Source: an uncultured Methanosarcinales archaeon | GTDB taxonomy: Archaea > Nanobdellota > Nanobdellia > Woesearchaeales > ARS49 | NCBI GenBank assembly: GCA_964508495.1 | Contig: CAZDUA010000004.1 | Coordinates: 290-64,289 of the forward strand | Length of the DNA: 64,000 nt | Reading direction: 5' to 3' | Shown: positions 1 to 64,000 of the stretch, piece by piece | Position numbering within the stretch: position 1 is the first letter of the stretch | How the letters are laid out: each line of letters opens with the position of its first letter | Position numbers and translations under genes: made by a program | Notes under the pieces: generated by a model | Told to the model about the DNA's origin: nothing | Databases searched by the model: none | The model's input: the letters and a program-made list of their open reading frames with translations, nothing else

Positions 1-73
1 AGTAATCAATGACGATTTAAGGTCCTATTATGTTCATTGGATATATAGAAACGAACAAATATCAATCAACGTA

Positions 74-706
74 ATGAGCATTTCCCGAGAGTATGGCCCA
101 ACTCATTTAGTTCTAAATGACAACACACCCACGCCAGTGAGCTATGAAGGATTTCTCATTCCTGATAAAGAATGCATCCAGGCATATTTAGTAAATGTGC
201 GACCAACACGAATAACCGATGACGATAAAGTAGTTCCCGTTGGTGATTTTTGCATATTTACATTTCCAATAAATTTTGTTAACAGGGATAATTCTGCTAA
301 AAGGCTAACTCCTCTTTCTTTTACTCCACAGGTGCCATGTATCGACTGCATAGAGAATGAGGTTGCAATACAACACTATGGAACAAAATCTATAAACAAC
401 TTCTTCACAAGAATATGCATTGCTGGAGGCACTGTCAAAATTGTTGAAGGCGATAATTTCAGAAAGTCTAGCGACAATTGCGTTGAAATAAATTTACCAA
501 CGCTCAATCCCGGACAACTCATAAAAGGAAAATTCACAATAATAGACTATTCTGGTAAATCTGCCGGAATGAGTTTTGAAGGGTACAGTGATGAACAAGG
601 GCAAATTACTCAAGACAAATTTATTCATGTAGGTGCAATATTATTAGCTAACTGTGATGGCACAAATGTTACAAATAAAGAACGTTTAATCTGTGCTAAA
701 AGTTGA
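74..706 (+). CDS. hypothetical protein (210 aa)
   Basis: Intact ORF at the window edge with no motif I recognise. Less Lys/Glu-rich than most proteins here. Convergent with the PRTase/DprA pair. Confidence 0.4.
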   Translation: MSISREYGPTHLVLNDNTPTPVSYEGFLIPDKECIQAYLVNVRPTRITDDDKVVPVGDFCIFTFPINFVNRDNSAKRLTPLSFTPQVPCIDCIENEVAIQHYGTKSINNFFTRICIAGGTVKIVEGDNFRKSSDNCVEINLPTLNPGQLIKGKFTIIDYSGKSAGMSFEGYSDEQGQITQDKFIHVGAILLANCDGTNVTNKERLICAKS

Positions 707-734
707 ATGACGTGAATAAAAGGCAAAGAATTTT

Positions 735-1391
735 TCATGGATTTCGAAATGCATTTTCGTTACGGAGATCAATAGTGCCAACACAAGGATCTATCACTTG
801 CCGAAAATCAGTGTCTTTGCTAATTGTTCGCATCATTGCAAAACCAAAAATTGTTGCTTCAGGAAATGCCTCTTTTAGTACATTGGCGCATCCCAGAAGA
901 GTTGCTCCTCTCGTCACGATGTCATCAATTAGTACAATCTTCTGTGGTCTATGTATTCCTCGTTTTACTTTTATGCTGTTATAGTGATCTATTGGTTTTG
1001 GGCGTTCCGAGGAAAGTGAGGTTGCCGCTTTAGGGACGGCTTTTGTTCTTTCCAAGCAATTCATAATTGTTCCGAGACCTTTACGTTCCAACGCTTCTGC
1101 AATTTTCAGAGGAACCCAGAGAGTCCCGGGTTGCATCAAGGAACTCTTCGGAACTGGAACAAGATAAGTGTCACTTCCGAAGAAATCCTTGAACGGCAAA
1201 TGATGAAGCTCACTGAAAATTATTCCGACCAAATATTCTGAATAGGGCCCTTTCGATTGTGTCACCCAATCGTACTTGATTGATCGCATTATTTGTATTG
1301 ATTTTTGCGCCTCTTTGGACACTCCTCGAGGTGTATAGGTTAGGTATGAGCTAAAGGTCAAACTAGAAAGTAACATCGCCAAGGACCCCAT
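735..1391 (-). CDS. ComF-like phosphoribosyltransferase-fold protein
   Basis: PRPP-binding loop QKIVLIDDIVTRGATLLG and upstream YLVPVPKSS resemble ComF/type I PRTases. No N-terminal Cys4 zinc finger. Overlaps the dprA stop. Confidence 0.65.
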   Translation of the reverse strand: MGSLAMLLSSLTFSSYLTYTPRGVSKEAQKSIQIMRSIKYDWVTQSKGPYSEYLVGIIFSELHHLPFKDFFGSDTYLVPVPKSSLMQPGTLWVPLKIAEALERKGLGTIMNCLERTKAVPKAATSLSSERPKPIDHYNSIKVKRGIHRPQKIVLIDDIVTRGATLLGCANVLKEAFPEATIFGFAMMRTISKDTDFRQVIDPCVGTIDLRNENAFRNP

Positions 1392-2058
1392 TTATCGTCA
1401 AGGGAATAACCTCGAGCAGTTGGTCAAGGTGTTTCATCGAGAGAGAATGGGCTCCGTAGTCAATCATCTTTTGCGGCCAATCTACCTTTGGATTTTGAAG
1501 GAGCGTGTCCAAAATGAACAGAGGCCTCCCTAATCGAAGGGCTTCCCATCCTTGGTGAATTGTTCCACTTTTCTCGCCTGCTTCAACGATAATTGTGCCA
1601 TTAGAGAGAAGTGCCATTGTTCTATTTCGTATGGGAAAGTTTCTCGTTTGCGTAGGGTATCCTACGGGAAACTGCGAAATAAGGAGGTGATCTCTCGCAA
1701 TTCTTTGTTGCAATTCTGCGTTTTCAGGTGGATAACATTTGTCAATGGATGTGCCGAGGACTGCAATTGTTGCCCCGCCGTTCTTAATGGCAGTTTCGTG
1801 TGCAACGGAATCTATTCCGCGAGCAAGTCCGCTCACAATAACAACATTATGCTGAACTAAGAATTTAGCAATTTTGATGGTATTTTCAATGCCTTGGTCA
1901 GATGGTTTTCTTGTCCCGACAATGGCAAGACGAGGGCAATGAAACAGTTCACGATTTCCTTTGTAAAAAATTGTAGATGGAGAATATTTTTTCTCAACAT
2001 CATTCAATGGTCCCGTAAAATCTTCTATGGGACTACCTTTGATATGCGCAAACATCAA
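1363..2058 (-). CDS. dprA: DprA/Smf Rossmann (SLOG) domain protein
   Basis: Motifs IVGTRKPS, VSGLARGIDSVAHETAI, FPIRNRTMALLS and GEKSGT. Probable ATG at 2055 preceded by aaggaggg. Only the core domain is present. Confidence 0.8.
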   Translation of the reverse strand: MMFAHIKGSPIEDFTGPLNDVEKKYSPSTIFYKGNRELFHCPRLAIVGTRKPSDQGIENTIKIAKFLVQHNVVIVSGLARGIDSVAHETAIKNGGATIAVLGTSIDKCYPPENAELQQRIARDHLLISQFPVGYPTQTRNFPIRNRTMALLSNGTIIVEAGEKSGTIHQGWEALRLGRPLFILDTLLQNPKVDWPQKMIDYGAHSLSMKHLDQLLEVIPLTINGVLGDVTF

Positions 2059-2354
2059 GCCCTCCTTTTAATGTTGATAAGTAGTACTGGAATATAAACG
2101 TAATTGTTTTCGACCTTTATAAAAACCGCGTTTGAAAGTGGCCAGCGATCATCACGGAACTTTCACCCTTTGGACTATTTAAAGCTCGCTCTTTCCAATA
2201 GTTATTTAATGCTTGATTCGTTGCTTGGAATTTTATGAGCAAAAGAAATAAATACAAGCGGCACTTTAAAGCAAGTAGATTCTTGCACCTCAAGCAAGCA
2301 TTTACCAGCTTACGAAGAGGGTGCCGCTTCCCGTGTGAGGCTTACTTCTACAAA

Positions 2355-2366
2355 CCTTTAAAAACC
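2355..2366 (+). promoter_or_regulatory. archaeal TATA/BRE-like box for ABCE1
   Basis: cctttaaaaacc lies about 25 nt upstream of the ATG at 2388, implying a leaderless mRNA. Confidence 0.6.
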
Positions 2367-2387
2367 TAGTTCTAAGAGAATTATAAC

Positions 2388-4145
2388 ATGCCAAGAATAG
2401 CAATAGTCAGAAAGGACAGGTGCAACCCGCAAGGGTGCGGAGGATATCTTTGCGCTAGAGTCTGCCCTGTCAACATGGAAGGAAAAGACTGCATAAAACC
2501 AGCAGAAACAGGAGACAAAAAGCCCATAATAGATGAAAAACTATGCACGGGATGCGGAATATGCCCGAACAGGTGCCCATTCGGCGCAATAGACATTATT
2601 AATCTGCCAGAACAGCTGGAACATCCAATTCACAGGTACGGCAGAAACGGGTTTCACCTTTACTCCCTGCCAACACCAATATTCGGACAAGTCATAGGAA
2701 TAGTGGGCAGAAATGGAATAGGAAAATCAACAGCAATCAAAATACTAGCAGGAGTACTAAAACCAAACCTCGGCGCGGACAAAGATGCAGAATGGAACGA
2801 TTTAGTCAAATTCTTCAAAGGAAAAGAATCACAAACGTACTTCGAAGCAGTAAAAGAAGGCAAAATAAAAGTAGCGTACAAGCCACAGCACGTTGAATTG
2901 ATTGCGCAAACGCAGAAAGGAAAAGTGGGAGACTTATTGAAGAAAGTAGACGAAAGAAAAAAGTTTGATGAAATAGTAGACGCATTGCAATTAAGAGACG
3001 TCCTTGATAGAGAAGTAAGCCAAGTATCAGGCGGAGAACTACAAAGAATAGCAATAGCGGCAACAGTACTAAGACAAGCAAACCTGTACATATTTGATGA
3101 ACCAAGCTCATATCTTGACATCAAACAAAGAGTCAAGGTCAGCCAGTTCATCAAAAGTTTAGCGAACAAAGATACTGCAGTGCTTGTTGTAGAACATGAT
3201 TTGATAATCCTCGATTACATGACAGATTTATTGCACATAATGTACGGAAAAGAAGGAGCGTATGGAATAGTTAGTTTGCTAAAACCAACAAGAACAGGAA
3301 TGAACATCTACCTCGAAGGATACATCAAAGATGAAAACATGAGGTTCAGAGACCATGAAATAAAATTCTTATCAAGACCACCACCAAAACCGATCAGCAA
3401 AGTAATACTTACCGCATGGGGAGCGGTTGAAAAGAAATTGGGAGACTTCACACTCAAAGCAATGGAAGGAAACATAGGAAGAAACCAGATTATCGGCATA
3501 TTAGGAGAAAACGGAATAGGAAAAACAACATTCATCAAAATACTCGCAGGACAAATAAAACCAGACGCAGGAGAAATAGACACCAAAGTAACAGTCTCAT
3601 ACAAACCACAATACTTAGAGGGAAACAGCGACGAACTAGTAATAACTGTTTTGAAAGACGCGACTTCTAAATATAACAACCAACTAATAAAACCATTAGA
3701 GATACACAATTTATTGATGAAGCCATTGAATACCCTATCAGGCGGAGAATTACAAAGAGTAGCAATAGCGCACTGCCTGTCACAACCAGCAGACATGTAT
3801 CTGTTGGATGAACCGAGCGCTTACTTGGACATTGAACAAAGACTTGCATTCAGCAAAGTTATCAGAGACGTGGCAGAACAACGAGGCGTAAGCGTGCTAA
3901 TAGTAGACCATGACTTGCTGTTCATTGATTATTTAGCAGACAAGCTCATTGTGTTCGACGGAAAACCAGCAAAACACGGAATGGTAGAAGGACCATACTC
4001 AATGGAGGCAGGAATGAACAAGTTCCTGACAGATTTGAGAATAACAATGAGAAGAGACAAAGAGAGTAACAGGCCAAGAATAAACAAACCTGAGGGCAGG
4101 TTGGATAGAGAACAGAGAGAAGCCGGCAAATTGTATTACAGCTAA
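2388..4145 (+). CDS. abce1: ABCE1 / RNase L inhibitor-type ribosome recycling ATPase
   Basis: N-terminal 2x[4Fe-4S] Cys motifs (CNPQGCGGYLCARVCP, CTGCGICPNRCP) followed by two ABC cassettes (GxNGxGKST/T, LSGGELQR x2). Confidence 0.95.
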   Translation: MPRIAIVRKDRCNPQGCGGYLCARVCPVNMEGKDCIKPAETGDKKPIIDEKLCTGCGICPNRCPFGAIDIINLPEQLEHPIHRYGRNGFHLYSLPTPIFGQVIGIVGRNGIGKSTAIKILAGVLKPNLGADKDAEWNDLVKFFKGKESQTYFEAVKEGKIKVAYKPQHVELIAQTQKGKVGDLLKKVDERKKFDEIVDALQLRDVLDREVSQVSGGELQRIAIAATVLRQANLYIFDEPSSYLDIKQRVKVSQFIKSLANKDTAVLVVEHDLIILDYMTDLLHIMYGKEGAYGIVSLLKPTRTGMNIYLEGYIKDENMRFRDHEIKFLSRPPPKPISKVILTAWGAVEKKLGDFTLKAMEGNIGRNQIIGILGENGIGKTTFIKILAGQIKPDAGEIDTKVTVSYKPQYLEGNSDELVITVLKDATSKYNNQLIKPLEIHNLLMKPLNTLSGGELQRVAIAHCLSQPADMYLLDEPSAYLDIEQRLAFSKVIRDVAEQRGVSVLIVDHDLLFIDYLADKLIVFDGKPAKHGMVEGPYSMEAGMNKFLTDLRITMRRDKESNRPRINKPEGRLDREQREAGKLYYS

Positions 4146-4157
4146 GCCGAAGCAAAG

Positions 4158-4170
4158 GTTTTTATAAAAA
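4158..4170 (+). promoter_or_regulatory. TATA/BRE-like box
   Basis: ggtttttataaaa lies about 25 nt upstream of the ATG at 4189. Confidence 0.55.
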
Positions 4171-4188
4171 CTTAGTGGAGAAACCAGT

Positions 4189-5811
4189 ATGAGTGAAAAA
4201 GAGGCATTTGAGCTCTGGAAAGAACTAAGCCCAGGAAGCGCATTCGGAGCAGGACTAAAAAAGTACGCAGGACACATATGGATACCAACCCATTCTAATA
4301 TCAAAAATGCGCTAATGCGAATAAACAAACTAGAGAAAAAATCAGATATTGTTGTGAAAAAATTCTTGGCGACAATGAGAAGATCGCTGATAATAGAAGA
4401 ACCACACGACCCCCCAGGCGAGATATTGAATACATTCTACACACACCTGGTCATTGAAGGCGTCAACGAAAAACACATGCTGTCATTAGCAGAACAATCG
4501 CTCAACTTCCTAGGCGTACAAGAAGACCTATGGGACAAAAAATGGCCGGTAGAATTCCAAATATTCAGCTCACAAGCATGCGACGGGGCAAAAGCAGTAA
4601 TAGAAACAATCAAGAAAAAATGCAAAAGAAAAGAAGTCAAACAAGCACTAACAGCAGTACAAAAAAGATTAGACATCTGGAAGAAAAACACTGCATTTGT
4701 ACATCTAAAAAGAAATGATTTCACAGAAATTTATCCGATTCTTAAAAAAAGGTCAAAAGGACTGGGCAGGAAGAACACTTACAGAGCTACAATCAAAGAC
4801 TTGTACGATTACATAGAAACACCAGAAGAAATGGAAAAACTAGCATTATCATGGATTGACGAAGAACTGCCAACTTTCAAAAAAGTCCTCCAAAAAATAG
4901 CAAAAAGGTACAAGTGCAAGCCAACAGTAGAAGACATAGAAAAAGCAATAGAGAAAAATCAGTATGTTGCGCCAAAAACACTGGTAAAAACAATAACAAG
5001 CCTGCGAAAAGCACTACAAAAACTAGCAGACGCTGAATGGGTGACAATAACGCCAAAATACGATGTGAGAGTCATTGAAACGCCAGATTATCTAGTGCCA
5101 TTCCTGCCGACAGCAGCAATGCAAACATTCAACACACTAACAAAACCATTCTGCCTGTACTTTGCAACGACAGACATCAAAGCAAGCCCAAGCACAGCGC
5201 TGCCTGATGTTGCGCAGACAACAATACATGAAGAATACGGGCATTGCGTCAACTTCTTGAACAGCTACACAACAGGAAAACCAAGAATAATAGAAATAAT
5301 AGGAAGCAGTCTTGACACTCCAATAACAGAAGGAATATCATTCTACAGAGAACTAGAGTCGCTCAAAACATTTAGAAGAATACTCACAAAAGGAGCGCAC
5401 AACAAAATAGAAAAAGACGTCATCAAAGAAATAGAAAAACACTGCACGCTAGAAGAGTTCTATGACGGTCTAGAGTTTATCGTCATGCAATGGAGAATGG
5501 TCAGATTTTTACGAGCACTAAGCGATGTAAGAATAAATCTTGAGAAGCAAACATTCCCGCAGTTCATCGAGTGGGCGCACAAGAAGACAGGGTTGACAAG
5601 AAAGCTGATTTACGACCAAACAATACACTTCCAAGAAAACCCAGGATACGCGCCATGCTACAGCATGTTCGGACAAAAACTAAGACAAATGCAAACACAA
5701 GCGGTAAAGAAAGGATTCACGCAAAAAGAATTCAACACGTTTGTCGCAAGCGCAGGATTCCCAGCAAGAAGCATATTCGAAGAAAGAATAAAGAAAAAAT
5801 TCAAGCTTTAA
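4189..5811 (+). CDS. putative metallopeptidase-like protein (HExxH, DUF885-like)
   Basis: IHEEYGHCVNF (HExxH) followed by EGISFYRE, reminiscent of the DUF885 family. Family assignment is tentative. Confidence 0.45.
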   Translation: MSEKEAFELWKELSPGSAFGAGLKKYAGHIWIPTHSNIKNALMRINKLEKKSDIVVKKFLATMRRSLIIEEPHDPPGEILNTFYTHLVIEGVNEKHMLSLAEQSLNFLGVQEDLWDKKWPVEFQIFSSQACDGAKAVIETIKKKCKRKEVKQALTAVQKRLDIWKKNTAFVHLKRNDFTEIYPILKKRSKGLGRKNTYRATIKDLYDYIETPEEMEKLALSWIDEELPTFKKVLQKIAKRYKCKPTVEDIEKAIEKNQYVAPKTLVKTITSLRKALQKLADAEWVTITPKYDVRVIETPDYLVPFLPTAAMQTFNTLTKPFCLYFATTDIKASPSTALPDVAQTTIHEEYGHCVNFLNSYTTGKPRIIEIIGSSLDTPITEGISFYRELESLKTFRRILTKGAHNKIEKDVIKEIEKHCTLEEFYDGLEFIVMQWRMVRFLRALSDVRINLEKQTFPQFIEWAHKKTGLTRKLIYDQTIHFQENPGYAPCYSMFGQKLRQMQTQAVKKGFTQKEFNTFVASAGFPARSIFEERIKKKFKL

Positions 5812-6574
5812 TTCTACGGGCAAAAGACAAAAATCCAGAATGACCAATACCAGTGCTCTTTGGTCTTACTCTTCTGCCCTCAACTTCCCACAAACGCTCA
5901 ATCAATTCTACAGACTTCAGATAAAGAAGCTTATCGTGCTTGTGAACTTCAGCAACAAAATCCTGAACTTGAGGAACACTAGGAGAATAGCTCACGAGAA
6001 AACCGCCAACTTTCAAAGCTTTAACAGCATGAGGCACGACCTTCCAAGGCTCAGGAAGATCCAACGTAATAAGGTCAACATCAGACTCGTCAATGCCATC
6101 ATAAAGACTCTTTTTCTTAACTGTGATGTTCGTCAGACCAATCATCTTGATATTAGACTCAGCAGTCTTAATGCAGTCATCACGAATCTCATAACTGATA
6201 ACGTGCTTGACAACGTGAGCAAGAGCAGATGAAAGAGCACCACTGCCAAGACCGCCATCAACAACAATTGACTCCTTGTTAATGCCAGTTTCACCAATTA
6301 TAAAACCGATGTCCTTAAGCGGAATAGTCTGAGGAAGCTTACGGAAACGCTTGTAAATGTCAATATGCGAAGCGTCCAAAAGAACGAACTCCTTGCCATT
6401 ATCAGCCTTAATGACAGAGCCAGAAGGTTTGGAAAGCTCTGCTTTAGAGATAGTCCCATAAAGAGTATGAACGTCTTTAGAGAGGTCGGTAACAAAATAC
6501 TGCTTGCCCTTGGCAACAATGAATTCGCGACCATCAACAACTTCACGCTTTTCCTTATGAATTAAGACCTTCAT
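5801..6574 (-). CDS. trmI: tRNA (adenine-N1)-methyltransferase TrmI/Gcd14 family
   Basis: SAM motif VVDGGLGSGALSSAL, DLITLDLPEPW and GGFLVSYSPSVPQV are typical of TrmI. Confidence 0.8.
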   Translation of the reverse strand: MKVLIHKEKREVVDGREFIVAKGKQYFVTDLSKDVHTLYGTISKAELSKPSGSVIKADNGKEFVLLDASHIDIYKRFRKLPQTIPLKDIGFIIGETGINKESIVVDGGLGSGALSSALAHVVKHVISYEIRDDCIKTAESNIKMIGLTNITVKKKSLYDGIDESDVDLITLDLPEPWKVVPHAVKALKVGGFLVSYSPSVPQVQDFVAEVHKHDKLLYLKSVELIERLWEVEGRRVRPKSTGIGHSGFLSFARRIKA

Positions 6575-6638
6575 ACATGAGAAATCGACGATGGGGGTTT
6601 AAAAAGGTGATGGAAAAAAATGAATAAAAAAAATAAAA

Positions 6639-7094
6639 TTACTTCTTAGTCTTGCACTGCTTGCAACCACTAAAGGCCAAGCTAAGCAGTCCAGCCAAGT
6701 AAGCAAAGTTCACAGCAGTATTACCGCCGCCAGTGTTCATAACGAGCATCTCACGAAGCATGCCAACCATGCTGGTAGCCTCGCCAAGCTTCCAAGTCTT
6801 AACAAGCGCTACAATGATGAACAACGACAAGAAAATTGCCGCGCAACCCGTGTGCCAGTTAAACAACAACATCAAACCACCAATAAGCTCGATTGCAATA
6901 GCAAGATACAATGCAGGAGCGCCCAAAGAAGCGCCAAACAACTGCTCAAACATTCCCTTGGCCATCTGCATTCCAAGAATCTTGTCCAACGCTGCAACAA
7001 TAAACGCAAGGCCAAAAAATACCCTCAAAATTGCCGGAGCCCATTCAGGGCGTTTATTCAAAAAATCCATACCTGCCATATACAAAACCTCCAT
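6639..7094 (-). CDS. DoxX-family membrane protein
   Basis: About four TM helices. The N-terminus APAILRVFFGLAFIVAALDKI is DoxX-like. Confidence 0.55.
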   Translation of the reverse strand: MEVLYMAGMDFLNKRPEWAPAILRVFFGLAFIVAALDKILGMQMAKGMFEQLFGASLGAPALYLAIAIELIGGLMLLFNWHTGCAAIFLSLFIIVALVKTWKLGEATSMVGMLREMLVMNTGGGNTAVNFAYLAGLLSLAFSGCKQCKTKK

Positions 7095-7208
7095 CAGTTT
7101 TCAAATAGAAAACAAGATGTACGTTAAAAAGGTTTTCCCAAATTAAACCCAAAACACTAATATTCTTTCTCAGATAGTTTTAAATATAGAATTTGACTAA
7201 AAAGCTCC

Positions 7209-8327
7209 ATGAGATATAATTTCATTATTACGCTCTTTGTATTGACACTATTTGTTTTATCCGCTTGCCAACCTGTTGCACAAGCACCAACAAGCAAGAC
7301 CTTCTGCAATCCACCGTATTACGAATGGCAACGGGGACAATGTTGCCTGGATAAAAATTCGAATAACGTATGTGATCAAGATGAGTTGACAAAGGAAACA
7401 CCACCCCCAACTATTGTTGAAATTGAAGAAATCAATCGTACAGAAGAAGTTTCTCCTCCTCAACTTACCACTCCATCTCAAAAAACGCTCATGCAACAGT
7501 TGATAGATCGAGCGCCAACCGCTTATTACTTTTGGAATTTTGATGATGATGCTGGCGCACTAGTAGTCGGAGATAGAAGAAGCGACGGATATGTTGAGTA
7601 TTATCTTGCTGAATTTCTCGTTCCTATGAGTTGGGATGTCAATACAAGACAGGTTCTTTTCACTGCTCCAAAGCAAATTGATGAGTGGTGGTACAACATG
7701 AAGCAAGGCTTATCACCACCGAAAACGCAAGCAGGCCAGGTGAAATATTTCCCCACTTATTTTGAGTTGAATTTGACGGGCAACCCTGACCTGGATTTGG
7801 CAATCATCCCAGAACAATTCAAAAAATATTATTGGGCTGCTGGAATGGAGAAGAAAGTGCAATCTGAGAAATACAGGGGTGCTCGTCTTCCTCTTGTGTT
7901 CTTTAGTGCATTCTATACTAAAGGACCGATTGATATGATGAAAGAATACGCCCTTGAAGAACCAATCAAAATAGAGGAAAAACCAAAAATCATTTCAGTT
8001 GCGAGTAGACAAATAACTGCGAATTTATCAATTTACTATAAGAAAAAAGAAGACCCGTCAAAAATACTCGTATTCAGTTATGATCCCGTACGTAAAGTCA
8101 TGATAAGGATAGAGGAACAAAATGACAAGGGTCAAATGATAAAACGCACTGACTTTGACTTTGATACGACAGTAACCTATCAAGGTAAGAAAAATACGCC
8201 AATTCTTGAAAAGTTTGTACGACCATTCCCCGATTACATCATCATAACACCTGAATATTACGATGAATATAAAGAAGCAGTTGAAAGCGACAGCAGAATT
8301 GAGTATTTGAAAGATAGAGGAGGATAA
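7209..8327 (+). CDS. predicted lipoprotein, paralog of 41185..42192
   Basis: Signal peptide with lipobox LSAC followed by QPVAQ. Alignable along its length with the 335-aa protein at 41185..42192 (LIDRAPTAYYFW vs LLDKAPTTYWF; MMKEYA vs LMKEYA; DFDFDT vs YDFDT). Confidence 0.6.
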   Translation: MRYNFIITLFVLTLFVLSACQPVAQAPTSKTFCNPPYYEWQRGQCCLDKNSNNVCDQDELTKETPPPTIVEIEEINRTEEVSPPQLTTPSQKTLMQQLIDRAPTAYYFWNFDDDAGALVVGDRRSDGYVEYYLAEFLVPMSWDVNTRQVLFTAPKQIDEWWYNMKQGLSPPKTQAGQVKYFPTYFELNLTGNPDLDLAIIPEQFKKYYWAAGMEKKVQSEKYRGARLPLVFFSAFYTKGPIDMMKEYALEEPIKIEEKPKIISVASRQITANLSIYYKKKEDPSKILVFSYDPVRKVMIRIEEQNDKGQMIKRTDFDFDTTVTYQGKKNTPILEKFVRPFPDYIIITPEYYDEYKEAVESDSRIEYLKDRGG

Positions 8328-8400
8328 TTCGGACTGGATTAAGAAGGTGTAAAAATAAGAATAGTGTTAAAAAGGATTTTCTCAAATTATGCCAGAATTT

Positions 8401-8409
8401 AAAAAAAAA
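8401..8409 (-). terminator. oligo-T terminator after tRNA-Cys
   Basis: Nine T on the minus strand directly after the tRNA 3' end. Confidence 0.6.
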
Positions 8410-8481
8410 GGCGAGGAAGGGACTCGAACCCTTGAATCGCAGGGTTGCAGCCTGCTGCCTTAGCCGCTTGGCTACCTCGCC
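8410..8481 (-). tRNA. tRNA-Cys (GCA)
   Basis: Reverse complement GGCGAGGTAGCCAAGCGGCTAAGGCAGCAGGCTGCAACCCTGCGATTCAAGGGTTCGAGTCCCTTCCTCGCC folds as a cloverleaf. Anticodon loop is CTGCAAC. Confidence 0.9.
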
Positions 8482-8508
8482 ATATAGAAAGAGAGCCAAA
8501 TACGAGAT

Positions 8509-9063
8509 TTAAATAACTTTTGCCCGACCATACAGGTGTTTTTCTATGAAGGCAATAGTAAAGAACTTCGCTCTCCTGCCAAAAGGAATACCGCACTGCC
8601 TAGCCCACAAGTCAACATCAACCCAGTCTTTAATCTTTATCTGGACAGATTGATGAATCATACCATAAATAGCAGTATGACGAGTGCGAACGTCATCATC
8701 AGAAAACAAGCCGCTCTTAACAAGCATGATGCGGAAAAGCAGGTTCTGCTGATGACAGGGCAAATAACCCTTACGAGACCAGAGAAGATTGACATCACGA
8801 GTGAAAAGAAGATCAAAACGGAAAAATGTCATGACATGACTGCCCTCGTACTTGGTGGAGATTAAGTCGTACGCGGCTTTAGCAAAAGACAAAGGCGTTT
8901 TGTTCTTACGCTTTAACTTTGCAATTGTATTCAATAGGCTCTTAGGAATCTTTTTTGGAAGTGGTTCTTTCCTAAAACCAAGATGAGGAACAAATAAACG
9001 CGAAAAAATAAAGACAATCACCAAGTACAATATGAAAACCTCAATAAGCCGGATGTAAAGCAT
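8509..9063 (-). CDS. membrane-anchored transglutaminase-like (Cys-His-Asp) protein, putative
   Basis: N-terminal TM helix. Spaced GYLPCHQQN / MIHQSVQI / VDVDLW resemble the transglutaminase-core triad. Confidence 0.35.
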   Translation of the reverse strand: MLYIRLIEVFILYLVIVFIFSRLFVPHLGFRKEPLPKKIPKSLLNTIAKLKRKNKTPLSFAKAAYDLISTKYEGSHVMTFFRFDLLFTRDVNLLWSRKGYLPCHQQNLLFRIMLVKSGLFSDDDVRTRHTAIYGMIHQSVQIKIKDWVDVDLWARQCGIPFGRRAKFFTIAFIEKHLYGRAKVI

Positions 9064-9083
9064 AATACGAAGATTACCATAAT

Positions 9084-9095
9084 CTTTTTAAAAAC
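9084..9095 (+). promoter_or_regulatory. TATA-like box for leuS
   Basis: ctttttaaaaac lies about 25 nt upstream of the ATG at 9115. Confidence 0.55.
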
Positions 9096-9114
9096 ATTGC
9101 CTAGAACACTACGC

Positions 9115-11919
9115 ATGGCACTCGACTTTCACAAACTTGCGCGCAAATGGCAGAGAAGATGGAAAACGCAGAAAGTCTTCGAAGCAGACGCAGACAATGG
9201 CAAGCCGAAATTCTTCTTGACAACACCATACCCTTACGTTAACGGATTATTACATCTAGGGCACACTTACACGTACGCAAGAGTGGAAATATTCTCAAGA
9301 TACAAAAAAATGCGAGGGTACAACGTACTATTCCCATTCGCATTCCACGCAACAGGAAGCCCAATAGAGACAGCAGCCAAGAGAGTAGCGGAAAACGAAG
9401 AGAAACAGATAAGCACTTTGAAATTAATGGGCTTTACAGACGAACAAATACCCGCATTCAAAGAACCGATACACTGGATAAAAACGTTCTCAAAAGAAGC
9501 AGAAAAAGACCTGATAAAATACGGAACAAGCATCGACTGGAGAAGAAGCTTCATAACAACAGACTTGAATCCGCGATACGACAAATTCATCAAATGGCAA
9601 TTTAACACTTTAAGAAAAAAGGGGTTGGTTGCACAAGGCTCGCACCCAGTGGTCTGGTGTCCAAAAGAAGACACCCCCGTAGGAGACCATGCACGCTCAG
9701 AAGGAGAAGGAGAAGTACCCCAAGAAATGATAGTCCTGAAATTCAGGGCAGACGGGCACGTACTGCCGTGCGCGACTTTCAGGCCGGAAACAATATTTGG
9801 CGTAACAAACATCTGGGTAAATCCTGATTTAACATACATAGAAGCAGATGTTGACGGCGAACACTGGATGATAACAGAAGAATGCGCCAAAAAACTAAGA
9901 GACCAAAAGCATAATGTTACTGAAATCAGACACATATCCGGCAAAGAAATAGTGGGAGCGCACGTAACTAACCCAGTAACCGGCACAAAAATACCAGTAT
10001 TACCAGCAAACTTTGTAACAGCAAACACTGGAACAGGAATAGTAATGAGCGTGCCAAGCCACGCACCATACGACTGGATGGCACTAAAAGAACTGCAAGA
10101 CAAAGGACAAGCAAAAGATGTCAAACCAATATCATTAATCTCTGTAGAAGGATACGGAGAACACCCCGCAATTGAAGCCTGCACAAAAATGGGCATTAAG
10201 GATACTAAAGACGCCAGACTAGAAGAAGCAACAGGAAACGTATACAAAAAAGAATTCCACACCGGAAAATTAAAGCAAAATACAGGAAAATATGCAGGCA
10301 AAACAATACAACAAGCAAAACCAGAGATCGTAGCAGACTTTACTTCTGAGAAGAAAGCGATCATATTGCAAGAGCTCATCAATCCAGTCATTTGCAGATG
10401 CTTAGCAAGATGCCACGTCAAAATAGTCGAGAATCAATGGTTCCTCAAATATGGAGACTCGGCGTGGAAACAACAAGCAATGAAATGCCTCCAAACAATG
10501 AAATTGTACCCAGAAAAAGTCAGATCACAATTTGAATATGTCATCGATTGGCTTAGAGACTGGGCGTGCACGCGCGAGTTCGGAATGGGAACCAGCCTGC
10601 CATGGGACAAAAAATGGAAAATAGAGAGCTTGAGCGACAGCACAATATACAATGCGTTCTACACGATAGTGCACCATTTGAAAAAAGTGCCATTAGGCAA
10701 AATAAAAGACAAATTGTTCGACTATGTGTTCTTAGGAGTAGGAAATCCTGATGACCTAGGAGTTGACAAGAAAATACTTGAAGACATGAGAAAAGAATTC
10801 ACGTACTGGTACCCAGTAGACTTCAGAAGTTCAGGAAAAGACCTAGTCCAAAACCATTTAGCGTTCTATATTTTCAATCACACCGCGTGCTTCCCAGAAC
10901 AATACTGGCCAAAAGGAATAGGCGTAAATGGATTCATCAGCGTACAGAAACAGAAGATGAGCAAAAGTAAAGGAAACTTCAAGACTCTAAGGGATGTAAT
11001 AACCACTTACGGTCCAGACATAACGCGAATCACAATACTCTCAACCGGCGAAGAAATGAATGACGTAGACTGGGACCAAGAACTAGCAGAATCAATGAAA
11101 GCAAAACTTGAACAATGGTACGAGTTCGCAATGAAAAATTACGCAAAGAACGGCGCTGGACAAGAAAAGAAAGAAATCGACAAATGGATGGAACACCAAT
11201 TACACTCAGCAATCAAAGAAGCAACAAACGCGATGGACGAAACACTCTACAGAACAACAATCGCACGAGCCTTCTTTGACTTACAAAGACACTTGAAATG
11301 GTATTCAAGAAGAACAGCAGGAAAAATGAACCAACAATTATTGAACGACATAATAGAAGCACAAACATTGATTCTACAACCATTCACGCCACACCTTTGC
11401 GAAGAAATATGGTACAAGCTGGGCAAACAAGGATTAATTGTGAATGAAAAATGGCCGCAGTTTGATACGAACAAAATAAACCCGGAAATAGAAAAAGCAG
11501 AAGCGCTAATGTCACAAGTAATCGAAGATGTCGGGCAGGTCTTGAAATTGGCGAAAATAGACAGGCCAAAAATTATAACACTCTTTGTAGCGAATGACTG
11601 GAAAGCACGGCTATTCAAGAGACTTAAAGAAATAATTATGAATACGAGAGACATAGGACAAATAATGAAGACTGTAATGGCAGAATTCAAAGAAAATGCG
11701 CAAGAAGCAGCACCACTAGTGCAAAAAGTGGCAAAAGACCCATCAAAACTGCCAATGCAGATTACTCATCAGGAAGCAGAATACCAGAATTTACTCGATG
11801 CAGTCGCGTTCTTCAAACAAGAATTCAATTGCAACATAGAAATCATCAAAGAACAAGAAAGCCCAGAACCAAAAGCAAAACAAGCACTGCCCGGCAAACC
11901 AGCAATACTCGTTAAATAA
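9115..11919 (+). CDS. leuS: leucyl-tRNA synthetase (archaeal type)
   Basis: HLGH-type motif (LLHLGHTYTY), KMSKSKGN, and a CP1 editing region. The ORF track starts at TTG 9097; ATG 9115 fits the promoter spacing better. Confidence 0.95.
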   Translation: MALDFHKLARKWQRRWKTQKVFEADADNGKPKFFLTTPYPYVNGLLHLGHTYTYARVEIFSRYKKMRGYNVLFPFAFHATGSPIETAAKRVAENEEKQISTLKLMGFTDEQIPAFKEPIHWIKTFSKEAEKDLIKYGTSIDWRRSFITTDLNPRYDKFIKWQFNTLRKKGLVAQGSHPVVWCPKEDTPVGDHARSEGEGEVPQEMIVLKFRADGHVLPCATFRPETIFGVTNIWVNPDLTYIEADVDGEHWMITEECAKKLRDQKHNVTEIRHISGKEIVGAHVTNPVTGTKIPVLPANFVTANTGTGIVMSVPSHAPYDWMALKELQDKGQAKDVKPISLISVEGYGEHPAIEACTKMGIKDTKDARLEEATGNVYKKEFHTGKLKQNTGKYAGKTIQQAKPEIVADFTSEKKAIILQELINPVICRCLARCHVKIVENQWFLKYGDSAWKQQAMKCLQTMKLYPEKVRSQFEYVIDWLRDWACTREFGMGTSLPWDKKWKIESLSDSTIYNAFYTIVHHLKKVPLGKIKDKLFDYVFLGVGNPDDLGVDKKILEDMRKEFTYWYPVDFRSSGKDLVQNHLAFYIFNHTACFPEQYWPKGIGVNGFISVQKQKMSKSKGNFKTLRDVITTYGPDITRITILSTGEEMNDVDWDQELAESMKAKLEQWYEFAMKNYAKNGAGQEKKEIDKWMEHQLHSAIKEATNAMDETLYRTTIARAFFDLQRHLKWYSRRTAGKMNQQLLNDIIEAQTLILQPFTPHLCEEIWYKLGKQGLIVNEKWPQFDTNKINPEIEKAEALMSQVIEDVGQVLKLAKIDRPKIITLFVANDWKARLFKRLKEIIMNTRDIGQIMKTVMAEFKENAQEAAPLVQKVAKDPSKLPMQITHQEAEYQNLLDAVAFFKQEFNCNIEIIKEQESPEPKAKQALPGKPAILVK

Positions 11920-11930
11920 TTTATTCTATT

Positions 11931-11938
11931 AAAAAAAA
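11931..11938 (-). terminator. oligo-T terminator after SRP RNA
   Basis: Eight T on the minus strand immediately after the closing helix. Confidence 0.55.
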
Positions 11939-12213
11939 GCGGGCGGACGCATCCGGAAATGAACCCACAAGTACACAAGAGTTTCGCCTCATGCCTTTCT
12001 CGGTTCCGCAACCCGACAAGCATTGAGAACTACAGTTAGCGTTGCTCCCTTCCAGGCCTGGCGCGGTTCCTGCAGCAACAATCCTGCCGGACAGAACGTC
12101 AGCGTCCAGCACAAGACTCCTGCGCAGATCGTGGGCTGCTCTCCAGACTTCAGCACCGTTTGAAGCCCGTTAACGGTAACAGGAGAGGGCTAATCTCCCT
12201 GCCTAGTCCGCCC
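11939..12213 (-). ncRNA. SRP (7S) RNA
   Basis: GC-rich island. The minus strand begins GGGCGGAC and ends GUCCGCCCGC, forming a terminal helix. It contains the helix-8 motif CCAGGCCUGGAAGGGAGCAACGC. A TATA box lies about 25 nt upstream and a T8 tract downstream. Confidence 0.8.
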
Positions 12214-12232
12214 ATATAGAATTTACTATAGG

Positions 12233-12244
12233 TGTTTAAAAAGG
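12233..12244 (-). promoter_or_regulatory. TATA-like box for SRP RNA
   Basis: The A/T box tgtttaaaaagg is centred about 26 nt upstream of the RNA 5' end at 12213. Confidence 0.5.
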
Positions 12245-12302
12245 TTTCTCCCGACGGCTGTGGTGACAAACCATTTAATAGACAGCATGATTACTACAAG
12301 AC

Positions 12303-12689
12303 ATGGCGCCAAAAATACAATTCTTAGGCGACACTGTATTAATCAAGACAGATGGCAATAGCAAGACTCACAACAAAAAAGCAGGCATAATACACCAACT
12401 ACAAGACTGCACAATAGCACACATAACAGGACAAATAGAAATAAAAGAAATCAAAGAATATACGGCAGATGTCCTGATACTGCCACCAGGGCAGGCAGAA
12501 AAGATACTCACAAAAATAAAACCAAAACTAGCAATACTGACCAGTTCTACATTAGAAAGAGCAAGAGAATTGCACAAAAAAACAGGAATACAAGTAATAA
12601 CCGCAAAAGACAATCTGGTAGTAGACTTGTACACTTATTCTGCACTTTCAGAACAAAAAAACCTTTCTAAATTCACAGAAGAAAAGTAG
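12303..12689 (+). CDS. hypothetical protein (128 aa)
   Basis: Intact ORF with a TATA-like ccatttaatag about 25 nt upstream. No confident family assignment. Confidence 0.45.
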   Translation: MAPKIQFLGDTVLIKTDGNSKTHNKKAGIIHQLQDCTIAHITGQIEIKEIKEYTADVLILPPGQAEKILTKIKPKLAILTSSTLERARELHKKTGIQVITAKDNLVVDLYTYSALSEQKNLSKFTEEK

Positions 12690-13533
12690 CAATATAGCCA
12701 ACAGCGCAGCCAAGAGTCAAAAACGGCATTGCAGGATAAAACTTATCCTTCTGACTTAGAAGCAGTAAGACTACTAGTGCGGCAGTAGCTCCTAACGCAA
12801 CGACAAAAGCATGGAGGAAGCCAGAAACGACAAGAACCGTGCCAGCAAATATCAACGGGAAACCAATATCGCCACCGCCAAGAATAGCAGTACGCACTTT
12901 CTTCTTAGGACCACGACCAGTGGGAGCAGAATAAGGAAGCATCAGGCCAGCAAAAATGTTGCTCTCAGTCTGGAATTTAGCCATGGTAATCATATGCTTG
13001 CTACGCCAAACAGCATACATGTCATATACGGACAAGGCGAGAAGCAAAATAAAAGCATAAAACACGTTCAGAATAGGAACAAAAATAACAGCAAGACCGC
13101 CGTATAGGAAAAGTTCTGAAGCATTATGAAGATAGACATTAGGCCTGAACACTTTGAACCAGCCAGCGACTAAAGCGAGAATTAACGCGTATGATTCAGG
13201 AATAAAAGCTGCTACCGCTATCTGCAAGCAAAGAACTACGGCAAAATAAAACCACAACTTCCACAAAAGCATTTTACCTAGCTTGATTATTAATAGAATC
13301 AAGAGAGTGCCGATAAGAACTGCAATAATAATGTACCAAATACTAAACTGAGGCTCAACATCAGGACGCTCAACCTTCATGCCTCCAATACTCGGCAAGT
13401 CCTTCCAAACAAGCTCGCCCGCCTCAGCGGAAGCAGCAGCGTCAATATAAGACTGAGTAACCTTCAAACCAATAACTTGCGCTGCAAGAAACAACACGAC
13501 CAAAAAGAACGTCACAAACCAAGTATGCTTCAT
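12673..13533 (-). CDS. presenilin/signal-peptide-peptidase-type intramembrane aspartyl protease
   Basis: Multi-TM protein with the catalytic YD (LSVYDMY), GxGD (LGGGDIGFP) and PAL-like (YPAMPF) motifs. Likely start at MKHTW (13533). Confidence 0.8.
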   Translation of the reverse strand: MKHTWFVTFFLVVLFLAAQVIGLKVTQSYIDAAASAEAGELVWKDLPSIGGMKVERPDVEPQFSIWYIIIAVLIGTLLILLIIKLGKMLLWKLWFYFAVVLCLQIAVAAFIPESYALILALVAGWFKVFRPNVYLHNASELFLYGGLAVIFVPILNVFYAFILLLALSVYDMYAVWRSKHMITMAKFQTESNIFAGLMLPYSAPTGRGPKKKVRTAILGGGDIGFPLIFAGTVLVVSGFLHAFVVALGATAALVVLLLLSQKDKFYPAMPFLTLGCAVGYIATFLL

Positions 13534-13549
13534 GCACGACCAAAACCTG

Positions 13550-13565
13550 AAGGTTTTTATAAATC
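13550..13565 (+). promoter_or_regulatory. TATA/BRE-like box
   Basis: aaggtttttataaatc lies upstream of the ATG at 13584. Confidence 0.55.
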
Positions 13566-13583
13566 TAACCATTTGGCACAAAA

Positions 13584-14045
13584 ATGAAATGGGTACACAA
13601 GGTAACAATCACTGTTTTTGACAAACCAGGAGAAAAAAAAGCAGAAACCATAGAAGGGCTGAAAGCACTAGTGCCGTTTAACCTTGAAGAAGCTAAAATA
13701 AACGTAGAAGACCGGCACGCAGAAGGTTTCAATCAAAGAAAGATAAACATACTAATGATAACGCTGACAAAAGACGCACACACAAATGACTTCTTACAGT
13801 TTTTACTGGATACATTAAATGAAGAGCAAAAAGGACAATTGGTGTCACAAGCAGAAAGCAGGCTGGATGAAGAACTAGACTACTTCATAAGAATAGAAAA
13901 AGACAAATGGGTGCAAGAAAGACAGATATGGCTCACAGACAGCGGAAACTGCTACCACATAAAACTATCACTAGCAGCATTCCCAAAAAAGAGAGAAACA
14001 GCACTAAAACTCGTGAAAAAAATGTTTTCCCAGAAAAATATATAA
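13584..14045 (+). CDS. DUF54/COG1325-like RNA-binding protein (predicted exosome-associated)
   Basis: Size about 150 aa. The pattern VTITVF..., RLDEELDYFIRIEKDKW, CYHIKLSL resembles this family. Recalled from memory and not searched. Confidence 0.45.
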   Translation: MKWVHKVTITVFDKPGEKKAETIEGLKALVPFNLEEAKINVEDRHAEGFNQRKINILMITLTKDAHTNDFLQFLLDTLNEEQKGQLVSQAESRLDEELDYFIRIEKDKWVQERQIWLTDSGNCYHIKLSLAAFPKKRETALKLVKKMFSQKNI

Positions 14046-14069
14046 ACTAAGAAAAAGAGCCAGTATAAT

Positions 14070-14288
14070 ATGGCAAAAGTAGCGCCGCTAAAAACAAGCT
14101 TTCTTGTAACCAGCATGATAGGATTCCTAGTAAGCGTCCTATACATACCAAAAATGTCAACAACATGGGCATTCACCTTTGGACTCGTATTCACACTAAT
14201 GTTCGTGGCTAGCATGATAGCAATGGTACGCGGAACACCAGACGAACAACTACTACCGCGACCAAAAGAATCAGGGGGACACATATGA
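14070..14288 (+). CDS. small membrane protein (72 aa, 2 TM)
   Basis: Two hydrophobic helices. Overlaps the next gene's start (ATGA). Confidence 0.4.
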   Translation: MAKVAPLKTSFLVTSMIGFLVSVLYIPKMSTTWAFTFGLVFTLMFVASMIAMVRGTPDEQLLPRPKESGGHI

Positions 14289-15070
14289 GAAAAATATGGA
14301 TATTAGGACTAGCATTAATGATGATACTGGCAGCGTGCGCGCCAGCAACACAAATGGAAGAAAAAGCGCCAGTTATGGAAGAGAAAGCTCCAGTTGTTGA
14401 AGTAAAAGCACCGGCAGAAGCGCCTACTGTAGGAGTAAAACCGCCAGTAAGACCATTACCATCAGAAAGACAAGACACTGCGCCAGAACCAGTTACAACA
14501 GCGCCAAAAACAGAAATGAACCCGCAGTTAAGAGACTTGTTGAAGAGAGCAGATGAAAAAATATCCAGCCTGCAATACTTATACGGCGGAACAGAAACAA
14601 AGAACCTATTCCTAGACACATACTTTGTCAAAGGAACCCAGATGAAAATAAAGACGTACGAAGAAGACTACTACGTCAGAGACGGATATTACGACACAAT
14701 ATACGTAGACTTGGGAATAGGATGCTGCGAAGAAAACTCAAGATGCAAAAGCCACAATGTGGACAACATGGGCAAGAAATTTGACGTCGACGTTGCAAGC
14801 ATGAACATACCAAAGACTCCATACCAATGGGCCAAAGAAATACCAGGGGACGCCCAACTAGTCGGACCACAAACCGTAAATGACAGAAGCGTAACGTACA
14901 TAAAGTTCGCAAAAGACAACAAACAATACGAAATGTGGGTAGACGACACGTACGGAGTGCCGCACAAGATCGTAGCAACCGATTCAGCCGAAAATGCAGT
15001 CAAATACCAATTTAACGACATGCAGTTCAACGGACTGAAAGACGCAGACTTCAACGCGCCCTGCGATTAA
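14285..15070 (+). CDS. predicted lipoprotein with repeat-containing Pro/Ala/Glu-rich linker
   Basis: Lipobox LAAC followed by APATQ. The motif EEKAPV occurs twice in tandem in the linker. Globular C-terminal domain. Confidence 0.6.
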   Translation: MRKIWILGLALMMILAACAPATQMEEKAPVMEEKAPVVEVKAPAEAPTVGVKPPVRPLPSERQDTAPEPVTTAPKTEMNPQLRDLLKRADEKISSLQYLYGGTETKNLFLDTYFVKGTQMKIKTYEEDYYVRDGYYDTIYVDLGIGCCEENSRCKSHNVDNMGKKFDVDVASMNIPKTPYQWAKEIPGDAQLVGPQTVNDRSVTYIKFAKDNKQYEMWVDDTYGVPHKIVATDSAENAVKYQFNDMQFNGLKDADFNAPCD

Positions 15071-15094
15071 ATTTTTTATTTTTTTAATCTTTTT
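15071..15094. terminator. bidirectional T/A-rich terminator between convergent genes
   Basis: attttttatttttttaatcttttt lies between the stops at 15070 (+) and 15095 (-). Confidence 0.5.
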
Positions 15095-16423
15095 TTAGAA
15101 CTTGAAAGCTTCCTTCTTCTCCTTGAAAACACCAGGAGCGCCACCACCATGCCAGCTATACCTTGGACGAATTCTCATAGGATACATACGCTCATTAACA
15201 TCATCAACCGCAATACACGCGCCAGCAACACGAGGAAGATTAGAAAGCTCCTTGTCTAGCCCAACACGCAGGTAACTTTGAAGCAACGCGCCAAGAGCAT
15301 CAGTATCGATTTTTGCTGTCAACCTATGAGAAAGAATAATGTCAGACTGAGTCATAGCATCAGTATGAATCTTACCTGGCTGTTGAGTTGCCAAAACCAT
15401 AGCAATACCGGGCTGACGACCCTCTCTCAAAAGAGTGATTAATGCATCAGAACTTGCAGTTTTTCCTACATTAGGCAAAAATTCATGAGCCTCATCAATC
15501 ATAATCCAACAAATAGGCATTTCCTCACCTTTATGCTCCTCTTCCTCCTCAAGAATGTAGTGAACGGCCTGATGAACAGCAGCATACTCCTCATTCTTAC
15601 GCGCTTTCATACGCTCAATGAACAACTTCATACAAACAATACCCATAACAAGATGCTTAATACGCCAGCCATTAGGCATAACAGCATACGCGCTAAGATC
15701 TAAGATTGTTATTTGACCAGCTTGGGCAAGTTCTTTCACAGGAGTAGCATTAGGAGAAAACAACCCCCACTCCTCCACGGATAAGAAACGATTCTTAGCA
15801 GCCTGCTTAGTACGAAGCTCTTCATCCTTGTCATCATCAATAGCATGAAGAATATCAGGAATGTCATACTGCTGGCCAGTCTTTCTCAACTGAATAATGA
15901 TGCGCTCGATAAAAACAGCAACGGGATCAGTGCTCTGAATCTCAAAAGTCAAATTCCAGTCTTCAGGGGACAGCTCAGCAGGATTAAGCGCAAAAGGAAC
16001 ATCAGTAGGAATACCCTGCTCCTTCCACTTCTTGAAAAAGCCGAACGGAGTATACACCTTTACATTGATACCCTTGCCCTCGAAACCCCACTCTTTCAAC
16101 AAAGACTCGTCCTTATGATTAGGAAACTTCATCGTCCAATAAATACCCATAGTATCAAGAATGATAACAGAAAGACGATCACGCATTTCATCAGGCAACT
16201 GAGCAATACCCTCGGCAATAACACCCATACAATAGGACTTACCACTGCCACGCTTGCCACAAACGAAGACGACATGAGCTTTATTCAAGTCAAGATAGAC
16301 CGGCTGGGAAAGAGCCGTAACAGCGCCCATCTTAACATAATGCTTGCCAATAAGAACGGCACCAGACGTGCCAAATTTCTCCTGGTCTTTCTGCTCACGT
16401 CCAAGAATAATCTCATACACCAT
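15095..16423 (-). CDS. HerA/DUF87-type P-loop ATPase
   Basis: Walker A VCGKRGSGKSY, Walker B WIMIDEAHEF, and overall HerA/FtsK-like layout. No NurA-like neighbour. Confidence 0.7.
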   Translation of the reverse strand: MVYEIILGREQKDQEKFGTSGAVLIGKHYVKMGAVTALSQPVYLDLNKAHVVFVCGKRGSGKSYCMGVIAEGIAQLPDEMRDRLSVIILDTMGIYWTMKFPNHKDESLLKEWGFEGKGINVKVYTPFGFFKKWKEQGIPTDVPFALNPAELSPEDWNLTFEIQSTDPVAVFIERIIIQLRKTGQQYDIPDILHAIDDDKDEELRTKQAAKNRFLSVEEWGLFSPNATPVKELAQAGQITILDLSAYAVMPNGWRIKHLVMGIVCMKLFIERMKARKNEEYAAVHQAVHYILEEEEEHKGEEMPICWIMIDEAHEFLPNVGKTASSDALITLLREGRQPGIAMVLATQQPGKIHTDAMTQSDIILSHRLTAKIDTDALGALLQSYLRVGLDKELSNLPRVAGACIAVDDVNERMYPMRIRPRYSWHGGGAPGVFKEKKEAFKF

Positions 16424-16477
16424 CTTTTACGAAGTAAACTAAAAAAGAAGTATAAAAAAGTATGGAAAAGAAAAAAA

Positions 16478-17731
16478 TTAAAGCATTGCTGCAGTGACAA
16501 TGTTCAACCTGCAATCAGCAGGGTCAACCTTAGAGTCCATGGCAACAATGTGCTTAATAGCGCTCTTCTCGGCAACTTCTACCAACTGCTGGTCAACAAC
16601 ACCGTCAAAAACAACAGCATAAACGCCATTGCTCAAAGACTTCAAAGTGCTTGTCAACTCTGCAAAAGGAACTTTGCCAAGAACGTTCATCTTCTCATCA
16701 AGAACACAAGCTCCACGCGTTCCAATGAGCCCTTCAAGCATCTCGCCAAGCTTCTTGCGCTCTTCATCACGCAAAACTGGCTTAACTACCTTAGCGACAG
16801 GCATAATAGGGCGCACAAGAGGCGCCGCTGAAATAGGTCTTGTTGGAGGCAATGGCCTCGTCATCATCGGCTTCCTAATAGACTGCGAGGTGTCAACGCT
16901 TGCGAGCTCCAACTTAGCCTGCTCAGCAGTAATCCTGCTACGCAAAGCCTTATGGATTTCCTTCTTAGCAAGCTCTTCAACTTCCTTGCCATCAGGAGCG
17001 CGGGTTACAAAGTCAATCTCAGCAGTGTTCAACAAGTCACGAATAATCAAATTGCCACCACGGTCACCGTCAACAAACGCGACAATGTCCTTGCGATGAC
17101 TGAGCTCGATAACTGTAGGCGGAATGGAAGTACCATTCATAGCAATAACGTTCTTGAAACCATGCTTCAACAAGTTAAGAACGTCAGCACGGCCCTCAAC
17201 AAGAATAAGTTCATCAGAGCTTTCAACATCAGGACCCGCAGGAAGACGATCTTTACCATACTCGCAAATCTCCATAACTCTGACAGAATGCGCGACTTCT
17301 TCTGCAATCTCAGCACTATCCGGCATAACCTGGTCCATAAGCTGTCTAAGCAATTGTTTTGCTCTTTCAATAACAAAACTACGCTTGCTAATTCTGACGT
17401 CTTCGATATTTTGAACCTTTACTTTAGCATTACAAGGACCAATCCTTTGAATGATTTCCAAAGCAGCCGCGACAATAGCAGTCTCTGCCTTATCCAAAGA
17501 ACTCGGAATTATGATGCTACCAATGCTCTTGCCACCCTTAATCTCAATGTTAACTTCAATACGACCAATTCTACCAGAACGTTGCAGTTCTCTAAGCTCC
17601 AAATCTTCGCCTAGAAGACCCTCTGTCTGGCCAAAAATAGCGCCAATAACGTCAGGCCTGTCAACAACTCCTTCAATCTCAATCGTTGAATTAACTATAT
17701 ATTTTGATGATACTGGACTGATTTTTCCCAT
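16478..17731 (-). CDS. dnaG: archaeal DnaG (Toprim) primase-like protein
   Basis: N-terminus YIVNSTIEIEGVVDRPDVIGAIFGQTEGLLG is typical of archaeal DnaG. Toprim motifs LILVEGRADV and FVDGDRGG. Confidence 0.9.
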   Translation of the reverse strand: MGKISPVSSKYIVNSTIEIEGVVDRPDVIGAIFGQTEGLLGEDLELRELQRSGRIGRIEVNIEIKGGKSIGSIIIPSSLDKAETAIVAAALEIIQRIGPCNAKVKVQNIEDVRISKRSFVIERAKQLLRQLMDQVMPDSAEIAEEVAHSVRVMEICEYGKDRLPAGPDVESSDELILVEGRADVLNLLKHGFKNVIAMNGTSIPPTVIELSHRKDIVAFVDGDRGGNLIIRDLLNTAEIDFVTRAPDGKEVEELAKKEIHKALRSRITAEQAKLELASVDTSQSIRKPMMTRPLPPTRPISAAPLVRPIMPVAKVVKPVLRDEERKKLGEMLEGLIGTRGACVLDEKMNVLGKVPFAELTSTLKSLSNGVYAVVFDGVVDQQLVEVAEKSAIKHIVAMDSKVDPADCRLNIVTAAML

Positions 17732-18089
17732 GTTTATTCCCCCTGATACGGCTAAAACAGAACAAGCTTGGCCAAAACAGACTAAATCAACCTCATTTAT
17801 GCTGATTCAGGGTGTGATTGACTCATTTTTCGTTGAACTTGATGATTTGATGATTGTTATACTTGCTTGTTCTATTCCAGCTCGAATTTTCAATTTGAGC
17901 TTAAAAAAGGTCTTGTAGCCCTTAACACTAACCCCCAAGAGTCATTGCTTGGCAAAGCCGACAGCTCCACTGGGTACTCTCATGAAGGGCCTTTAATATG
18001 ACCTTCCTTAATGAAAATAAGTAAAGTGTTTCAAGTTTAAAAAAGTTTTGACAGTCATATTTAAAAATGGCAAAACAACAGGCAACAGC

Positions 18090-18806
18090 ATGCCAAGAAT
18101 GGGAACAAAACACAGAGAAGAATACAAGACACTAAAGAACGTCTTTGACTTCTTCACTGAAAAAAACATATTCAAACTAATCACACAAGGATACATAGAA
18201 GGGCTGGAAAGCCCGCTAAGCATGGGAAAAGAATCAAATGTGTTCACAGCAAAAAAAGATGATGAAACAAGAATTGTCAAAATATACAGGTTACAGACAT
18301 GCGATTTCAACAGAATGTACGACTACATCAAAGCAGACCCAAGATATGAATACTTGAAAAGCAAAAGAAGAGACGTAATATTCGCCTGGGCGCACAGAGA
18401 ACAAAGGAATTTATTGAAAGCACGAGAAGGAGGAGTAAGAGTACCAACGCCCTACACAGTGCTGTTTAACATTCTCATAATGGAATTCATAGGCGATGAG
18501 TCGGCAGCCCAAAAAGTCAACAAAGACCCGCCAAAAGAACCAGAAAAATTCGCAAAAGAAATAATAGAACAAATGAAAAAATTGTACAAAGCAGGACTAA
18601 TACACGCTGATCTAAGCGGGTTCAACATACTGAATTACAACCAGAAACCGGTTTTTATTGACATGTCGCAATCAACACCACTCGAGAATCCGAACGCGGA
18701 AGAATACTTGAAACGAGATGTACACAATGTTTGCGAACTATTCAAAAAATGGGGAGTAAGCGCGGACGAACAGGAAGTTTTAAAGAATATTACGAAAAGT
18801 ATATAA
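18090..18806 (+). CDS. rio1: RIO-type serine protein kinase
   Basis: GKESNVF, VKIYR, LIHADLSGFNIL and IDMSQS motifs. Start moved to ATG 18090, downstream of the TATA-like box at about 18035. Confidence 0.85.
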   Translation: MPRMGTKHREEYKTLKNVFDFFTEKNIFKLITQGYIEGLESPLSMGKESNVFTAKKDDETRIVKIYRLQTCDFNRMYDYIKADPRYEYLKSKRRDVIFAWAHREQRNLLKAREGGVRVPTPYTVLFNILIMEFIGDESAAQKVNKDPPKEPEKFAKEIIEQMKKLYKAGLIHADLSGFNILNYNQKPVFIDMSQSTPLENPNAEEYLKRDVHNVCELFKKWGVSADEQEVLKNITKSI

Positions 18807-18831
18807 CACTGCCTTTTTCTCGACGATAAAT

Positions 18832-19974
18832 ATGAACGTACAACAAGAAATAGAAAAACTGTTCGAGCTCAAAGAACACAAAATGAAGCTCGGACTACAA
18901 CCAACACTTGACGCGCTTTCTAAGTTAGGCAATCCGCACAAGAAATTACGGTTTGTTCATATTACTGGAACGAATGGAAAAGGAAGCACTGCTGCTTTCA
19001 TCGCAGATACACTGCAATTGGCAGGCTACAAAGTAGGACTGTTTACATCACCACACTTGGTTAAGTTTAACGAAAGAATGCAAGTCAACAGACAACATAT
19101 AACTGATGAAGAACTAGCGCCACTAATAAAACAGACAAGAAACACCGGAGTACAGCTGACCTTCTTTGAATACGCAACCGTAATGGGAATACTGCATTTT
19201 CTGAACAAAAAAGTCGATTATGTTATCTGGGAAGTAGGACTGGGAGGAATGCTTGATAGCACAAACGTTGTAGACGCAGAGATAGCTGTATTGACTAACA
19301 TCGGATTGGACCACACACACATACTAGGAGATACGGTAGAGAAAATTTCTAAAGATAAATGTGGAATAATCAAGAAGAACAGCAAAGTTGTAACTTGCGC
19401 AGACAATGCAGGCTTGCAATGGATAAAAGAAAAATGCGAACAAGGAAACGAATTATTTATTGAAGCACCATACGAAGGAAAAATCAGCTTGCTCGGAGAA
19501 TTCCAAAAGACAAATGCAGGAATAGCGAAAAAGGTTTGCGAACTATTAGGAGTTAAAAAAGAAATTATTGAGAACGGACTTGCAACAACAAAATGGCCAG
19601 GAAGACTAGAATGGATAGAGAAGAACATTTTAATGGACTGCGGGCACAATCCGGCAGCAATACAAGCAACAACACCATTTGTGAATAGCCTGCCTAAGAA
19701 AAGATTGATTCTGATATTTGGCGCGTTGAAAGACAAAGACTACAAGTCGATGGTTGAATCGCTACCAAAAGCAGACGTTATCATATTGACGAAACCAAAG
19801 TCAGAAAGAGCAATGAGTCCAGAAGAACTGCCATTCAAACAAAAAGTTATCATAAAAGAAGAACCGAAAGAAGCATACGAATATGCAAAAAGCATTGCAC
19901 GCGAAGGAGACTTGATATTTATCGTCGGAAGCTGCTATCTAGCGGGAAATATTAAGGAAATATTAGTAAGGTAA
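18832..19974 (+). CDS. folC: folylpolyglutamate synthase / dihydrofolate synthase
   Basis: Mur-ligase P-loop [11 protein letters not shown] and FolC-like layout. Confidence 0.85.
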
Positions 19975-21225
19975 AGGAAATCTCTTGCACAGAGTCATAA
20001 CTTCCTTCTTCACACGCTCAATAACCAACTTATCAGGATTCTTAAGAACATCACTAATCCACTGACCAATCTGCTCCATCTCAGACTCTTTCATACCACG
20101 CGTAGTAGTTGCAGGTGTGCCTAAGCGGATGCCAGACGGGTCGAATGGAGAACGGGTGTCAAAAGGAATCATGTTTTTGTTACAACAAATGCCGGCCTCG
20201 TCCAAAACATGCTCTGCAATCTTACCAGTAGTATTCTTTGGCGTAACATCAACGAGCATCAAATGATTATCAGTACCGCCAGAGATTAAACGGAAACCAC
20301 TGTCGGATAGAGTTTGCGCTAATGCTTGTGCGTTCTTGAGAACTTGGCGCTGATAGCCGACAAAGCCAGGCTCTAAAGCCTCCTTGAAAGCAACAGCCTT
20401 AGCAGCAACAACATGATCAAGGGGACCACCCTGACTGCCAGGGAAGACTGCGAAATCAATCTTTTGCGCAAGATTCTTCTTGCCATTCGGATCAAAACGA
20501 TCAACGGTTTTTGATAAAATCATCGCACCACGAGGACCACGCAAAGTTTTGTGTGTTGTTGTTGTTACAATATCAGCATGAGGAACGGGGTCAGGGTAAA
20601 GCTTGGCTGCGACAAGACCGGCCACGTGAGCCATGTCGACCATAAAATAAGCATTAACCTCGTCAGCAATCTTTCTGAACTCCTTAAAATCAAGATGTCT
20701 TGAATATGCGGAAAAACCTGCGAGAATCAACTTAGGCTTATGGTGTAAAGCTAATTGGCGAACATTATCCATACTAATTCTTTCTGTATCTTTTTCAACT
20801 CCATAAGAAATGAACTTGTACAATCTGCCAGAGAAATTAACAGGACTGCCATGAGTTAAATGACCGCCATGTGCGAGGTCCATGCCGAGAACGGTATCGC
20901 CGAGATTAAGAATTGACAGGTAAGCAGCAAGATTAGCAGAACTGCCAGAATGCGATTGAACGTTAGCATTTTCAGCACCAAACAATTTCTTAGCACGCTC
21001 GATAGCCAAAGATTCAGTTACGTCAATAAACTGGTTGCCACCATAATAACGCTTGCCAGGAAAACCCTCGCTGTACTTGTTCGTAAGCCAAGAGCCGGTT
21101 GCTTCCAGAACTGCCTTGCTAACAATATTCTCAGAAGCAATAAGCTCAATAACATTCTTCTGCCTATCAAGCTCGCTCATAACTGCATCATACACTTCCT
21201 TGTCAAACTTTTTCAGATTATCCAT
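19963..21225 (-). CDS. glyA: serine hydroxymethyltransferase
   Basis: IELIASENI, and the PLP-Lys motif [13 protein letters not shown]. Confidence 0.95.
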
Positions 21226-21685
21226 TACGCCTCACATACACTGCCAGTTCAAAGTCAGGAAAGTCTTGCTTACTTTCTGCCTTCCAATCTTTATCCTCAA
21301 ACTCAGGAAAGAAAACATCACCCGCATAGTTTTTTTTGACGTGAGAAATGTACATCTTATCAGCCAACGAAATAGTCTGCTCAAAAATCTGGCTTCCACC
21401 AATAATAAAAATGTCCTTGCCATGCATTTTCGCATTCGCGATAGCCTCAGGAACAGACCTGCAGACAACAACGCCCTTAGTTTCAGGCATAGAAGAACTA
21501 ACAACAATGTTAACCCTGTTAGGCAAAGGCTTGCCTATGCTCTCAAAAGTCTTCCTGCCCATAATAATCGTATTCCCCGAAGTCAACTTTTTAAAATTCT
21601 TCAAATCATCAGAAATATGCCAAGGAAGCTGATTATTCTTACCAATCACACGATTCCCATCCATAGCAACAATAATTGAAATCAT
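21218..21685 (-). CDS. folA: dihydrofolate reductase
   Basis: [23 protein letters not shown] and [11 protein letters not shown]. Confidence 0.9.
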
Positions 21686-22554
21686 ACGGCAATCTCGAAC
21701 TTAATAGCAGGATAACTCTGATAGTTTAGAATTTTAGTATCTTCGGCCTTCCATTCGAAAATAGATTTGAAATTATCAGTTTGAATTTGAGGCAATGGGT
21801 GTTTGTTAAAGTCTCGCAAGAGCTGCTCCTTCGCACCCTCAACATGATTAACATAAATGTGAGTGTCAGCGAGAAAACCAATTAGTTTGCCTTCCTTCAG
21901 ATTTGCCTCTTTAGCAAGCAAATGAAGAAGAAGCGCGTAGCTTGCAATGTTAAACGGCAAGCCGAGCATAGTATCAACAGAACGCTGATTCCAAAGCAAG
22001 TTGAGCTTACCATCAATAACGGTAACCTGATAAGCATAATGGCAAGGGGGCAAGCCCATCTTGTGCATAGCCAAAGGATTCCACGAAGACACGATCATCC
22101 TGCGATCATGCGGGTCAGACTTGAGCTTGTCAACAACACGCTTGAGCTGGTCAAAACCCTTTCCAGTATAATCAGAATCGTGATTGTTATACTCAGCGCC
22201 AAAATGACGCCACTGAAAACCATAAACAGGACCAAGATCGCGCTCTTCAAGCATTTTTTTCTTATGCTCATCAGAATGACCATAAGGCGCTTTCTCAGGA
22301 TTCGCCCACTCATTCCAAATATTATTGTTGCGCTCCTTCAGCCAGTTCTTATCAGTAATACCATTAATGAACCACTGCAACTCAGACGCGATATTCTTGA
22401 AAGGAACTTTCTTTGTTGTTAGAAGAGGGAAACCCTTTGACATGTCATGCTCGAACATGGCGCCAGCAACAGAAATAGCATCAACACCAGTCCTATTATG
22501 CTTCACAACGCCAGTCTCAAGAATGTGGCGCACAATGTCAAGATAAGCTTTCAC
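21682..22554 (-). CDS. thyA: thymidylate synthase (ThyA type)
   Basis: YLDIVRHILETG, DRTGVD-like NRTGVD, and LPPCHYAYQ with the catalytic Cys. Likely GTG start at 22554; the ORF-track N-terminal 25 aa look like spurious extension. Confidence 0.93.
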   Translation of the reverse strand: MKAYLDIVRHILETGVVKHNRTGVDAISVAGAMFEHDMSKGFPLLTTKKVPFKNIASELQWFINGITDKNWLKERNNNIWNEWANPEKAPYGHSDEHKKKMLEERDLGPVYGFQWRHFGAEYNNHDSDYTGKGFDQLKRVVDKLKSDPHDRRMIVSSWNPLAMHKMGLPPCHYAYQVTVIDGKLNLLWNQRSVDTMLGLPFNIASYALLLHLLAKEANLKEGKLIGFLADTHIYVNHVEGAKEQLLRDFNKHPLPQIQTDNFKSIFEWKAEDTKILNYQSYPAIKFEIAV

Positions 22555-22671
22555 CCTTTGTTCACCCCAGAAAAAGACGAGAATGACCAATATAAATAGA
22601 TTATTGTAATCAATAGCAACCAAAGCCAAATATACTATTTGGCGAGGTCCCGGAAAGCAAGCTTTCCGGAA

Positions 22672-22683
22672 CGTTTAAAAACC
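22672..22683 (+). promoter_or_regulatory. TATA-like box for the KH/Top6 operon
   Basis: cgtttaaaaacc lies about 25 nt upstream of the ATG at 22706. Confidence 0.55.
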
Positions 22684-22705
22684 CCCTTCTTAAAAACGCA
22701 TATTT

Positions 22706-23254
22706 ATGGCCTCCACTCCATCACAGGAGTTTACATACGAGCTACGCATTCCCAAAGAGCGCGTGGCCGTGCTCATCGGCAAAAAAGGCGAAACGAAACG
22801 CGCCCTTGAACACGAAACAAAAACAAAGCTCCGAGTACACAGCGAAGAAGGAATAATCAACCTAGGCGGAAAAGACGCGCTGTTATTGTACCTGGCAAGA
22901 GAAATAATACGAGCAATAGGAAGAGGCTTCAACCCTGAAGTTGCATTACAATTACTAAAACAAGACTACGCTTTTGAACTCATACCAATAGCAGATTACG
23001 CCAGAAATCCGAACGATTTAGAACGATTGAGAGGAAGAGTCATAGGAGAAGGCGGAAAAAGCAGGCGAACAATAGAAGAACTAACACAAACAACAATCTG
23101 CGTGTTCGGCAAAACAGCAGGCATAATCGGGCCGGCAAACTGCATACAAGACGCAAGAAGAGCCATAGAGAGTTTATTGGCAGGAAGCCCGCACGCACAC
23201 GTGTACAGATGGCTTGAAAGAAGGCGAACACAAAGAAGGCGCGAAGAAATATGA
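22706..23254 (+). CDS. KH-domain RNA-binding protein (Dim2/Pno1-like)
   Basis: Two KH modules ([24 protein letters not shown]). Confidence 0.75.
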
Positions 23255-24888
23255 CAAGACCGATTGCAGAAGAACTCGCAAAAAAACAAAAAGACATTTC
23301 TGTTGCAGAATTCTTTGAAAGAAACCGACACCTACTAGGGTTTGACAACAAAAGAAAGGCGCTATTGACAGTCGTCAAAGAAGCAGTAGACAACTCGCTA
23401 GACGCATGCGAGGAAGCAAAAGTACTTCCAGAAATTAATATCCAAATAGTGGAAATGGGAAATGACCGGTACAGGATTTCTGTGGAAGATAACGGACCAG
23501 GGATAGTGAAGAAACAGATTCCAAACATCTTTGCAAAATTATTGTATGGAAGCAAGTTCCACACAATGAAACAAGCAAGAGGACAACAGGGAATAGGAAT
23601 ATCAGCAGCAGTCCTTTATGCGCAATTGACGACAGGCAGACCAGCAAAAATCTGGAGCAGAATATCACCAAAAGACCCAGCACACTACTATGAACTACAT
23701 ATAGACACGATAAAAAACGAGCCAGAAATAATCAAAGACGAAGAAACAAACTGGAAAAAAGAACATGGAGTCAAAATAGAACTAGACATCGATGCCAATT
23801 ACCAAAAAGGAGACCAGTCAGTTGACAGCTACCTCAAACAAACCGCAATAGCAAACCCGCACGCAACAATAATCTACACAAACCCAAAAGCAGAACAACT
23901 AATATTCCCAAGAGCATCAGACAAACTGCCAAAAGAACCAACAGAAATTAAACCGCACCCATACGGAGTAGAATTAGGCATCATGCTAAAGATGCTGAAA
24001 AACACAGAATGCAGAACATTACAGAGCTTCCTAACACAAGAATTCTCACGAGTAGGACCAGGAACAGCAAAAGAAATCTGCGACAAAGCAGGACTGTTCA
24101 CAAATATGAAGCCAGCGGAATTACAGCTTCCGCACGTCGAAAAATTAATGGAAGGAATAAAAAATACCAAAATAATCGCCCCAAGCACAGACTGCATAGT
24201 GCCAATAGGAGAAGATCTGCTTGAGAAAGGACTACGCAAAGAAGTATCAGCAGAATTTTACACGGCAGTAACACGCTCTCCAGACGTCTACAAAGGAATA
24301 CCATTCGTAATAGAAGTAGCACTAGCATACGGCGGAACACAACCAGCAGACGAACCGATCAGACTGCTAAGATTCGCAAACAGAGTGCCATTACTATACC
24401 AACAAGGAGCATGCGCGAGCACAAAATCAATAATACAGACAAACTGGAGACCATACGGGCTAAGCCAAAGCCAGGGAGCAATGCCAGCAGGACCACTAAC
24501 TTTGGTGATATCATTAGTTTCCGTGTGGCCGTCATTCACATCTGAAGCAAAAGAAGCCATAGCACACTATCCTGAGATAATAAAAGAAATGAAGCTTGCA
24601 TTACAAGAAGCAGGAAGAAGACTGGGCAGTTACGTCAATAAGAAAAGAAGAGTGTCAGACCAACAGGAAAGAATAAGCATCTTCGAGAATTACATACCAG
24701 AAGTTGCAGACGCACTATCACGATTAAGCGGAGTTGGAAAAGAGAAAATGGTTGAAGCAATGAAAAAAATGCTGGAAAAGAACAAAGAATACATCCAAGC
24801 ACATAAAGAAGCACACAAAGTAGAAAAGAAAGATAAAAAAGACAAAGAAGAACAAGTAAAACTCGCAGGATTTGAAGATGACGAATAA
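23251..24888 (+). CDS. top6B: DNA topoisomerase VI subunit B
   Basis: Bergerat ATPase motifs ([23 protein letters not shown]) and an archaeal Top6B N-terminus. Confidence 0.95.
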
Positions 24889-25960
24889 AAACCCAAAAGA
24901 AACAATCGAAGAACTAGGGAAAGACTTAGCAAAAGAAGTGCTCTCAAACAAACCACCAATCATGGAAGTCCCAATCAGAGCGCTTTCAAACGTTTCTTTC
25001 AACAAAAAAACAGAAACACTGCAGTTAGGAGACAAAATATCCGAAAGAAACTTCTTCAACGTCGCACACGCCAAAAAATTCCTGCAAACACTCGAAGTAG
25101 CAGCAGCAAGCAAAGAACTGCTCGAAGTGGGAAAACACACCTCACTAAGAGATGTATTCTACATGATCAAAAGAACGATTCCAAATACCAAGATAAACAT
25201 TGTAGATGAACAAACAGAAAGTGATGATGCCATTGAGGATTTGGAAGTATTGACCGGCCTCAGCAGAGAACAACTAAACATCAACGCAAACAAAATGGGA
25301 TCTGTCGCCGGACACGTAGTCATAGAAGACAAAGGAGACGAACTAGACTGGAGCAAAATGGGATCAGGCGGATGGAGCATTCCATCAAACGTAGAGGAAA
25401 TCAAGTTCAAAAAAGTAAAAGCGAAATACGTAATTTACATGGAAAAAGCGGCAGTCTGGGAAAGACTGCACGAAGACAAATTCTGGGACAAGCAAAACTG
25501 CATCATCATGAGCTCGCAAGGACAGACAACAAGAGGAATAAGAAGACTGCTGCAAAGACTATCAGAGGAGCATGACCTCCCAATTTACGTTCTCTGCGAT
25601 GGAGACATCTGGGGAGCATACATTTACAGCGTGCTGAAGTATGGGTCAATCAACCTAGCACACATGGCAGAAAGCATGACAATCAAAACAGCAAAATACT
25701 TAGGAATCACAATGGACGACATTGAAAACTACGGGCTCAAAAAACACTTGATTGCACTAAACGAAAACGATTACAAAAGAATAGAACAACTGCAAAACTA
25801 CGAGTGGTTCAAAGAAAATAAAGCGTGGCAAAGACAGTTCAAACTAATGAAAACACTAAAAGGCAAAGTAGAAATCCAGTCACTAAGCAGCAGAGGAATC
25901 AGCTTCATATCTGAAAAGTACTTACCAGAAAAAATAAAGAACCAAGACTTCTTATCATAA
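24872..25960 (+). CDS. top6A: DNA topoisomerase VI subunit A (Spo11 family)
   Basis: RDVFY with the catalytic Tyr, Toprim motifs VIYMEKAAV and LCDGDIWG. Confidence 0.95.
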
Positions 25961-26011
25961 CTATTAGACACCAATAATGCTTTTTAATAAGGATTCTTAC
26001 AAAAACCTCAC

Positions 26012-26539
26012 ATGGACTACCGCATACAGAGAGAACCTATAATACACGTTGTAAAAACCCTAGCAGAATACCTGCCACACAACTCGCGAATTCTTGACTT
26101 GGGAGCAGCAGATGGAAGGCACGCAAGATACCTTGCTGAACGCGGACACCAAGTTGTAGCCATCGACAAAGATAAACAAGCAATCAACATACTAGAACAG
26201 CTTGCGAAAAAAAACTCGATCACTCCATTGCACTTGGACATGACAGATATCGACCTGCTGCCAGACGAACAATATAACGCGGTAATCGCCACGTGTGTGC
26301 TCCAAGCCATACGACCAGACCAAGCAAGAGAACTGGCAAAATACATTGCAGAACACACGCTACCAGCAGGATACCTTGCAGCAACATTCTTTTTAGGCCG
26401 ATACAGAACACTAATGGAAAACGTGAGGCCGACATTCGCTCAATGGAAAACAATAGAAACAAAAAGAACAAGAATTGACGCGCGCCCAGACGGACTCTTC
26501 GAAATGATAGGAGCACTCCTTCAAAAGCCCGGCAAGTAA
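26012..26539 (+). CDS. class I SAM-dependent methyltransferase
   Basis: ILDLGAADGRHARYLAERGHQVVAIDKD (motif I plus an acidic residue). Confidence 0.7.
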   Translation: MDYRIQREPIIHVVKTLAEYLPHNSRILDLGAADGRHARYLAERGHQVVAIDKDKQAINILEQLAKKNSITPLHLDMTDIDLLPDEQYNAVIATCVLQAIRPDQARELAKYIAEHTLPAGYLAATFFLGRYRTLMENVRPTFAQWKTIETKRTRIDARPDGLFEMIGALLQKPGK

Positions 26540-26755
26540 CTACTTCTTAATCTTAGACGCCCAGTAGAGCAGGCCAGCTGTGATGAGCAAATTTATGAGA
26601 ATAGCAACAAGATTCAACTGAGGCGTCAATGTGATGAAAGGCAAGTGCAATGGCAACAAGCCATAAGCATAGATAAACACGTGCGCTAAAGTATGAAATG
26701 CTTCAGCACCAGCCAAAAATATCAACACTTGCTTTTTTGTACACATTGAATTCAC
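26540..26755 (-). CDS. small membrane protein (71 aa)
   Basis: Two hydrophobic helices. Weak support. Confidence 0.3.
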   Translation of the reverse strand: MNSMCTKKQVLIFLAGAEAFHTLAHVFIYAYGLLPLHLPFITLTPQLNLVAILINLLITAGLLYWASKIKK

Positions 26756-26768
26756 CTCTTTATTATAC

Positions 26769-26842
26769 GGGGCCGATGGGATTTGAACCCACGATCTTCC
26801 GCTTAGAAGGCGGCTGCTCTATCCAGCCTGAGCTACGGCCCC
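26769..26842 (-). tRNA. tRNA-Arg (TCT)
   Basis: Reverse complement GGGGCCGTAGCTCAGGCTGGATAGAGCAGCCGCCTTCTAAGCGGAAGATCGTGGGTTCAAATCCCATCGGCCCC. Anticodon loop is CTTCTAA. Confidence 0.9.
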
Positions 26843-26879
26843 ATGACGAGAAAGTCAGTATGATTGTTTATAAGGTTTA

Positions 26880-27437
26880 CTAGAACGACTTCTGCTTCCT
26901 GAGCATTTCAACAATACCGGGAGCCAACAGAGGCTTGCGATTGAGTATGAGATACTTGTAAGGCAAATGAACATCCTCGCCCTGAGCAATAAACAGCTCG
27001 ATGCCCTTCTGGAATTTTAGTTCTGACAACTTCTTACCATCACAAACCATTTTTGTAACAATAACAGCAGTATCAGTAGACATTTGATCCTTGCCCAAGT
27101 TGAAAGATGGATATGGAAGGAACTGAGTGAGTTCGACCTTAGTCCTCTCTTTAGGAGGATCATCACCGAGAATGCCACCGAAAATAAAATAATTGTACTT
27201 TTTTGCTATTTCAGGAGTGAGTGTTTGTTTTGACTCAGGGTCAAGCACACAGGCCTTGTCGAAGCGCAACTGCTTGACGCTTTTTGCTACAACTTTACCG
27301 AATGATTTTAACACAGCACTCTTTGTATTGGTAAAAATAAGATTGCGCTTGCCAACCCACTTAGAAATGTGCTTGTATTCGAGCTTGCACCACGGAAAAA
27401 CTTTTGGCTCAAGATGCTCAATGATGAACGCGGGCAT
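26880..27437 (-). CDS. predicted SAM-dependent RNA methyltransferase (PF04252-like), tentative
   Basis: N-terminus FIIEHLEPKVFPWCKLEYKHI recalls that family. Not searched. Confidence 0.4.
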   Translation of the reverse strand: MPAFIIEHLEPKVFPWCKLEYKHISKWVGKRNLIFTNTKSAVLKSFGKVVAKSVKQLRFDKACVLDPESKQTLTPEIAKKYNYFIFGGILGDDPPKERTKVELTQFLPYPSFNLGKDQMSTDTAVIVTKMVCDGKKLSELKFQKGIELFIAQGEDVHLPYKYLILNRKPLLAPGIVEMLRKQKSF

Positions 27438-27634
27438 CAGTTCTTCTTAAACTGCGCAATCGTGTCAATCATATCAACCTGACCGAGGAACATTGCACGG
27501 CAACAATAGCGCTCAACGCCCAACTCGTCAAGAATTTCCTTCTTATCCTCGCCTTTCTTAGAACGCGCATCAAAATCTTCCCACAAGTGCGCAATCGGCT
27601 TTCCACAGCTCCAGCAACGAATTGGAATTATCAT
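27437..27634 (-). CDS. rpoN: RNA polymerase subunit N (Rpo10)
   Basis: MIIPIRCWSCGKPI...RYCCRAM zinc motif, 65 aa. Confidence 0.9.
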   Translation of the reverse strand: MIIPIRCWSCGKPIAHLWEDFDARSKKGEDKKEILDELGVERYCCRAMFLGQVDMIDTIAQFKKN

Positions 27635-27646
27635 TTTTAGTTCCTC

Positions 27647-28042
27647 CTAACGATAAGACTTCTGACGCTTAGCACGCGCCTTACCATGACAGTTTGGCTT
27701 GTGCGTTTCCTTTCTTCTAACATCTGCAACAGTAAACGCGCGATCATATTCAAGATATTTAGAGTGCAATTTTTTATCAAAACCGGCCAATGCCTTAGCA
27801 ATAGCTAGACGAACTGCTTCAGCCTGACCATTAGAACCGCCACCCTGAACAGAAACATTAATGTTAACTTTCTTAGCAACGTCACCTGCAATCAATAAAG
27901 GCTCTTCAATCTTGGCACGGAAAATGTTCTGAGGCAAAGTAGAAAGAAGACGACTGTTTACACGAACAACACCCGCGCCAGCTACCAAAGTAGCACGAGC
28001 AACAGCAGTCTTACGAGTTCCACTAACATGAACAACTTTCAT
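27647..28042 (-). CDS. rps9: 30S ribosomal protein S9 (uS9)
   Basis: GTRKTAVARATL...C-terminal KRQKSYR. Start at MKVVHV. Confidence 0.95.
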   Translation of the reverse strand: MKVVHVSGTRKTAVARATLVAGAGVVRVNSRLLSTLPQNIFRAKIEEPLLIAGDVAKKVNINVSVQGGGSNGQAEAVRLAIAKALAGFDKKLHSKYLEYDRAFTVADVRRKETHKPNCHGKARAKRQKSYR

Positions 28043-28464
28043 ACCTTTCCTCCCAATGAAACACACAATTCGCCAATCGTCTGATAACGTAATTTAGGAA
28101 GTTCTGAAGCTTCCTTAGCAACCTTAACGAGCTTCTTATCCTTGAACTCTACCGGCACGCCCATATAGCACATAATTCTCTCAAAAGCTTCCCTGCCACG
28201 GCCCTGCTTGTGCTCGACCATGCCCCTGATAGAACGCCTTACAAAACGATCAGGCATCCTGCTAATGAAAGGACCTTTCTCAGGCCTGCCAGTCTCGAAA
28301 ATAAGATGGAAGTACCTGGCCTTAGTAGCGCCAACACGACCGCTGACAACAGCGAGTTCGCAATTGAAAACATTAATAGAATTGCCTAACAAAGCCTGCT
28401 TGGCAACATAACTAGCCAAACGACCAAGAATTGCATTTGTTGCATCAATATTAATTTCTGCCAT
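28039..28464 (-). CDS. rpl13: 50S ribosomal protein L13 (uL13)
   Basis: IDATNAILGRLASYVAK is typical of L13. Confidence 0.95.
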   Translation of the reverse strand: MAEINIDATNAILGRLASYVAKQALLGNSINVFNCELAVVSGRVGATKARYFHLIFETGRPEKGPFISRMPDRFVRRSIRGMVEHKQGRGREAFERIMCYMGVPVEFKDKKLVKVAKEASELPKLRYQTIGELCVSLGGKV

Positions 28465-28467
28465 TTT

Positions 28468-28830
28468 TTATCCGAGGAGTTTAAGGTCCTTCGCCTTTGG
28501 TTTCTGCTTCAATAATTGTTCAATTGTGATTGCTTTTCCATTAGCCTGCTCAATGCGTTCTTTAGCTCCATCGCTGAAAGACAAAGCAGCAACAATAACA
28601 CTGTGAGCTAGTAGACCTGAGCCAAGAACTTTGCCAGGAACAACAACAGTTTCATTCGGCTTTGTGTAGCGCGAAATACTGCTAACGTTCACAACACGCC
28701 TCTGGCGCGTCGGCTTTTCCAAGTCATCAGCAACACGATCCCAAAGCGCAGCCTTCGAAATAGTACTTTCTTTGCGCAAGCTCTGAATGAGCTCCTGCAA
28801 TACCGGATTTGTTGGACCTGTTCGTTTCAT
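28468..28830 (-). CDS. rpl18e: 50S ribosomal protein L18e (eL18)
   Basis: KRTGPTNPVLQELI N-terminus, and the conserved order L18e-L13-S9-RpoN. Confidence 0.9.
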   Translation of the reverse strand: MKRTGPTNPVLQELIQSLRKESTISKAALWDRVADDLEKPTRQRRVVNVSSISRYTKPNETVVVPGKVLGSGLLAHSVIVAALSFSDGAKERIEQANGKAITIEQLLKQKPKAKDLKLLG

Positions 28831-28864
28831 TTTCGTTTTTGACTATTTTTTGACTATGACTAAT

Positions 28865-28949
28865 GCGGGGGAAGGGATTTGAACCCTCGCATCCACTAAG
28901 GAACCAGCACCTCAAGCTGGCGCATTTGACCAGGCTCTGCCACCCCCGC
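28865..28949 (-). tRNA. tRNA-Leu (GAG)
   Basis: Reverse complement GCGGGGGTGGCAGAGCCTGGTCAAATGCGCCAGCTTGAGGTGCTGG... has a long variable arm and a T-arm GAGGGTTCAAATCCCTT. Confidence 0.9.
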
Positions 28950-28955
28950 GCAGGG

Positions 28956-29723
28956 TTATTTACTGAGAGCGCCGACAAAATCGTCAAGCAAACTCGATAA
29001 GTGGTCAGTGGCACTTGCCAAAATTTCTGAGGCGCTCAACTGGCCCCAAGGCTCGATGTTAAATATGAAAGTTGAAGGGTCACGCTCGATCTTAACAATC
29101 TCATCATTAATTCCCTCGCAAGCTTCAAATAAATTATGCTGTTCGATAAGCTTGGCATCAATCTTTCCGTTATTGAAAATCTGGGAAGGATACGTGTTCT
29201 TGAACTTATCAAATTCCTTGTGACTATTGTTAACAGTAACCTTTGCCTTGAAAGTATACCAGGCAGAACAGGGAGAAAATTTAACGTGCTCCTTTCCAAC
29301 ACCCAAAACAGCAGTAGCTTCAAACTCAAGCTCCTGGCCCTTCAACAATTTAACAAGAGGAGTCTTTGGGAAAACAGGCTTAACTTTCGGATCCTTGCTC
29401 TTCAAGTCCTCAGCATAAACAGTGCAAGGACCCTTGGCTTTCAAAACAAGCTTAACAGAATTCTTAGCGCTCAATTCATCACCAGGCTTTCTAACATCAT
29501 AGCCTTTAAGATCAGTCGTCAAAGGAAGAAGACCAAGACGATGAGCAAGAACTTCATCATACAAAACCCCATCGTTCTGCTTAAACTCAACTTCCTCAAT
29601 CGCCATAGTAGGAACTGCCTCGATCATAATACGACGCAAAGAGTTAGCCAAAGCAGGCGTAGTATTCTTTAACAAAAACGTAACCCTTCCAGACTTCTTG
29701 TCCTTCTTTATGGCTTCAATCAT
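28956..29723 (-). CDS. rpoD: RNA polymerase subunit D (Rpo3)
   Basis: [18 protein letters not shown] and HRLGLLPL, in the conserved S13-S4-S11-RpoD context. Confidence 0.9.
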
Positions 29724-30112
29724 ACACGTCTTCCTCGCTTACCGCCCTTCTTACGACAACCACCATGCGGCACTGGAGTAACATCCTCAATAATACCAAT
29801 CTTCAATCCCATCCTGCTCAAAGCACGAATTGCAGCCTGAGCACCAGGACCAGGAGAATGCGGACCATTCTGCCCACCGGGGGCCTTAACTTTAACATGA
29901 ACACCCTCAACACCTTTGTCAAGAGCAGTCTCTGCAGCACGCTTGGCAGCCATCATTGCAGCAGTAGGAGAACTCTCAAGACGGTCAGCCTTGACCATCA
30001 TGCCACCACTTGCAACAGCAATAGTCTCAGTACCGGTAATATCAGTAATGTGAATAATCGTATCATTATAAGATGCATAAATATGAACTACGCCCCAACG
30101 AATATCACTCAT
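29720..30112 (-). CDS. rps11: 30S ribosomal protein S11 (uS11)
   Basis: [19 protein letters not shown]...[16 protein letters not shown]. Confidence 0.95.
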
Positions 30113-30690
30113 CTTCTGCCACCCTTCCTTCTAAAGCCGTCTTTCGCTGCCCTTGCAATAGTCGATTTAGGTTTTGATTTTATTGAACGCTCAGGATGTT
30201 CAGGATTTGCAAGAGTGCTGGCCGCAAGAAGAGAAACCAAAGACTCTTCAGCAACAGGAACAAGATAACTGGGAGCAGTAACGTTTCTCTTACCAACAAC
30301 AACGTGCTCGTGAATGATAAACTGACGGGCCTGCAAAGGAGTTCTCGCAAAACCCTTCTTCAAAATAATAGTCTGCAAACGACGGTCAAGCAAGTTCTTA
30401 ATGTTCAAAGCAAGAACGTCATCAAGTTTAGCGCCACCAGGCAACAAACCAAGCTTGTGCAAACGACCAAGCAACTGCTTACCCTCAAGTTCTGCCTGTC
30501 CAGTCTTCAAAGCAATCACACGCTTAGCCTGATTAGCAAAAGCCTTCAACTGGCTAGAAATCTTCCACAACTCACGCTTGGTTCTAAGACCATACTCTCT
30601 AACAAGAATACGCTCTTCCTCAATACGAGCGAGCTGCCAAGGATGACCAGGACCAGAATATTTACTCTTGAACTTTCTTGGGTCACCCAT
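30109..30690 (-). CDS. rps4: 30S ribosomal protein S4 (uS4)
   Basis: [18 protein letters not shown] is typical of archaeal S4. Confidence 0.95.
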
Positions 30691-30692
30691 CT

Positions 30693-31166
30693 TTATCCAC
30701 CTGCAGGACCGCTCTTCTTACCGGACGTTCTAACACCCATAACTTTACCCTTGTTAGCTCTGAAATTGCTACGAGTACGCTGACCCCTAACAGGAGCGTT
30801 GAAAGAATGACGAACACCCTTGTAACACTTAATACGCTTCATCAACTTGATGTCGTTTTCCTTGTTGAAAATTAAATCGTTAGTTATAACGTGCTTGTCA
30901 ACACCAGTATCCAAATCCTTGCGCCTGTTCATAAGCCAACTAGGCAAAGACTGCTTTTCAAGACCCTTAACCATATCATCAAGCCTCTTAACATCAACAT
31001 CAGAAAGATTACCAGACTTAGACATGCCATCAATCTTGGCCAAACGACAAACAGCAACAGCAAGAGGGATACCAACACCACGAATGTCCTTCAGCGCGTA
31101 AACTATCGCTTTCTTACCATCCAAATCAGTGTTTGCGATACGAACGAGGTGTTTGAATTCAGCCAT
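30693..31166 (-). CDS. rps13: 30S ribosomal protein S13 (uS13)
   Basis: FKHLVRIANTDLDGKK and KCYKGVRH. Start at MAEF. Confidence 0.95.
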   Translation of the reverse strand: MAEFKHLVRIANTDLDGKKAIVYALKDIRGVGIPLAVAVCRLAKIDGMSKSGNLSDVDVKRLDDMVKGLEKQSLPSWLMNRRKDLDTGVDKHVITNDLIFNKENDIKLMKRIKCYKGVRHSFNAPVRGQRTRSNFRANKGKVMGVRTSGKKSGPAGG

Positions 31167-31289
31167 TTTAGTTATTGGTAGAATGAAGTAATTCATCCCA
31201 CCCTAATACGCTCTCTTGAACTCGGGCGTTATTACACGAGGAAAGGGGGTTGTTTATAAAGGTTTCGTCAGAAGGTTTCGTCAGAGTTA

Positions 31290-31300
31290 GATTTATAAGG
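31290..31300 (+). promoter_or_regulatory. TATA-like box for tRNA-His
   Basis: gatttataagg lies about 28 nt upstream of the tRNA 5' end. Confidence 0.5.
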
Positions 31301-31323
31301 AATTACTATTGCCATAAACGTAT

Positions 31324-31395
31324 GGCGGCCGTGGTGTAATGGCAGCATAGGGGACTGTGACTCCTCTGACCCGAGTTCGATTCTCGGCGGTCGCC
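31324..31395 (+). tRNA. tRNA-His (GTG) with genome-encoded G-1
   Basis: G-1 plus GCGGCCG...CGGTCGC acceptor stem, anticodon arm GGGGA-CTGTGAC-TCCTC, T-arm CCGAGTTCGATTCTCGG, discriminator C. Confidence 0.9.
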
Positions 31396-31397
31396 CT

Positions 31398-31554
31398 CAA
31401 ACTTTCAGAAAGTTTGATCAAATTGCTTCTTGTTCTCATGCGAGAAGCATTTCATCACTGTTTGCTTTGCAAACAGGATTAAGACTCTTCTCTCATACTC
31501 ACAATGTCGCAAAAATCTCAATAAGACCGCAGAGTTCCGACAACCGCAGTTGGC
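31398..31554 (+). repeat. non-coding hairpin-rich element, copy A (3' of tRNA-His)
   Basis: A core of about 120 nt shared with 33894..34011. Flanked by gattctcggcggtcgccctca (31379-31399) and gatactcggcggtcgcactca (31555-31575). Confidence 0.8.
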
Positions 31555-31572
31555 GATACTCGGCGGTCGCAC

Positions 31573-32070
31573 TCAGCTTTTCTTTCTTAAATGAACAACC
31601 GCGCCAGGAAGAACATAACCAAGAACGTAAACAGCCCCAACAAGAATTGGATTATGAGGAGGAGTGGCGAGATTTAACAAAATAATCAACTTGTTGGAAA
31701 GAACTGCAAAAATACCGACATTAATCAAAGCAAGACAAGGAAGGAAAATGGACGCAATAATGTGCTGGTCCTTTTTCAACTTCTCAATACCATGCAAGAT
31801 GAAACTAAACACCCAGCCAAAACTCGCGCCGATAAAGAAAAGAGAGAAGTAAAGAGCGGCGCCTTTCAAAATGAGCAGGAAAGGAACAAGAACAACAGAG
31901 ACAATAAAATTTGCTACAATAGCAAGGAAAAGAAGAAGCCAATACAAAGTGCCATCAACAGTCTTAACCCAGCTCGACTTCCTTCTTTCAGCCTCTCCAA
32001 GAATCTTCTCAGTCTTAACAGCAAGTTCAGGAGTCCAATCTTTGTGCATATCTTTGTGCATGTGAGTCAT
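31573..32070 (-). CDS. integral membrane protein (165 aa, about 4 TM)
   Basis: Hydrophobic helices. Overlaps the stop of the MinD-like gene (ATGA), suggesting an operon. Confidence 0.5.
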   Translation of the reverse strand: MTHMHKDMHKDWTPELAVKTEKILGEAERRKSSWVKTVDGTLYWLLLFLAIVANFIVSVVLVPFLLILKGAALYFSLFFIGASFGWVFSFILHGIEKLKKDQHIIASIFLPCLALINVGIFAVLSNKLIILLNLATPPHNPILVGAVYVLGYVLPGAVVHLRKKS

Positions 32071-32795
32071 GGAACGATACCAAGCTTAGCCAAAAGAGAC
32101 ACGGCTCGAACAGGAGATTGATATTCCAAGTTCATAAGTTTTGCGGCAATCTGCTTCAAAGAAGTGCTGGCCTGCAGTTCAGGATGAAATTCAACAATAG
32201 AATAACCATGACGCAAAGCCTCCCTCATCAAAGGCTCAGCAGGAATAACGCCGAGCAACGGCTTATGAACGACCTGCATAATGTTGTCAGTAGATAAGTC
32301 AACACCATCATCATGCATGCGATTGATTATAATGCTATGAACATTGCACAACTTAGAAAGCTTCTGAACTTCCAAAACACTCGGAAAATCAGGCTGGGCG
32401 ACAAGGATAGTCTCACACTTAGTATCATACCATTTCACGTCAAGAGTAGGAACGTCAATGATAACTACATCCGCGAGCTTTTTCAGCTGAGGCAACAAAA
32501 TGGAAGGATGCGGAACGTCAACAAAGTTCAAACCGCTCAACAACAATTTAATTCCTGAAGGACGCTGATAAATTGCGTCCTTTAATGAACGAGCACCCAA
32601 CAAAACATCCTGAATGGTATGATTTGCTAAAGGCATGCCAACATGATGGCAAAGCTTAGGAGTCTTCAAATCACCATCAACAAGAAGAACATCAAAACCA
32701 AAATGGCGCAAGCAAAAAGCCAGATTTTTAGCTATCGTAGTCTTGCCCTGACCTGCATTTCCAGATATGAGAAAAACCTTATTCACTTGGTCCAT
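32067..32795 (-). CDS. MinD/ParA-family P-loop ATPase
   Basis: Deviant Walker A ISGNAGQGKTTIAKNLA and VLLVDGDLKTP. Confidence 0.8.
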   Translation of the reverse strand: MDQVNKVFLISGNAGQGKTTIAKNLAFCLRHFGFDVLLVDGDLKTPKLCHHVGMPLANHTIQDVLLGARSLKDAIYQRPSGIKLLLSGLNFVDVPHPSILLPQLKKLADVVIIDVPTLDVKWYDTKCETILVAQPDFPSVLEVQKLSKLCNVHSIIINRMHDDGVDLSTDNIMQVVHKPLLGVIPAEPLMREALRHGYSIVEFHPELQASTSLKQIAAKLMNLEYQSPVRAVSLLAKLGIVP

Positions 32796-33252
32796 GCATC
32801 ATCTTAGAAACGTAATTTAAAAATTCTTTGGTACGCTCAAAATAATCAGAAATAATGTCTATCGTAATTTCGATTTTTTCTCCTTCTAAATGAGCCGTCA
32901 TGGTAACATGGCGCCTGTATTCCTGCGTACGGTCAAACTTTGCCTTGTCAATCTTGCGAAGAACAAGATAAAAATCACAGAAATCGGTAATAAAACGGTC
33001 AGAAGAATAAAGTGTTGTAACCTGCTCGAACTTAACACGAGGCAACTCAGAACTCTCAGCAGCCCTATTCTGAGACTTTGCATAGTCCACCAGAGTATCC
33101 AGGCCAAAACCAATAGTGTTAATCAAACGCTCAATAATACTCTTAATAACGTCAACAGTACGAGTATACTTCAAACTAACCGCGATACTATGATCTGCCC
33201 GTTTCAATTCCTGAAAGGCCAGCTGTAATGATTCTTCCGGACTCATACACAC
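32779..33252 (-). CDS. hypothetical helical protein (157 aa)
   Basis: Intact ORF overlapping the MinD-like gene's start. No motif recognised. Confidence 0.45.
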   Translation of the reverse strand: MCMSPEESLQLAFQELKRADHSIAVSLKYTRTVDVIKSIIERLINTIGFGLDTLVDYAKSQNRAAESSELPRVKFEQVTTLYSSDRFITDFCDFYLVLRKIDKAKFDRTQEYRRHVTMTAHLEGEKIEITIDIISDYFERTKEFLNYVSKMMHGPSE

Positions 33253-33342
33253 TCCGAGAAAAATGCCTCAACCGATGTCTTCATACACTCACTACGCCAC
33301 TAGCGGCGCAATATACGAGAAAAGACGATGAAATATATAAAT

Positions 33343-33672
33343 TCACTGTAGATTAAGTATGGCCTGAGCCAAATCGCCCTTGGAAGCCTTAATGGCGGCC
33401 AAAGCGTCCTCTTTAGAAGCCTTAGTCTGGTCCATAACAGTCTGAATGTCCTCATCCTTAATATCAGGCTCAGAAGAACGAGCTTTTTCTATTGCAGCGC
33501 CCGTTATTTGCCAAGTTTCCTGGCCCATCATGTTCACCTTAGCAACCTGAGGGTTCTGGATAACGATATCCTTGTCAGAACAACGGATAATAACTTCATT
33601 AGCATCAACTTCCTGCTGTTGAATGCCCATACGCTGCATTGCCTTAGCCACATCACGAGGATTAAGCTTCAT
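33343..33672 (-). CDS. nac: nascent polypeptide-associated complex protein (NAC, with UBA)
   Basis: MKLNPRDVAKAMQRMGI...IQNPQVAKVNMMGQETWQI NAC domain plus a C-terminal UBA-like SKEDALAAIKASKGDLAQAIL. Confidence 0.85.
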   Translation of the reverse strand: MKLNPRDVAKAMQRMGIQQQEVDANEVIIRCSDKDIVIQNPQVAKVNMMGQETWQITGAAIEKARSSEPDIKDEDIQTVMDQTKASKEDALAAIKASKGDLAQAILNLQ

Positions 33673-33845
33673 GCCAGTCCTAGAAAGGAAGAACCCCAAA
33701 TGTGCAATGCTACAACAATAAGCATGATTACGACTGCAAAAGTGATTATATGACCTGGCTTGAACTCAATCTTACTATGATAGTCATCAAAATAAGTAGT
33801 AATACCCGCAGTACTCATCGGCATTCTCGTCTTGTCTTGCGCCAT
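33669..33845 (-). CDS. secG: Sec61-beta/SecG-type translocon subunit
   Basis: 58-aa protein: STAGITTYFDDY followed by a single C-terminal TM helix. The ORF-track N-terminal extension runs into repeat copy B. Confidence 0.65.
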   Translation of the reverse strand: MAQDKTRMPMSTAGITTYFDDYHSKIEFKPGHIITFAVVIMLIVVALHIWGSSFLGLA

Positions 33846-33893
33846 AGTGTTTGGTTTTTCGTTCTGATATAAAAATATAGTGGGGTTTGGCAC

Positions 33894-34032
33894 CAAACTT
33901 TCGGAAAGTTTGATCAAATCGCTCCTCGCTCGGGACTCGAGAAGCATTCTGATAAATCCCTAACGGGATGTTCAATACTCTTCTCTCGCCACTCACGATG
34001 TCGCGAAACCCGATTCTAGCTTTAAATATAAA
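33894..34032 (+). repeat. non-coding hairpin-rich element, copy B (3' of RNase P RNA)
   Basis: Shares its core with 31398..31520. Flanked by gtggggtttggcaccaa (33880-33896) and gcggggttgggcacgaa (34033-34049, the RNase P RNA 3' end). Confidence 0.8.
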
Positions 34033-34363
34033 GCGGGGTTGGGCACGAATAAGCTGCCTTTTGTACGCCTCCAACCAATGATAATCATCGGTGATGGTAT
34101 TACCCATCTGGACAGGCGAATTTGGGCATTCAACTAAGCGCACGTTCTGTGCTTGCACCGGCGAGGGCTATCCGTTTCATCCAATCGCGTAAGAACGTCC
34201 GCGCGTATGCCCGTGTCGCCACAGGAGTCACGCTTCCTCCTACTTACGCAAGGTCCGTTTCTGTGATGGAGCCAACCATTACTGATTCTCTTTGCAGAGT
34301 CGCCTTTTGATGGTGGGCAGACTTTCCTCAGCATTCGCCGAAGCCCAATACCTGCCCAACCCC
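34033..34363 (-). ncRNA. rnpB: RNase P RNA
   Basis: The minus strand begins GGGGUUGGGCAGG and ends CGUGCCCAACCCCGC (P1). It contains CR-I GCUGAGGAAAGUCUGCCC, GGAUGAAACGG, and the CR-IV/V-like ACAGAACGUGCGCUUAG. A TATA-like box lies upstream. Confidence 0.85.
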
Positions 34364-34394
34364 AATATAAACCTATATACTGCAGTATATAAAT

Positions 34395-35489
34395 TTATTG
34401 CTTTGAGAATACGAGTATAAACAGTTCTTCAGCGCCCTGCATTACTTTTCTTTCGCTTTCAACCTTGAATTTGAACTCTTCAGCTTTTTTCTTCAGAATG
34501 TCAACGCCGCGCTTCATGACAACACAGATTTTGCCGGACTTTTTCAAGATGAACTCTGCTTGATAGAAGACTTGATGATAAATTTTCTCAACAGTCGCAT
34601 CAGCAATACTCCTGCCTGGCTGGACAGGAAGAGTTATTATGCGGTCGAGAAAATTCTTGCCAAACTTGGCATCAAGCCATTTCATATCAGCCCTGCTGAA
34701 CTCAATAGATTTAACCACGCCAGCAATCTTGGCATTCTTTCTAGAAGCAGAAACGTGCTTGAAATTATCATCCATGGCAATAATGGTTCCTTTGAAATCA
34801 GTCTCTTCGTCTTTCAATTCATACTTGAAATCAGGAAGACGAGAAAAACCAAGCCTTTCCTTGCCAAACTTATGAGAAGAAGTATTCGTGGCAAACAAAG
34901 CAGCCTCTATTGGAATAATTCCATGACGACAGAACGGGTCAAGAAGAGACTGCTTAGTTTCATAACCAGAAATCGGCAACAAAGCAGCAGCAATATTACC
35001 CTTCAAAGCATCAGTGCCAAGAAAAATACGATAATCTCTACGGCCAAGATCAATACCAGAAAAGTCAACACCCAAATAACCATCATTACCGTCAATCAAA
35101 AGGAAGAAAATAGTCTGAGGGCTTTTACGCTCAATAGTTACTTTATATTTCTCAACAAGAGCACGATTAAGCACAAGCTCAACATCAAAAGAAGTGAAAT
35201 CGTGCTTGCCTGTCCTTTCACATACTAAGACGGCAGTTTTGTCGATAAATGGAAGGTCTTTCAAGATTTCAGGGCCTGGAGTTCCTGACAGTTTGAACGA
35301 AGACAAAAGAAGAATAACTTTAGAAAAAGTACGACCATGATAACACAAGTCAACCAAGTCCTGCTCAGACTTACAAGAAAAAAACACTTTGCCAGGAGAA
35401 ATTTTAATATTTGAAGCAGAAATTAATTTTTTGATTTCATCAGCACTAACGTCCTCTAAGCCGATATGCGTTAGAACAAGCCCGTTCAT
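34395..35489 (-). CDS. THUMP-domain class I RNA methyltransferase (Trm14/RlmL-like)
   Basis: [17 protein letters not shown] (SAM motif I region), IIAMDDN, and an N-terminal THUMP-like region. Confidence 0.6.
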
Positions 35490-37927
35490 TCTTCTTCCAG
35501 AACAATCTTGGCAATACTAATGACTTTGTCCTTCTCATCCAATTTCATCACTCTTACGCCTTGAGTGTTCCTACCAATAACGCTAATACCATTGACAGGA
35601 GTACGAATAAGAACACCGTTCTGGGAAATAAGCATTAATTCATCACTATCTGTAACGCTGGCAATACTAACAACGCTGCCATTCTTATCAGTAATTTTGA
35701 TATTGATTACTCCAACACCGCCACGATTAATTAATCTATAATCAGAAATCGGAGAACGCTTACCATGACCATTCTCCGTGACAGTAACCAATGAAAGCTT
35801 ATCATCAGCAATAGTAGCGCCAACAACAAAATCATCACGCAATCTTATACCGATAACACCGGTTGCAGTTCTGCCCATAGGACGAACGTCAGATTCGTGG
35901 AATTTTACGGCCATACCTTGTTTTGTAGCAATAATGATCTGCTGATTACCATCAGTCAACATGACAGACTTAAGCTCGTCTTTTTCTTCCAAACCAAGAG
36001 CGATAATACCGCCCTTTCGCGGATTGCTGAATTCAGCCAGCGAAGTCTTCTTAACAGTACCATTAGCGGTAACCATGAACAAGAACTTATTTTCTTCAAA
36101 CTGCTTAACAGGAATAAACGCGGTAACTTTTTCTCCCTGGCTTAACTGAAGAAGGTTGACAATAGCAGTGCCTTTTGCATAACGGCCGGCCTCAGGCAGC
36201 TGATAAACCTTAATCCAGTGCACCTTGCCCAGACTGGTGAAAAATAGAATATAATCGTGAGTATTTGCAACGAACAAGTTCTCAATAAAGTCCTCTTCCT
36301 TAGCTTCTGCAGCAATAATGCCCTTGCCACCACGACGCTGCTGTTTATAGGTGTCCATTGGAAGACGCTTGACGTAGCCTGCATGAGTTATAGTAATGAC
36401 ATCATCTTCAGGCTTGATGAGAGATTCCTCCTCCATGGCAGCAATCTCTGACTCCAAAACCTGCGTTCTACGAGCATCACCATACTTTTCTTTGAGTTCT
36501 AAAAGCTCTGCCTTGATGATGCCCAAAATTTTCTGCTCGCTGGCAAGAATATCCTTCAGGTCCTTGATAAGACGAATGAGGTCTTCATGCTCAGCGCGAA
36601 TCTTAGTCTGCTCAAGACTCGTCAGCCTGCGCAAAGTCATATCAAGAATAGCCTGCGCTTGTTTTTCTGACAGCTTATAGTCTTCCATCAATGATTTTTT
36701 AGCATCATCAGCAGACTTAGACCTCTTAATCAACTGAACAACAGCATCAATGTTGTTAAGTGCAACAATAAGGCCTTCCAACAAATGAGCCTTATTTTCG
36801 GCCTGCGTAAAATCAAACTGAGTACGCTTACGCACGACCAAACGACGATAGTCAATATAATTCTGAATAAAATCCTTCAAAGAAAGAAGACGAGGCTGAT
36901 TGTCAACAAGAGCAAGCATGTTAATGCCGAAAGTTTCTTGAAGGCGGCTGTGAGCGAATAATTGATTAAGAACAACATCAGAGTTAGCGCCCTGCTTAAG
37001 GTCAATGACAACACGCATTCCCTCACGGTCACTTTCATCACGCAAATCAGAAATGCCCTGAACTTTTTTATCTCTAACAAGGTCGGCAATAGCCTTAATG
37101 AGCTCGGACTTATTAACCATGTAAGGAATCTCGGTAACAATAATTCTCGTCTTGTTCTTGGCTTCCTCAATGCTAGTTTTAGCACGAACAACAATCCTGC
37201 CACGACCAGACTTGTAAGCCTCCCTCAAACCAGAAGTGCCCATGATAATTCCGCCAGTTGGAAAATCAGGAGCTTTAACAGACTGCATCAAAGAAGGAAT
37301 GTCAATATCAGGATTGTCTATTGTTTTTATGGTGGCATCGCAGACTTCCGACATGTTATGCGGAGGAATGTTAGTCGCCATACCAACAGCAATACCAGAG
37401 CTACCATTAATCAGCAGATTAGGAACTTTAGCAGGCAAGACAGAAGGCTCTTGCAAAGAACCATCAAAGTTAGGAACAAAATTAACAGTCTCTTTTTCGA
37501 TGTCCTGAAGCATTTCTTCCGCGAGCTTATTCAAACGAGCCTCAGTATAACGCATAGCTGCGGCATTATCACCATCAACAGAACCAAAATTGCCCTGACC
37601 TTGAACCAATGGATATCTTAATGAAAAGTCTTGCGCTAATCGAACCATTGCATCGTAAACCGACATATCACCATGAGGGTGATACTTACCAAGAACTTCA
37701 CCAACAATCCTTGCACTCTTCTTGGAAGGCTTGTTATGCAACATGCCCATATCGTACATTGCAAAAAGAACTCTGCGGTGAACCGGCTTAAGACCATCTC
37801 TCACGTCAGGAAGAGCACGGCCAACAATAACGGACATAGAATAATCTAAGTAAGAAGCCTTCATCTCCTGCTCGATAATGCGGGAGACAATCTTTTCTGG
37901 TTTTGGCTCTGGTTTTGCGTCAGACAT
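35486..37927 (-). CDS. gyrA: DNA gyrase subunit A
   Basis: [21 protein letters not shown] with the catalytic Tyr, and C-terminal beta-pinwheel repeats. Confidence 0.95.
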
Positions 37928-38003
37928 AAAAGAAACCTTTATCGACGATAAAAAGGAGATTTTAGGGCTTTATAATGGTTATTATTTTCAATATGGAAAA
38001 TTA

Positions 38004-38150
38004 TTACAGATTTGACTTCAGAATCGCGGTCCTAATTACGAAATTCTTCCCGCAATAAACACACCTTTTTGACTTATTACCAATAATATCAGAACGCGAC
38101 TCGTACAACATATGATTGCCACAATGACGGCACTTCAAGAATAATTTCAT
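38004..38150 (-). CDS. small zinc-ribbon protein (48 aa; below the ORF-track cutoff)
   Basis: Hand translation: MKLFLKCRHCGNHMLYESRSDIIGNKSKRCVYCGKNFVIRTAILKSNL (CxxC...CxxC). Its ATG overlaps the scpB TGA (ATGA). Confidence 0.5.
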   Translation of the reverse strand: MKLFLKCRHCGNHMLYESRSDIIGNKSKRCVYCGKNFVIRTAILKSNL

Positions 38151-39379
38151 TCCTTGTTTTCTTCCTCTTCAGGCTCACCAGACAACATTTTCTTAATCTT
38201 CTCCTCAATCTTAGCTTCCATCTCAGGGGGAACACCCTTAGGATACAAACCCTTGCCCTCCTCAAACGTCTTTTGTTTCATACGGGCAGTCTTTTCAGCA
38301 GCCTCTTTAGAAATCTTCTGTTCAGAAGTCAGAACAACCTCTTCGACTTTTTCCTCTCTCTTCTCAGGCAAAATAATCTCATCAGGTTTTTCTTCCTTTA
38401 CTAGCTTGTGCTTCTTTTCTTTCAAGGGCTTTCCGACTTTAGGAACTTCAAGAACTGGCGCTTCTTCAGCAACTTCCTCAACTGACTTTGCTGCTTCTTC
38501 CAACGACTCAGGAATTACTGGCTTTTCAACGTGCTCTCTAGGATGATGAACAGCATGAGCGTGCTTATGATGAGGCTTTTTCTTATGATGATGTTTTTTG
38601 TGCGGGTGCTCTTCAACAGGAACAAGAGGACGCTCATCAGGAGGAATACTCTCCAACGGAACATCATACACTGGAAGTTCGCCAACTTTTTCCTCAACAA
38701 TCTCAATACCAGTAGGAAGCAATTCCTGAACAGGCTGGATAACAGGATATTCCTCCAACTTTTGCGGAGCGCCATTATCAGGCTGCAAAACAATCTGAGG
38801 ATTCTCCAACTGCTCAGCAGTAGTCTTGCGCTGGTCTACTCCAAACTGCTCTATCTCCGTCTCCTTAGCCTCAATGGCCTTCTCAACATCACCCGCACTC
38901 GTAAACTTCTGCTTCAACTTAGAAGGGTCGATGTCAAAATATTCAAAAAATTTTGGAGTCAACTTGACAAGCTTAGACCTGCCGCTCTTCTCCCTCGTAA
39001 TAAAACCAGAATTCTCAAGCTGGGACAAATGATCATACGCCTTATTAGTCCTAATCTTAACGACTTTTGACTGAAGAACAGGAGCTTTGTAAGCAACAAC
39101 GGCCAAAGTCTCAAGATGCCCCTTGGGAAGCTCGGTCTTAGTTACAACCTTCTTAATCACACCAACATACTTTTCCCTAACGGTAAGCTTCCAAGCACTA
39201 CCATCCTGCAAAAGCATAGTAGGACTACCAGAAGAATCCAACAAAATCTTCCATTCTTCCAAGACAGCAAGAACTTCAGATTCTGAACGCTTGCAAAGCT
39301 TGGCCAGCTCAGAAAGCTCCAGCTTCCTTGCAGCGGCAAACGAGATAGCCTCTACAACGCGCTTAAGCTCTTCATCCAT
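38147..39379 (-). CDS. scpB: ScpB-like segregation/condensation protein with long charged His/Lys/Glu-rich tail
   Basis: Two N-terminal winged-helix modules (VVEAISFAAARKLELSEL; LETLAVVAYKAPVLQSKVVKIR...GFI). About 230 aa of low-complexity C-terminus includes HPHKKHHHKKKPHHKHAHAVHH. Confidence 0.75.
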   Translation of the reverse strand: MDEELKRVVEAISFAAARKLELSELAKLCKRSESEVLAVLEEWKILLDSSGSPTMLLQDGSAWKLTVREKYVGVIKKVVTKTELPKGHLETLAVVAYKAPVLQSKVVKIRTNKAYDHLSQLENSGFITREKSGRSKLVKLTPKFFEYFDIDPSKLKQKFTSAGDVEKAIEAKETEIEQFGVDQRKTTAEQLENPQIVLQPDNGAPQKLEEYPVIQPVQELLPTGIEIVEEKVGELPVYDVPLESIPPDERPLVPVEEHPHKKHHHKKKPHHKHAHAVHHPREHVEKPVIPESLEEAAKSVEEVAEEAPVLEVPKVGKPLKEKKHKLVKEEKPDEIILPEKREEKVEEVVLTSEQKISKEAAEKTARMKQKTFEEGKGLYPKGVPPEMEAKIEEKIKKMLSGEPEEEENKE

Positions 39380-39959
39380 TAGTAACGTACACCTGGCCCT
39401 CTTTTTTCAACGCGTCCTTCTTGACCAAGCCTTCAACAAAAGGCTTCAACTCATCAACGCCAATACCCAAATAATTCGAAAGCTCGTCCAAAGACTGAGG
39501 CTTCATATTGCAAACAAATTTGATAAAATTATGAACAATATTCAAAGCATTCTTGTCCAAAACCTGCTTCTGAGCCGTCAAACCCTTCAGCATCATATCA
39601 GTCTGGTGCAGTTTAGCCTGCAAGTCATTAACAAAATCCTCAAATTGCGCCATGTCAATACTCAACTGTTCAGGACTCATGATCTCAACAGTACTCGGCA
39701 TTGTGTCAAAACAGAAATCCAAAAGCTCCTGAGGGTCCTTAAACGATATCTGCAACTCAACAAACTGAGTAAAAAGCTTATCAGCAGGCACAGGCTCGGC
39801 ATACTTCTCAAGCTGAACGTCCAAACCACCCTGCTTAAGCTTATCAACATGGTCCTGCAAAGCCTTAGCTATGTATTCCTTAGGAGCGCCAAGTATTTCC
39901 ACTATACACCTAGCCACAATCTTCTGTCGTTCCATACCGGTAGTGCGAGCAATGACCAA
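39372..39959 (-). CDS. hypothetical protein (195 aa) upstream of scpB
   Basis: Overlaps the scpB start. The C-terminal part looks winged-helix-like (LDELSNYLGIGVDELKPFVEGLVKKDALKKEG). No ScpA motifs recognised. Confidence 0.45.
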   Translation of the reverse strand: MVIARTTGMERQKIVARCIVEILGAPKEYIAKALQDHVDKLKQGGLDVQLEKYAEPVPADKLFTQFVELQISFKDPQELLDFCFDTMPSTVEIMSPEQLSIDMAQFEDFVNDLQAKLHQTDMMLKGLTAQKQVLDKNALNIVHNFIKFVCNMKPQSLDELSNYLGIGVDELKPFVEGLVKKDALKKEGQVYVTNG

Positions 39960-40056
39960 TTATAAAGCTTTTCATTCGACAAAATGGCTTAAGTTGTTAT
40001 CGTCAAATAGTTACAAAAGCTTATAATGACAAATAAAAAAGACAGAACGGGGTGAA

Positions 40057-40569
40057 ATGATGGCACTATTTGGTTTTCTAAAGAAAAAACGTGAAGAAGA
40101 GCTACCAATGCCACCTCCACCAACACCTCCAGAAATGCCACCAATGATGAGAGGAGACATAGACTCGATAAGAGCGCCTTCTCCAGAAATGGCACAATTC
40201 TCAATGCCAGGAATGGAACACGAAGAACCACCATTACCGGAATTACCACTAGCTCTTCCAGCACCTGCGGAGGAAAGAGAGGTACGAATATTCGACAGGA
40301 CAATCAGACCAGAAGAGCGTGAAGAACCAACAGAAACGGTAAGACCGCCAGTCAGGCCAACATTCGTAGCAGTAGAAGACTACAAAAGAATCATCAATGA
40401 CACAAACATGATAAGATCAAAACTAATGGACGCAGAAAACTTCGTAAAAAGACTAAGCGACCTAAAAAACGAAGAAGAAAGAGCGTTTGAGAAATGGAGA
40501 GTACAACTCGAAGACGTCGAGAAAAAACTAAATTACGTTGACCAGCTAATAGCAAAAGCAGAAAGGTGA
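40057..40569 (+). CDS. Pro-rich / coiled-coil protein, paralog 1 of 3
   Basis: N-terminal LFGFLKKK, then a Pro-rich linker, then a C-terminal 65-aa helical module FVAVEDYKRII...WRVQLEDVEKKLNYVD. Confidence 0.55.
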   Translation: MMALFGFLKKKREEELPMPPPPTPPEMPPMMRGDIDSIRAPSPEMAQFSMPGMEHEEPPLPELPLALPAPAEEREVRIFDRTIRPEEREEPTETVRPPVRPTFVAVEDYKRIINDTNMIRSKLMDAENFVKRLSDLKNEEERAFEKWRVQLEDVEKKLNYVDQLIAKAER

Positions 40570-40805
40570 TTATTATGGATGAAACAAGAGCGCCAGTGTT
40601 TGTCAAAATCGACGAGTACAAAGATATAGTAGACATTATGACATTAATGAGAGATAAGCTCAGACAAGCCAAGTTCCTTCTAGACAAGATTGCAGAACTG
40701 AAAGCACAGGAAGACTCAGAACTAGCAACCTGGGCAAAAGAACTCGAAGACGTCGAAGCAAGAGTATCAAGCGTTGACAAAACACTCTCACAACCAAGCC
40801 TATAA
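40566..40805 (+). CDS. small coiled-coil protein, paralog 2 of 3
   Basis: FVKIDEYKDIV...WAKELEDVEARVSSVD aligns with the C-terminus of the preceding protein. 4-nt gene overlap. Confidence 0.55.
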   Translation: MIIMDETRAPVFVKIDEYKDIVDIMTLMRDKLRQAKFLLDKIAELKAQEDSELATWAKELEDVEARVSSVDKTLSQPSL

Positions 40806-41179
40806 TGGAAGAAGAATTATTCTTTGTCGGAATCCGGGACCCAATAGAAATGAGGAAAGAGCTACTCACGTGCTCTAAAGACTTAATTGATTCTTTAAGA
40901 CGATACGAACAATACAAAGACGTCAAAGAACAAAAATTACAAAACATAATGGAACTAAAAAGAGTGTTTGACGAATTATTAGTTCTTAATAAAAAAATGA
41001 GAAATCATTTACCACGAACACCACTCAGAGCACCACCAGCGATAAGAGAAATGGCACGCGAAGAAAGAAGACCAGTTGCCAAAGGCAAACAAACACCAAT
41101 CAAGTTCACACGAAGCAAAATAGACGTTCTCGAAGAAGAACTATCAAAAATAGAACAAAGACTAGGAAGCTTAGAGTAA
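40805..41179 (+). CDS. small coiled-coil protein, paralog 3 of 3 (more divergent)
   Basis: FFVGIRDPIEMRKELL... helical module plus a second C-terminal helix IDVLEEELSKIEQRL. Start overlaps the previous stop. Confidence 0.5.
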   Translation: MEEELFFVGIRDPIEMRKELLTCSKDLIDSLRRYEQYKDVKEQKLQNIMELKRVFDELLVLNKKMRNHLPRTPLRAPPAIREMAREERRPVAKGKQTPIKFTRSKIDVLEEELSKIEQRLGSLE

Positions 41180-41184
41180 ATAAA

Positions 41185-42192
41185 TTAATCTCCTTCTATG
41201 TAATCAATCCACTTTTCATAATCTTTGGGCGTAACTATTATGCTGTTTTCAGGTATAGTTAATTTAGCATCGGATAGCTTGACATTTTTTGCACCTTGTT
41301 TACCATAAACTGTATCGAAATCGTAAGAAGTTCTAGTCACAAGCTTTCCATCTTTATCCAATTCATCTATTACTAACGGCAGATGGAATTGATTATCAAA
41401 GCGGAACACAATAAATTGCCCGAGTTTTGCTTTGTGCGAAAATTTGATTGAAAGAGAAGATTCAACACTTCCACCCGCCCACGATAAAATTTGCGTCGTG
41501 GTATCAATTTCCGCAGGAGCATTGGTAGCATATTCTTTCATAAGATCAACTGGGCTTTTAACATAGAACGGTTCGAAAAGACGAATAAGTTCGGACTCCT
41601 TCGCATCATACCAATATTTGTTGAATTCTATTGGGATCTTTGTCTTGTCAATATTCTTATCTCCAGTGAAATTGAGATTGAAGAATGCAGGCAGATAAAC
41701 GTTTTTCATTCCTTTGCTCTTCATTTCTTCCTTTGTCTTATAACTATTCCACCAATTTTCTTCAATTTCGCAACAGTTCACATAGATACTCTTTGTTTCT
41801 ATATCCCAGTACATCAGTCGATAGAAATAATTCCAGTACTGGTCATACCAAAATCCAGTGCTACGCTTTGTTCCTTGCACCGCAACACCTATTTGACCAT
41901 CACTGAACCAATAAGTAGTAGGTGCCTTATCCAAAAGTTCCTGCATTTTTGTTTTTCCAATTGCGGGTGGTGGAGTTTCAGTAGAGATTGGAGGAGGAGT
42001 TTCATCCTCGATAGGTTTTGTTTCAATAGGTGTTTGCACTGGACAATCTTGAATGGACGACGCGGTACTCCCATCCCAACATTGAACAATGACTTTTTCA
42101 ACAACCTTTTCTGGTACTTGTTGAACTTGAGGTGCACAGGATACCAAAAGAACTAGTAAAAACAATGTAAAAACCGATGATAACGCCCGCAT
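41185..42192 (-). CDS. predicted lipoprotein, paralog of 7209..8327
   Basis: Lipobox LVSC followed by APQVQ, and full-length similarity to the 372-aa protein. Confidence 0.6.
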   Translation of the reverse strand: MRALSSVFTLFLLVLLVSCAPQVQQVPEKVVEKVIVQCWDGSTASSIQDCPVQTPIETKPIEDETPPPISTETPPPAIGKTKMQELLDKAPTTYWFSDGQIGVAVQGTKRSTGFWYDQYWNYFYRLMYWDIETKSIYVNCCEIEENWWNSYKTKEEMKSKGMKNVYLPAFFNLNFTGDKNIDKTKIPIEFNKYWYDAKESELIRLFEPFYVKSPVDLMKEYATNAPAEIDTTTQILSWAGGSVESSLSIKFSHKAKLGQFIVFRFDNQFHLPLVIDELDKDGKLVTRTSYDFDTVYGKQGAKNVKLSDAKLTIPENSIIVTPKDYEKWIDYIEGD

Positions 42193-42224
42193 TTCAACCA
42201 GTAAAGGTTTTATATTTAAAAACG

Positions 42225-42680
42225 TTATTGAATTTTCAATTCTTTCTCAAGAATACCGCCATCAGGAGCCCAGACAAAAGTTGCAGTTACAAACTTTCCT
42301 TCTAAAACAGGCGGAAGCCAATGAGCATCACTAATCCACATCTGAGGATAAGGAAGATTATTTGCTGAAAACCATTCAGGCTTCATTTCCTCGCTCTCAG
42401 TTGGAACACCAGACCATTTATCAGAAACAAAAACGTGCACAACCTGGTCCCACTCAGGCTTATGCGGAAATTTAAAAGTCAGTTCAGCGTGTTTTTTCAT
42501 CTGTTCTGCAACAAGACCTGATTCCTCTTTAAGCTCGCGCAAAGCACCCTGTTCAACAGTCTCATTCAGTTCAACCTTGCCACCAAAACCATTCCACTTA
42601 CCAGCACCAAGACCCTTCTTTTTCATACCAAGAAGAATTCTACTACCATCACGGATTATACAGATAGTTGCGTTGCGCAT
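42225..42680 (-). CDS. NUDIX hydrolase (MutT-like)
   Basis: Nudix box GGKVELNETVEQGALRELKEESGL. Confidence 0.85.
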   Translation of the reverse strand: MRNATICIIRDGSRILLGMKKKGLGAGKWNGFGGKVELNETVEQGALRELKEESGLVAEQMKKHAELTFKFPHKPEWDQVVHVFVSDKWSGVPTESEEMKPEWFSANNLPYPQMWISDAHWLPPVLEGKFVTATFVWAPDGGILEKELKIQ

Positions 42681-42684
42681 AAAA

Positions 42685-42797
42685 TGCGGGGGGCAGGATT
42701 CGAACCTGCGAAGGCACTAAGCCAATAGCTTTCACCACAATCAACTATGGCAAGATGTGCTTGAGGCTATCCCCTTTGACCGCTCGGGAACCCCCGC
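42685..42797 (-). tRNA. tRNA-Leu (CAA) with a 29-nt intron at the canonical 37/38 position
   Basis: GCGGGGG...ATAGC-CTCAAG[intron 42731-42759]A-GCTAT, a long variable arm, T-arm GCAGGTTCGAATCCTGC, and acceptor CCCCCGC-A. Confidence 0.85.
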
Positions 42798-42833
42798 GAT
42801 AATAGAATGAGTTCTAGTGTTCTTTTTTAAATC

Positions 42834-43166
42834 TTATGTCGTCGAAACAGAATATTCATTACAAATTCTTTTCGCATCAGGATTCGTCTGGCCAGGACAT
42901 TTCGTCGCAAGTTCGAACTCCAACAAGTCCTCAGTCATAGCTCTCAAAGCAGCATAATCGCTTGCAGAAGCACCGCCCTGCTGGTAATACATGCTGTCCT
43001 CGCGAATAGGATTGTAAACGGCGCCTTGACCAACGCCAATTGACTGGCCACCACCAATGCCTTGAACAGCACCAGTAGCATCATCCCGCATACCAATAAA
43101 AGCCAAAGTACCAAGAGCTAATAACGCGACAACCAACAAAGACGACATTGAAGCTTTCTTGTTCAT
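42834..43166 (-). CDS. small secreted/anchored protein (110 aa)
   Basis: N-terminal hydrophobic signal/anchor SLLVVALLALGTLAF. Gly-rich. Confidence 0.45.
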   Translation of the reverse strand: MNKKASMSSLLVVALLALGTLAFIGMRDDATGAVQGIGGGQSIGVGQGAVYNPIREDSMYYQQGGASASDYAALRAMTEDLLEFELATKCPGQTNPDAKRICNEYSVSTT

Positions 43167-43276
43167 AATCTCACAAGCTATACTAATCAGAAATCACAAC
43201 ATAAAGACTACGCACTTACAGTACGTTTTCTCATACTGGGGCAAGGTTTAAATGACAGCAATAGTAGCAAGGCGCT

Positions 43277-44617
43277 ATGAGCGTAGAAATAGCAGCAGTA
43301 GGCGGATGGGGAGAAGTCGGCAGGAACATGACCGCAGTGAAAATAGAAGACGAAGTAATACTCTTCGACATGGGATTGCACCTGCCAAACTACATAGCAC
43401 TAACAGAAGAAGAAATGGGCGAGTTCAGAAAACTAACAGAATCCGGCCTCAAAAAAGCAGAAGCAATACCCCAAGACGGTGCAATAAAAGACTGGAAGCC
43501 AAACGTCCTAGCAATCGTACTCACACATGCACACCTAGACCACATGGGAGCAGCGCCTTACATGGCAGCAAAATACGACGCGCCAATAATATGCACTCCA
43601 TTCACAGCAGCAGTCATGAGAACCATCTGCAGAGACGAAAAAATAGATTTACCAAACAAAATAATAGCGCTCAAACCGGGACAAACAATGCCCTTATCAA
43701 AGAACATTAAACTAGAATTCTGCCACATAACACACAGCACGCCACAAACAATAATCGCAACACTACACACAAAACACGGCGTCATAATGTACGGAAACGA
43801 CTACAAACTCGACTTACACCCAACCTTAGGAAGCCCCGCAAACTTTGAACACCTAAAAAATCTGGGAGAAAACGGAGTGCTAGCACTAATACAAGACTGC
43901 CTTTACGCCGGCGAGAACAGAAGAACGCCAAGCGAACAAGTAGCAAAAGACATGCTAAAGGACCTGCTAATGGGCATGGACAGCAAAGGAAAAGGAATAA
44001 TCATAACAACATTCGCAAGCCACATAGCGCGACTAAAATCAATAGCAGAATTCGGCAAAATGCTAAACAGAAAAGTAGTCTTCATGGGAAGAAGCACGGC
44101 AAAATACTGTTACGCGGCAAAAGACGCAGACGTCATTGATTTATTCAAACAAGCAGAAATAATCGGGTACTCAAGACAAATAAGAAGAAAGCTCGAAGAA
44201 ATACAAGCAAAGGGCAAAGACAAATACTTAATTGTGGTATCAGGACACCAGGGAGAACCACAAAGCGCGCTAAGCAAAATGATAGACGGCGTGTACAACT
44301 GGAAATTCACACCAGACGACCAAGTAATCTTCAGCTCGCACATCATACCAGCAGAAATCAACCAAAGACAAAGAGCGATAATGGAAGAAAAACTTAAAAA
44401 ACTAGGCGTAAAAATGTACAAAGACATACACGTCTCAGGACACAGCTCACGAGAAGACCTAAAAGACATGCTAAAAATGATTAAACCAAAAAACATACTC
44501 CCAACACACGGCGAAAAAACCATGATGAACGCGTTCAACACACTCGCACAAGAAGAAGGCTACACATTAAACAAAAACCTCCATCCGCTGACGAATGGTC
44601 AAAGAATCAAATTGTAA
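43277..44617 (+). CDS. rnj: RNase J (metallo-beta-lactamase/beta-CASP)
   Basis: LTHAHLDHMGAAPY (HxHxDH), beta-CASP motifs, C-terminal HVSGHSSRED, and an archaeal RNase J size of about 450 aa. Confidence 0.85.
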   Translation: MSVEIAAVGGWGEVGRNMTAVKIEDEVILFDMGLHLPNYIALTEEEMGEFRKLTESGLKKAEAIPQDGAIKDWKPNVLAIVLTHAHLDHMGAAPYMAAKYDAPIICTPFTAAVMRTICRDEKIDLPNKIIALKPGQTMPLSKNIKLEFCHITHSTPQTIIATLHTKHGVIMYGNDYKLDLHPTLGSPANFEHLKNLGENGVLALIQDCLYAGENRRTPSEQVAKDMLKDLLMGMDSKGKGIIITTFASHIARLKSIAEFGKMLNRKVVFMGRSTAKYCYAAKDADVIDLFKQAEIIGYSRQIRRKLEEIQAKGKDKYLIVVSGHQGEPQSALSKMIDGVYNWKFTPDDQVIFSSHIIPAEINQRQRAIMEEKLKKLGVKMYKDIHVSGHSSREDLKDMLKMIKPKNILPTHGEKTMMNAFNTLAQEEGYTLNKNLHPLTNGQRIKL

Positions 44618-44682
44618 CTACTCCAGCACAATAAAGCATTTAAATATCGAATGTCCGAAAATTCTAAACAGGGGGGTATAAA

Positions 44683-45429
44683 ATGAGGCTAGTACTAGCA
44701 GATCCAACATTACTAAAAGACAGCATATCAGTCATATCAGACCTAGTTAATGAAGCAAGATTCAAAATAACACGCGACGGACTAGAAATGATAGCAATGG
44801 ACCCTGCAAACGTCGCAATGGTCATATACAAACTCCTATCAAGCAGTTTCACAGAATACGACGTTCCAAAAGAACAAGAAATAGGAATCAACCTAGCAAA
44901 CTTCAAACAAATACTAAGAAGGGTAGGAGCGAGCGACATACTAACACTAGAAGTAACAAGCGAAAACAAACTCCAAATACAACTAAAAGGCGGAACAACA
45001 AGAACATTCTCACTGCCACTAATTGAATTAGAAGAAAAAGAACAGAGAGTGCCAAGCCTCACATTCCCTGTAATGATAAGCACGAACAGCTCAATACTCA
45101 ACGACGCAATATCAGACGCAGACATAGTAGCAGAAAGTGTAACACTGGCAGCAGAACCAGACAAGTTCACAATCTCAGCAGAAGGAGACTTAAGCAAAGC
45201 ACACATAGAAATCAAACACGGAGAAGACACAAAAATCAAAAGCGAATCACCAGCTAAGATAAAGGCAAAGTATTCAATAGAATACTTGAAGAAAATGATT
45301 AATGCTGGAAAGCTAGCGAACGAAGTCAGCATATTCTTCAACCAAGACTACCCATTGAAACTAGAATACAAAGTAATGGACAAACTGCTCCTAAGCTTCA
45401 TTCTCGCACCAAGAGTAGAAAACGATTAA
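44683..45429 (+). CDS. pcn: DNA polymerase sliding clamp PCNA
   Basis: 248 aa with a two-domain pattern: N-terminus LLKDSISVISDLVNEARFKITRDGL, and C-terminus LKLEY...LLSFILAPRVE. Confidence 0.9.
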   Translation: MRLVLADPTLLKDSISVISDLVNEARFKITRDGLEMIAMDPANVAMVIYKLLSSSFTEYDVPKEQEIGINLANFKQILRRVGASDILTLEVTSENKLQIQLKGGTTRTFSLPLIELEEKEQRVPSLTFPVMISTNSSILNDAISDADIVAESVTLAAEPDKFTISAEGDLSKAHIEIKHGEDTKIKSESPAKIKAKYSIEYLKKMINAGKLANEVSIFFNQDYPLKLEYKVMDKLLLSFILAPRVEND

Positions 45430-45435
45430 AATTAC

Positions 45436-47286
45436 ATGCTACGAACAATAGAAGAACCAATCGTGTATTTTGCAGGACCAGAAGTCTTCAACACAAATAG
45501 AGACGACTGGGCATTCGCAGAAGAATGGGGGAAAAAGCAAGGATTTCGAGTTCTACACCCCGCAAGACACAGCTACCTGAAAGACCAGCAAAAAATCTAT
45601 GAAAGATGCCGTGCAGACGCAAGAGACTGCGACGTAATAGTAGCAGACATAAACGACTTCCGTGGCAGATGCATGGACGACGGAACAGCAGTAGAACTAG
45701 GAATGTCGCACAGAAGCGGAGCAGTCATACTCGGCTACAAAGAAAGAAAAGAAGACCCGATTCTCAGACACGGCGAGCCAAGACCACTCGAAAAAATAGT
45801 ACAAACACCAGAAGGACCGGTTACTGAACACCTCCACGTTGACGAAAAAGGCTATTTCATAGAAGGAAAAACTGATAGAAATCTAATGCCGATGAGCAGT
45901 CTAAACGTGCCGCCATTCTACGGACCAAGAGAACAAGCACTAGAAGAAATCGCGATGTACATTAAGAAAAACGTCAAAGGGTGGTACAGACACGAAGACC
46001 CACTGTTAGGAAGAAAACTATTGCCGCCAAACTCCATAGAAGTCTTTGAAACAATAACTCCAAACTACGAAGTAGACATGACAAGATGGCGAGCAATAAT
46101 AGAACACCCAATGATGAGACGCCTAAGAGAAGTCAAACAACTAGGCGCCATGATATGGGAATACCCAGACGCGACCCATTCAAGATACGCACACTCAGTC
46201 ATGACATTCAAATTCACATACGACATGCTCAGACATTTAAGACTAAGCGAAGAAGAAAAAAGACACGTGCTCGCATATGGACTTTTGCATGACCTAGGGC
46301 ACACACCATACAGCCACGAGCTTGAAGAAATAGCAGAACTAGACCAAATGGAAGCGGCAAAAGAAATTCTAAAAGAAGAAAGCTTCCAAAAAGCACTCAA
46401 AGAATGCGACATAAACTTAGAAATGCTTCTAACATTCTTCGACAAGAAAAACCCATTAAGAGCAATAGTAAGCGACAAAGTACTTGGCACGGACAAACTA
46501 TCATACCTACTGCGAGACGGCATAGCAACAGGAAAAGGAGGCTATGACAATATAGAACTGCTCATAGAACATACGGTTTACGAAAACGGAATGTTAGGAG
46601 TAGATGAAAGAGCGGCAGACAGCGCGCTAAAGCAAATACAACTCTACCATACAACATACGCAAGCACGTACTTCAGCCCATCAACAAGACTAAGCCAAAG
46701 AATATTCACACTCTTAGGACAAATAGGAATGGATGCAGGCGTACTAAAGCCAGGATGGAACAAGCTAAACGACCTATGGTACGACCACCTGAACATACAG
46801 GCAGAAGAACAAGGAAACCAAGAACTCAAAAAACTCGGAGCCGACGGCATTGTCAAACAAGCATACAAATGCGTCGGCAGTTTGAGACTCAAAGGAGCAG
46901 AAAATCTTGAAGAATCAGGCATTCACGTAGAAAACATAACAGAAGAAGAATACACAAAATTCCTGACAGTAATACCAGTAAGAGAAAGAAAAAAACTGGA
47001 AGAAATACTCTGCGAAGAAGCAGGAGTAAAACCACTAGACCTGCTGATAGCACCAGGAGGAAGATTGAATAAACTGAAAATAGACGATACGTGGGTATTC
47101 AGAAGACAGGGACCGCCGATAAGACTGCTGGCAGACATGCACCCGGACATCAAACAAGCACTAGAAAATGAAGCAAGAAAGAACGCAGTCTCATTGAGAT
47201 TTTACGCGCGAAACGAGTCTGCAGAAAAAGTCGCAAAAAAACTGCCAGAACTAATTGAAAAACTCAGAGAAATAATAGCAGCATAG
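45436..47286 (+). CDS. fusion: nucleoside 2-deoxyribosyltransferase-like domain + HD-domain (SAMHD1/dGTPase-like) phosphohydrolase
   Basis: N-terminus VYFAGPEVF...DDGTAVELGM (NDT/Rcl-like). From about aa 230: HSRYAHSVMT...GLLHDLGHTPYSHELE and DKLSYLLRD (HD dNTPase-like). Confidence 0.7.
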   Translation: MLRTIEEPIVYFAGPEVFNTNRDDWAFAEEWGKKQGFRVLHPARHSYLKDQQKIYERCRADARDCDVIVADINDFRGRCMDDGTAVELGMSHRSGAVILGYKERKEDPILRHGEPRPLEKIVQTPEGPVTEHLHVDEKGYFIEGKTDRNLMPMSSLNVPPFYGPREQALEEIAMYIKKNVKGWYRHEDPLLGRKLLPPNSIEVFETITPNYEVDMTRWRAIIEHPMMRRLREVKQLGAMIWEYPDATHSRYAHSVMTFKFTYDMLRHLRLSEEEKRHVLAYGLLHDLGHTPYSHELEEIAELDQMEAAKEILKEESFQKALKECDINLEMLLTFFDKKNPLRAIVSDKVLGTDKLSYLLRDGIATGKGGYDNIELLIEHTVYENGMLGVDERAADSALKQIQLYHTTYASTYFSPSTRLSQRIFTLLGQIGMDAGVLKPGWNKLNDLWYDHLNIQAEEQGNQELKKLGADGIVKQAYKCVGSLRLKGAENLEESGIHVENITEEEYTKFLTVIPVRERKKLEEILCEEAGVKPLDLLIAPGGRLNKLKIDDTWVFRRQGPPIRLLADMHPDIKQALENEARKNAVSLRFYARNESAEKVAKKLPELIEKLREIIAA

Positions 47287-47321
47287 AAAGCATTATAAAT
47301 TCTTCACTACTATCAAGTAGT

Positions 47322-48164
47322 ATGAAGTATATTCAGCTCCTAAGACCAAAACAATGGTACAAGAATTTGCTTGTATTCCTGCCATTAATATTCTCAGGAA
47401 ATTTAACTAATTTAACAGCAATGGGACAATCAATGCTCGCATTCGCAAGCTTCTGCGCGTTATCATCTGCAACATACGTCATCAATGATTACGCAGACAA
47501 AAACAAAGACAGACTGCACCCAGAAAAATGGAACAGGCCAATAGCATCAGGAAAAATAGGACTAACAGGAGCAGTCCTATCAATATTTTTACTTCTCGCA
47601 ATCGGATTCGGAATATCTCTAATGCTGCCGATTAACTTCTTGTACGCAGCACTCGGCTATTTTGTACTATCACAATTATACACAGCATGGCTAAAACACG
47701 AAGCGTTCGCAGACATACTGACGATTTCGATTAATTTTGTGATAAGAGCAGTCGCAGGAGCATTCGCAATCAAAGTCTGGGTAAGCCCCTGGTTAATCCT
47801 AGGAGTATTCTTCCTCGCACTATTTTTGATGTTGGGAAAAAGAAAAAGCGAACTATGGCTATTAAAAGAAAGCGCGACAATACAACGCAAAACATTAGAA
47901 GCATACTCAAAAGAAGTCGTTTCAAGACTCAGCACGCTGGCAACAACAGCACTAGTAATCTCATACACGCTTTTTGCATTCTTCGGAGAACACCAATTAC
48001 TATTCATAACACTCCCAATAGCACTTTACTCAATATTCAGATATGAAGCGCTGATAAATTCAGGAAGCAAAATAGCAAGACAGCCAGAATACGTATTCAC
48101 AGACGGGAGAATGCTAATCGCAATGCTGATCTGGCTCGCACTCACACTAACAGCATTATACTAA
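47322..48164 (+). CDS. UbiA-family prenyltransferase
   Basis: About eight TM helices. VINDYADKNKDRLHPEKWNRPIASG (Asp-rich motif 1). Confidence 0.8.
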   Translation: MKYIQLLRPKQWYKNLLVFLPLIFSGNLTNLTAMGQSMLAFASFCALSSATYVINDYADKNKDRLHPEKWNRPIASGKIGLTGAVLSIFLLLAIGFGISLMLPINFLYAALGYFVLSQLYTAWLKHEAFADILTISINFVIRAVAGAFAIKVWVSPWLILGVFFLALFLMLGKRKSELWLLKESATIQRKTLEAYSKEVVSRLSTLATTALVISYTLFAFFGEHQLLFITLPIALYSIFRYEALINSGSKIARQPEYVFTDGRMLIAMLIWLALTLTALY

Positions 48165-48607
48165 CGCTTAGTACCAAAATAGAACATCTTCTGAATGTCA
48201 ACATCACTGGACGTGAACTTACCCTGACGAGGATGGTCTTCCTTAACCTCAGTCTTCAAAGGGACTTGCTGCTCTTTTGGCCTAGGAGGAGCCTGCTCGT
48301 GCAACTTACGAATCTCAGATTTTATAGATTCAAGCTCCTGAGCAAGACTGCCCAAAGCAGAACGCAACAAATGAATCTCCTGCACATACTTCTTATTATT
48401 CTGCTCCAAAATAAGCTCAAAACGCCTCTCCGCAAGAGAATCAATCTTTTGAACAACAACAGGCTGAACTTCAGAAACAACAGGAGCTTCCTGTTCAGCA
48501 AAAACTTGCTCTGCCTGCTGATACGCATCCTCGCTTGACACGGCAAAATTATGCTTTTTCAGATCACTAGCCAGCGCGTTAATCTTCTGCAACTTAAAAA
48601 CGTCCAT
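48161..48607 (-). CDS. coiled-coil protein (148 aa)
   Basis: Heptad-rich helical sequence. Last gene of a three-gene minus-strand operon. Confidence 0.45.
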   Translation of the reverse strand: MDVFKLQKINALASDLKKHNFAVSSEDAYQQAEQVFAEQEAPVVSEVQPVVVQKIDSLAERRFELILEQNNKKYVQEIHLLRSALGSLAQELESIKSEIRKLHEQAPPRPKEQQVPLKTEVKEDHPRQGKFTSSDVDIQKMFYFGTKR

Positions 48608-48853
48608 TTACTCTCCTCCATTCAATTCAAGATAACCATTCCTCATCACAAAACGCCTGCCAGAAACCGGAGAACTGGGCCGCGTACTAACAGGAGGCAG
48701 GTGCTCACGTCGAACACCATCAAGCTGAACAGAACACTTAACACAATACAATTTGCCACCATCACGCTTAGCTATACAAAACTCACAAATGCGCTTACCG
48801 CACCACATACAACCACCAATGTGGTCCTTCCTATGCTTATCACATTTTATCAT
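48608..48853 (-). CDS. zinc-ribbon / B-box-like Cys-rich protein (81 aa)
   Basis: CDKHRKDHIGGCMWCGKRICEFCI...LYCVKC has at least eight Cys/His ligand candidates. Confidence 0.5.
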   Translation of the reverse strand: MIKCDKHRKDHIGGCMWCGKRICEFCIAKRDGGKLYCVKCSVQLDGVRREHLPPVSTRPSSPVSGRRFVMRNGYLELNGGE

Positions 48854-49590
48854 AGCGTGAACTGATTACCAAAATTCTCCTTAACAAACTGAGCCATCAT
48901 AGCATTGCCACCAAGCACGTAAGACTTGTAGGCAGTAGCAAACAATCCCTCTCTCAAACAAGTATCGCCTAATGTAGACAGCCTCTGCTGGTCGCCGGCC
49001 ATCTCATAAGCCTTGGCAGCATAGCCAATCTGACGCTCTCTCAAAGCCTTATCTCCAACCTCGGCAAGCTTCTGCTTGTTGCCAACAGCGCTGAAAACCT
49101 CAATAGCATGGTCATACTTTTCCTTTCTCAAACAATCTTCTCCAACTCGGGTAAGTCGTTCCACATTGTTAATAGAACGAAAAGCCGTAATTGCATCACC
49201 TGTTTTTCCCTCTTCCAAACACCTGTTGCCGATTTTCAACAACTTTTCAGTATTATCAGCAAGCCTGTAACACTCAATAGCATTCGTAAACAAGCCAACC
49301 TTCTCGTAATCCTCTCCCAGAGAAGTAAGCTTTGAACGGTTGCCAGCAAGAATAAACGTCTTCATAGCTTCAGGCAACCTGCCTTTCCTGACATACTCCT
49401 CACCAAAAGCATTCAACAAAGAAAGACGAGTTTCCTCATCAAACATTGACAAATTAATGTTGTCCAAACCCTTCTCAATCAAAGCCGGCAAAATTTGCCT
49501 GAAATTAGACAGTTTGGCCTCACGCTGACGGATTTCATTCACATTATCCGTCACATTTGAAACAACTTTTTGAAGAATCTTATCGTCCAT
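48850..49590 (-). CDS. helical-repeat protein (about 36-aa repeats, TPR/HEAT-like)
   Basis: Repeats of the L..(I/V)G..CL.EG....A...F pattern (IGNRCLEEGKTGDAI, VGEDCLRKEKYDHAI, VGDKALRERQIGYAA, LGDTCLREGLFATAY). Confidence 0.5.
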   Translation of the reverse strand: MDDKILQKVVSNVTDNVNEIRQREAKLSNFRQILPALIEKGLDNINLSMFDEETRLSLLNAFGEEYVRKGRLPEAMKTFILAGNRSKLTSLGEDYEKVGLFTNAIECYRLADNTEKLLKIGNRCLEEGKTGDAITAFRSINNVERLTRVGEDCLRKEKYDHAIEVFSAVGNKQKLAEVGDKALRERQIGYAAKAYEMAGDQQRLSTLGDTCLREGLFATAYKSYVLGGNAMMAQFVKENFGNQFTL

Positions 49591-49728
49591 ATCGCAACAC
49601 CTCTTTTCACACTCAACAGTGAATTAAATTCATAGTAAACTGATATATAAATGTTACTATTTTGTATACTGGAGTGATTCCCGACGAGAAAAGATAACTT
49701 TTTATTCTAAGCCCAGATTGACAAAAAC

Positions 49729-50034
49729 ATGAACATTCTACTAAGCATCGGCATTGCGTGGATTGCGTGCCAATTAATCAAAATAATCCTCAGCAAAAAA
49801 GTCTCAGCATTCTGGAACGTCGGAGGAATGCCAAGCTCGCACTCATCACTAGTAGGAGCACTAGCAACGGCAGTTGCACTGCAAGAAGGATTTGCGTCAA
49901 CACCCGCAGTAATATCTTATGTAATACTAACGATAGTTGTAAGAGACGCAGTCCACCTGCGACACACACTCAAAGAAGTTCTAGTCGGACTAGGCATAGG
50001 AATAATCGTCGTGTCACTCCTGCACTACGTGTAA
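49729..50034 (+). CDS. DUF212/divergent PAP2-like membrane protein (short)
   Basis: GGMPSSHSSLVGALATAV motif. Shorter than I would expect for this family. Confidence 0.5.
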   Translation: MNILLSIGIAWIACQLIKIILSKKVSAFWNVGGMPSSHSSLVGALATAVALQEGFASTPAVISYVILTIVVRDAVHLRHTLKEVLVGLGIGIIVVSLLHYV

Positions 50035-50438
50035 GGCGGAACCATAGAAAACAAGCTCTCAAGACCACGACGCAAAGCAGGCTTCTCAGTAATCTGGTCA
50101 TGCGTAAACGGAAACAACATCCACTTCTCATTCGCCTCAGGATTAACAAAATAAATACACAAACCCCTCAACTTGGAAAACTTATCCCAATTAGAAACAA
50201 CAAAATTGACATTCTTCTTCGTATTAAGAACAACCAAGCCAGCACCACCCGCCGATTTCTCAACAATCTCACCAGCGTCAGACAATTCAGGGCGAACGAG
50301 AACAAGAACATCCCCAGTAGTTTTATGCACGACAAAATCCCCATTCAAAGACTCAAAACCAGTAATGGACTTCTGAAGAACATCACGGCTCTTCAAATAA
50401 ATCTGAGCCCACTCCTTAAGCTGAGAAACTAAATCCAT
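50025..50438 (-). CDS. hypothetical protein (137 aa)
   Basis: Intact ORF with no motif recognised. Confidence 0.4.
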   Translation of the reverse strand: MDLVSQLKEWAQIYLKSRDVLQKSITGFESLNGDFVVHKTTGDVLVLVRPELSDAGEIVEKSAGGAGLVVLNTKKNVNFVVSNWDKFSKLRGLCIYFVNPEANEKWMLFPFTHDQITEKPALRRGLESLFSMVPPYT

Positions 50439-50497
50439 GCGCGGAAAACTAACGTGCAGCTACTTAAACTTTTATGTTTCCAGTCACGTGACAACAA

Positions 50498-50788
50498 TCA
50501 GGCTTCAACAGTTTCTTCAGCAGAAGCTTCCTCTTCAGAATAGCTTGGAACCGCTGCCTTGCTGATAATCATAATGTCGCCAACAGCCTTCACAAGCTGG
50601 TGAGGCACTATAACGCCCTTAGCACTGCCAAGCACCTTACTCAAGAAAGAATTCTTAGTAGCACGAACACGCCAGCCGTGAATCTTGGTTTGGGTCAAAA
50701 TGGCTTCCTCAACATCACCAAAATAGTCACCCTGATCGGTAAAAACCTTCATATCATACGTTTCCTGAATCTTTTTCATTCTGAGCAT
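50498..50788 (-). CDS. PRC-barrel domain protein
   Basis: VFTDQGDYFGDVEEAIL...IHGWRV...VIVPHQLVKAVGDIMII is typical of a small archaeal PRC barrel. Confidence 0.6.
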   Translation of the reverse strand: MLRMKKIQETYDMKVFTDQGDYFGDVEEAILTQTKIHGWRVRATKNSFLSKVLGSAKGVIVPHQLVKAVGDIMIISKAAVPSYSEEEASAEETVEA

Positions 50789-50888
50789 ATCAATTCCTCC
50801 TTTGCGGTCACTATTTTTGAAGAGTTAAACTATTTAAAGATTATGGTAAAGCACAGCATTAATATAGAGCAGAATATGGTATGAAACA

Positions 50889-51572
50889 GTGGCAAAGGTC
50901 AAAATAATAGGCACATCCCACATATCACCGGAAAGCCTCAAAAAAGTCGAACAAACAATTCTAGACGAAAAACCAACAATAGTAGCAATAGAACTAGACG
51001 CAAAAAGACTCTTCGCGCTGTTGCACAAGGGCAAACAAAGACTGAGCTTCAAAGACATAAAAAGAGTAGGATTCAAAGGATGGATGTTCGCACAAATAGG
51101 AGCATGGGCAGAAAAAAAGCTCGGAGCAAAAGTAGGAGTATCACCAGGCGCAGAAATGCTCAGAGCAGTAGCAGCAGCACAAAAAACAGGAGCGAGAATA
51201 GCCCTTATCGACCAAGACATCGACGTGACATTAAAAAAAATTTCCCACTCGCTCACATGGAAAGAAAAATGGAATTTTGCCAAAGACCTGTTCAAAGGAG
51301 TTGTATTGCGCAAAGGGATAAAGATAGATTTGTCAAAAGTACCATCACAAAAACTAATAGAGACACTAATGAACGACGTCAAAAAAAGATATCCTAGCAT
51401 CTACAAAGTACTCGTACAGGAAAGAAACGAATACATGGCAAAAAAACTGGCAAAAATAACACAATACCACCCGGATGCGTACATAATAGCAGTAGTCGGA
51501 GCCGGCCATGAAAAAGAAATGACTAAATTGTTGAAAAGTTATATAAAGGCGCAGAGAGAAAATATACAATAA
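50889..51572 (+). CDS. TraB/GumN-family protein
   Basis: IIGTSHISPESL, IAIELD, and VVGAGHEKEM. GTG start. Confidence 0.7.
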   Translation: MAKVKIIGTSHISPESLKKVEQTILDEKPTIVAIELDAKRLFALLHKGKQRLSFKDIKRVGFKGWMFAQIGAWAEKKLGAKVGVSPGAEMLRAVAAAQKTGARIALIDQDIDVTLKKISHSLTWKEKWNFAKDLFKGVVLRKGIKIDLSKVPSQKLIETLMNDVKKRYPSIYKVLVQERNEYMAKKLAKITQYHPDAYIIAVVGAGHEKEMTKLLKSYIKAQRENIQ

Positions 51573-51586
51573 AAAAGAGTGATAGC

Positions 51587-52324
51587 TTGAGAAACTTCAT
51601 AGACAAACTAAAAAGATACTTCTGGTTTTCAAAAGAAGAAACACTATCATTCTGGATAGTAGTTGTTTGTTTAGCATTCATTTACTCCTGGACAGACTGG
51701 GGAACACAGAGATTTGATGCGATTGTCGGACTGAAAAACTTCCTAATAGCAATAGTCCTCATAGGAATCACAGTATTCGTACACCACGCAGGACAAAGAA
51801 TGATGGCATTATCGCTCGGATTAAGAGCAGAACACAAACTATGGTGGTATGGACTATTAATTGGGTTAATACTCGTCGCAATAACCAACGGAAAAATCAA
51901 ATTTCTTGCGGCAACAGGAACACTAGCGTATCTGCTGCCAATACACAGGCTAGGAGCGTTCAGGTACGGACCAAACCTGACAACACTATCAAAAATAGCA
52001 ATGGCAGGACCAGTAGCGAACATATTCTTCTCAGCATTAGTCAAAAGCTTTGAATGGATAGGACTACTAAGCCCTGCTCTCGGAGAGAAATTATTCGTCA
52101 TGAACTTAACATTCGCATTCTGGAACCTATTCCCCATACCACCATTAGACGGCTCAAAAATCTTCTACTACTCACGACTAACATACGTATTCCTATTCAC
52201 CGCTTTCACAGGATACGTAGCGCTCGAATACTTTTTCAAGATATACTCTTACTGGTCAGGACTGTTCATAGGAGCAATATGCTGGCTATTATTCTACATC
52301 TTTGTTGAAAGAAAGGTGAGATAG
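51587..52324 (+). CDS. M50 (site-2 protease)-like membrane protein with degenerate HExxH
   Basis: NLFPIPPLDGSKI motif present, but the expected HExxH reads HHAGQ. TTG start is uncertain. Confidence 0.5.
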   Translation: MRNFIDKLKRYFWFSKEETLSFWIVVVCLAFIYSWTDWGTQRFDAIVGLKNFLIAIVLIGITVFVHHAGQRMMALSLGLRAEHKLWWYGLLIGLILVAITNGKIKFLAATGTLAYLLPIHRLGAFRYGPNLTTLSKIAMAGPVANIFFSALVKSFEWIGLLSPALGEKLFVMNLTFAFWNLFPIPPLDGSKIFYYSRLTYVFLFTAFTGYVALEYFFKIYSYWSGLFIGAICWLLFYIFVERKVR

Positions 52325-52638
52325 TGCAATTCCAGTTCGACTGGCCTGAACTCCTTGCGGCAATATTCGCAATAATCGGACTAACATTCGCATTGTTCTC
52401 AGGCAACACAATGATACTCTACGCAGTCTGCCTATTAACAGGCCTAATGCTAGGCAGGCTATGGTACAAGTTCAGAATGAGCCACTGCGTTCCATTATTC
52501 TTCATCGTAATGGGATTCTTCCTAGGATTCATACTCGGAGGAATATTCGCAAACATCAGAATCATCGCAATCCTACTATTGACGGGAATTCTAATAGGAT
52601 ACTGGATACACGAAAAGAAACTCATTAGGACAGTATAA
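52324..52638 (+). CDS. small membrane protein (104 aa, 3 TM)
   Basis: Hydrophobic helices. GTG start overlapping the previous stop. Confidence 0.4.
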   Translation: MQFQFDWPELLAAIFAIIGLTFALFSGNTMILYAVCLLTGLMLGRLWYKFRMSHCVPLFFIVMGFFLGFILGGIFANIRIIAILLLTGILIGYWIHEKKLIRTV

Positions 52639-52679
52639 TTACGAAAACAATTAATACAACACAACACAGAGAATAGACT

Positions 52680-54869
52680 ATGTTACGGGGGTTCACGCCA
52701 AGACTCTACCAAGAGACAATACTCGCCACAGCGGCGCTGAAAAACACACTAGTTGTACTGCCAACAGGAATGGGAAAAACTGGAGTGGCATTATTACTTG
52801 CAGTACAACGACTAAAACAGTACCCGCAGTCAAAAATACTAATTCTGGCGCCCACAAAACCATTAGCAGAACAACACCTGACGACATTCCAACAATCACT
52901 AGACCTACCGGAAGAAAAATTCGCGCTGTTCACAGGAAACGTTTCGCCAGAAAAAAGAGCACAAACCTGGCAGACAGCGCAAATTATATTTTCAACACCA
53001 CAAGGACTAGAAAATGACGTCATAGGAAACAAAATAGACATATCAAAAGTAAGCTTACTAGTATTTGACGAAGCACACAGAGCAACAGGAGACTACAGCT
53101 ACGTCTTTCTCGCAAAACAATACCAAAGAAAATCAGACTGGCCAAGAATACTCGCACTAACAGCAAGCCCAGGAAGCGACACGGCAAAAATAGAAGAAGT
53201 CTGCAACAACCTAGGCATAGAAGCAGTCGAAATAAGAACAGAAAAAGACCCGGACATACAACCATACATACAACAAATCGACGTAGAATGGATAAAAGTA
53301 GACCTCCCAGAAGAATTCAAAAAAATACAACACCTGATGCAACAATGCATACGAGGAAAAGCAGACCAGCTAAAACAATTTGGAATAAAAGGAGCGTTAA
53401 TTACGAAAAAAGACGTACTGCAACTACAATTCCAACTCCGCGCAAAAATATCAGCAGGAGAAAAAGACTACGAAGCAATGAAAGCAATAAGCGTGCTCGC
53501 AGAAATAATAAAAGCACAACACGCACTTGAATTATTAGAGACGCAGGGAGTAGCGCCATTAAACCGATACTTACAAGGACTATACGAGCAAGCAGAAAGC
53601 AGCAAAGTGAAAGCAGTTAAAAATTTAACAGCCGACATAGCATTCAAGAGCGCATTCATACTCGCGCAGAAATTATTAGAACAAAAAGTTGAACATCCAA
53701 AAGTAAAAGCGTTAATTGATTTCTTAACAAAAGAATTACAGCAGAACAAATTGATAAAAATAATATTGTTCACGCAATACCGAGACACCGCCGTTTTGCT
53801 GTCAGAAGAACTGAACAAACACCAAGGAGCACTAGCAAAAATATTCGTCGGACAAGCCAAAAAAAGAGACACGGGACTAAGCCAAAAACAACAAACAGAA
53901 ATGCTCGACCAGTTCAGAGATGGACTCTTCAACATTCTAATTGCCACATCAGTAGCAGAAGAAGGACTGGACATACCAAAAGTAGACTTAGTAGCATTCT
54001 ACGAGCCAATACCAAGCGCGATAAGACACATACAAAGACGAGGAAGAACAGGAAGACAAGAAAAAGGAAGAGTAGCAATCTTCATGACAAAAGCAACACG
54101 AGACGAAGCATACGCATGGAGCGCAAAACACAAAGAAGCAAGAATGATAAGCGTGTTAGAACAAATGAGAAAAGACTTAACCATAAAACTCGCGCCAAAA
54201 CAACCAACACTGGCAAATTATGATAACAATATCAAAATATTCGCTGACTACAGAGAAAAAACCACTGGAACTGTTAAAGAACTAGTAGAGCTGGGCGTCA
54301 GCGTAAAACTTGAAATGCTCACCAGCGCAGATTATATTCTCAGTTCAAGAGTAGGAGTTGAATTGAAAACAGCAAATGATTTCGTCGACAGCATAGTAGA
54401 CGGCAGACTGCTTGAACAATTGAAAACTTTAAAGAAAAGCTTTGAACGACCCATAATAATGATACAAGGAACACAAGACTTGTATGCGTTAAGAAACGTC
54501 CATCCGAATGCAATACGAGGCATGCTAGGCACAATAGCAGTAAGTTACGGAATACCAATACTTTACGCAAAAGATGAAAAAGACAGCGCAGCATTACTGC
54601 TCTCAATAGCAAAACGAGAACAAGACGATGACAAAAAAGACTTCTCACCACATGCAGACAAAAAACCAATGACGACAAAAGAACAACAAGAATATTTAGT
54701 GAGCTGTCTGCCAAGCGTTGGACCGAATTTGGCAAAAGAACTACTGAAAAGATTCGGATCAGTGCAAGCAATATTCATGGCAACAGAAGAAGGATTGAAA
54801 AAAACACCAGGAATAGGCGACAAAATAGCAAAAGCGATAAGAGAATTATCTACACGATCATACAATTAG
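52680..54869 (+). CDS. hef: Hef/FANCM-type helicase-nuclease
   Basis: SF2 helicase (LPTGMGKT, FDEAHRA, SVAEEGLDIP, QRRGRTGR), an ERCC4 nuclease (ADYIL..VGVELKT..D) and a C-terminal (HhH)2. Confidence 0.9.
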   Translation: MLRGFTPRLYQETILATAALKNTLVVLPTGMGKTGVALLLAVQRLKQYPQSKILILAPTKPLAEQHLTTFQQSLDLPEEKFALFTGNVSPEKRAQTWQTAQIIFSTPQGLENDVIGNKIDISKVSLLVFDEAHRATGDYSYVFLAKQYQRKSDWPRILALTASPGSDTAKIEEVCNNLGIEAVEIRTEKDPDIQPYIQQIDVEWIKVDLPEEFKKIQHLMQQCIRGKADQLKQFGIKGALITKKDVLQLQFQLRAKISAGEKDYEAMKAISVLAEIIKAQHALELLETQGVAPLNRYLQGLYEQAESSKVKAVKNLTADIAFKSAFILAQKLLEQKVEHPKVKALIDFLTKELQQNKLIKIILFTQYRDTAVLLSEELNKHQGALAKIFVGQAKKRDTGLSQKQQTEMLDQFRDGLFNILIATSVAEEGLDIPKVDLVAFYEPIPSAIRHIQRRGRTGRQEKGRVAIFMTKATRDEAYAWSAKHKEARMISVLEQMRKDLTIKLAPKQPTLANYDNNIKIFADYREKTTGTVKELVELGVSVKLEMLTSADYILSSRVGVELKTANDFVDSIVDGRLLEQLKTLKKSFERPIIMIQGTQDLYALRNVHPNAIRGMLGTIAVSYGIPILYAKDEKDSAALLLSIAKREQDDDKKDFSPHADKKPMTTKEQQEYLVSCLPSVGPNLAKELLKRFGSVQAIFMATEEGLKKTPGIGDKIAKAIRELSTRSYN

Positions 54870-55711
54870 AACTTCATCTTATGCAAGCGCTCAACACGAC
54901 TCTTAGTAGGAGGATGTGTTGAGAAAAGCGAAACTAGTCCACCAGCGGTAAAAGGATTAACAATAAACAAAGAACTCGTAGTTGAATTTCCCCTTAACGG
55001 CTTAGCCCTGCAACCCTGCTCGAGCTTGTTCAAAGCACTAGCAAGACTATGAGAATCCTTCAAAGTCTTAGCTCCAGTCTCATCAGCAAGATACTCTCTA
55101 GAACGAGAAATGGCGAGCTGCAAGATTAAAGCAATAATAGGAGCAATAATAGACATGGCAATCAAACCAATTAAATTACCAGCACCATTATCACGATCGC
55201 GCATTCCACCAAAAATTGCAGCAAAACGAGCCATCATAGCAACATAAGAAATAACCGCGGCAAGAGTAGCAGCAATAGTAGTAACGAGCATGTCACGGTT
55301 TTTGACATGAGACAACTCATGCGCAAGAACACCCTTAAGCTCGTTATCAGTCAACAATTTCAAAATACCCTCAGTACACGCAACAACAGCCTTCTTATGA
55401 GAAGGACCAGTGGCAAAAGCATTAGGAGTCTCAGTCGGAACAATATATAGAGCGGGCTTGGGCAAGCCAATCTTATGAGCGATATCCTCGACCATCTTAT
55501 GCAAATGAGGATAATCCTTCTTAGAAGCCGGCCTTGCCTTGTACATCAACAAAACAAGCTTATGAGACCAGAAAAACATGCCAAAATTCATCAAAACAGC
55601 CAAAACAAGAGCAATCGTAAGACCGGTATTACCGCCCATAAAAAAACCTATTCCAAGAACTAAACCAGACAAACCACCCAGCAACAAAACAGTCTTAATT
55701 TGGTTCCACAT
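54866..55711 (-). CDS. htpX: HtpX-type M48 zinc metalloprotease
   Basis: HELSHVKNRD, four TM helices, and EYLADETGA. Confidence 0.9.
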   Translation of the reverse strand: MWNQIKTVLLLGGLSGLVLGIGFFMGGNTGLTIALVLAVLMNFGMFFWSHKLVLLMYKARPASKKDYPHLHKMVEDIAHKIGLPKPALYIVPTETPNAFATGPSHKKAVVACTEGILKLLTDNELKGVLAHELSHVKNRDMLVTTIAATLAAVISYVAMMARFAAIFGGMRDRDNGAGNLIGLIAMSIIAPIIALILQLAISRSREYLADETGAKTLKDSHSLASALNKLEQGCRAKPLRGNSTTSSLFIVNPFTAGGLVSLFSTHPPTKSRVERLHKMKF

Positions 55712-55808
55712 TTATTCCACCCACAACTGTTCTTCCAATCTGCATTTATAAAGGTTATGGACGTGCATTCGCAAAGATTAAAAAACAAACAAGAAAAATG
55801 GAAATAAC

Positions 55809-56414
55809 ATGAAAAAAACAGCACTTTTACTGATTTTGACAATTCTAACTGCCTGCATGCCGGAAATCCAGCCACAACAAAACCAAACAACAAACATCAG
55901 CACAAAAGACCTAGTTCTAAATGAATTTGCCAGACTGGACAAAGAACTTAACACGTCATGGCACGAAGAACAACTACCAGACAATATGATAAAAACAGAA
56001 GCAATAGAGCCATGGACAGCACAAATGCTGTTCCTCAAAGACAGAATTTCAAATCAAAACGACACAATATCACTCAAGCTTGTGGAAGCAAGAACAGACA
56101 TGCTCAAATCACAGCTTGCTTTCTATTTGATGAAAGAAATCAACTATACGCCCACAGATAAAATAAATTGCGACGATTTCGAAACTCCGGCAAAAGCAAT
56201 GGGATTGCTTGACGCTGCGCACAAATCCTGGTTGAACTTCCTAAAAAACATGGACGTAGTACTTCAAGACGCTGAATGGAGAAATTTGATAGGAGTCGAT
56301 GAAAAACGGCCGAAATTTTACAAAACACCACTGCACAACGCACCAAAAACGATAAACGAAACAGTAAATGCAGTAAAAACCCAGTGCGGAATAGAAATAG
56401 TTATACAGAACTAA
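55809..56414 (+). CDS. predicted lipoprotein (201 aa)
   Basis: Lipobox LTAC followed by MPEIQ. Confidence 0.55.
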   Translation: MKKTALLLILTILTACMPEIQPQQNQTTNISTKDLVLNEFARLDKELNTSWHEEQLPDNMIKTEAIEPWTAQMLFLKDRISNQNDTISLKLVEARTDMLKSQLAFYLMKEINYTPTDKINCDDFETPAKAMGLLDAAHKSWLNFLKNMDVVLQDAEWRNLIGVDEKRPKFYKTPLHNAPKTINETVNAVKTQCGIEIVIQN

Positions 56415-56760
56415 GATAAGAATCAAGCCCTTCTATGTGACGAAGCTCAGTCTTGAACAAAAACTCACGCAACTTGTTATTTATTTTAACACCATGCGCC
56501 TGCAAGCCAACAGAAAGCTCATGATACAATTTCTTACCCTCGTTGTCAAGATCGGTTAGAAGAACAGCCTCTTTTTTAGTTTCAGCAATCTCCTCAACAA
56601 CCGCAAACAAAGGCTTCTTCAAATGCATAACATTTGTAATTCCGAGAGAGTTTAACGCCTTGACATCCTTGATGCCTTCAACAACAACCAACAAGTTTTT
56701 GCGCTTAATTTCATCGAGAAATTCCAGAATTTGCTCCCGTTCCTCCATATCACTGGACAA
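56401..56760 (-). CDS. small Toprim-domain protein
   Basis: LVVVEGIKDVKAL and LLTDLDNEGKKL (Toprim E and DxD). Confidence 0.7.
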   Translation of the reverse strand: MSSDMEEREQILEFLDEIKRKNLLVVVEGIKDVKALNSLGITNVMHLKKPLFAVVEEIAETKKEAVLLTDLDNEGKKLYHELSVGLQAHGVKINNKLREFLFKTELRHIEGLDSYLSSV

Positions 56761-56807
56761 ATAAGGGGAGAAGTTATATAAATTCTCGGAACAACGACTA
56801 TACGGGG

Positions 56808-58166
56808 ATGGCAGACTACAAAAAAATACACATCAGCACACTGCTGAAGTACTACAAAAGACCAGAGATACAGCAAGCGCTAATTGATTCTGCAGATAAA
56901 AGAGAAATAGCGCTAAGCTACGGCGGAACAGGATACGGAAAAAGACCTGACGTTTTGAAATACCCAAAAGATATACTGGAAGCAGTCAAACAAGGAGCAA
57001 CATCATTCCACTGCAGCGAAGAAATCTGGAACAACCCATTACAGATTACGACTGGAATGAAGCCAGAAGAGCTAAACGAAATAAGAATAGGATGGGACTT
57101 GATACTGGACATAGACTGCCCTGAGCTGGAATACTCCAAAATTGCAGCAGACTTATTGGTGCAAGCACTAAGACATCATGGAGTACAACACGTTTCTGTA
57201 AAGTTTTCAGGAAACCACGGATTCCACATAGGAGTACCATTCGAAGCATTCCCGGAAACAGTAAACGGCAAACCAATCAAAGACCAATTCCCAGACGGGC
57301 CAAGAAAAATCGCTGCTTACTTGCAAAACATGATAAAAGAACCGCTAGCGCAAAGACTACTGCAAGCAGACAGTCCAGGAAGAATGGCAGAAAAAATCAA
57401 AAAACCAGTCAATGAGATAGTAAAAAACGGGCAATTAGAAGCGTTTTCTGTCCTGTCAATTGATACAATACTAATTGCTACGAGACATTTGTACAGAATG
57501 CCGTATTCTTTGAATGAAAAATCGGGACTTGTCAGCGTTGTAATAAAACCAGAAGAAATAATCGCGTTTGACAAAAAAGATGCGACGCCTGAGAAAGTCA
57601 TTCCTAAGATGACGTATTTAGACAGAACACAAGTCATACAAGGAGAAGCAAAGAAGTTAATAGTGCAGGCGTTTGATTTCAAAACGACAACGGAAACACG
57701 GCAAGAAATCAAAGACCTCGTCGACAAAAAAGGAAAAGAATACCTGCCATTAACAGAAGCAGTGCCAGAACAATACTTCCCGCCATGCATACAATTGATT
57801 TCACAGGGACTGCAGGATGGCAAAAAAAGAGCTCTTTTCATTCTAATTAATTTCTTATCATCCTGCGGGTGGAGTTATGACAAGATTGAAAACTATCTCA
57901 ACGAGTGGAACAAAAAGAATCCAGAGCCATTAAGAGAAGTGCTGATACAAGGACAATTAAGATACCACAAAACGCAGAAGAAAAAAGCATTGCCGCCAAA
58001 TTGCGATAATAAAGCGTACATGGTCGATTTAGGAGTATGCAAGCCGGACGGATTCTGCCCAAAAATCAAAAATCCAACCAACTACGCCATAGCAAAACAA
58101 AGAATGATGGCAAGAATGGCGGAAAAGAACACAAAGACGAAAAAACAGGAACCAAAGCCGAACTAG
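56808..58166 (+). CDS. priS: fused DNA primase: PriS catalytic domain + PriL-like Fe-S C-terminal domain
   Basis: LILDIDCPE and FSGNHGFHIGVP (PriS motifs). C-terminus has FPPCIQLI..., PPNCD and GVCKPDGFC, a PriL-CTD-like Cys set. Confidence 0.75.
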   Translation: MADYKKIHISTLLKYYKRPEIQQALIDSADKREIALSYGGTGYGKRPDVLKYPKDILEAVKQGATSFHCSEEIWNNPLQITTGMKPEELNEIRIGWDLILDIDCPELEYSKIAADLLVQALRHHGVQHVSVKFSGNHGFHIGVPFEAFPETVNGKPIKDQFPDGPRKIAAYLQNMIKEPLAQRLLQADSPGRMAEKIKKPVNEIVKNGQLEAFSVLSIDTILIATRHLYRMPYSLNEKSGLVSVVIKPEEIIAFDKKDATPEKVIPKMTYLDRTQVIQGEAKKLIVQAFDFKTTTETRQEIKDLVDKKGKEYLPLTEAVPEQYFPPCIQLISQGLQDGKKRALFILINFLSSCGWSYDKIENYLNEWNKKNPEPLREVLIQGQLRYHKTQKKKALPPNCDNKAYMVDLGVCKPDGFCPKIKNPTNYAIAKQRMMARMAEKNTKTKKQEPKPN

Positions 58167-58202
58167 TTCGACGAGGTCCTAAAAAGCTACGCTTTTCGGA
58201 AC

Positions 58203-58214
58203 CTTTATAAACCA
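58203..58214 (+). promoter_or_regulatory. TATA-like box for the L3 operon
   Basis: cctttataaacc lies about 170 nt upstream of the rpl3 ATG, implying a long leader. Confidence 0.5.
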
Positions 58215-58383
58215 CCCCTCTTGTCGTCAGGTAATCTGACGAGCCTGAGAAGGAAATCCCAGTACAGTCAGTGCAAACGCACTACCTGTTTCTAAGGAGG
58301 GTTTCCGTAAAAGGCTTTTTGTCGGAAAATAACACAGTAAAGGGCACCGTGTTTAAGCAAAAAATACTCACGCAGAGGAGTCT

Positions 58384-59355
58384 ATGCCAAGAATAAGATC
58401 GCCACGTCGAGGAAGTATGGAATACTGGCCGCGCAAGAGAGCGGCAGATATAGTTGCACATATAAGAACGTGGATGCCAACAAAAGACGCAAAACTTCTC
58501 GGGTTTGCAGCATACAAGGTCGGCATGACCCACGTGCTCGTCAACGACAACAGGCCAACATCAATAACAAAAGGAGAAGACATCCAAGTTCCCGTAACAA
58601 TTCTCGAATGTCCGCCAATCAAAATCGCGGCCGTCATGTTCTATAAAAAAGATGCATACGGCCTTCATTGCGTCGGGCAAATCAACTCAGACAAGCTCGA
58701 CAAAGAAGCTTCTCGTTCTATCATTCCTTCCAAAAAACAACAAAAACCAGCAGACACAAAAGACATAACAGACGTACGAGTACTGGCATACACGCAGCCA
58801 AAACTCACAACAATCGGAAAGAAAAAACCAGAATTCTTCGAACTAGGAGTAGGCGGAACGAAACCAGAAGAAAAACTTGCATTCGCACAAACAATCCTTG
58901 GAAAAGAAATCAAAATCACAGACGTATTCAACGAAGGACAACTCGTCGATGTAACGTCAATAACAAAAGGAAAAGGAGTACAGGGACCAGTAAAAAGATT
59001 CGGAATCATGATAAGAGCCCACAAAAGCGAGAAAACAAAGAGAGGACCAGGAAGCCTGGGACCATGGCACGGCATAGGATTTAACCGTGTACCGCACGCA
59101 GGACAAATGGGCTTCCAACAAAGAACAGACCACCACAAACAAATCCTCAAAATCAACGAAGACGTAACAAAAATCAACGCAAAAGGCGGATTTGTAAGAT
59201 ACGGACTCGTCAGGAATCAATACCTCTTAATCAAAGGCAGCGTCGGAGGAGCGTCAAAAAGACTCATAACAATGAGCACGATAAGACACCCGGCGCAAAA
59301 ACTGCCAAAAGAACCATCACCAATAACATACACGAGCTTAACCTCAAAACAATAA
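58384..59355 (+). CDS. rpl3: 50S ribosomal protein L3 (uL3)
   Basis: PRRGSMEYWPRKRA and FAAYKVGMTHV. Confidence 0.95.
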   Translation: MPRIRSPRRGSMEYWPRKRAADIVAHIRTWMPTKDAKLLGFAAYKVGMTHVLVNDNRPTSITKGEDIQVPVTILECPPIKIAAVMFYKKDAYGLHCVGQINSDKLDKEASRSIIPSKKQQKPADTKDITDVRVLAYTQPKLTTIGKKKPEFFELGVGGTKPEEKLAFAQTILGKEIKITDVFNEGQLVDVTSITKGKGVQGPVKRFGIMIRAHKSEKTKRGPGSLGPWHGIGFNRVPHAGQMGFQQRTDHHKQILKINEDVTKINAKGGFVRYGLVRNQYLLIKGSVGGASKRLITMSTIRHPAQKLPKEPSPITYTSLTSKQ

Positions 59356-59357
59356 AA

Positions 59358-60164
59358 ATGGAACTAAAAATAATCAGCGCGGAAAACAAAGAACAAGGCA
59401 AACAAAAGATGCCAGAACAGTTCGAGGAAGCCATAAGGCCGGACCTCATAAAACGCGCAGTACACTCAATACAAGGCAACAAAAGACAACCATACGGAGC
59501 AGACCCAAGAGCAGGCAAAAAACAAGCAGCAAGACTAAGCAGAAGAAGACGAGACTACAAGGGAGCATACGGAAAAGGACTCAGCAGAGTGCCAAGAAAA
59601 ACACTCGTTAGAAGGGGAATGCAAATGATATGGGTAGGAGCATTCGCGCCAGGAACAGTCGGCGGAAGAAGAGCATTCCCACCAACATCACAACACAATT
59701 TCACACAAAAAATCAACGACAAAGAAAGAAAGACAGCAATAAGAAGCGCACTAGCAGCATCAGTCAACAAAGAAATAGTAACACAAAGAGGCCACAAAAT
59801 ACCAGCACACTACCCGTTCATACTATCAACAGACGTAGAAAAAATCACAAAAACAACCGAACTCGTAAAAGCACTAACTGTCTTGGGCCTTGAACAAGAA
59901 TTGCAACGCGGACAAAAAAGAAAAGTACGCGCAGGAAAAGGAAAAATGAGAGGCAGGCGGTTCAAATCAACAACAGGCCCATTACTAGTCGTAAGCGGAC
60001 AGTGCAACCTGCTAAAATCAGCAAAAAACATACCAGGAGTAGACATAATAGACATAACACACATCAACGCAGAACTACTCGCACCAGGAGCGCACCCAGG
60101 AAGACTCACACTATTCACACAAGCAGCAATACAAAAACTCGACAAAGAGAGGTTATTCCTATAA
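59358..60164 (+). CDS. rpl4: 50S ribosomal protein L4 (uL4)
   Basis: RQPYGADPRAGKK...GAYGKGLSRVPR. Confidence 0.95.
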   Translation: MELKIISAENKEQGKQKMPEQFEEAIRPDLIKRAVHSIQGNKRQPYGADPRAGKKQAARLSRRRRDYKGAYGKGLSRVPRKTLVRRGMQMIWVGAFAPGTVGGRRAFPPTSQHNFTQKINDKERKTAIRSALAASVNKEIVTQRGHKIPAHYPFILSTDVEKITKTTELVKALTVLGLEQELQRGQKRKVRAGKGKMRGRRFKSTTGPLLVVSGQCNLLKSAKNIPGVDIIDITHINAELLAPGAHPGRLTLFTQAAIQKLDKERLFL

Positions 60165-60424
60165 TGGACGCGCACATAACAATCAAACACCCACTAGCAA
60201 CAGAAAAAAGCATCAGGCTAATGGAATCAGAAAACAAGTTAGTCTTTGTAGTAGACAAAAAAGCAACGAAACAAGACATCAAAAAAGCAGTAGAAGAACT
60301 GTTTAAAGCAAAAGTAACAGCGGTAAACACGCTCCACGCAGTAACAGGAGAAAAAAGAGCATACGTCACACTATCAAAAGAAACACCCGCAATTGACATT
60401 GCAACATCACTGGGGATAATGTAA
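60164..60424 (+). CDS. rpl23: 50S ribosomal protein L23 (uL23)
   Basis: IKHPLATEKSIRLMESENKLVFVVDKKATKQDIKKAVEELF. Its ATG overlaps the rpl4 TAA. Confidence 0.93.
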   Translation: MDAHITIKHPLATEKSIRLMESENKLVFVVDKKATKQDIKKAVEELFKAKVTAVNTLHAVTGEKRAYVTLSKETPAIDIATSLGIM

Positions 60425-61138
60425 ATGGGAAAATCACTAATACAACAAGCAAGAGGAAAAGGCGGACCGGTATACCGCGCAAAAAGCTTCGCGTACGCAG
60501 GAGACGCAAAACTAAGAGCAGAAACACCAACGCTCGTAACAGGAAAAATCACAGACATAATCAAATGCCCAGGACACACCGCACCACTAATACAAGTAAA
60601 GTACGAAGATGGAGTAGACTGTTTAATGCCAGCACCAGAATTCGTCAGAATAGGCGACACAGTACAAGCAGGACCAGGCGGAGAAATAAACTCGGGCAAC
60701 ACGCTCACACTCCAAGACATACCAGAAGGAACGCCCATATTCAACATCGAATCACGACCAGGAGACGGCGGAAAATTCTGCAGAACAGGAGGCTCAGGAG
60801 CAAGAGTACTCGCAAAAACAGGAAACTACGCAACAATCATGCTACCAAGCAAGAAAGAGAGAATTTTCAACCTCAAGTGCAGAGCATGCATCGGAGTAAT
60901 AGCAGGAGCAGGAAGACTAGAAAAGCCAATGCTCAAAGCAGGAGTCAAACACTTCAGAAAGAGAATGACGAACAAAAGGTGGCCAAACCCAAGCGCAGCA
61001 GCACAAAACGCAGTCGACCACCCATACGGAAACAAAAGAACAAGCAGAAAAGCAAAAAACAAATCAGTCGGCCACTTCGCACCACCAGGAAGAAAAGTCG
61101 GAAAACTATGGCCGCGAAGAACGGGCAGGGCAAAGTGA
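60425..61138 (+). CDS. rpl2: 50S ribosomal protein L2 (uL2)
   Basis: GKSLIQQARGKGGPVYR...HPYGNKRTS. Confidence 0.95.
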   Translation: MGKSLIQQARGKGGPVYRAKSFAYAGDAKLRAETPTLVTGKITDIIKCPGHTAPLIQVKYEDGVDCLMPAPEFVRIGDTVQAGPGGEINSGNTLTLQDIPEGTPIFNIESRPGDGGKFCRTGGSGARVLAKTGNYATIMLPSKKERIFNLKCRACIGVIAGAGRLEKPMLKAGVKHFRKRMTNKRWPNPSAAAQNAVDHPYGNKRTSRKAKNKSVGHFAPPGRKVGKLWPRRTGRAK

Positions 61139-61144
61139 TAAAAC

Positions 61145-61525
61145 ATGGCTAAAGAATTTTTTTACCACGGAAAAAGCGTACAAGACTTAACGAAAATGAG
61201 TATTGAGGAGTTCGCAAAACTGGTACCATCACGAGAAAGACGAAAAATAAACCGAGGCTTCACCGAAGTAGAGAAAAAACTGCTGGTGGACATGAAAGTC
61301 AGTCCAAAAGACGTCAAAACACACGCAAGAGACATGATAATACTCCCAGAAATGATAGGGAAAACAATCAAAGTATACAACGGAAAAGAATGGATGCAAT
61401 TAATCATAGAGCCGGAATTGCTCGGGCACAGACTTGGAGAATTCGCACTCACAAGAAAACAAGTCAGGCACTCAGCGCCAGGAATCGGAGCAACCAAGAG
61501 CAGCGCATCGCTATCGGTGAGATAA
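61145..61525 (+). CDS. rps19: 30S ribosomal protein S19 (uS19)
   Basis: IKVYNGKEW...GHRLGEFALTRK. Confidence 0.95.
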   Translation: MAKEFFYHGKSVQDLTKMSIEEFAKLVPSRERRKINRGFTEVEKKLLVDMKVSPKDVKTHARDMIILPEMIGKTIKVYNGKEWMQLIIEPELLGHRLGEFALTRKQVRHSAPGIGATKSSASLSVR

Positions 61526-62014
61526 ATGGCATACGAATACTCAAAAAAAATGACAGAAAACAGCGCGAAAGCAGTAGGATTAGGCCTGCCAATCTCGCGA
61601 AAAGAAAGCATCAACATATGCAACTCAATAAGAGGAATGAACTTGCAAAAAGCCAAAAAATTACTGCAAGACGTCATAGCACTCAAGAGGCCAATAGCTT
61701 ACACAGTATACAACGATGATGTAGGCCACAAAGCAGGAATGGCAGCAGGAAGATTCCCAGTAAGCTCGTGCGAACAAATACTATCCATACTTAAAAACGT
61801 GGAAGCGAACGCACAATTCAAAGGACTGAGCACTGGAAATTTGCTGATCAGACATGCAAATGCGCAAAAAGGACCAACAGCACACCACTTTGGCAGAAAG
61901 CGCACAAAAGCAAAAAGAACACACATAGAACTAATTGTTGAAGAAATCAAAAAAACAGAGGCAGTGAAGAAAGTTCGCCAGACATCCACGCCGAAAACAG
62001 AGGCAAAGAAATGA
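61526..62014 (+). CDS. rpl22: 50S ribosomal protein L22 (uL22)
   Basis: AKAVGLGLPISRKESINICNSIRGMNL, in the conserved operon order. Confidence 0.93.
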   Translation: MAYEYSKKMTENSAKAVGLGLPISRKESINICNSIRGMNLQKAKKLLQDVIALKRPIAYTVYNDDVGHKAGMAAGRFPVSSCEQILSILKNVEANAQFKGLSTGNLLIRHANAQKGPTAHHFGRKRTKAKRTHIELIVEEIKKTEAVKKVRQTSTPKTEAKK

Positions 62015-62682
62015 TTGAACGCAAATTCATCGCAGAAAAAATGAAAGAACACGCAATACAGGAGTTCATCTCAGAGACACTCAAAAACGTAGGGCACTCG
62101 CACACCAAGCTGATGAGAACGCCCCTTGGAGAAAAAGTAATCATCTATGCGAGCAGGCCAGGACTAGTGGTAGGAAGAAAAGGAGAAAACATCAAGAAGC
62201 TCACCAACACGCTCAAAAAGAAATTCAACCTAGAAAATCCGCAAATAGAAATATCAGAAGTAGAACACCCAAACCTGGACGCACAAATCGTTGCAGAAAG
62301 AATAGCAAGCACGATAGAAAGATTTGGAATCAACAAGTTCAAAGCAATAGGACACAAAACAATGATGGACGTAATGGCAGCAGGCGCACTAGGAATAGAA
62401 GTCCTAATTTCGGGAAAAGTCCCAAGCCAAAGAGCAAAAACGTGGAGATTCAACTCAGGATACCTCAAAAAGTGCGGAAACATCGCAGTAGAGGGAGTCA
62501 AAAGAGCAAAAGCAGTCTGCATCATGAAAACAGGAGAAATAGGAGTCCAAGTGGCGATCATGACACCAGACGTCAAACTACCAGACGACATAGAAGTCGG
62601 CGCAAAACCAGCAGCAAAAGTTGAAGAGAAAAAAGAAGAAATGCCAAAGAAAGCAGAAAAGAAAACTGAGGAAAGTAAATGA
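62011..62682 (+). CDS. rps3: 30S ribosomal protein S3 (uS3)
   Basis: KH domain GLVVGRKGENIKKL, in the conserved operon order. Confidence 0.95.
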   Translation: MIERKFIAEKMKEHAIQEFISETLKNVGHSHTKLMRTPLGEKVIIYASRPGLVVGRKGENIKKLTNTLKKKFNLENPQIEISEVEHPNLDAQIVAERIASTIERFGINKFKAIGHKTMMDVMAAGALGIEVLISGKVPSQRAKTWRFNSGYLKKCGNIAVEGVKRAKAVCIMKTGEIGVQVAIMTPDVKLPDDIEVGAKPAAKVEEKKEEMPKKAEKKTEESK

Positions 62683-62909
62683 AAGCAAAAGAACTGCGCG
62701 CAATGGGAGAACCCGAGCTCAAACAAAAAATGAACGAGCTTTACCGAGAACTCATGAAAGACAACGCGCAGGTAGCAACAGGAACAATACCAAAAAGTCC
62801 AGGCAAGCTACGACTTGCAAAAAAGACAATCGCGAGAATCAAAACAATCCTAACACAGAAGGAGACAGCGCTAAAAAGCGCAGTGCCCACAATGGAGGCA
62901 AAGAAATAA
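62679..62909 (+). CDS. rpl29: 50S ribosomal protein L29 (uL29)
   Basis: MKAKELRAMGEPELKQKMNELYRELM. Confidence 0.93.
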   Translation: MKAKELRAMGEPELKQKMNELYRELMKDNAQVATGTIPKSPGKLRLAKKTIARIKTILTQKETALKSAVPTMEAKK

Positions 62910-62911
62910 GC

Positions 62912-63217
62912 ATGAGTGTCTGTGTAACGTGTGGCTTGCCAAAAGAGCTATGCGTTTGCGAAAGTATCGCAAAAGAAAGTCAAAAAATCATTGTCCGAAT
63001 CGAGGCCAAAAAGTTCAACAAAAAATACACGATCGTCGAAGGAATTGACGAGAAGGAAATTGACCTTGACCAACTGGCGAAAAAGTTGAAAGCAACACTC
63101 GCCTGCGGAGGCACGATAAAGGACAACAAAATCGAGCTCCAAGGAGAGCACAAACAAAAAGTCAAGCAGATATTGATTGAAGCGGGATTCGCTCCTGAAA
63201 CAATCATCGTCAAGTAG
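62912..63217 (+). CDS. sui1: translation initiation factor aSUI1 (eIF1)
   Basis: CVTCGLPKELCVCE zinc knuckle followed by KYTIVEGID...LACGGT. Start taken at ATG 62912 inside the longer track ORF. Confidence 0.9.
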   Translation: MSVCVTCGLPKELCVCESIAKESQKIIVRIEAKKFNKKYTIVEGIDEKEIDLDQLAKKLKATLACGGTIKDNKIELQGEHKQKVKQILIEAGFAPETIIVK

Positions 63218-63218
63218 C

Positions 63219-63470
63219 ATGGGTAACAACGTTATTCATGCGGAATGGATAGGCAAACACGCAAAGGTTGTGAAGGCCAAGAATCCCAGTCACGCCAACA
63301 TCACAGGGGTGGTGGTTGACGAGACAAAAAATACGATAACAATCCAGACAGAAAAAGGCATTAAAAAAGTGCCGAAGCACGGAAGCGTGTTCAACATAAA
63401 CGGACACGAGGTGCAGGGAGATGAAGTCCTTGCAGCTCCAGAAGAAAGAATCAAAATCAAGACGGAGTAA
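63219..63470 (+). CDS. rnp1: RNase P protein component 1 (Rpp29/Pop4)
   Basis: EWIGKHAKVVKAKNPSHANITGVVVDETKNTITI, in the canonical position between SUI1 and S17. Confidence 0.85.
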   Translation: MGNNVIHAEWIGKHAKVVKAKNPSHANITGVVVDETKNTITIQTEKGIKKVPKHGSVFNINGHEVQGDEVLAAPEERIKIKTE

Positions 63471-63474
63471 AAAA

Positions 63475-63816
63475 ATGCAAACAATCAGAACCAGAGGAAG
63501 AACATTTACCGGAATCGTAGTAGAGGCCAGAATGCAGACAACGGCCACAGTAGAATGGCCAAGAAGAAAATACGTAACAAAATACGAGAGATACGAGAAA
63601 AGCAGAACGAGAATCAAAGCACACAACCCGCAAAACATAGACGCAAAGAAAGGAGATATAGTCAAAGTAATGGAATGCAGGCCAATAAGCAAGACAAAGC
63701 ACTTCATAATCACGGAAAAACTCGGACACGAAAAACTGTTCGTAGCAAAACAAGAACTCATTGAAGAATCAAGAGTCAAGAAGGAAAAACCAGAGGGAAA
63801 AAATGAAAGCAGTTAA
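63475..63816 (+). CDS. rps17: 30S ribosomal protein S17 (uS17)
   Basis: GRTFTGIVVEARMQTTATVEW...GDIVKVMECRPISKTKHF. Confidence 0.93.
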   Translation: MQTIRTRGRTFTGIVVEARMQTTATVEWPRRKYVTKYERYEKSRTRIKAHNPQNIDAKKGDIVKVMECRPISKTKHFIITEKLGHEKLFVAKQELIEESRVKKEKPEGKNESS

Positions 63817-64000
63817 AGCAAGCCTTACAAGAGGACTCCCACACACAGCAAACGTGCTAGCATGCGACAACAGCGGGGCAAGAATACTTAGAATCATCAG
63901 CGTAAGAAACGCAAAAACCGTTAAAGGAAGAAAACCAACAGCGACGATCGGCGATTACGTTATGTGCTCAGTTGTTGAAGGCAAGCCGGAAATGAGAAAA
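63803..64000 (+). CDS. rpl14: 50S ribosomal protein L14 (uL14), 5' partial (runs off the window)
   Basis: LACDNSGARILRIISV... is typical of L14. Confidence 0.9.
   Translation, partial: MKAVKASLTRGLPHTANVLACDNSGARILRIISVRNAKTVKGRKPTATIGDYVMCSVVEGKPEMRK

What the first reader, a model, noticed from the sequence alone, without database searches (positions are those of the whole stretch)
735..2058. Overlapping DprA (SLOG) + ComF-like phosphoribosyltransferase gene pair in an archaeal genome, in a compositionally atypical edge region
Seen directly: a core-only DprA (GLARGIDSVAHETAI, FPIRNRTMALLS; no SAM or C-terminal winged-helix domains) overlaps a 218-aa PRTase-fold protein (KIVLIDDIVTRGATLLG) that lacks the ComFC zinc finger. 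dprA has a strong Shine-Dalgarno sequence (aaggaggg), unlike the mostly leaderless genes elsewhere in the window. The proteins are less Lys/Glu-rich than their neighbours, and an unknown 210-aa ORF is convergent with the pair. Established knowledge: in bacteria DprA and ComFC act together in handling transforming ssDNA. SLOG and PRTase domains also recur in nucleotide-centred conflict systems. Inference: this is either a horizontally acquired minimal DNA-uptake/processing module, plausible for a host-dependent small-genome archaeon, or a two-gene defence-type module.
Basis: partly seen in the sequence, partly recalled or inferred. Interest (0 to 1): 0.6.

Follow-up and report, generated by a model that had tools for sequence, protein, structure and literature searches.

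The report
Minimal archaeal ShosTA toxin-antitoxin defence pair
The two overlapping genes are a stripped-down archaeal copy of ShosTA, a known toxin-antitoxin anti-virus system (a DprA-like DNA-binding antitoxin and a phosphoribosyltransferase toxin), sitting in a variable slot of a tiny DPANN-type genome; it is an ordinary new member of a known kind, not a DNA-uptake module.

Summary
A 230-aa core-only DprA-fold gene (1363-2055, minus strand) overlaps by 14 nt a 213-aa single-domain PRTase gene (735-1376, minus strand), and GGAGG lies 5 nt before the first ATG.

PADLOC's broad Shosta models match both proteins: ShosA E 1.6e-76, ShosT E 3.7e-25 over nearly the full length. The same models match the validated E. 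coli P2-type ShosTA. The DprA and ComF family cut-offs are not reached.

The pair is a conserved module. In 74 of the 80 closest loci in species genomes, a ShosA-like ORF sits directly upstream of the PRTase (median gap 3 nt). Neighbours vary and never include competence genes. 72 of the 80 loci are archaeal, and the window's pair falls in a DPANN clade.

Within its own lineage the pair is sporadic: 4 of 401 phylum genomes, and none of 14 congeners has this form. It lies in a slot upstream of ABCE1 that differs between congeners. Its base composition is ordinary.

Compared with E. coli ShosTA, it lacks the SAM and pyrophosphatase domains and the RecA-contact residues. The host has RadA and no ComEC.

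ShosTA is already reported as common in archaea, and this scan found the same minimal form before in other DPANN genomes. Interest is low.

The parts
1363..2055 (-). shosA-like gene: 230-aa DprA-fold (SLOG) protein, the presumed antitoxin and ssDNA binder. It has no SAM domain and no C-terminal winged helix. An alternative TTG start lies at 2058.
   Evidence: PF02481 E 4.7e-58. PADLOC ShosA PDLC03961 E 1.6e-76. AlphaFold2 pLDDT 92.7 with a disordered tail at 221-229. Foldseek TMq 0.79 to S. pneumoniae DprA and 0.74 to E. coli ShosA 8zva. R49 and R143, which align with the E. coli ssDNA-binding residues R139 and R234, are invariant in 70 of 70 family members.
735..1376 (-). shosT-like gene: 213-aa single-domain type I phosphoribosyltransferase, the presumed toxin. 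It has no N-terminal pyrophosphatase/HAD domain and no zinc finger. An upstream in-frame ATG lies at 1391.
   Evidence: PADLOC ShosT PDLC03962 E 3.7e-25 over profile positions 29-217 of 237. Family of about 215-aa proteins with invariant D151/D152 (PRPP loop DDIVTRGAT), R125 and H131. AlphaFold2 pLDDT 94.6. Foldseek best matches are H. pylori ComF 7p0h and E. coli ShosT 8zvc/8zvd/8zvb.
1363..1376 (-). 14-nt overlap between the end of shosA and the start of shosT, suggesting translational coupling with the antitoxin gene first.
   Evidence: Read from the sequence. The same 14-nt overlap occurs in L101. The median gap in 74 related pairs is 3 nt.
2060..2067 (-). Shine-Dalgarno sequence AAGGAGGG, with GGAGG 5 nt upstream of the shosA ATG.
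   Evidence: Read from the sequence. GGAGG is found upstream of only 27 of 804 crude genes in this genome.
2091..2098 (-). TTTATATT, a candidate archaeal TATA box about 40 nt upstream of the shosA ATG. It would give a short leader that contains the Shine-Dalgarno site.
   Evidence: Read from the sequence. This is inference only; no promoter tool for archaea was available.

Best explanation
The pair is a minimal ShosTA (Shosta) toxin-antitoxin module of the abortive-infection type, carried as accessory cargo in a variable genomic slot of a DPANN-type archaeon.

**Shown here**
- Family membership, by the broad curated models.
- Conserved two-gene architecture with the antitoxin gene first.
- An intact PRPP-binding site in the PRTase.
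- Intact ssDNA-binding arginines in the DprA-like protein.
- Sporadic distribution in the lineage.

**Inferred from E. coli ShosTA (PMC11961720, PMC12961424)**
- ShosT uses PRPP in a phosphoribosyl-transfer reaction that disturbs purine/nucleotide metabolism, damaging or blocking DNA replication.
- ShosA does not bind the toxin. It neutralises the damage through ssDNA binding and recombination-type repair.
- When a virus shuts off host gene expression or floods the cell with ssDNA, the labile or titrated ShosA fails. The pre-made ShosT then arrests or kills the cell before the virus completes its cycle.
- The 14-nt overlap and the strong Shine-Dalgarno site on shosA would keep antitoxin synthesis at or above toxin synthesis.
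- The disordered 9-residue C-tail may be the instability element.

**Different in this form**
- There is no SAM domain and no pyrophosphatase domain.
- The host has no RecA, so any recombinase partner would have to be RadA, or there is none.
For: - **Models.** PADLOC ShosA E 1.6e-76 and ShosT E 3.7e-25. The same two broad models hit the E. coli P2-type ShosTA (2.4e-85 and 1.8e-53) and a Burkholderia prophage pair (3.3e-97 and 1.2e-41).
- **Conserved pairing.** 74 of the 80 closest loci have a ShosA-like ORF directly upstream on the same strand; median gap 3 nt, median lengths 233 and 217 aa. Four of the other six are cut at a contig end, one (L095) has ShosA next to a partial PRTase match, and one (L064) is an N-truncated orphan PRTase.
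- **Gene order.** The order A then T is the same as in Peduovirus P2_4C9, where a 349-aa Smf is followed by a 424-aa ShosT.
- **Catalytic and binding residues.** D151/D152 (= E. coli D331/D332), R125 and H131 are invariant. R49 and R143 (= E. coli R139 and R234) are invariant.
- **Structure.** The PRTase model is closest to ComF and ShosT. The DprA-like model has TMq 0.74-0.80 to DprA and ShosA, with a disordered C-tail.
- **Neighbourhoods.** The 148 neighbouring ORFs fall in 138 Pfam families, none present more than 4 times. They include a few transposases, integrases, PIN, AbiE-type and helicase genes, and no competence genes.
- **Patchy carriage.** ShosA-type genes occur in 5 of 61 relatives, and the short ShosT in 4 of 401 phylum genomes, in 4 different genera.
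- **Variable slot.** The region upstream of ABCE1 holds different ORFs in different congeners.
- **Literature.** ShosTA is reported as frequent in archaea (bioRxiv 10.1101/2024.10.26.620412; PMC11291487).
Against: - No experiment exists on this short form.
- By sequence, the PRTase has no detectable similarity to E. coli ShosT beyond the PRPP loop. BLASTP gives 30% identity over 46 aa, and PDB searches with the single sequence and with the profile find no ShosT.
- The DprA-like protein is closer to S. pneumoniae DprA (E 4e-36) than to E. coli ShosA (E 4e-21).
- The broad PADLOC models are not specific on their own. They also match canonical DprA or PRTase genes in 10 and 13 of 14 control genomes.
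- SAM deletion destabilised E. coli ShosA (PMC12961424), yet this protein has no SAM domain.
- The E. coli RecA-contact residues K200 and R206 correspond to P110 and Q116 here, and the host has only RadA-type recombinases. The antitoxin mechanism therefore cannot simply be carried over.
- Anti-virus function as opposed to plain addiction is not shown.
Confidence: 0.85

Rival explanations
1. It is a minimal DNA-uptake/processing module. The DprA-like protein protects incoming ssDNA and the ComF-like PRTase handles it at the membrane, which would help a host-dependent archaeon scavenge or recombine foreign DNA.
For: The top structural match of the PRTase is H. pylori ComF (E 4.5e-5, TMq 0.49). 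The best NCBIfam hit is the ComF subfamily (E 1.1e-6). The DprA-like protein is closest in sequence and structure to the competence DprA of S. pneumoniae. The ssDNA-binding arginines are conserved.
Against: ComF scores 28.7 bits against a cut-off of 233.55, and DprA scores 174.8 against 191.15. There is no zinc finger. No ComEC is found in a genome complete by marker genes. There is no RecA, only RadA-type recombinases. No competence gene occurs among 148 neighbours at 37 related loci. The pair is found in only 4 of 401 genomes of the phylum, which suits accessory cargo and not a lineage-wide uptake function. ShosT of E. coli is an almost equally good structural match.
Confidence: 0.05
2. It is a toxin-antitoxin addiction module that only stabilises the mobile or variable DNA segment it sits on, with no role in virus defence.
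For: It has the same architecture as a toxin-antitoxin pair. It lies in a strain-specific segment beside a low-GC ORFan found in none of 40 relatives. Some related loci sit next to transposases and integrases. An orphan, N-truncated toxin copy without antitoxin exists (L064), as expected for decaying toxin-antitoxin loci.
Against: Bacterial ShosTA systems that match the same broad models protect against phages (PMC11961720; 10.1101/2022.05.11.491447). Most related loci lie among ordinary chromosomal genes without mobile-element markers. The two roles are not exclusive.
Confidence: 0.08
3. It is a metabolic or regulatory nucleotide-salvage PRTase (orotate or purine type) whose SLOG-fold partner binds a nucleotide ligand.
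For: By sequence, the only PDB hits of the PRTase are orotate PRTases (E 0.007-0.06). They share an R-x-K-x-x-D-H flexible-loop motif. SLOG proteins include nucleotide-processing LOG enzymes (lower ranks).
Against: Those hits are not significant and cover only the PRPP and flexible loops. All metabolic NCBIfam models score 12-15 bits against cut-offs of 106-322. The strict pairing with a DprA-like gene in 74 of 80 loci and the presence in 1% of the phylum's genomes do not fit a housekeeping enzyme. The partner has the DprA ssDNA-binding arginines.
Confidence: 0.02

Closest known systems
E. coli ShosTA (APEC O1 / KTE181 / P2-like prophage hotspot; ShosT 424 aa, ShosA about 328-349 aa; PDB 8ZVA-8ZVD, 9VZO; Pu 2025 PMC11961720, Yang 2026 PMC12961424)
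   Same: It is a two-gene operon with the DprA-like gene first and the PRTase gene second. Both pairs match the broad PADLOC models PDLC03961 and PDLC03962. The PRPP-loop Asp-Asp dyad and the two essential ssDNA-binding arginines are conserved. ShosA has a disordered C-terminal tail. The folds are similar.
   Different: The window's ShosA has no SAM domain (230 aa against about 328). Its ShosT has no N-terminal pyrophosphatase domain (213 aa against 424). The E. coli-specific models do not fit: PDLC02997 reaches only E 9.4e-23, and PDLC03012 gives no hit. PRTase sequence similarity is limited to the PRPP loop. RecA-contact residues K200 and R206 correspond to P110 and Q116, and R261 to W170. 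The host is an archaeon with RadA instead of RecA.
Short-ShosT prophage pairs, e.g. Burkholderia phage Mana gp51/gp52 (DprA 282 aa + PRTase 225 aa beside the integrase)
   Same: The PRTase is single-domain and the two genes overlap in the order A then T. ShosA is 47% identical over 210 aa, including the C-terminal W-P...G-A motif. Both hit PDLC03961 and PDLC03962.
   Different: The phage ShosA keeps an N-terminal extension of about 55 aa. The two PRTases share only the PRPP loop (33% over 40 aa), so the toxin partner belongs to a different branch. The carrier is a bacterial temperate phage.
Canonical competence pair DprA (TIGR00732) and ComFC (TIGR00201; H. pylori ComF 7P0H)
   Same: The folds are the same: DprA Rossmann/SLOG, and a ComF-type type I PRTase with the LVPVP...motif region and the DD-x-x-T-x-G loop. 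The DprA ssDNA-binding residues are present.
   Different: Scores fall below both family cut-offs. There is no ComF zinc finger, no DprA SAM or DML1 domain, no ComEC and no RecA in the genome. The two genes are fused into one operon and are sporadic in distribution, whereas dprA and comFC are usually separate core competence genes (established knowledge).
PsyrTA / RqlHI (RecQ-like helicase-PRTase toxin + DprA-like antitoxin)
   Same: A DprA-like antitoxin is paired with a PRTase-containing toxin. Weaker hits were found to PsyrA (E 4.2e-31) and to the PRTase end of PsyrT (E 2.4e-4).
   Different: PsyrT is about 689 aa with a helicase, and only its last 80 positions match. The ShosA/ShosT models fit far better.

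Membership tests
ShosTA / Shosta (broad family, as modelled in PADLOC PDLC03961 + PDLC03962) | The DprA-like protein matches the ShosA model. | tested here: met
   E 1.6e-76, 255.5 bits, residues 17-207 against profile positions 90-283 of 303. The first 89 profile positions, which correspond to the SAM region, are absent. Caveat: the model also matches canonical DprA in 10 of 14 control genomes.
ShosTA / Shosta (broad family, as modelled in PADLOC PDLC03961 + PDLC03962) | The PRTase matches the ShosT model over most of its length. | tested here: met
   E 3.7e-25, 87.2 bits, residues 18-195 against profile positions 29-217 of 237. The same model hits the 424-aa E. coli-type ShosT at E 1.8e-53. 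Housekeeping PRTases in relatives match only the PRPP loop, at 19-30 bits.
ShosTA / Shosta (broad family, as modelled in PADLOC PDLC03961 + PDLC03962) | The two genes are adjacent, co-directional and conserved as a pair. | tested here: met
   14-nt overlap in the window. 74 of the 80 closest loci keep the pair, with a median gap of 3 nt.
ShosTA / Shosta (broad family, as modelled in PADLOC PDLC03961 + PDLC03962) | PRPP-binding acidic dyad required for toxicity (E. coli D331/D332). | tested here: met
   D151/D152 in DDIVTRGAT are invariant in 40 and in 70 family members. They align with E. coli IDDFCTEG.
ShosTA / Shosta (broad family, as modelled in PADLOC PDLC03961 + PDLC03962) | ssDNA-binding arginines required for antitoxin activity (E. 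coli R139, R234). | tested here: met
   R49 and R143 align with them and are invariant in 70 of 70 members.
ShosTA / Shosta (broad family, as modelled in PADLOC PDLC03961 + PDLC03962) | The PRTase is toxic, the DprA-like protein neutralises it, and the pair protects against viruses. | not testable with these tools
   This needs expression and infection assays. No experiment on this short form was found in the papers read.
E. coli-type ShosTA subfamily (PDLC02997 + PDLC03012) | ShosA has an N-terminal SAM domain (residues 1-94). | tested here: not met
   Only about 23 residues precede the DprA domain. The model is a single domain. PDLC02997 reaches only E 9.4e-23, against 2.2e-231 for the P2-type protein.
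E. coli-type ShosTA subfamily (PDLC02997 + PDLC03012) | ShosT has an N-terminal pyrophosphatase-fold domain (residues 1-164). | tested here: not met
   The protein is a 213-aa single PRTase domain. PDLC03012 gives no hit at E <= 0.1.
E. coli-type ShosTA subfamily (PDLC02997 + PDLC03012) | RecA-contact residues K200 and R206 on ShosA. | tested here: not met
   They correspond to P110 (variable in the family: K29 R13 Q10 S7 A6 P2) and Q116 (Q in 69 of 70). The host has Rad51/RadA-type recombinases.
DprA (TIGR00732 equivalog) | The score reaches the curated cut-off. | tested here: not met
   174.8 bits against 191.15. The Pfam domain PF02481 itself is clearly present.
ComF / ComFC (TIGR00201) | The score reaches the curated cut-off, and an N-terminal zinc finger is present. 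| tested here: not met
   28.7 bits against 233.55. The N-terminus has no Cys pairs. Structural similarity to H. pylori ComF is only moderate, TMq 0.49.
Natural-competence system (genome level) | A ComEC channel is present in the genome. | tested here: not met
   PF03772 gives no match in the genome, which is 100% complete by marker genes.
Metabolic type I PRTases (OPRT, HGPRT, APRT, PRPP synthase) | The score reaches any curated family cut-off. | tested here: not met
   The best scores are 12-15 bits against cut-offs of 106-322. PDB orotate-PRTase hits have E 0.007-0.06.

The most novel reading that the evidence does not exclude
This SAM-less, pyrophosphatase-less pair may represent a mainly archaeal branch of ShosTA in which the antitoxin works without RecA, either through RadA or through ssDNA binding alone. 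That would mean the core ShosTA mechanism needs only a DprA Rossmann domain and a bare PRTase. It would also make the family an archaeal anti-virus abortive-infection system whose family-specific invariant residues (Q116, W170, the C-terminal W193-P...Y200-G-A motif) mark a new partner interface.
Probability: 0.3. Interest if true: 0.45.

Novelty: new member of a known kind. Interest (0 to 1): 0.22.

Why it matters
On its own it matters little. It adds one more defence or toxin-antitoxin locus to a DPANN genome, standard tools recognise it, ShosTA is already reported as common in archaea, and this scan has already described the same minimal form elsewhere.

Its modest value is comparative. The archaeal short form removes three things that the E. 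coli studies treat as important: the SAM domain, the pyrophosphatase domain and the RecA interface. It keeps the PRPP site and the ssDNA-binding arginines. It is therefore a natural minimal construct for asking what ShosT actually modifies and how a DprA-like protein neutralises it without binding it.

It also corrects the tempting reading that a DPANN archaeon carries a competence module.

Tried and rejected
1. **Apparent ShosA-ShosT fusion ORFs.** L043, L048 and L055 seemed to hold fused ORFs of 447-460 aa. This was an artefact of my ORF routine: an in-frame stop separates the genes, with 3 nt between that stop and the next start.
2. **Sequence link to solved ShosT or ComF structures.** None was found with the single sequence or the family profile; only marginal orotate-PRTase hits appeared. 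The link rests on PADLOC models and on Foldseek.
3. **RNA genes around the pair.** No tRNA or Rfam family lies within 4.8 kb of the contig end.
4. **The 329-nt shosA-ABCE1 spacer as a mobile-element copy.** It is not repeated in the genome and is unlike the small DPANN hairpin element noted elsewhere in this window.
5. **Joining contig C3's end to C4's start.** No terminal sequence overlap exists. Synteny with G009 and G004 and a tRNA-Thr 135 nt from the C3 end make the join plausible, but it is not shown.
6. **Carriage on viruses.** IMG/VR holds only 5 distant loci at 27-36% identity. GenBank phages hold ShosA-like genes at up to 47% identity, but with a different PRTase branch.
7. **A conserved third gene or defence-island context.** None was found; neighbours are heterogeneous.
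8. **The convergent 283-aa ORF as part of the module.** It is absent from all 80 related loci and from 40 relatives.
Full report
**1. What is in the sequence**

The window starts 289 nt from one end of contig C4 of an 880-kb, 37-contig genome that is 100% complete by marker genes.

Two ORFs lie on the minus strand, as described:
- 1363..2058: 231 aa from TTG, or 230 aa from the ATG at 2055.
- 735..1391: 218 aa.

All three quoted motifs are present.

The PRTase most likely starts at the second ATG (1376), giving 213 aa:
- The database gene call is 213 aa.
- The family consensus N-terminus MxLSxLEFGS aligns with MLLSSLTFSS.

The true overlap is therefore 14 nt. A 75%-identical groundwater contig shows the same arrangement, 230 aa plus 213 aa with a 14-nt overlap.

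AAGGAGGG lies at 2067-2060, with GGAGG 5 nt before the ATG at 2055. A TTTATATT box at 2098-2091 could be the promoter; this is inference only.

**2. Composition and translation signals**

| Gene | GC | z | Lys+Glu |
|---|---|---|---|
| ShosA-like | 0.433 | +0.36 | 10.4% (17th percentile) |
| ShosT-like | 0.416 | -0.33 | 12.1% (26th percentile) |
| Genome, 804 crude genes | 0.424 +/- 0.025 | | 15.1% +/- 5.0 |

The pair is therefore compositionally ordinary.

Only the convergent ORF is atypical, with GC 0.37 (z -2.2) and GC3 z -2.7.

A full GGAGG precedes only 27 of 804 crude genes. The strong Shine-Dalgarno site is therefore unusual for this genome. The caveat is that the crude gene starts are approximate.

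**3. Identity of the proteins**

The first protein is a DprA-domain protein:
- PF02481 gives E 4.7e-58 over residues 24-206.
- It falls just below the DprA equivalog cut-off, 174.8 against 191.15 bits.

The second protein has only weak generic PRTase hits:
- It scores 28.7 bits on the ComF subfamily model, against a cut-off of 233.55.

Against PADLOC, both match the Shosta system:
- ShosA PDLC03961: E 1.6e-76.
- ShosT PDLC03962: E 3.7e-25, covering profile positions 29-217 of 237.

I checked what these two models stand for:
- They hit the 349-aa Smf and 424-aa partner of Peduovirus P2_4C9, the E. coli P2-hotspot type of ShosTA, at 2.4e-85 and 1.8e-53.
- They hit a Burkholderia prophage pair at 3.3e-97 and 1.2e-41.
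- The E. coli-specific models PDLC02997 and PDLC03012 fit the P2 pair (2.2e-231 and 3.4e-294) but not the window's pair.

The window's pair therefore belongs to the broad ShosTA family and not to the E. coli subfamily.

The broad models alone are not specific. They also match canonical DprA or PRTase genes in most control genomes. The conserved pairing described next therefore carries much of the weight.

**4. The pair is a conserved, self-contained module**

The PRTase belongs to a family of single-domain proteins of about 215 aa:
- 250 word-indexed hits.
- 743 representatives at E <= 1e-30 among 1.84 billion.

In one genome per species, the 80 closest of 177 loci show a ShosA-like ORF directly upstream on the same strand in 74 cases. 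The median gap is 3 nt, and the median lengths are 233 and 217 aa.

The six exceptions are:
- four loci cut at the contig end;
- one (L095) with a ShosA ORF next to only a partial PRTase match;
- one (L064) that is an N-terminally truncated orphan PRTase beside AbiE-like genes.

The two nearest ORFs on each side of 37 loci (148 ORFs) fall into 138 Pfam families:
- None occurs more than four times.
- A few are ResIII/DEAD helicases, DDE transposases, integrases, PIN, MNT or AbiEii-type genes.
- No competence gene appears.

**5. Who carries it**

- Of the 80 closest loci, 72 are archaeal: Nitrososphaerota, Bathyarchaeia, Woesearchaeota/Nanoarchaeota and one Aenigmatarchaeota. Eight are bacterial. 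This ranking favours relatives of the query, so it does not settle the family's origin.
- A tree of the concatenated pair places the window in a clade of Woesearchaeota and Nanoarchaeota (SH-aLRT 97). Phylum labels are strongly clustered, with 12 changes against 29.5 when shuffled.
- Within the host's own lineage the pair is sporadic. ShosA-type genes occur in 5 of 61 relatives. The short ShosT occurs in 4 of 401 high-quality genomes of the phylum, in four different genera.
- The other carriers near the host have different variants. G011 has a 262-aa ShosA with a 361-aa HAD-like::PRTase protein. G024 has a zinc-ribbon ComF-like protein followed by a 293-aa DprA, next to a family B DNA polymerase.

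**6. Genomic slot**

- ABCE1, 330 nt upstream and divergent, is conserved at 84-88% identity in all 14 congeners.
- What lies upstream of it differs from genome to genome: nothing extra in G003, and unrelated ORFs in G004, G005, G006, G007, G009, G010/G012 and G013.
- The conserved flanking blocks of those genomes map to both ends of contig C3 in this genome.
- The C3 end carries tRNA-Thr(TGT) 135 nt from the break.
- No sequence overlap proves a C3-C4 join.
- The 283-aa membrane-anchored neighbour has no homologue in 40 relatives.
- The pair is therefore accessory cargo in a variable slot. Horizontal movement is inferred from its patchiness, not from its composition.

**7. Structure and residues**

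*PRTase*
- The AlphaFold2 model has pLDDT 94.6.
- Its best matches are H. pylori ComF (E 4.5e-5, TMq 0.49) and then E. coli ShosT (8zvc, 8zvd, 8zvb; TMq 0.42-0.48, rmsd 3.3-3.4). Metabolic PRTases rank lower.
- By sequence, only the PRPP loop is shared with E. coli ShosT and with the Burkholderia phage PRTase.
- D151/D152 (= E. coli D331/D332, required for toxicity), R125, H131 and K34 are invariant.
- An R-P-K-x-x-D-H stretch resembles the catalytic flexible loop of orotate PRTases.

*ShosA-like protein*
- The model has pLDDT 92.7 and is a single DprA domain.
- TMq is 0.79 to S. pneumoniae DprA, 0.76 to H. pylori DprA and 0.74 to E. coli ShosA.
- The tail at 221-229 is disordered. E. coli ShosA also has a disordered tail, which mediates its instability (PMC11961720).

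*Mapping onto 8zva* (chain numbering = paper numbering + 5)

| E. coli ShosA residue | Role in E. coli | Window residue | Family conservation |
|---|---|---|---|
| R139 | ssDNA binding, essential | R49 | 70 of 70 |
| R234 | ssDNA binding, essential | R143 | 70 of 70 |
| R261 | ssDNA binding, dispensable | W170 | W in 69 of 70 |
| K200 | RecA contact | P110 | variable |
| R206 | RecA contact | Q116 | Q in 69 of 70 |

The genome encodes RadA-type recombinases and no ComEC.

**8. Mechanism**

*Shown here*
- Family membership, architecture, intact catalytic and DNA-binding residues, and accessory distribution.

*Inferred from E. coli work (PMC11961720, PMC12961424)*
- ShosT is a PRPP-dependent toxin that perturbs purine metabolism and DNA integrity.
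- ShosA neutralises it indirectly, through ssDNA binding and recombination.
- Viral shut-off of host expression, or viral ssDNA, releases the toxin and aborts the infection.

*Not transferable as such*
- The roles of the SAM domain, the pyrophosphatase domain and RecA.

**9. Novelty**

- ShosTA was defined by Kimelman 2012, Rousset 2022 and Millman 2022, and crystallised in 2025-26.
- Surveys already list it among the most frequent archaeal defence systems and as enriched in archaea.
- This scan has already described minimal archaeal ShosTA pairs in other DPANN genomes (e1-1417883, e1-1229972).
- This is therefore a new member of a known kind.
- The residual interest is the untested minimal form in hosts without RecA.

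Noticed in passing
window 1-706 (+); full ORF = contig C4:144-995: The convergent neighbour is a 283-aa ORF with an N-terminal membrane helix, low GC (0.37, z -2.2; GC3 z -2.7) and no Pfam, NCBIfam or PADLOC hit. It has no homologue in 40 related genomes or in the 80 ShosTA loci. It looks like strain-specific cargo of unknown function beside the toxin-antitoxin pair.
   Followed up: partly
window 2256-2342 (shosA-ABCE1 spacer): This segment folds strongly (about -33 kcal/mol for 105 nt). Its right half (2276-2342) is about 80% conserved upstream of ABCE1 in three congeners that lack this ShosTA form (G006, G004, G002). It therefore belongs to the conserved ABCE1 side and not to the cargo. It is not a genomic repeat, has no Rfam hit, and is unlike the DPANN hairpin element noted elsewhere in this window.
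   Followed up: partly
upstream of ABCE1 (window 2388); loci L118-L126; contig C3:82907-84272: The slot upstream of ABCE1 is a variable hotspot in this genus: each congener holds different ORFs there. In this genome the flanking conserved genes lie at the ends of contig C3, and tRNA-Thr(TGT) sits 135 nt from the C3 end. This suggests, but does not prove, a tRNA-adjacent insertion site spanning the C3-C4 break.
   Followed up: partly
L016 (G011:C80) 577-2437; L015 (G024:C22) 1474-3041: Other DprA-PRTase variants occur in close relatives. One pairs a 262-aa ShosA with a 361-aa HAD-like::PRTase protein. The other, in reverse gene order, pairs a 229-aa zinc-ribbon ComF-like PRTase with a 293-aa DprA, next to a family B DNA polymerase gene. 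Several distinct branches of this system type therefore circulate in one DPANN family.
   Followed up: partly
L134 (Burkholderia phage Mana, NC_055863) 2303-3776: The prophage ShosA is 47% identical to the archaeal one, including the C-terminal WP...GA motif. The partnered PRTases share only the PRPP loop. The antitoxin appears conserved across domains while the toxin partner has diverged or been exchanged.
   Followed up: partly
L064 (Nitrosopumilus chromosome OZ250186) 4067-4621: An orphan, N-terminally truncated ShosT-like ORF (184 aa) has no ShosA upstream and lies beside AbiE-like genes. It looks like a decaying copy, as expected if the toxin cannot be kept intact without its antitoxin.
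   Followed up: no

What the first reader, a model, noticed from the sequence alone, without database searches (positions are those of the whole stretch)
31379..31575. 155-bp hairpin-rich non-coding insert after tRNA-His, bracketed by a 21-bp imperfect duplication of the tRNA 3' end
Seen directly: tRNA-His ends in gattctcggcggtcgccctca (31379-31399). After 155 bp the same 21-mer recurs as gatactcggcggtcgcactca (31555-31575, 19/21 identical). That second copy is followed by cttttctttctt, which looks like the displaced tRNA terminator. Just inside the right repeat there is also a broken copy of the T-arm (gagttccga vs gagttcga). The intervening DNA has no credible ORF. It has three hairpins: caaacttt-cag-aaagtttg, which overlaps the palindrome tttgatcaaa; gcttcttg...cgagaagc; and ctgtttgc-ttt-gcaaacag. 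It also has a conserved single-stranded tract, actcttctctc..actcacaatgtcgc. The first roughly 120 nt recur at 33894-34011. Inference: this is the footprint of a miniature non-autonomous element that inserts at the 3' ends of stable-RNA genes, leaving an att-like duplication or an unusually long target-site duplication. I do not recognise this architecture from any described archaeal MITE or integrative element, but I cannot search.
Basis: partly seen in the sequence, partly recalled or inferred. Interest (0 to 1): 0.78.

Follow-up and report, generated by a model that had tools for sequence, protein, structure and literature searches.

The report
Small mobile element with long duplications
The 155-bp insert after tRNA-His is one copy of an apparently undescribed ~120-nt folded mobile element of DPANN archaea that lands at gene ends and duplicates 12-103 bp of its target, which no known family of small prokaryotic mobile elements does.

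Summary
tRNA-His (31325-31396) is followed by a ~120-nt module (31398-31516). The module is bracketed by a 21-nt (29-nt with gaps) imperfect repeat of the tRNA 3' end. A second copy lies at 33894-34010.

New points:
- The second copy is also bracketed by a ~35-nt repeat, this one of the RNase P RNA 3' end.
- The module has 64 strong copies in 20 Woesearchaeota/Nanoarchaeota genome assemblies and five more on metagenome contigs. Its fold, a 5' hairpin plus a long irregular stem, is supported by covariation.
- In 32 well-resolved copies the flanking repeats are host sequence, different at each locus, 12-103 nt long (median 36.5).
- A related genome has the same S13 / tRNA-His / membrane-gene locus without the element, a clean 176-nt indel.
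- The hairpin end is precise and the other end is variable. There are no terminal inverted repeats, no Rfam match, and no transposase, integrase or reverse transcriptase nearby.
- Targets are tRNA 3' ends, tRNA D-loops, one tRNA intron, RNase P, and stop-codon regions of protein genes.

Verdict: a real, recently active, non-autonomous mobile element with long, variable target-site duplications. The insertion mechanism is inferred, most likely nick-primed copying starting at the hairpin end.

The parts
31325..31396 (+). tRNA-His(GTG), intact. This is the target gene of copy A.
   Evidence: ARAGORN; Rfam tRNA at 57.1 bits.
31371..31399 (+). Left copy of the target-site duplication: the tRNA-His 3' end plus TCA.
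   Evidence: (D2).
31398..31516 (+). Element copy A. P1 hairpin 31398-31416; linker ATCAAA 31417-31422; long irregular stem 31423-31512. Within the stem, TTGC/GCAA pair at 31423-31426 with 31509-31512, GAGAAG/CTTCTC pair at 31442-31447 with 31487-31492, and the apical hairpin is 31458-31476.
   Evidence: Covariance model hit at 121.9 bits; structure counts; fold z -4.81.
31517..31543 (+). Variable 3' tail of copy A. It lacks the family's GGTCTAG motif. Its last 19 nt (31525-31543) pair with the right repeat copy in the hairpin 31525-31568.
   Evidence: Tail comparison; fold -23.4 kcal/mol, z -3.3.
31544..31575 (+). Right, displaced and decaying copy of the duplication (core 31555-31575). Its last 3 nt, TCA, are the stop codon of the convergent membrane-protein gene 31573-32070 on the - strand.
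   Evidence: comparison with the empty site.
33862..33896 (+). Left, displaced copy of the duplication flanking copy B. It is a degenerate copy of the antisense of the RNase P RNA 3' end plus about 20 nt of trailer. The last 3 nt overlap the start of the element.
   Evidence: 28/36 identical; 3-nt overlap.
33894..34010 (+). Element copy B. Same architecture as copy A, but with a different apical hairpin (ATCCC/GGGAT) and a compensated P2 helix.
   Evidence: Covariance model hit at 94.7 bits; alignment.
34014..34049 (+). Right copy of the duplication for copy B. It overlaps the true 3' end of the RNase P RNA.
   Evidence: inverted repeat I4 is the RNase P P1 helix, 34035-34050 with 34348-34363.
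34037..34361 (-). Archaeal RNase P RNA, the target gene of copy B. It is convergent with the element.
   Evidence: Rfam RF00373, 126 bits.

Best explanation
**What it is.** The insert after tRNA-His is one copy of a family of ~120-140-nt non-coding mobile elements, apparently undescribed and non-autonomous, found in DPANN archaea (Woesearchaeota/Nanoarchaeota).

**Anatomy.**
- A perfect 8-9-bp hairpin sits at the extreme 5' end: CAAACTTT-loop-AAAGTTTG.
- The linker ATCAAA follows.
- Next is a ~95-nt irregular stem-loop with conserved internal loops and a swappable apical hairpin.
- The element ends in a short variable tail, often GCGCAAnnCAGGTCTAG.

**What is shown.**
- It inserts into new sites and duplicates 12-103 bp of the target.
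- Because the duplication is long, an insertion inside a gene's last or first tens of nucleotides still leaves one intact gene copy. Surviving copies therefore sit flush against gene ends in these compact genomes.
- In the window it landed at the zero-spacer junction between the tRNA-His 3' end and the stop codon of a convergent gene. It duplicated the last 21-29 nt of the tRNA.

**What is inferred (about 0.35-0.4 on its own).**
- Insertion uses two uncoupled strand breaks rather than a transposase acting on both ends at once.
- A 3'-OH at the hairpin-side junction is joined to, or primes copying of, an element strand beginning exactly at the hairpin.
- The other junction forms at a variable distance.
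- This could be target-primed copying of an RNA or ssDNA intermediate. It could also be use of the element strand as a structured, flap-resistant primer at the replication fork.
- The enzyme is encoded elsewhere in the genome or is a host enzyme.
- tRNA-linked copies are co-transcribed with the tRNA on the + strand. RNase Z cleavage would release the element's 5' end.
For: **Multi-copy family.** 57 loci in 20 genome assemblies match a three-block pattern, against 0.15 expected by my own estimate. The covariance model finds 64 strong copies there, plus five on metagenome contigs.

**Conserved fold.** 90.6% of cells are paired, against 40-52% for slid partners. 19 pairs carry compensatory changes. 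The covariation score is 0.323 against 0.122 for shuffles, reached by 0 of 500.

**Locus-specific flanking repeats.**
- They are resolved in 32 copies, 12-103 nt long, median 36.5. Nine are at least 95% identical.
- Examples: L043 68/68, L013 44/44, L055 60/61.

**Empty site.** L045 carries the same S13 / tRNA-His / membrane-gene locus without the element, a clean 176-nt indel.

**Asymmetric ends.**
- Hairpin side (n=34): flush in 17, 1-6 extra nt in 7, at least 3 nt of overlap with the target in 5 against 0.6 expected, p=3e-4.
- Tail side: ends 15-75 nt after CTCTTCTC.

**No DNA-transposon hallmarks.**
- No terminal inverted repeats.
- Neighbours and the window's large ORFs are housekeeping genes.

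**Recurrent use of the same sites.**
- tRNA-His in two genomes with opposite tRNA orientation, RNase P in two genomes, and the DUF7502 and YHS gene ends in three genomes each.
- The duplication lengths differ between these genomes.
- Element identity is 73-88%, while adjacent 4-fold sites are 45-77% identical. It is higher in 9 of 10 pairs and about equal in one.

**Position at tRNA genes.**
- Every tRNA-linked copy examined is co-oriented with its tRNA gene.
- The element starts two bases after the last called tRNA base in window A, L019, L001 and L013, and three bases after the hand-parsed 3' end in L056.
- Or it sits at nt 18-20 of the D-loop.
- Or it sits in a 37/38 intron.
Against: - No enzyme, RNA intermediate or autonomous partner was found. 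Only about 0.9 Mb of DNA was in hand and no complete genome.
- Helices are almost purely Watson-Crick. In the four strong variable helices there are 8 G-T against 9 A-C among about 640 pair cells. The folded strand, and whether it folds as RNA or DNA, therefore cannot be told. This fits a DNA-level structure at least as well as an RNA.
- There is no poly-A or other known retroposon tail.
- The orientation rules differ between targets. The hairpin end faces tRNA 3' ends, while the tail end faces protein-gene stop codons in 34 of 44 cases. One simple priming model does not obviously predict this.
- High conservation at shared sites could mean a host function rather than mobility.
- A 176-nt indel flanked by repeats could in principle be a deletion in L045.
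Confidence: 0.72

Rival explanations
1. It is a MITE moved by a DDE transposase of the IS1634/IS1549 kind, the only prokaryotic ISs known to make long, variable direct repeats.
For: IS1634 and IS1549 produce direct repeats of 8-514 bp, and no mechanism has been proposed for them (PMC2266710). The repeats here are 12-103 nt and variable.
Against: - No terminal inverted repeats: 3.7 of 16 matching positions against 4.0 for shuffles.
- The 3' boundary is variable, and truncated tails abut the repeat directly.
- No transposase was seen next to any copy or in the window.
- Filler nucleotides and microhomology at one junction are not typical of concerted strand transfer.
Confidence: 0.1
2. It is primarily a host small RNA gene. 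It would be a processed sRNA made from tRNA trailers, leaders and introns and from mRNA 3' ends, and its spread and flanking repeats would be incidental.
For: - Copies at shared loci are 73-88% identical, while adjacent 4-fold sites are 45-77% identical.
- Strong covariation.
- Every tRNA-linked copy examined is co-oriented with its tRNA. One copy lies in a tRNA-Arg 37/38 intron.
- Nanoarchaeum equitans has C/D sRNAs immediately downstream of tRNAs, in a tRNA intron and overlapping mRNAs. Their mobility is unexplained (PMC3491384).
Against: - No C/D, H/ACA or other Rfam signature at E up to 10.
- There are 4-8 or more divergent copies per genome with swappable apical hairpins.
- There is no strand signal from wobble pairs.
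- In protein-gene contexts the element lies antisense to the orientation seen at tRNAs.
- Function and mobility are not exclusive, so this rival mostly adds to the best explanation rather than replacing it.
Confidence: 0.25
3. It is the remnant of a tRNA-targeting integrative element (virus or plasmid). The repeat would be attL/attR left by a tyrosine or SSV-type integrase, and the interior would have been deleted.
For: Duplication of a tRNA 3' end is the classic integrase signature. L055 has a different 86-nt insert at the same tRNA-His 3' end, with a perfect 23-nt repeat.
Against: - The same ~120-nt body is flanked by unrelated host repeats at more than 30 loci, including protein-gene ends, promoter regions and RNase P. 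There is therefore no element-borne att core.
- No integrase in the window.
- No hits in viral contigs for the element body.
Confidence: 0.03
4. It is an ordinary fixed tRNA-His trailer or terminator, or an assembly artefact.
For: A T-rich tract follows the right repeat copy. Hairpins are common downstream of RNA genes.
Against: - The orthologous site in L045 is empty.
- There is a second copy in the window and 60 or more elsewhere, in independent assemblies.
Confidence: 0.01

Closest known systems
MITEs (miniature inverted-repeat transposable elements) of archaea and bacteria
   Same: Small, non-coding, multi-copy, non-autonomous, strongly folded, and flanked by direct repeats of the target.
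   Different: - No terminal inverted repeats.
- The duplication is 12-103 nt and variable, not a fixed 2-10 bp.
- One end is imprecise.
- No cognate IS was found.
IS1634 / IS1549 (IS4-related DDE insertion sequences)
   Same: Long direct repeats of variable length on insertion, 8-514 bp (PMC2266710).
   Different: Those are 1.5-2 kb ISs with inverted repeats and a transposase gene. This element has neither, and it has a variable 3' end.
SINEs and other target-primed (TPRT) retroposons of eukaryotes, including snoRNA/U6 retrocopies
   Same: - Duplications of variable length.
- One exact end and one truncated or extended end.
- Filler nucleotides and microhomology at junctions.
- Preference for tRNA genes and gene ends as safe sites.
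- Dependence on an enzyme encoded elsewhere.
   Different: - No A-rich tail and no demonstrated RNA intermediate or reverse transcriptase.
- Non-LTR retrotransposition is not known in prokaryotes.
- About 80% of DPANN reverse transcriptases are of the DGR type (PMC8632793).
Mobile C/D box sRNAs of Nanoarchaeum equitans
   Same: A DPANN lineage in which small RNAs sit immediately 3' of tRNAs, inside a tRNA intron, and overlapping mRNA ends. Their mobility is suspected but unexplained (PMC3491384).
   Different: No C/D boxes here. The element is about twice as long and has a rod-like fold. Flanking duplications were not reported for the C/D sRNAs.
REP/REPIN and IS200/IS605-derived palindromic elements (PATEs)
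   Same: Hairpin-based extragenic repeats. The two arms co-evolve, so pairing stays almost purely Watson-Crick.
   Different: Those leave no target duplication and insert next to a fixed short motif. Here the duplications are long and the target bias is only weak, CTTC..CA(A)|T.
tRNA-gene integrating elements (att duplication by integrases)
   Same: A duplicated tRNA 3' end brackets the insert.
   Different: The repeat is not carried by the element. It differs at every locus, and most targets are not tRNAs.

Membership tests
MITE (DDE-transposase dependent) | Terminal inverted repeats at both ends | tested here: not met
   The first 16 nt were compared with the reverse complement of the last 16 nt in 16 well-bounded copies. 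Mean 3.7 matches, against 4.0 +/- 1.7 for shuffles.
MITE (DDE-transposase dependent) | Target-site duplication of fixed, family-specific short length | tested here: not met
   12-103 nt, median 36.5, in 32 copies.
MITE (DDE-transposase dependent) | A cognate autonomous IS with the same ends | tested here: inconclusive
   None was found among neighbours of copies or in the window. No complete genome was available to search.
IS1634/IS1549-type insertion | Long direct repeats of variable length | tested here: met
   literature range 8-514 bp.
IS1634/IS1549-type insertion | DDE transposase gene and inverted-repeat ends | tested here: not met
   No inverted-repeat ends. No transposase in the DNA held.
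Integrase-mediated tRNA att duplication | The same att core carried by all copies of the element | tested here: not met
   The flanking repeats are unrelated host sequences at each locus.
Integrase-mediated tRNA att duplication | Integrase gene within the element | tested here: not met
   The element is ~120 nt and non-coding. No integrase in the window.
SINE / target-primed retroposon | Variable-length duplication, one exact end and one variable end | tested here: met
   Of 34 hairpin-side junctions, 17 are flush and all 34 lie within +6/-8 nt of the hairpin start (the script kept only alignments ending within -10/+8). The tail side ends 15-75 nt after CTCTTCTC.
SINE / target-primed retroposon | Filler nucleotides or microhomology at junctions | tested here: met
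   7 of 34 junctions carry 1-6 extra nt. 5 of 34 overlap the target by at least 3 nt, against 0.6 expected, p=3e-4.
SINE / target-primed retroposon | A-rich or partner-derived 3' tail | tested here: not met
   No A-rich tail at either end. No partner element is known, so a partner-derived tail cannot be judged.
SINE / target-primed retroposon | RNA intermediate and reverse transcriptase partner | not testable with these tools
   No transcript data and no complete genome were available.
IS200/IS605 PATE or REP/RAYT element | No target duplication; insertion next to a fixed tetra- or pentanucleotide | tested here: not met
   Long duplications are present. There is only a weak compositional bias at the junction.
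DGR template/variable repeat pair | Mismatches confined to adenines of one repeat copy | tested here: not met
   Of 127 mismatches, 70 are transitions and 57 transversions, spread over all four bases in both copies.
Any Rfam family (including C/D, H/ACA, ribozymes, group II intron domains) | Match to a curated covariance model | tested here: not met
   No relevant match at the gathering score or at E up to 10 over 31250-34450.

The most novel reading that the evidence does not exclude
These elements would be the first prokaryotic analogue of SINE-like, nick-primed copy-and-paste elements. Alternatively they would be a new 'hairpin-first' insertion mechanism, in which a structured strand is joined at its terminal hairpin to a free 3' end and the second junction forms tens of nucleotides away. 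The 19-21-nt terminal hairpin module would be the mobility determinant. It is shared by many other small inserts in both archaeal and bacterial metagenome contigs.
Probability: 0.27. Interest if true: 0.9.

Novelty: new variant of a known kind. Interest (0 to 1): 0.74.

Why it matters
- **Insertion without gene loss.** DPANN archaea have tiny, gene-dense genomes with almost no intergenic space. An element that duplicates tens of nucleotides of its target can insert inside gene ends without destroying them. That is a neat solution to living in such a genome and a source of gene-end and promoter duplications.
- **Mechanism.** The combination of variable duplications up to ~100 nt, one exact hairpin end, one ragged end, and junction fillers with microhomology is the hallmark of uncoupled, primer-based insertion. 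That is well known in eukaryotes but not established in prokaryotes. If confirmed, it would add a mechanistic class to prokaryotic mobile DNA.
- **sRNA mobility.** It would make testable the long-suspected but unexplained mobility of small RNAs in Nanoarchaeota.
- **Annotation.** The family explains otherwise puzzling partial tRNA and RNase P duplications in these assemblies. The covariance model built here can annotate it.

Tried and rejected
- **Rfam.** No family matched at the gathering score or at E up to 10.
- **Viral contigs.**
  - The element body gave no hits.
  - The hairpin alone hit one contig, L059. Its genes (Hsp70, asparagine synthase, Ulp1 protease) look like those of a giant virus, and it carries a tandem of the palindrome only. 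I judged it unrelated.
- **DGR template/variable repeat idea.** Rejected, because the mismatches are not adenine-specific.
- **C/D and H/ACA sRNA.** Rfam found no matching family. By eye I saw no conserved boxes and no pseudouridylation pocket.
- **Integrase att site.** Rejected, because the repeats differ at each locus.
- **Terminal inverted repeats.** Absent.
- **Strand assignment from G-U against A-C pairs.** Uninformative: 8 against 9.
- **Search for a linked enzyme.**
  - Clustering 446 ORFs from all loci found only orthologous housekeeping genes.
  - The window's 30 largest uncharacterised ORFs are housekeeping.
  - Two paralogous proteins with no Pfam hit (7209-8327 and 41185-42192) read as lipoproteins by eye, with a signal peptide followed by Cys.
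- **Source contig.** The look-up of encoding contigs returned only a 1.4-kb contig.
- **Bacterial repeats carrying the same hairpin.**
  - BLAST against plasmids found nothing, and against phages only two unannotated 28-nt hits.
  - Their neighbours are ordinary bacterial genes.
- **Microhomology at the tail-side junction.** It could not be assessed, because the repeat alignment absorbs any such homology.
Full report
**1. Observation**

- tRNA-His(GTG) occupies 31325-31396 on the + strand.
- Its last 21 nt plus TCA (31379-31399) recur at 31555-31575 with two mismatches. No such match was found in 100 shuffles.
- A gapped alignment extends the repeat to 29 nt, 27/32 identical.
- Between the two copies lies a module that recurs at 33894-34010.
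- No Rfam family matches either copy, at the gathering score or at E up to 10.
- The window is archaeal. It holds archaeal SRP and RNase P RNAs, an S13/S4/S11/RpoD operon, GyrA, Topo VI, PCNA and primase.
- Its closest relatives among the loci found are Woesearchaeota/Nanoarchaeota MAGs, some of them mislabelled 'Methanosarcinales'.

**2. The second copy is bracketed too**

- Copy B sits next to the RNase P RNA gene (34037-34361, - strand).
- It is flanked by 33862-33896 and 34014-34049, which are 28/36 identical.
- The right copy contains the true 3' strand of the RNase P P1 helix (I4). The left copy is a decaying duplicate.
- Both window copies therefore have the layout: host repeat, element, host repeat.

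**3. A family**

- A three-block pattern taken from the two copies found 57 loci in 20 GTDB genome assemblies. By my own estimate about 0.15 matches would be expected by chance.
- All the assemblies are DPANN. Each has up to eight or more copies, a lower bound because matches had to be exact.
- A covariance model built from 38 clean copies finds 64 strong matches (72-132 bits) in that DNA. Only two of them are in the 64-kb window.
- The model finds five more on metagenome contigs.

**4. Fold**

- The consensus is a perfect terminal hairpin P1 (CAAACTTT-loop-AAAGTTTG), then ATCAAA, then a long irregular stem.
- The stem runs P2 GCGC/GCGC, P3, P4, the invariant GAGAAG/CTTCTC, a weak A-U helix, and a variable apical hairpin.
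- On the 38-sequence alignment:
  - 90.6% of cells pair, against 40-52% when the partners are slid.
  - 19 pairs have compensatory changes.
  - The covariation score is 0.323 against 0.122 for shuffles (0 of 500 reach it).
- RNAalifold independently predicts the core.
- GAGAAG/CTTCTC and P1 were fixed by my search patterns. Their invariance is therefore not evidence.
- Wobble pairs are rare and symmetric. In the four strong variable helices there are 8 G-T against 9 A-C in about 640 cells. The folded strand cannot be assigned, and a DNA-level structure is as likely as an RNA.

**5. The flanking repeats are target-site duplications**

- For each copy I aligned the left flank with the right flank.
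- In 32 copies a repeat ends at the first base of P1 and begins again just after the element.
- The repeats are unrelated host sequences, 12-103 nt long, median 36.5.
- Nine are at least 95% identical, 15 are 85-95%, and 8 are lower. Examples: L043 68/68, L013 44/44, L055 60/61, L054 92/103.
- Mismatches between the two copies are ordinary: 70 transitions and 57 transversions, on all bases. This is not a DGR template/variable pair.
- Tandem arrays of the form repeat-element-repeat-element-repeat occur in L051 and L002.

**6. Empty site**

- L045 carries orthologues of the window's genes in the same order: RNase P plus an element, then ParA-like, the membrane protein, tRNA-His and S13.
- In L045 the tRNA-His 3' end runs directly into the stop codon of the convergent membrane-protein gene, with no spacer...GGTCGCCC|TCA|AACTTTC....
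- Aligned with the window, the only difference is a clean 176-nt indel equal to the element plus one repeat copy.
- L019 has the element starting two bases after the last called tRNA-His base, as in the window. There, however, the tRNA is inverted relative to its neighbours.
- L055 has a different 86-nt insert at the same place, with a perfect 23-nt repeat.

**7. Where it lands**

tRNA 3' ends:
- The element starts two bases after the last called tRNA base at window/L019 His, L001 Ser and L013 Cys, and three bases after the hand-parsed 3' end of L056 Arg.

tRNA 5' parts:
- The hairpin-side junction is at nt 18-20 of the D-loop.
- The duplication reaches about 34-52 nt upstream, so promoter and 5' end are both duplicated.
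- Examples are L027 tRNA-Met and L162. L055 and L030 have tRNA-like sequences that ARAGORN did not call.

tRNA intron:
- One copy lies inside a tRNA-Arg(TCG) gene at the 37/38 intron position. I parsed this by hand.

Orientation and RNase P:
- Every tRNA-linked copy examined is co-oriented with its tRNA gene.
- Two copies lie at the RNase P 3' end (the window and L045).

Protein genes:
- Most copies abut protein genes.
- The tail side faces the 3' end of a convergent gene in 34 of 44 cases, p=4e-4. The hairpin side is unbiased, 20 against 21.
- In the cases checked by eye (L014, L022, L006, L007, L053, L051) the duplication begins 0-2 nt beyond the stop codon and lies inside the last codons.

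Neighbours:
- They are ordinary genes: HIT, FtsX/MacB permease, PolX, peptidase A24, DUF7502 and a YHS-domain protein.

**8. The ends are asymmetric**

- Hairpin-side junction, n=34:
  - flush in 17;
  - 1-6 extra nucleotides in 7;
  - overlap with the target of at least 1 nt in 10;
  - overlap of at least 3 nt in 5, against 0.6 expected, p=3e-4.
- The tail side ends 15-75 nt after CTCTTCTC.
  - By eye, many tails are 35-40 nt. The printed median is 32.
  - About a third of copies (20 of 63) carry a GGTCTAG-like motif.
  - Shorter tails abut the repeat directly.
- There are no terminal inverted repeats.
- The target shows only a weak bias, a pyrimidine-rich CTTC..CA(A)|T at the hairpin-side junction.

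**9. Age and recurrence**

- Copies at the same gene ends in different genomes are 73-88% identical.
- 4-fold third positions of the adjacent orthologous genes are 45-77% identical. The element is the more conserved in 9 of 10 pairs and about equal in one.
- The displaced repeat copies at such sites are still 77-85% identical to the functional copy. The duplication lengths also differ between genomes: 60 against 47 nt at the DUF7502 gene, and 35 against 16 nt at RNase P.
- Inference: either the same sites are hit repeatedly or filled alleles spread by recombination. Alternatively the element is under selection where it sits. It is not a decaying fossil.

**10. The hairpin is a shared module**

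- Of the first 80 loci only five carry the full element.
- The others have the same palindrome followed by different bodies, on contigs of 22-66% GC.
- Some of those contigs are clearly bacterial, with ECF sigma factor, MscL and VanY genes.
- Several of these other inserts are also flanked by direct repeats: L060 ~25 nt, L082 17 nt, L086 21 nt, L164 13 nt (by eye).
- A subfamily of the element has a 45-nt two-hairpin insert inside P1, and that insert itself begins with a similar A/T hairpin.

**11. Mechanism (inference)**

- A transposase acting on both ends at once is unlikely, given the variable duplications, the single exact end, and the fillers and microhomology at that end.
- An integrase is excluded, because the repeats are locus-specific.
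- The pattern fits two uncoupled breaks. A 3'-OH is joined to, or primes copying of, an element strand starting at the terminal hairpin. The second junction forms 12-103 nt away.
- Two concrete versions fit:
  - Target-primed copying of an RNA or ssDNA intermediate, as in SINEs. From literature: about 80% of DPANN reverse transcriptases are of the DGR type (PMC8632793).
  - Use of the element strand as a structured primer at the fork, with its 5' flap escaping FEN1 and being ligated. From my own knowledge, not checked with the paper tools: this route gives 5-108-bp duplications in yeast rad27 mutants.
- The only prokaryotic precedent for such repeats is IS1634/IS1549, whose mechanism is unknown (PMC2266710).
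- I give about 0.72 to 'mobile non-autonomous element with long variable target duplications'. I give about 0.35-0.4 to the nick-primed mechanism in particular.

**12. Limits**

- No complete genome, transcript data or enzyme was available.
- The orientation rules differ between tRNA and protein-gene targets. I cannot explain that with one model.
- A host function, such as a processed sRNA or a 3'-end element, is not excluded and may coexist with mobility. Compare the unexplained mobile C/D sRNAs of Nanoarchaeum equitans (PMC3491384).

Noticed in passing
L055:2100-2215 (- strand view): A different 86-nt insert follows tRNA-His in this genome. The covariance model does not hit it. It is flanked by a perfect 23-nt direct repeat of the tRNA 3' end (CGATTCTCGGCGGTCGCCCTTCT), so the tRNA-His 3' end looks like a hot spot for more than one kind of small insert.
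   Followed up: partly
L060-L179: The 19-21-nt palindrome plus linker (CAAACTTTnnAAAGTTTGATCAAA) occurs in at least 120 metagenome stretches of 22-66% GC. Some contigs are clearly bacterial (L145: ECF sigma factor, MscL, VanY). The palindrome is followed by other conserved bodies, for example ...ATCAAAACTTCAAAAATGATTCTTAATGAAGTTTCTCGACAG after a GC-rich hairpin, or ...ATCAAAAYGCTTCGC. Several are flanked by direct repeats. There is no Rfam match.
   Followed up: partly
L009, L018, L023, L046, L002, L010, L031: A subfamily of the element carries a ~45-nt insert of two hairpins inside the 3' arm of P1: AAAGTTT[CAAAAACGAAGTTTTTGAAGCCCAGCCGAACTTAGTTCGGCATGG]TTTGATC. The insert itself starts with an A/T hairpin, which looks like a nested 'hairpin-first' module.
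   Followed up: no
L056:1966-2190: A tRNA-Arg(TCG) gene that ARAGORN did not call carries a ~146-nt intron at position 37/38. The intron consists of an element copy plus about 20 nt. CTTCG in the anticodon loop can pair with CGAAG near the intron's 3' end, as in a bulge-helix-bulge site. A second element copy follows the tRNA 3' end.
   Followed up: partly
L051:3638-3933 and L002:15-310: These are tandem arrays of repeat-element-repeat-element-repeat at the end of a membrane-protein gene. The second copy in L051 has the outer helices of one subfamily and the apical domain of its neighbour, which suggests recombination or gene conversion between copies.
   Followed up: no
L059:2600-2660: An IMG/VR contig whose genes (Hsp70, asparagine synthase, Ulp1 protease) look like those of a giant virus has 2.3 tandem copies of the 25-nt palindrome plus linker, directly after the Hsp70 stop codon. 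It has no element body.
   Followed up: partly
window 31200-31245; L019:1060-1100; L045:4040-4100; L055:2470-2540: A conserved non-coding stretch (AACGCCCGAGTTC...AGCGTATT.AGGGTGG.ATGA) lies upstream of the S13 ribosomal-protein operon in all four genomes. It may be an r-protein leader. Its CCCGAGTTC can be mistaken for a tRNA T-arm fragment.
   Followed up: no
window 31259-31284 and 32038-32061 (D16 and D18): There are two perfect short tandem duplications. AAGGTTTCGTCAG x2 lies just upstream of the tRNA-His promoter region. ATCTTTGTGCAT x2 lies inside the start of the membrane-protein gene and encodes MHKDMHKD.
   Followed up: no
window 7209-8327 (+) and 41185-42192 (-); L007:764-1603 (-): This is a paralogous family of predicted lipoproteins (signal peptide followed by Cys), with two members in the window. 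The two window members have no Pfam match. The L007 member, which lies 9 nt from an element copy, was not scanned. They are not enzymes of mobility as far as the sequence shows.
   Followed up: partly
L019:5611-5708: ARAGORN calls a 98-nt 'tRNA-Pyl (CTA)' in a Nanoarchaeia MAG. It is probably an intron-containing or mis-typed tRNA rather than a true amber suppressor.
   Followed up: no

What the first reader, a model, noticed from the sequence alone, without database searches (positions are those of the whole stretch)
33880..34049. Second copy of the element after RNase P RNA, in opposite orientation relative to its host gene and again bracketed by a duplicated 3' end
Seen directly: the RNase P RNA (minus strand) ends in ...cgtgcccaaccccgc at 34033. 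Its last 17 nt, read on the plus strand as gcggggttgggcacgaa (34033-34049), recur imperfectly as gtggggtttggcaccaa (33880-33896; 14 of 17 identical in my ungapped eye alignment). Both copies of this duplication adjoin a TATA-like tatat tract. Between them lies an element of about 139 bp whose core matches copy A. The first 40 nt differ at 5 positions. Hairpin 2 is kept in both copies (8 bp in copy A including one G-U; 7 of 8 pairs in copy B), with one position changing t:g to c:g. Hairpin 3 is replaced by an unrelated hairpin, atccc-taac-gggat, at the same position. Both copies have the same plus-strand orientation, so the element is co-oriented with tRNA-His but anti-oriented with RNase P RNA. 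Inference: structure retained despite sequence change argues for a functional RNA/DNA structure rather than decay. Two different targets, each with its own duplication, argue for mobility.
Basis: partly seen in the sequence, partly recalled or inferred. Interest (0 to 1): 0.72.

Follow-up and report, generated by a model that had tools for sequence, protein, structure and literature searches.

The report
Small hairpin mobile element, long duplications
The sequence after the RNase P RNA gene is a real copy of a ~130-base non-coding, hairpin-forming mobile element found in tiny DPANN archaea; it duplicates unusually long and variable stretches of its target, here the end of the RNase P gene plus the neighbouring promoter, and I found no description of it.

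Summary
The 14/17 match is exact and extends to 22/27 (33870-33896 vs 34023-34049), beyond all 300 shuffles. Between the repeats lies a 129-nt element (33894-34022). Its first 26 nt match copy A (31398-31553) at 25 positions, while the rest is only 57% identical.

The same element occurs in 36 further distinct copies at many different sites in Woesearchaeota/Nanoarchaeota genomes and metagenomes. It is non-coding and matches no Rfam family. It folds into a 5' hairpin plus a long helix capped by a variable hairpin: 96.8% of pair cells are paired and 20 of 31 pairs show compensatory changes.

Eighteen copies carry direct duplications of the target that end exactly at the element's CAAAC start. 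These are 14 to about 118 bp long. Five more distant relatives have neither window copy. The closest relative lacks both, probably by loss with footprints.

I read it as a non-autonomous mobile element moved in trans by an unidentified enzyme. That enzyme would recognise the invariant 5' palindrome and insert at widely staggered breaks. A DNA-level mechanism is favoured; an RNA-templated one is not excluded. No transposase, reverse transcriptase or integrase was found nearby. One duplication boundary often sits 0-4 nt past a gene's stop codon, which is unexplained.

The parts
33870..33896 (.). Left copy of the target duplication of copy B. It holds the TATA tract that serves sec61-beta and a decayed copy of the last ~15 nt of RNase P RNA. 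Its last 3 nt overlap the element's CAA.
   Evidence: 22/27 identity to 34023-34049. Flank alignment score 14.5 against a shuffle maximum of 12.0. The RNase P-like 12 nt are absent from L051 and from all outgroups.
33894..34022 (+). Copy B of the element (129 nt).
   Evidence: Covariance model R1 scores 105.5 bits, E about 1e-21. Aligned with copy A and 35 others.
33894..33919 (+). Near-invariant 5' end. It comprises the palindromic hairpin H1 (CAAACTTTC-N-GAAAGTTTG) and the linker ATCAAAT. It overlaps a second palindrome, TTTGATCAAA.
   Evidence: 25/26 identical between copies A and B, although the remainder is only 57% identical. The left duplication always ends here.
33920..34008 (+). Long interrupted helix P2 (33920-33945 pairs with 33977-34008), capped by the variable apical hairpin P3 (atccctaacgggat, 33956-33969).
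   Evidence: Consensus structure and pair counts. Single-sequence folds have z about -3 as RNA and -2 as DNA.
34009..34022 (+). 3' tail of copy B (cccgattctagctt). It matches the loosely conserved tail consensus ..CAGGTCTAGAA. In the family this end varies in length.
   Evidence: Tails listed for copies with clean duplications and the alignment.
34023..34049 (.). Right copy of the target duplication: a 12-nt trailer with a TATA-like tract plus the genuine last ~15 nt of RNase P RNA.
   Evidence: Outgroups show a single TATA tract directly after the RNase P 3' end.
34035..34365 (-). RNase P RNA gene, kept intact by the duplication.
   Evidence: Rfam RF00373, 126 bits, 34037-34361.
33669..33845 (-). 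sec61-beta gene. Its promoter tract lies in the left duplication copy.
   Evidence: ORF list. Pfam Sec61_beta on the identical protein in L051.
31398..31553 (+). Copy A of the element, directly after tRNA-His. From about 31527 its long 'tail' is an older pseudo-copy of the tRNA-His T-arm interrupted by a 16-nt hairpin.
   Evidence: R1 scores 131.2 bits. The tail is homologous to L053 5283-5315.
31378..31406 (.). Left duplication copy of copy A: the tRNA-His 3' end plus tcaaactttc, overlapping the element's first 9 nt.
   Evidence: the repeat finder D5 gives 24/29 identity to 31554-31582. Flank score 17.0 against a shuffle maximum of 10.5.
31554..31582 (.). Right duplication copy of copy A, a decayed tRNA-His 3' end.
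31325..31396 (+). tRNA-His gene, target of copy A.
   Evidence: ARAGORN and Rfam.

Best explanation
Copy B is a member of a family of ~120-160-bp non-coding, non-autonomous mobile elements of Woesearchaeota/Nanoarchaeota-type (DPANN) archaea.

Shown:
- The element has a sequence-invariant palindromic 5' end (CAAACTTTCNGAAAGTTTGATCAAA).
- A long helix and an apical hairpin follow. Their pairing, not their sequence, is conserved.
- The 3' end is loosely defined.
- The element sits at many unrelated sites.
- It is flanked by a direct duplication of the target, 14 to about 118 bp long, that ends precisely at the 5' CAAAC.
- It is present or absent between related genomes.

At this site the element entered the last ~15 nt of the RNase P RNA gene. 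About 27 bp were duplicated: the RNase P 3' end plus the sec61-beta TATA tract. RNase P RNA therefore keeps its 3' end on one side, and sec61-beta keeps its promoter on the other.

Inferred:
- A trans-acting protein encoded elsewhere recognises the invariant 5' palindrome.
- The element is inserted between two single-strand breaks made at a large and variable distance on opposite strands. Gap repair then creates the long duplication.
- Four observations make me favour a DNA-level, largely conservative (cut-and-paste-like) process, possibly using hairpins in single-stranded DNA. The pairing is almost purely Watson-Crick with no strand bias. Copy number is very low. Copies within one genome belong to different subfamilies even where duplications are perfect. 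The closest relative shows footprint-like losses.
- The precise 5' end, the ragged 3' end and junction microhomology suggest that joining or copying starts at the 5' hairpin end.
For: Family and spread:
- Exact 5'-motif scans found 11 places in species-representative genomes named Woesearchaeota or Nanoarchaeota, and 39 in metagenomes. This gives 36 distinct full copies.

Structure:
- Covariation is strong.
- G-U and A-C cells are both rare and balanced, 10 against 6 of 1140.
- The element is not coding, because the reading frame shifts between copies.
- Rfam has no match at E<=10.

Duplications:
- Eighteen copies have repeats ending within 0-3 nt of CAAAC, of 14-118 bp. Several are perfect: 44/44, 28/28 and 15/15.
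- Fourteen exceed all 300 shuffles.
- Chance alignments in the other copies end 12-75 nt away from the element start.

Presence and absence:
- Outgroups L053, L055, L056, L057 and L059 have no R1 hit at either window site. Four of them show RNase P followed by a single TATA tract and sec61-beta; L053 carries an unrelated insert there.
- L051 (about 94% identical) lacks both copies. It keeps CAAACTTTC at site A and a partial duplication at site B.
- L005 and L018 have insertions on opposite sides of one orthologous gene.

5' end constraint:
- Copies A and B match at 25/26 in the first 26 nt, against 57% elsewhere.

Junction microhomology:
- CAA is shared with the target in 4 of 18 copies, 1-2 nt in 3 others. 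Site A shares 9 nt.

Copy number:
- The 64-kb window has only 2 copies (filters off).
- Copies within one genome are divergent.

Literature:
- In 256 Nanobdellota proteomes the only transposase KO reported is the Y1 REP-associated type (10.64898/2026.05.13.725050).
Against: - No mobilising enzyme was identified. None appears among 60 window ORFs (Pfam). No gene recurs next to the element in 50 loci. Nothing turned up in viral contigs, phages or plasmids.
- No longer element shares the 5' end.
- There are no terminal inverted repeats.
- No known DNA transposase family that uses hairpins (IS200/IS605, RAYT) makes target duplications.
- One precise end, one ragged end, 3'-truncated pieces and long variable duplications are the classical signature of target-primed copying of an RNA.
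- About half of the copies show no detectable duplication.
- Invariance of the 5' motif across the 36 database copies is partly forced by how they were found. Only the A-versus-B comparison and L028's degenerate second copy are unbiased.
- Whether L051 represents loss or the ancestral state is an inference from three or four outgroups.
Confidence: 0.55

Rival explanations
1. SINE-like retroelement. An element RNA whose 3' end is the H1 hairpin (the minus-strand transcript) is copied by a reverse transcriptase encoded elsewhere. A nicked target strand serves as primer. Second-strand nicking at a variable distance gives the long duplications.
For: - The H1 end is precise, while the other end is ragged, truncated or extended.
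- H1-retaining truncated pieces exist in L022, L024, L032, L036, L040 and L046.
- Microhomology occurs at the H1 junction, including 9 nt at site A.
- There are no terminal inverted repeats.
- Long variable duplications resemble those of target-primed reverse transcription.
- One duplication boundary often coincides with the 3' end of a gene or RNA.
Against: - No reverse transcriptase was found in the window or near any copy.
- G-U pairs are under 1% of cells and no commoner than A-C, which is unusual for a selected RNA fold.
- Copy number is about 2 per genome and intragenomic copies belong to different subfamilies. Copy-and-paste from a resident master would instead give near-identical copies.
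- The truncated pieces were found with an H1 pattern, so their bias toward H1 is an ascertainment effect. H1-less 3' fragments also exist (L035, L039).
- T-run avoidance on either strand is not significant.
Confidence: 0.2
2. Not a dedicated transposon. The element is an abundant small DNA or RNA that is repeatedly captured as templated 'filler' when breaks at fragile or targeted sites (tRNA or RNase P 3' ends, gene ends) are repaired by template switching. That repair also produces the tandem duplications.
For: - The same two sites in L053 carry unrelated short hairpin-rich inserts flanked by duplicated RNA-gene 3' ends.
- L023 has a 75-nt insert after tRNA-Pro that contains an inverted tRNA T-arm fragment.
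- Microhomology is present at junctions.
- Duplication lengths vary widely.
Against: - The same 5' nucleotide is the junction in all 18 copies.
- The family is conserved, with an invariant 26-nt end and a selected fold, across many genomes.
- Whole units are inserted, not random segments.
- Two different subfamily members sit in tandem at one site in L028.
Confidence: 0.08
3. The element is a remnant or satellite of an integrative virus or plasmid. A site-specific integrase recombined an attP carrying a copy of the RNA-gene 3' end, and the flanking repeats are attL and attR.
For: - Repeats covering the 3' part of tRNA genes are typical of archaeal integrase att sites. Examples are L002 (44 bp, from the anticodon loop to the 3' end of tRNA-Cys), copy A, L023 and L035.
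- The RNase P and tRNA-His 3' ends are reused as targets in L053.
Against: - Most targets are unrelated protein-gene ends or intergenic DNA, each with its own repeat of 14-118 bp. One attP cannot match them all.
- The element is a single folded unit whose 5' and 3' halves pair. It is not two arms left by an internal deletion.
- No integrase lies nearby.
- No viral or plasmid match was found.
Confidence: 0.07
4. An immobile host small-RNA gene or regulatory structure. The flanking similarity would be chance or local tandem duplication.
For: - The fold is strongly conserved.
- Copies lie next to promoters and RNA genes.
- Three genomes carry a copy at the same place upstream of tRNA-Lys (L003, L020, L038).
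Against: - The flank repeats are significant and position-locked.
- Insertion sites are unrelated to one another.
- Both window copies are absent from all six relatives examined.
- The three 'orthologous' tRNA-Lys copies belong to different subfamilies, which suggests repeated insertion.
- No Rfam family matches.
Confidence: 0.03

Closest known systems
IS1634 / IS1549 (IS1634 family, IS4-related DDE insertion sequences)
   Same: They create long direct repeats of variable length on insertion, 8-514 bp depending on the copy. [quoted passage not shown]
   Different: Those are 1.5-2 kb autonomous bacterial elements with a DDE transposase and terminal inverted repeats. This element is about 130 bp, non-coding and archaeal, has no inverted termini, and no such transposase was found nearby.
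MITEs (miniature inverted-repeat transposable elements)
   Same: Both are short, non-coding, structured and non-autonomous, sit between genes, and are flanked by target duplications.
   Different: MITEs have terminal inverted repeats matching a parent IS and a short duplication of fixed length. Here the two ends are unrelated (CAAACTTTC... versus ...GGTCTAGAA), one end is ragged, duplications span 14-118 bp, and no parent IS with the same end was found in 50 hits.
SINEs / non-LTR retroposons (target-primed reverse transcription)
   Same: Both have one precise and one variable end, truncated copies, junction microhomology, variable target duplications, and dependence on a trans-acting enzyme.
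   Different: This element has no poly-A or simple-repeat tail. No reverse transcriptase was found. The fold shows no RNA-type wobble signature. Copy number is about 2 per genome. To my knowledge this class has not been described in archaea or bacteria.
REP/REPIN-RAYT and IS200/IS605-derived palindromic elements (Y1 HUH transposases)
   Same: Both are hairpin-forming elements whose structure is read at the DNA level and which are mobilised in trans by a single-copy enzyme. A Y1 REP-associated transposase is the only transposase KO reported in Nanobdellota proteomes.
   Different: Those elements insert without a target duplication, next to a fixed 4-5-nt target. Here there are long duplications and no conserved flanking motif.
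Integrase att duplications at tRNA 3' ends (SSV/pNOB8-type archaeal integrative elements)
   Same: Both involve direct repeats covering the 3' part of a tRNA or RNA gene that keep the gene intact.
   Different: Here there are many unrelated targets including protein-gene ends, a 130-bp cargo-less unit, and no integrase.

Membership tests
MITE | Terminal inverted repeats at both ends | tested here: not met
   The 5' end CAAACTTTCNGAAAG and the 3' end ..CAGGTCTAGAA (or variable) are not reverse complements of each other. The inverted repeats are internal (H1, P2, P3).
MITE | Short target duplication of fixed length, characteristic of the parent IS | tested here: not met
   The lengths are 14, 15, 17, 19, 22, 25, 26, 27, 28, 36, 44, 48, 59, 61, 63, 74, 110 and about 118 bp.
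MITE | A related autonomous IS sharing the ends | tested here: not met
   All 50 database hits to the 5' motif are short elements or fragments. The genome and metagenome scans were single exact-pattern scans, so a diverged parent could have been missed.
SINE-like retroposon | Reverse transcriptase partner in the same genome | not testable with these tools
   None was found in the 64-kb window or in 290 kb of flanks. Whole genomes could not be searched.
SINE-like retroposon | Precise 3' end of the RNA, with variable or truncated 5' end and variable target duplication | tested here: inconclusive
   The pattern fits if the RNA is the minus strand. Truncated copies were ascertained through H1. The transcribed strand is unknown. 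The T-run test is not significant.
IS1634-family element | DDE transposase gene between inverted repeats | tested here: not met
   The element is 129-156 nt and non-coding.
IS1634-family element | Long, variable-length direct repeats on insertion | tested here: met
   compared with PMC2266710. This is a resemblance in outcome only.
IS200/IS605-derived or REP/RAYT element | Subterminal DNA hairpins recognised structurally | tested here: inconclusive
   A hairpin lies at the extreme 5' end and the covariation is purely Watson-Crick. No enzyme has been identified.
IS200/IS605-derived or REP/RAYT element | Insertion without target duplication, 3' of a fixed short target motif | tested here: not met
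   Long duplications are present, and no conserved tetranucleotide precedes CAAAC.
Integrase-borne integrative element (att repeats) | One specific target whose sequence is carried by the element, with an integrase gene in the element | tested here: not met
   At least 18 different targets were found and no integrase.
Casposon | Cas1 gene, terminal inverted repeats, 14-15-bp duplication | tested here: not met
   The element is non-coding, has no TIR, and its duplication length is variable.
Any Rfam RNA family | Match to a curated covariance model | tested here: not met
   cmscan of 31250-34450 at E<=10 gave only RNase P, tRNA and chance-level hits elsewhere.

The most novel reading that the evidence does not exclude
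The element would represent a transposition mode not described in prokaryotes. A cargo-less hairpin element is recognised only through a 26-nt palindromic end. Starting from that end, it is joined or copied into breaks 14 to more than 100 bp apart. One of the breaks is placed at the 3' boundary of a transcribed gene, 0-4 nt after the stop codon or at a tRNA or RNase P RNA 3' end. This would amount either to an archaeal SINE-like retroelement or to a single-stranded-DNA element that exploits the exposed strand at transcript ends.
Probability: 0.3. Interest if true: 0.85.

Novelty: new variant of a known kind. Interest (0 to 1): 0.68.

Why it matters
DPANN archaea have tiny, streamlined genomes and are thought to carry very few transposable elements. 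A conserved, structured, cargo-less element that still moves in them points to an unrecognised mobilising enzyme.

The very long, variable duplications let the element land inside the ends of essential genes (RNase P RNA, tRNAs, ribosome-associated genes) without destroying them. Duplications of this kind have no accepted mechanism even for IS1634/IS1549. This family offers a small, sequence-defined substrate on which to work that mechanism out.

The invariant 26-nt palindrome is a ready-made bait for finding the protein.

For annotation, these insertions create pseudo-3' ends of tRNA and RNase P genes. They also separate genes from neighbours whose promoters they duplicate.

Tried and rejected
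- **Protein-coding reading.** The plus frame starting at CAA is open in 21 of 36 copies, but the frame shifts between copies, so the element is not coding.
- **Rfam at E<=10.** Nothing was found.
- **More copies in the window.** There are none (filters off).
- **Viral contigs (two patterns), phage and plasmid BLAST.** Nothing was found.
- **Partner enzyme.** Pfam on 60 window ORFs gave only housekeeping genes. All-against-all clustering of 438 ORFs from 50 loci found only orthologous neighbourhoods.
It is not supported by covariation.
- **DGR-like adenine-specific mismatches between duplication copies.** The mismatches are not A-specific (by eye, output).
- **Strand assignment.** G-U against A-C counts and T-run avoidance are both inconclusive.
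- **A roughly 15-bp periodicity in duplication lengths.** A hand count was not significant, so I dropped it.
- **Selection alone as the reason a duplication boundary sits at stop codons.** I rejected this on logic, because a longer duplication would be equally harmless. I did not simulate it.
- **L051 as a simple pre-insertion empty site.** I revised this after the outgroups showed a single TATA tract, so L051 looks like a loss with a footprint.
- **Literature searches.** I searched for archaeal SINE-like elements, DPANN MITEs and long variable duplications. Only IS1634/IS1549 turned up, and no description of this element.
Full report
**Setting.** The window comes from a DPANN archaeon. Its NAC protein is 60-82% identical to proteins that sources name Woesearchaeota or Nanoarchaeia. 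Rfam finds archaeal RNase P RNA at 34037-34361 (-), SRP RNA and four tRNAs. ARAGORN finds tRNA-His at 31325-31396 (+). sec61-beta (33669-33845, -) and NAC follow RNase P RNA on the minus strand.

**Checking the observation.**
- The two 17-mers match at 14/17, as stated. The repeat extends to 22/27 (33870-33896 against 34023-34049) and includes the TATA-like tracts.
- The local-alignment score of the flanks is 14.5, above all 300 shuffles (mean 7.5, maximum 12.0). Copy A scores 17.0 against a maximum of 10.5.
- Between the repeats lies a 129-nt element (33894-34022).
- It aligns with copy A over about 120 nt. The first 26 nt differ at one loop base; the rest is only 57% identical.
- A filter-free covariance-model search finds no other copy in the window.

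**A family.** One scan of species-representative genomes with the 5' motif found 11 places in six MAGs named Woesearchaeota or Nanoarchaeota; some carry an implausible Methanosarcinales label. One metagenome scan found 39 more. After removing identical copies, 36 full-length copies remain. Viral contigs, phage records and plasmids gave nothing.

**Structure.**
- RNAalifold and a model-based alignment of 37 copies give a 5' hairpin H1, then a long helix in two segments, then an apical hairpin.
- 96.8% of pair cells are standard pairs, and 20 of 31 pairs show changes on both sides.
- Covariation is 0.408, against 0.135±0.009 in shuffles (0 of 500) and 0.06-0.10 when partners are slid.
- All eight apical-hairpin pairs and eight of nine basal-helix pairs covary.
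- H1 never varies, but that was imposed by the search pattern. The unbiased evidence is the A/B comparison, plus one extra copy in L028 whose H1 has decayed.
- Wobble pairs are almost absent and balanced: 10 G-U against 6 A-C among 1140 cells. The constraint therefore looks symmetric between strands, or DNA-level.
- The element is not coding, because the frame shifts between copies. It matches no Rfam family.

**Target duplications.**
- In 18 distinct copies the sequence just left of CAAAC recurs just right of the element. The left repeat ends 0-3 nt from the first C.
- The lengths are 14, 15, 17, 19, 22, 25, 26, 27, 28, 36, 44, 48, 59, 61, 63, 74, 110 and about 118 bp. Several repeats are perfect or nearly so: L002 44/44, L006 28/28, L023 15/15, L008 60/61.
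- Fourteen exceed every shuffle. In copies without a repeat, the best chance alignments end 12-75 nt away.
- L026 is a tandem array of element plus a 118-nt repeat. L028 has two different subfamily members in tandem at one site.
- The 5' junction is always the same nucleotide. The 3' end lies 4-27 nt after GTCG, around a loose consensus ..CAGGTCTAGAA.
- Junction microhomology: 3 nt (CAA) in 4 of 18 copies, and 1-2 nt in 3 others including copy A.

**Relatives of this genome.**
- The same gene order (gyrA, RlmL-like, RNase P RNA, sec61-beta, NAC..., tRNA-His, S13) occurs in six related contigs.
- None has an R1 hit at either site.
- In L055, L056, L057 and L059 the RNase P 3' end is followed by one TATA tract, and the sec61-beta ATG comes 35-41 nt later. 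tRNA-His is followed directly by the end of the neighbouring ORF.
- L051 is the closest relative, with 10-24% third-codon divergence. It also lacks both copies. At the RNase P site it has two TATA tracts over 56 nt. That is exactly the window sequence minus the element and the adjacent 12 nt of the left repeat. At the tRNA-His site it retains CAAACTTTC, the element's first nine bases, where the window's right repeat and the outgroups read differently.
- I therefore read L051 as secondary loss with footprints, and the insertions as older than the window/L051 split. That fits the 17-18% decay of the window's repeats. This polarity is an inference.
- L005 and L018 carry copies on opposite sides of one orthologous small gene, each lacking the other's copy.

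**Where it lands.**
- In seven copies the right repeat begins 0, 0, 0, 1, 1, 4 or 4 nt beyond the stop codon of a convergent ORF. That ORF continues through the repeat (L007, L009, L021, L010, L014, L006, L013).
- Two further copies are within 17 nt.
- In L002 (tRNA-Cys), copy A (tRNA-His) and L035 the left repeat ends 1-4 nt after a tRNA 3' end.
- L023 duplicates the tRNA-Pro 3' end. Copy B duplicates the RNase P end plus a 12-nt trailer.
- L008 and L039 duplicate a promoter plus a gene's 5' part.
- So the duplication always restores a whole gene on one side. Selection explains that much.
- Selection does not explain why the boundary sits so close to the gene end. A longer duplication would do no harm. 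I leave this unexplained.
- Possibilities include a break made in the exposed non-template strand where transcription ends, or a cleavage preference for T(T/C)A combined with selection.

**Hot spots.**
- In L053 both of the same sites carry unrelated, hairpin-rich short inserts flanked by duplicated RNA-gene 3' ends.
- L023 has such an insert next to the element.
- From about 31527, copy A's long 'tail' is an older pseudo-tRNA-His T-arm interrupted by a 16-nt hairpin. It is homologous to part of L053.
- Three genomes carry different subfamilies at the same place upstream of tRNA-Lys.

**Search for a partner.**
- Pfam on 60 window ORFs finds only housekeeping proteins. They include DprA, Hef, HerA, topoisomerase VI, gyrase, PCNA and primase, with no transposase, reverse transcriptase or integrase.
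- Clustering 438 ORFs from the 50 loci shows no gene recurring beside the element other than orthologous neighbours.
- A 2026 preprint reports that in 256 Nanobdellota proteomes the only transposase KO with strict hits is the Y1 REP-associated type. This is a lead, not a test.

**Mechanism.** It is shown that this is a mobile, non-coding, structured element with long variable target duplications, a precise and sequence-constrained 5' end and a ragged 3' end.

I infer that a trans-acting protein recognises the 5' palindrome and that the element is inserted between widely staggered breaks. I favour a DNA-level, mostly conservative process for four reasons:
- the pairs are Watson-Crick only, with no strand bias;
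- there are about two copies per genome;
- copies in one genome are as different as copies from different genomes, even though some duplications are perfect;
- the closest relative lost both copies, leaving footprints.

The main rival is target-primed copying of a minus-strand RNA. It explains the end asymmetry, the microhomology and the variable duplications better. It explains the wobble-free fold and the low copy number worse. Break repair with captured filler, integrase att remnants and an immobile RNA gene fit the data poorly; the reasons are given under each rival.

**Comparison with known systems.** The outcome resembles IS1634/IS1549, whose direct repeats range from 8 to 514 bp with no proposed mechanism (PMC2266710). 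The anatomy resembles hairpin elements mobilised in trans (REPIN/RAYT, IS200/IS605 derivatives). The end asymmetry resembles SINEs. The element fails defining features of each of these, as listed in the membership table. I found no description of it in the searchable literature. That literature excludes most subscription journals.

**Limits.**
- The database copies were found with an exact 22-25-nt pattern, so diversity at the 5' end is unsampled.
- Only one genome scan and one metagenome scan were available.
- Whole genomes could not be searched for the enzyme.
- Gene ends were called from ORFs, not from annotation.
- The stop-codon coincidence was not tested by simulation.

Noticed in passing
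window 31527-31575; L053 5178-5315: Copy A's long tail is not element sequence. It is an older pseudo-copy of the tRNA-His T-arm and acceptor end, interrupted by a 16-nt hairpin (cgacaaccgcagttgg). It is homologous to a pseudo-tRNA-His piece in L053. There, two successive short inserts, each followed by a duplicated tRNA 3' end, sit after tRNA-His.
   Followed up: partly
L053 2672-2800: An unrelated insert of about 90 nt lies at the RNase P 3' end / sec61-beta promoter, the same site as copy B. It starts with its own 8-bp, 3-nt-loop hairpin (CTAGCCTTAAGAAGGCTAG). It is flanked by a ~23-bp duplication of the RNase P 3' end plus trailer. It may be a second element family with the same insertion style. 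The hairpin did not recur in the other loci held.
   Followed up: partly
L006, L007, L009, L010, L013, L014, L021: The target duplication begins 0-4 nt beyond the stop codon of a convergent gene in seven independent insertions. Selection for intact genes does not require such a tight boundary.
   Followed up: partly
L046 4260-4322; L024 428-463: 5' fragments of the element (H1 plus 15-45 nt) lie in frame inside UDP-GlcNAc 2-epimerase (wecB-like) genes. They sit at two different positions in two contigs and read QTL/FGKFDQ.... Further 5'-only pieces with a shared GCTGCGC continuation lie upstream of wecB in L022, L032, L036 and L046.
   Followed up: partly
L046 900-3400: A run of toxin-antitoxin-like cassettes (nucleotidyltransferase/HEPN-like, HicB-like, PIN-like, identified from their translations) lies between a duplicated wecB 5' fragment fused to the HicB-like ORF and the intact wecB. 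It ends at an H1 fragment.
   Followed up: no
L028 2015-2317; L026 1-420: In L028 two different subfamily members sit in tandem at one site; the older one has a decayed H1. In L026 there is a tandem array of element plus a 118-nt target repeat.
   Followed up: partly
L051 1832-2509: The closest relative has an extra gene between the RlmL-like gene and RNase P RNA. It encodes a 225-aa Cys-rich protein with an N-terminal hydrophobic segment. In the window these two genes are only ~30 nt apart.
   Followed up: no
window 34068-34125: The RNase P RNA carries an insertion of about 53 nt relative to the Rfam archaeal model, just before the 3' strand of P1 (alignment).
   Followed up: no
window 33909-33918 and 31413-31422: The invariant 5' end contains a second perfect palindrome, TTTGATCAAA, centred on GATC. 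It overlaps the 3' arm of H1, so two mutually exclusive hairpins or a dimeric protein site are possible.
   Followed up: no
L003 2820-2880, L020, L038: Upstream of the tRNA-Lys-associated copies, the left flank holds two degenerate repeats (a)atgtc(a/g)tacttt(c) around a TATA box. They resemble the element's 3' AATGTCG and its ACTTTC, and may be remains of earlier insertions at this hot spot.
   Followed up: no
L005 6352-6340 (minus strand): At the position where L018 and L001 carry a copy, the 'empty' site in L005 reads ttcaAGGTCTAttc. This resembles the element's 3' consensus CAGGTCTAGAA. It may be a footprint or chance.
   Followed up: no
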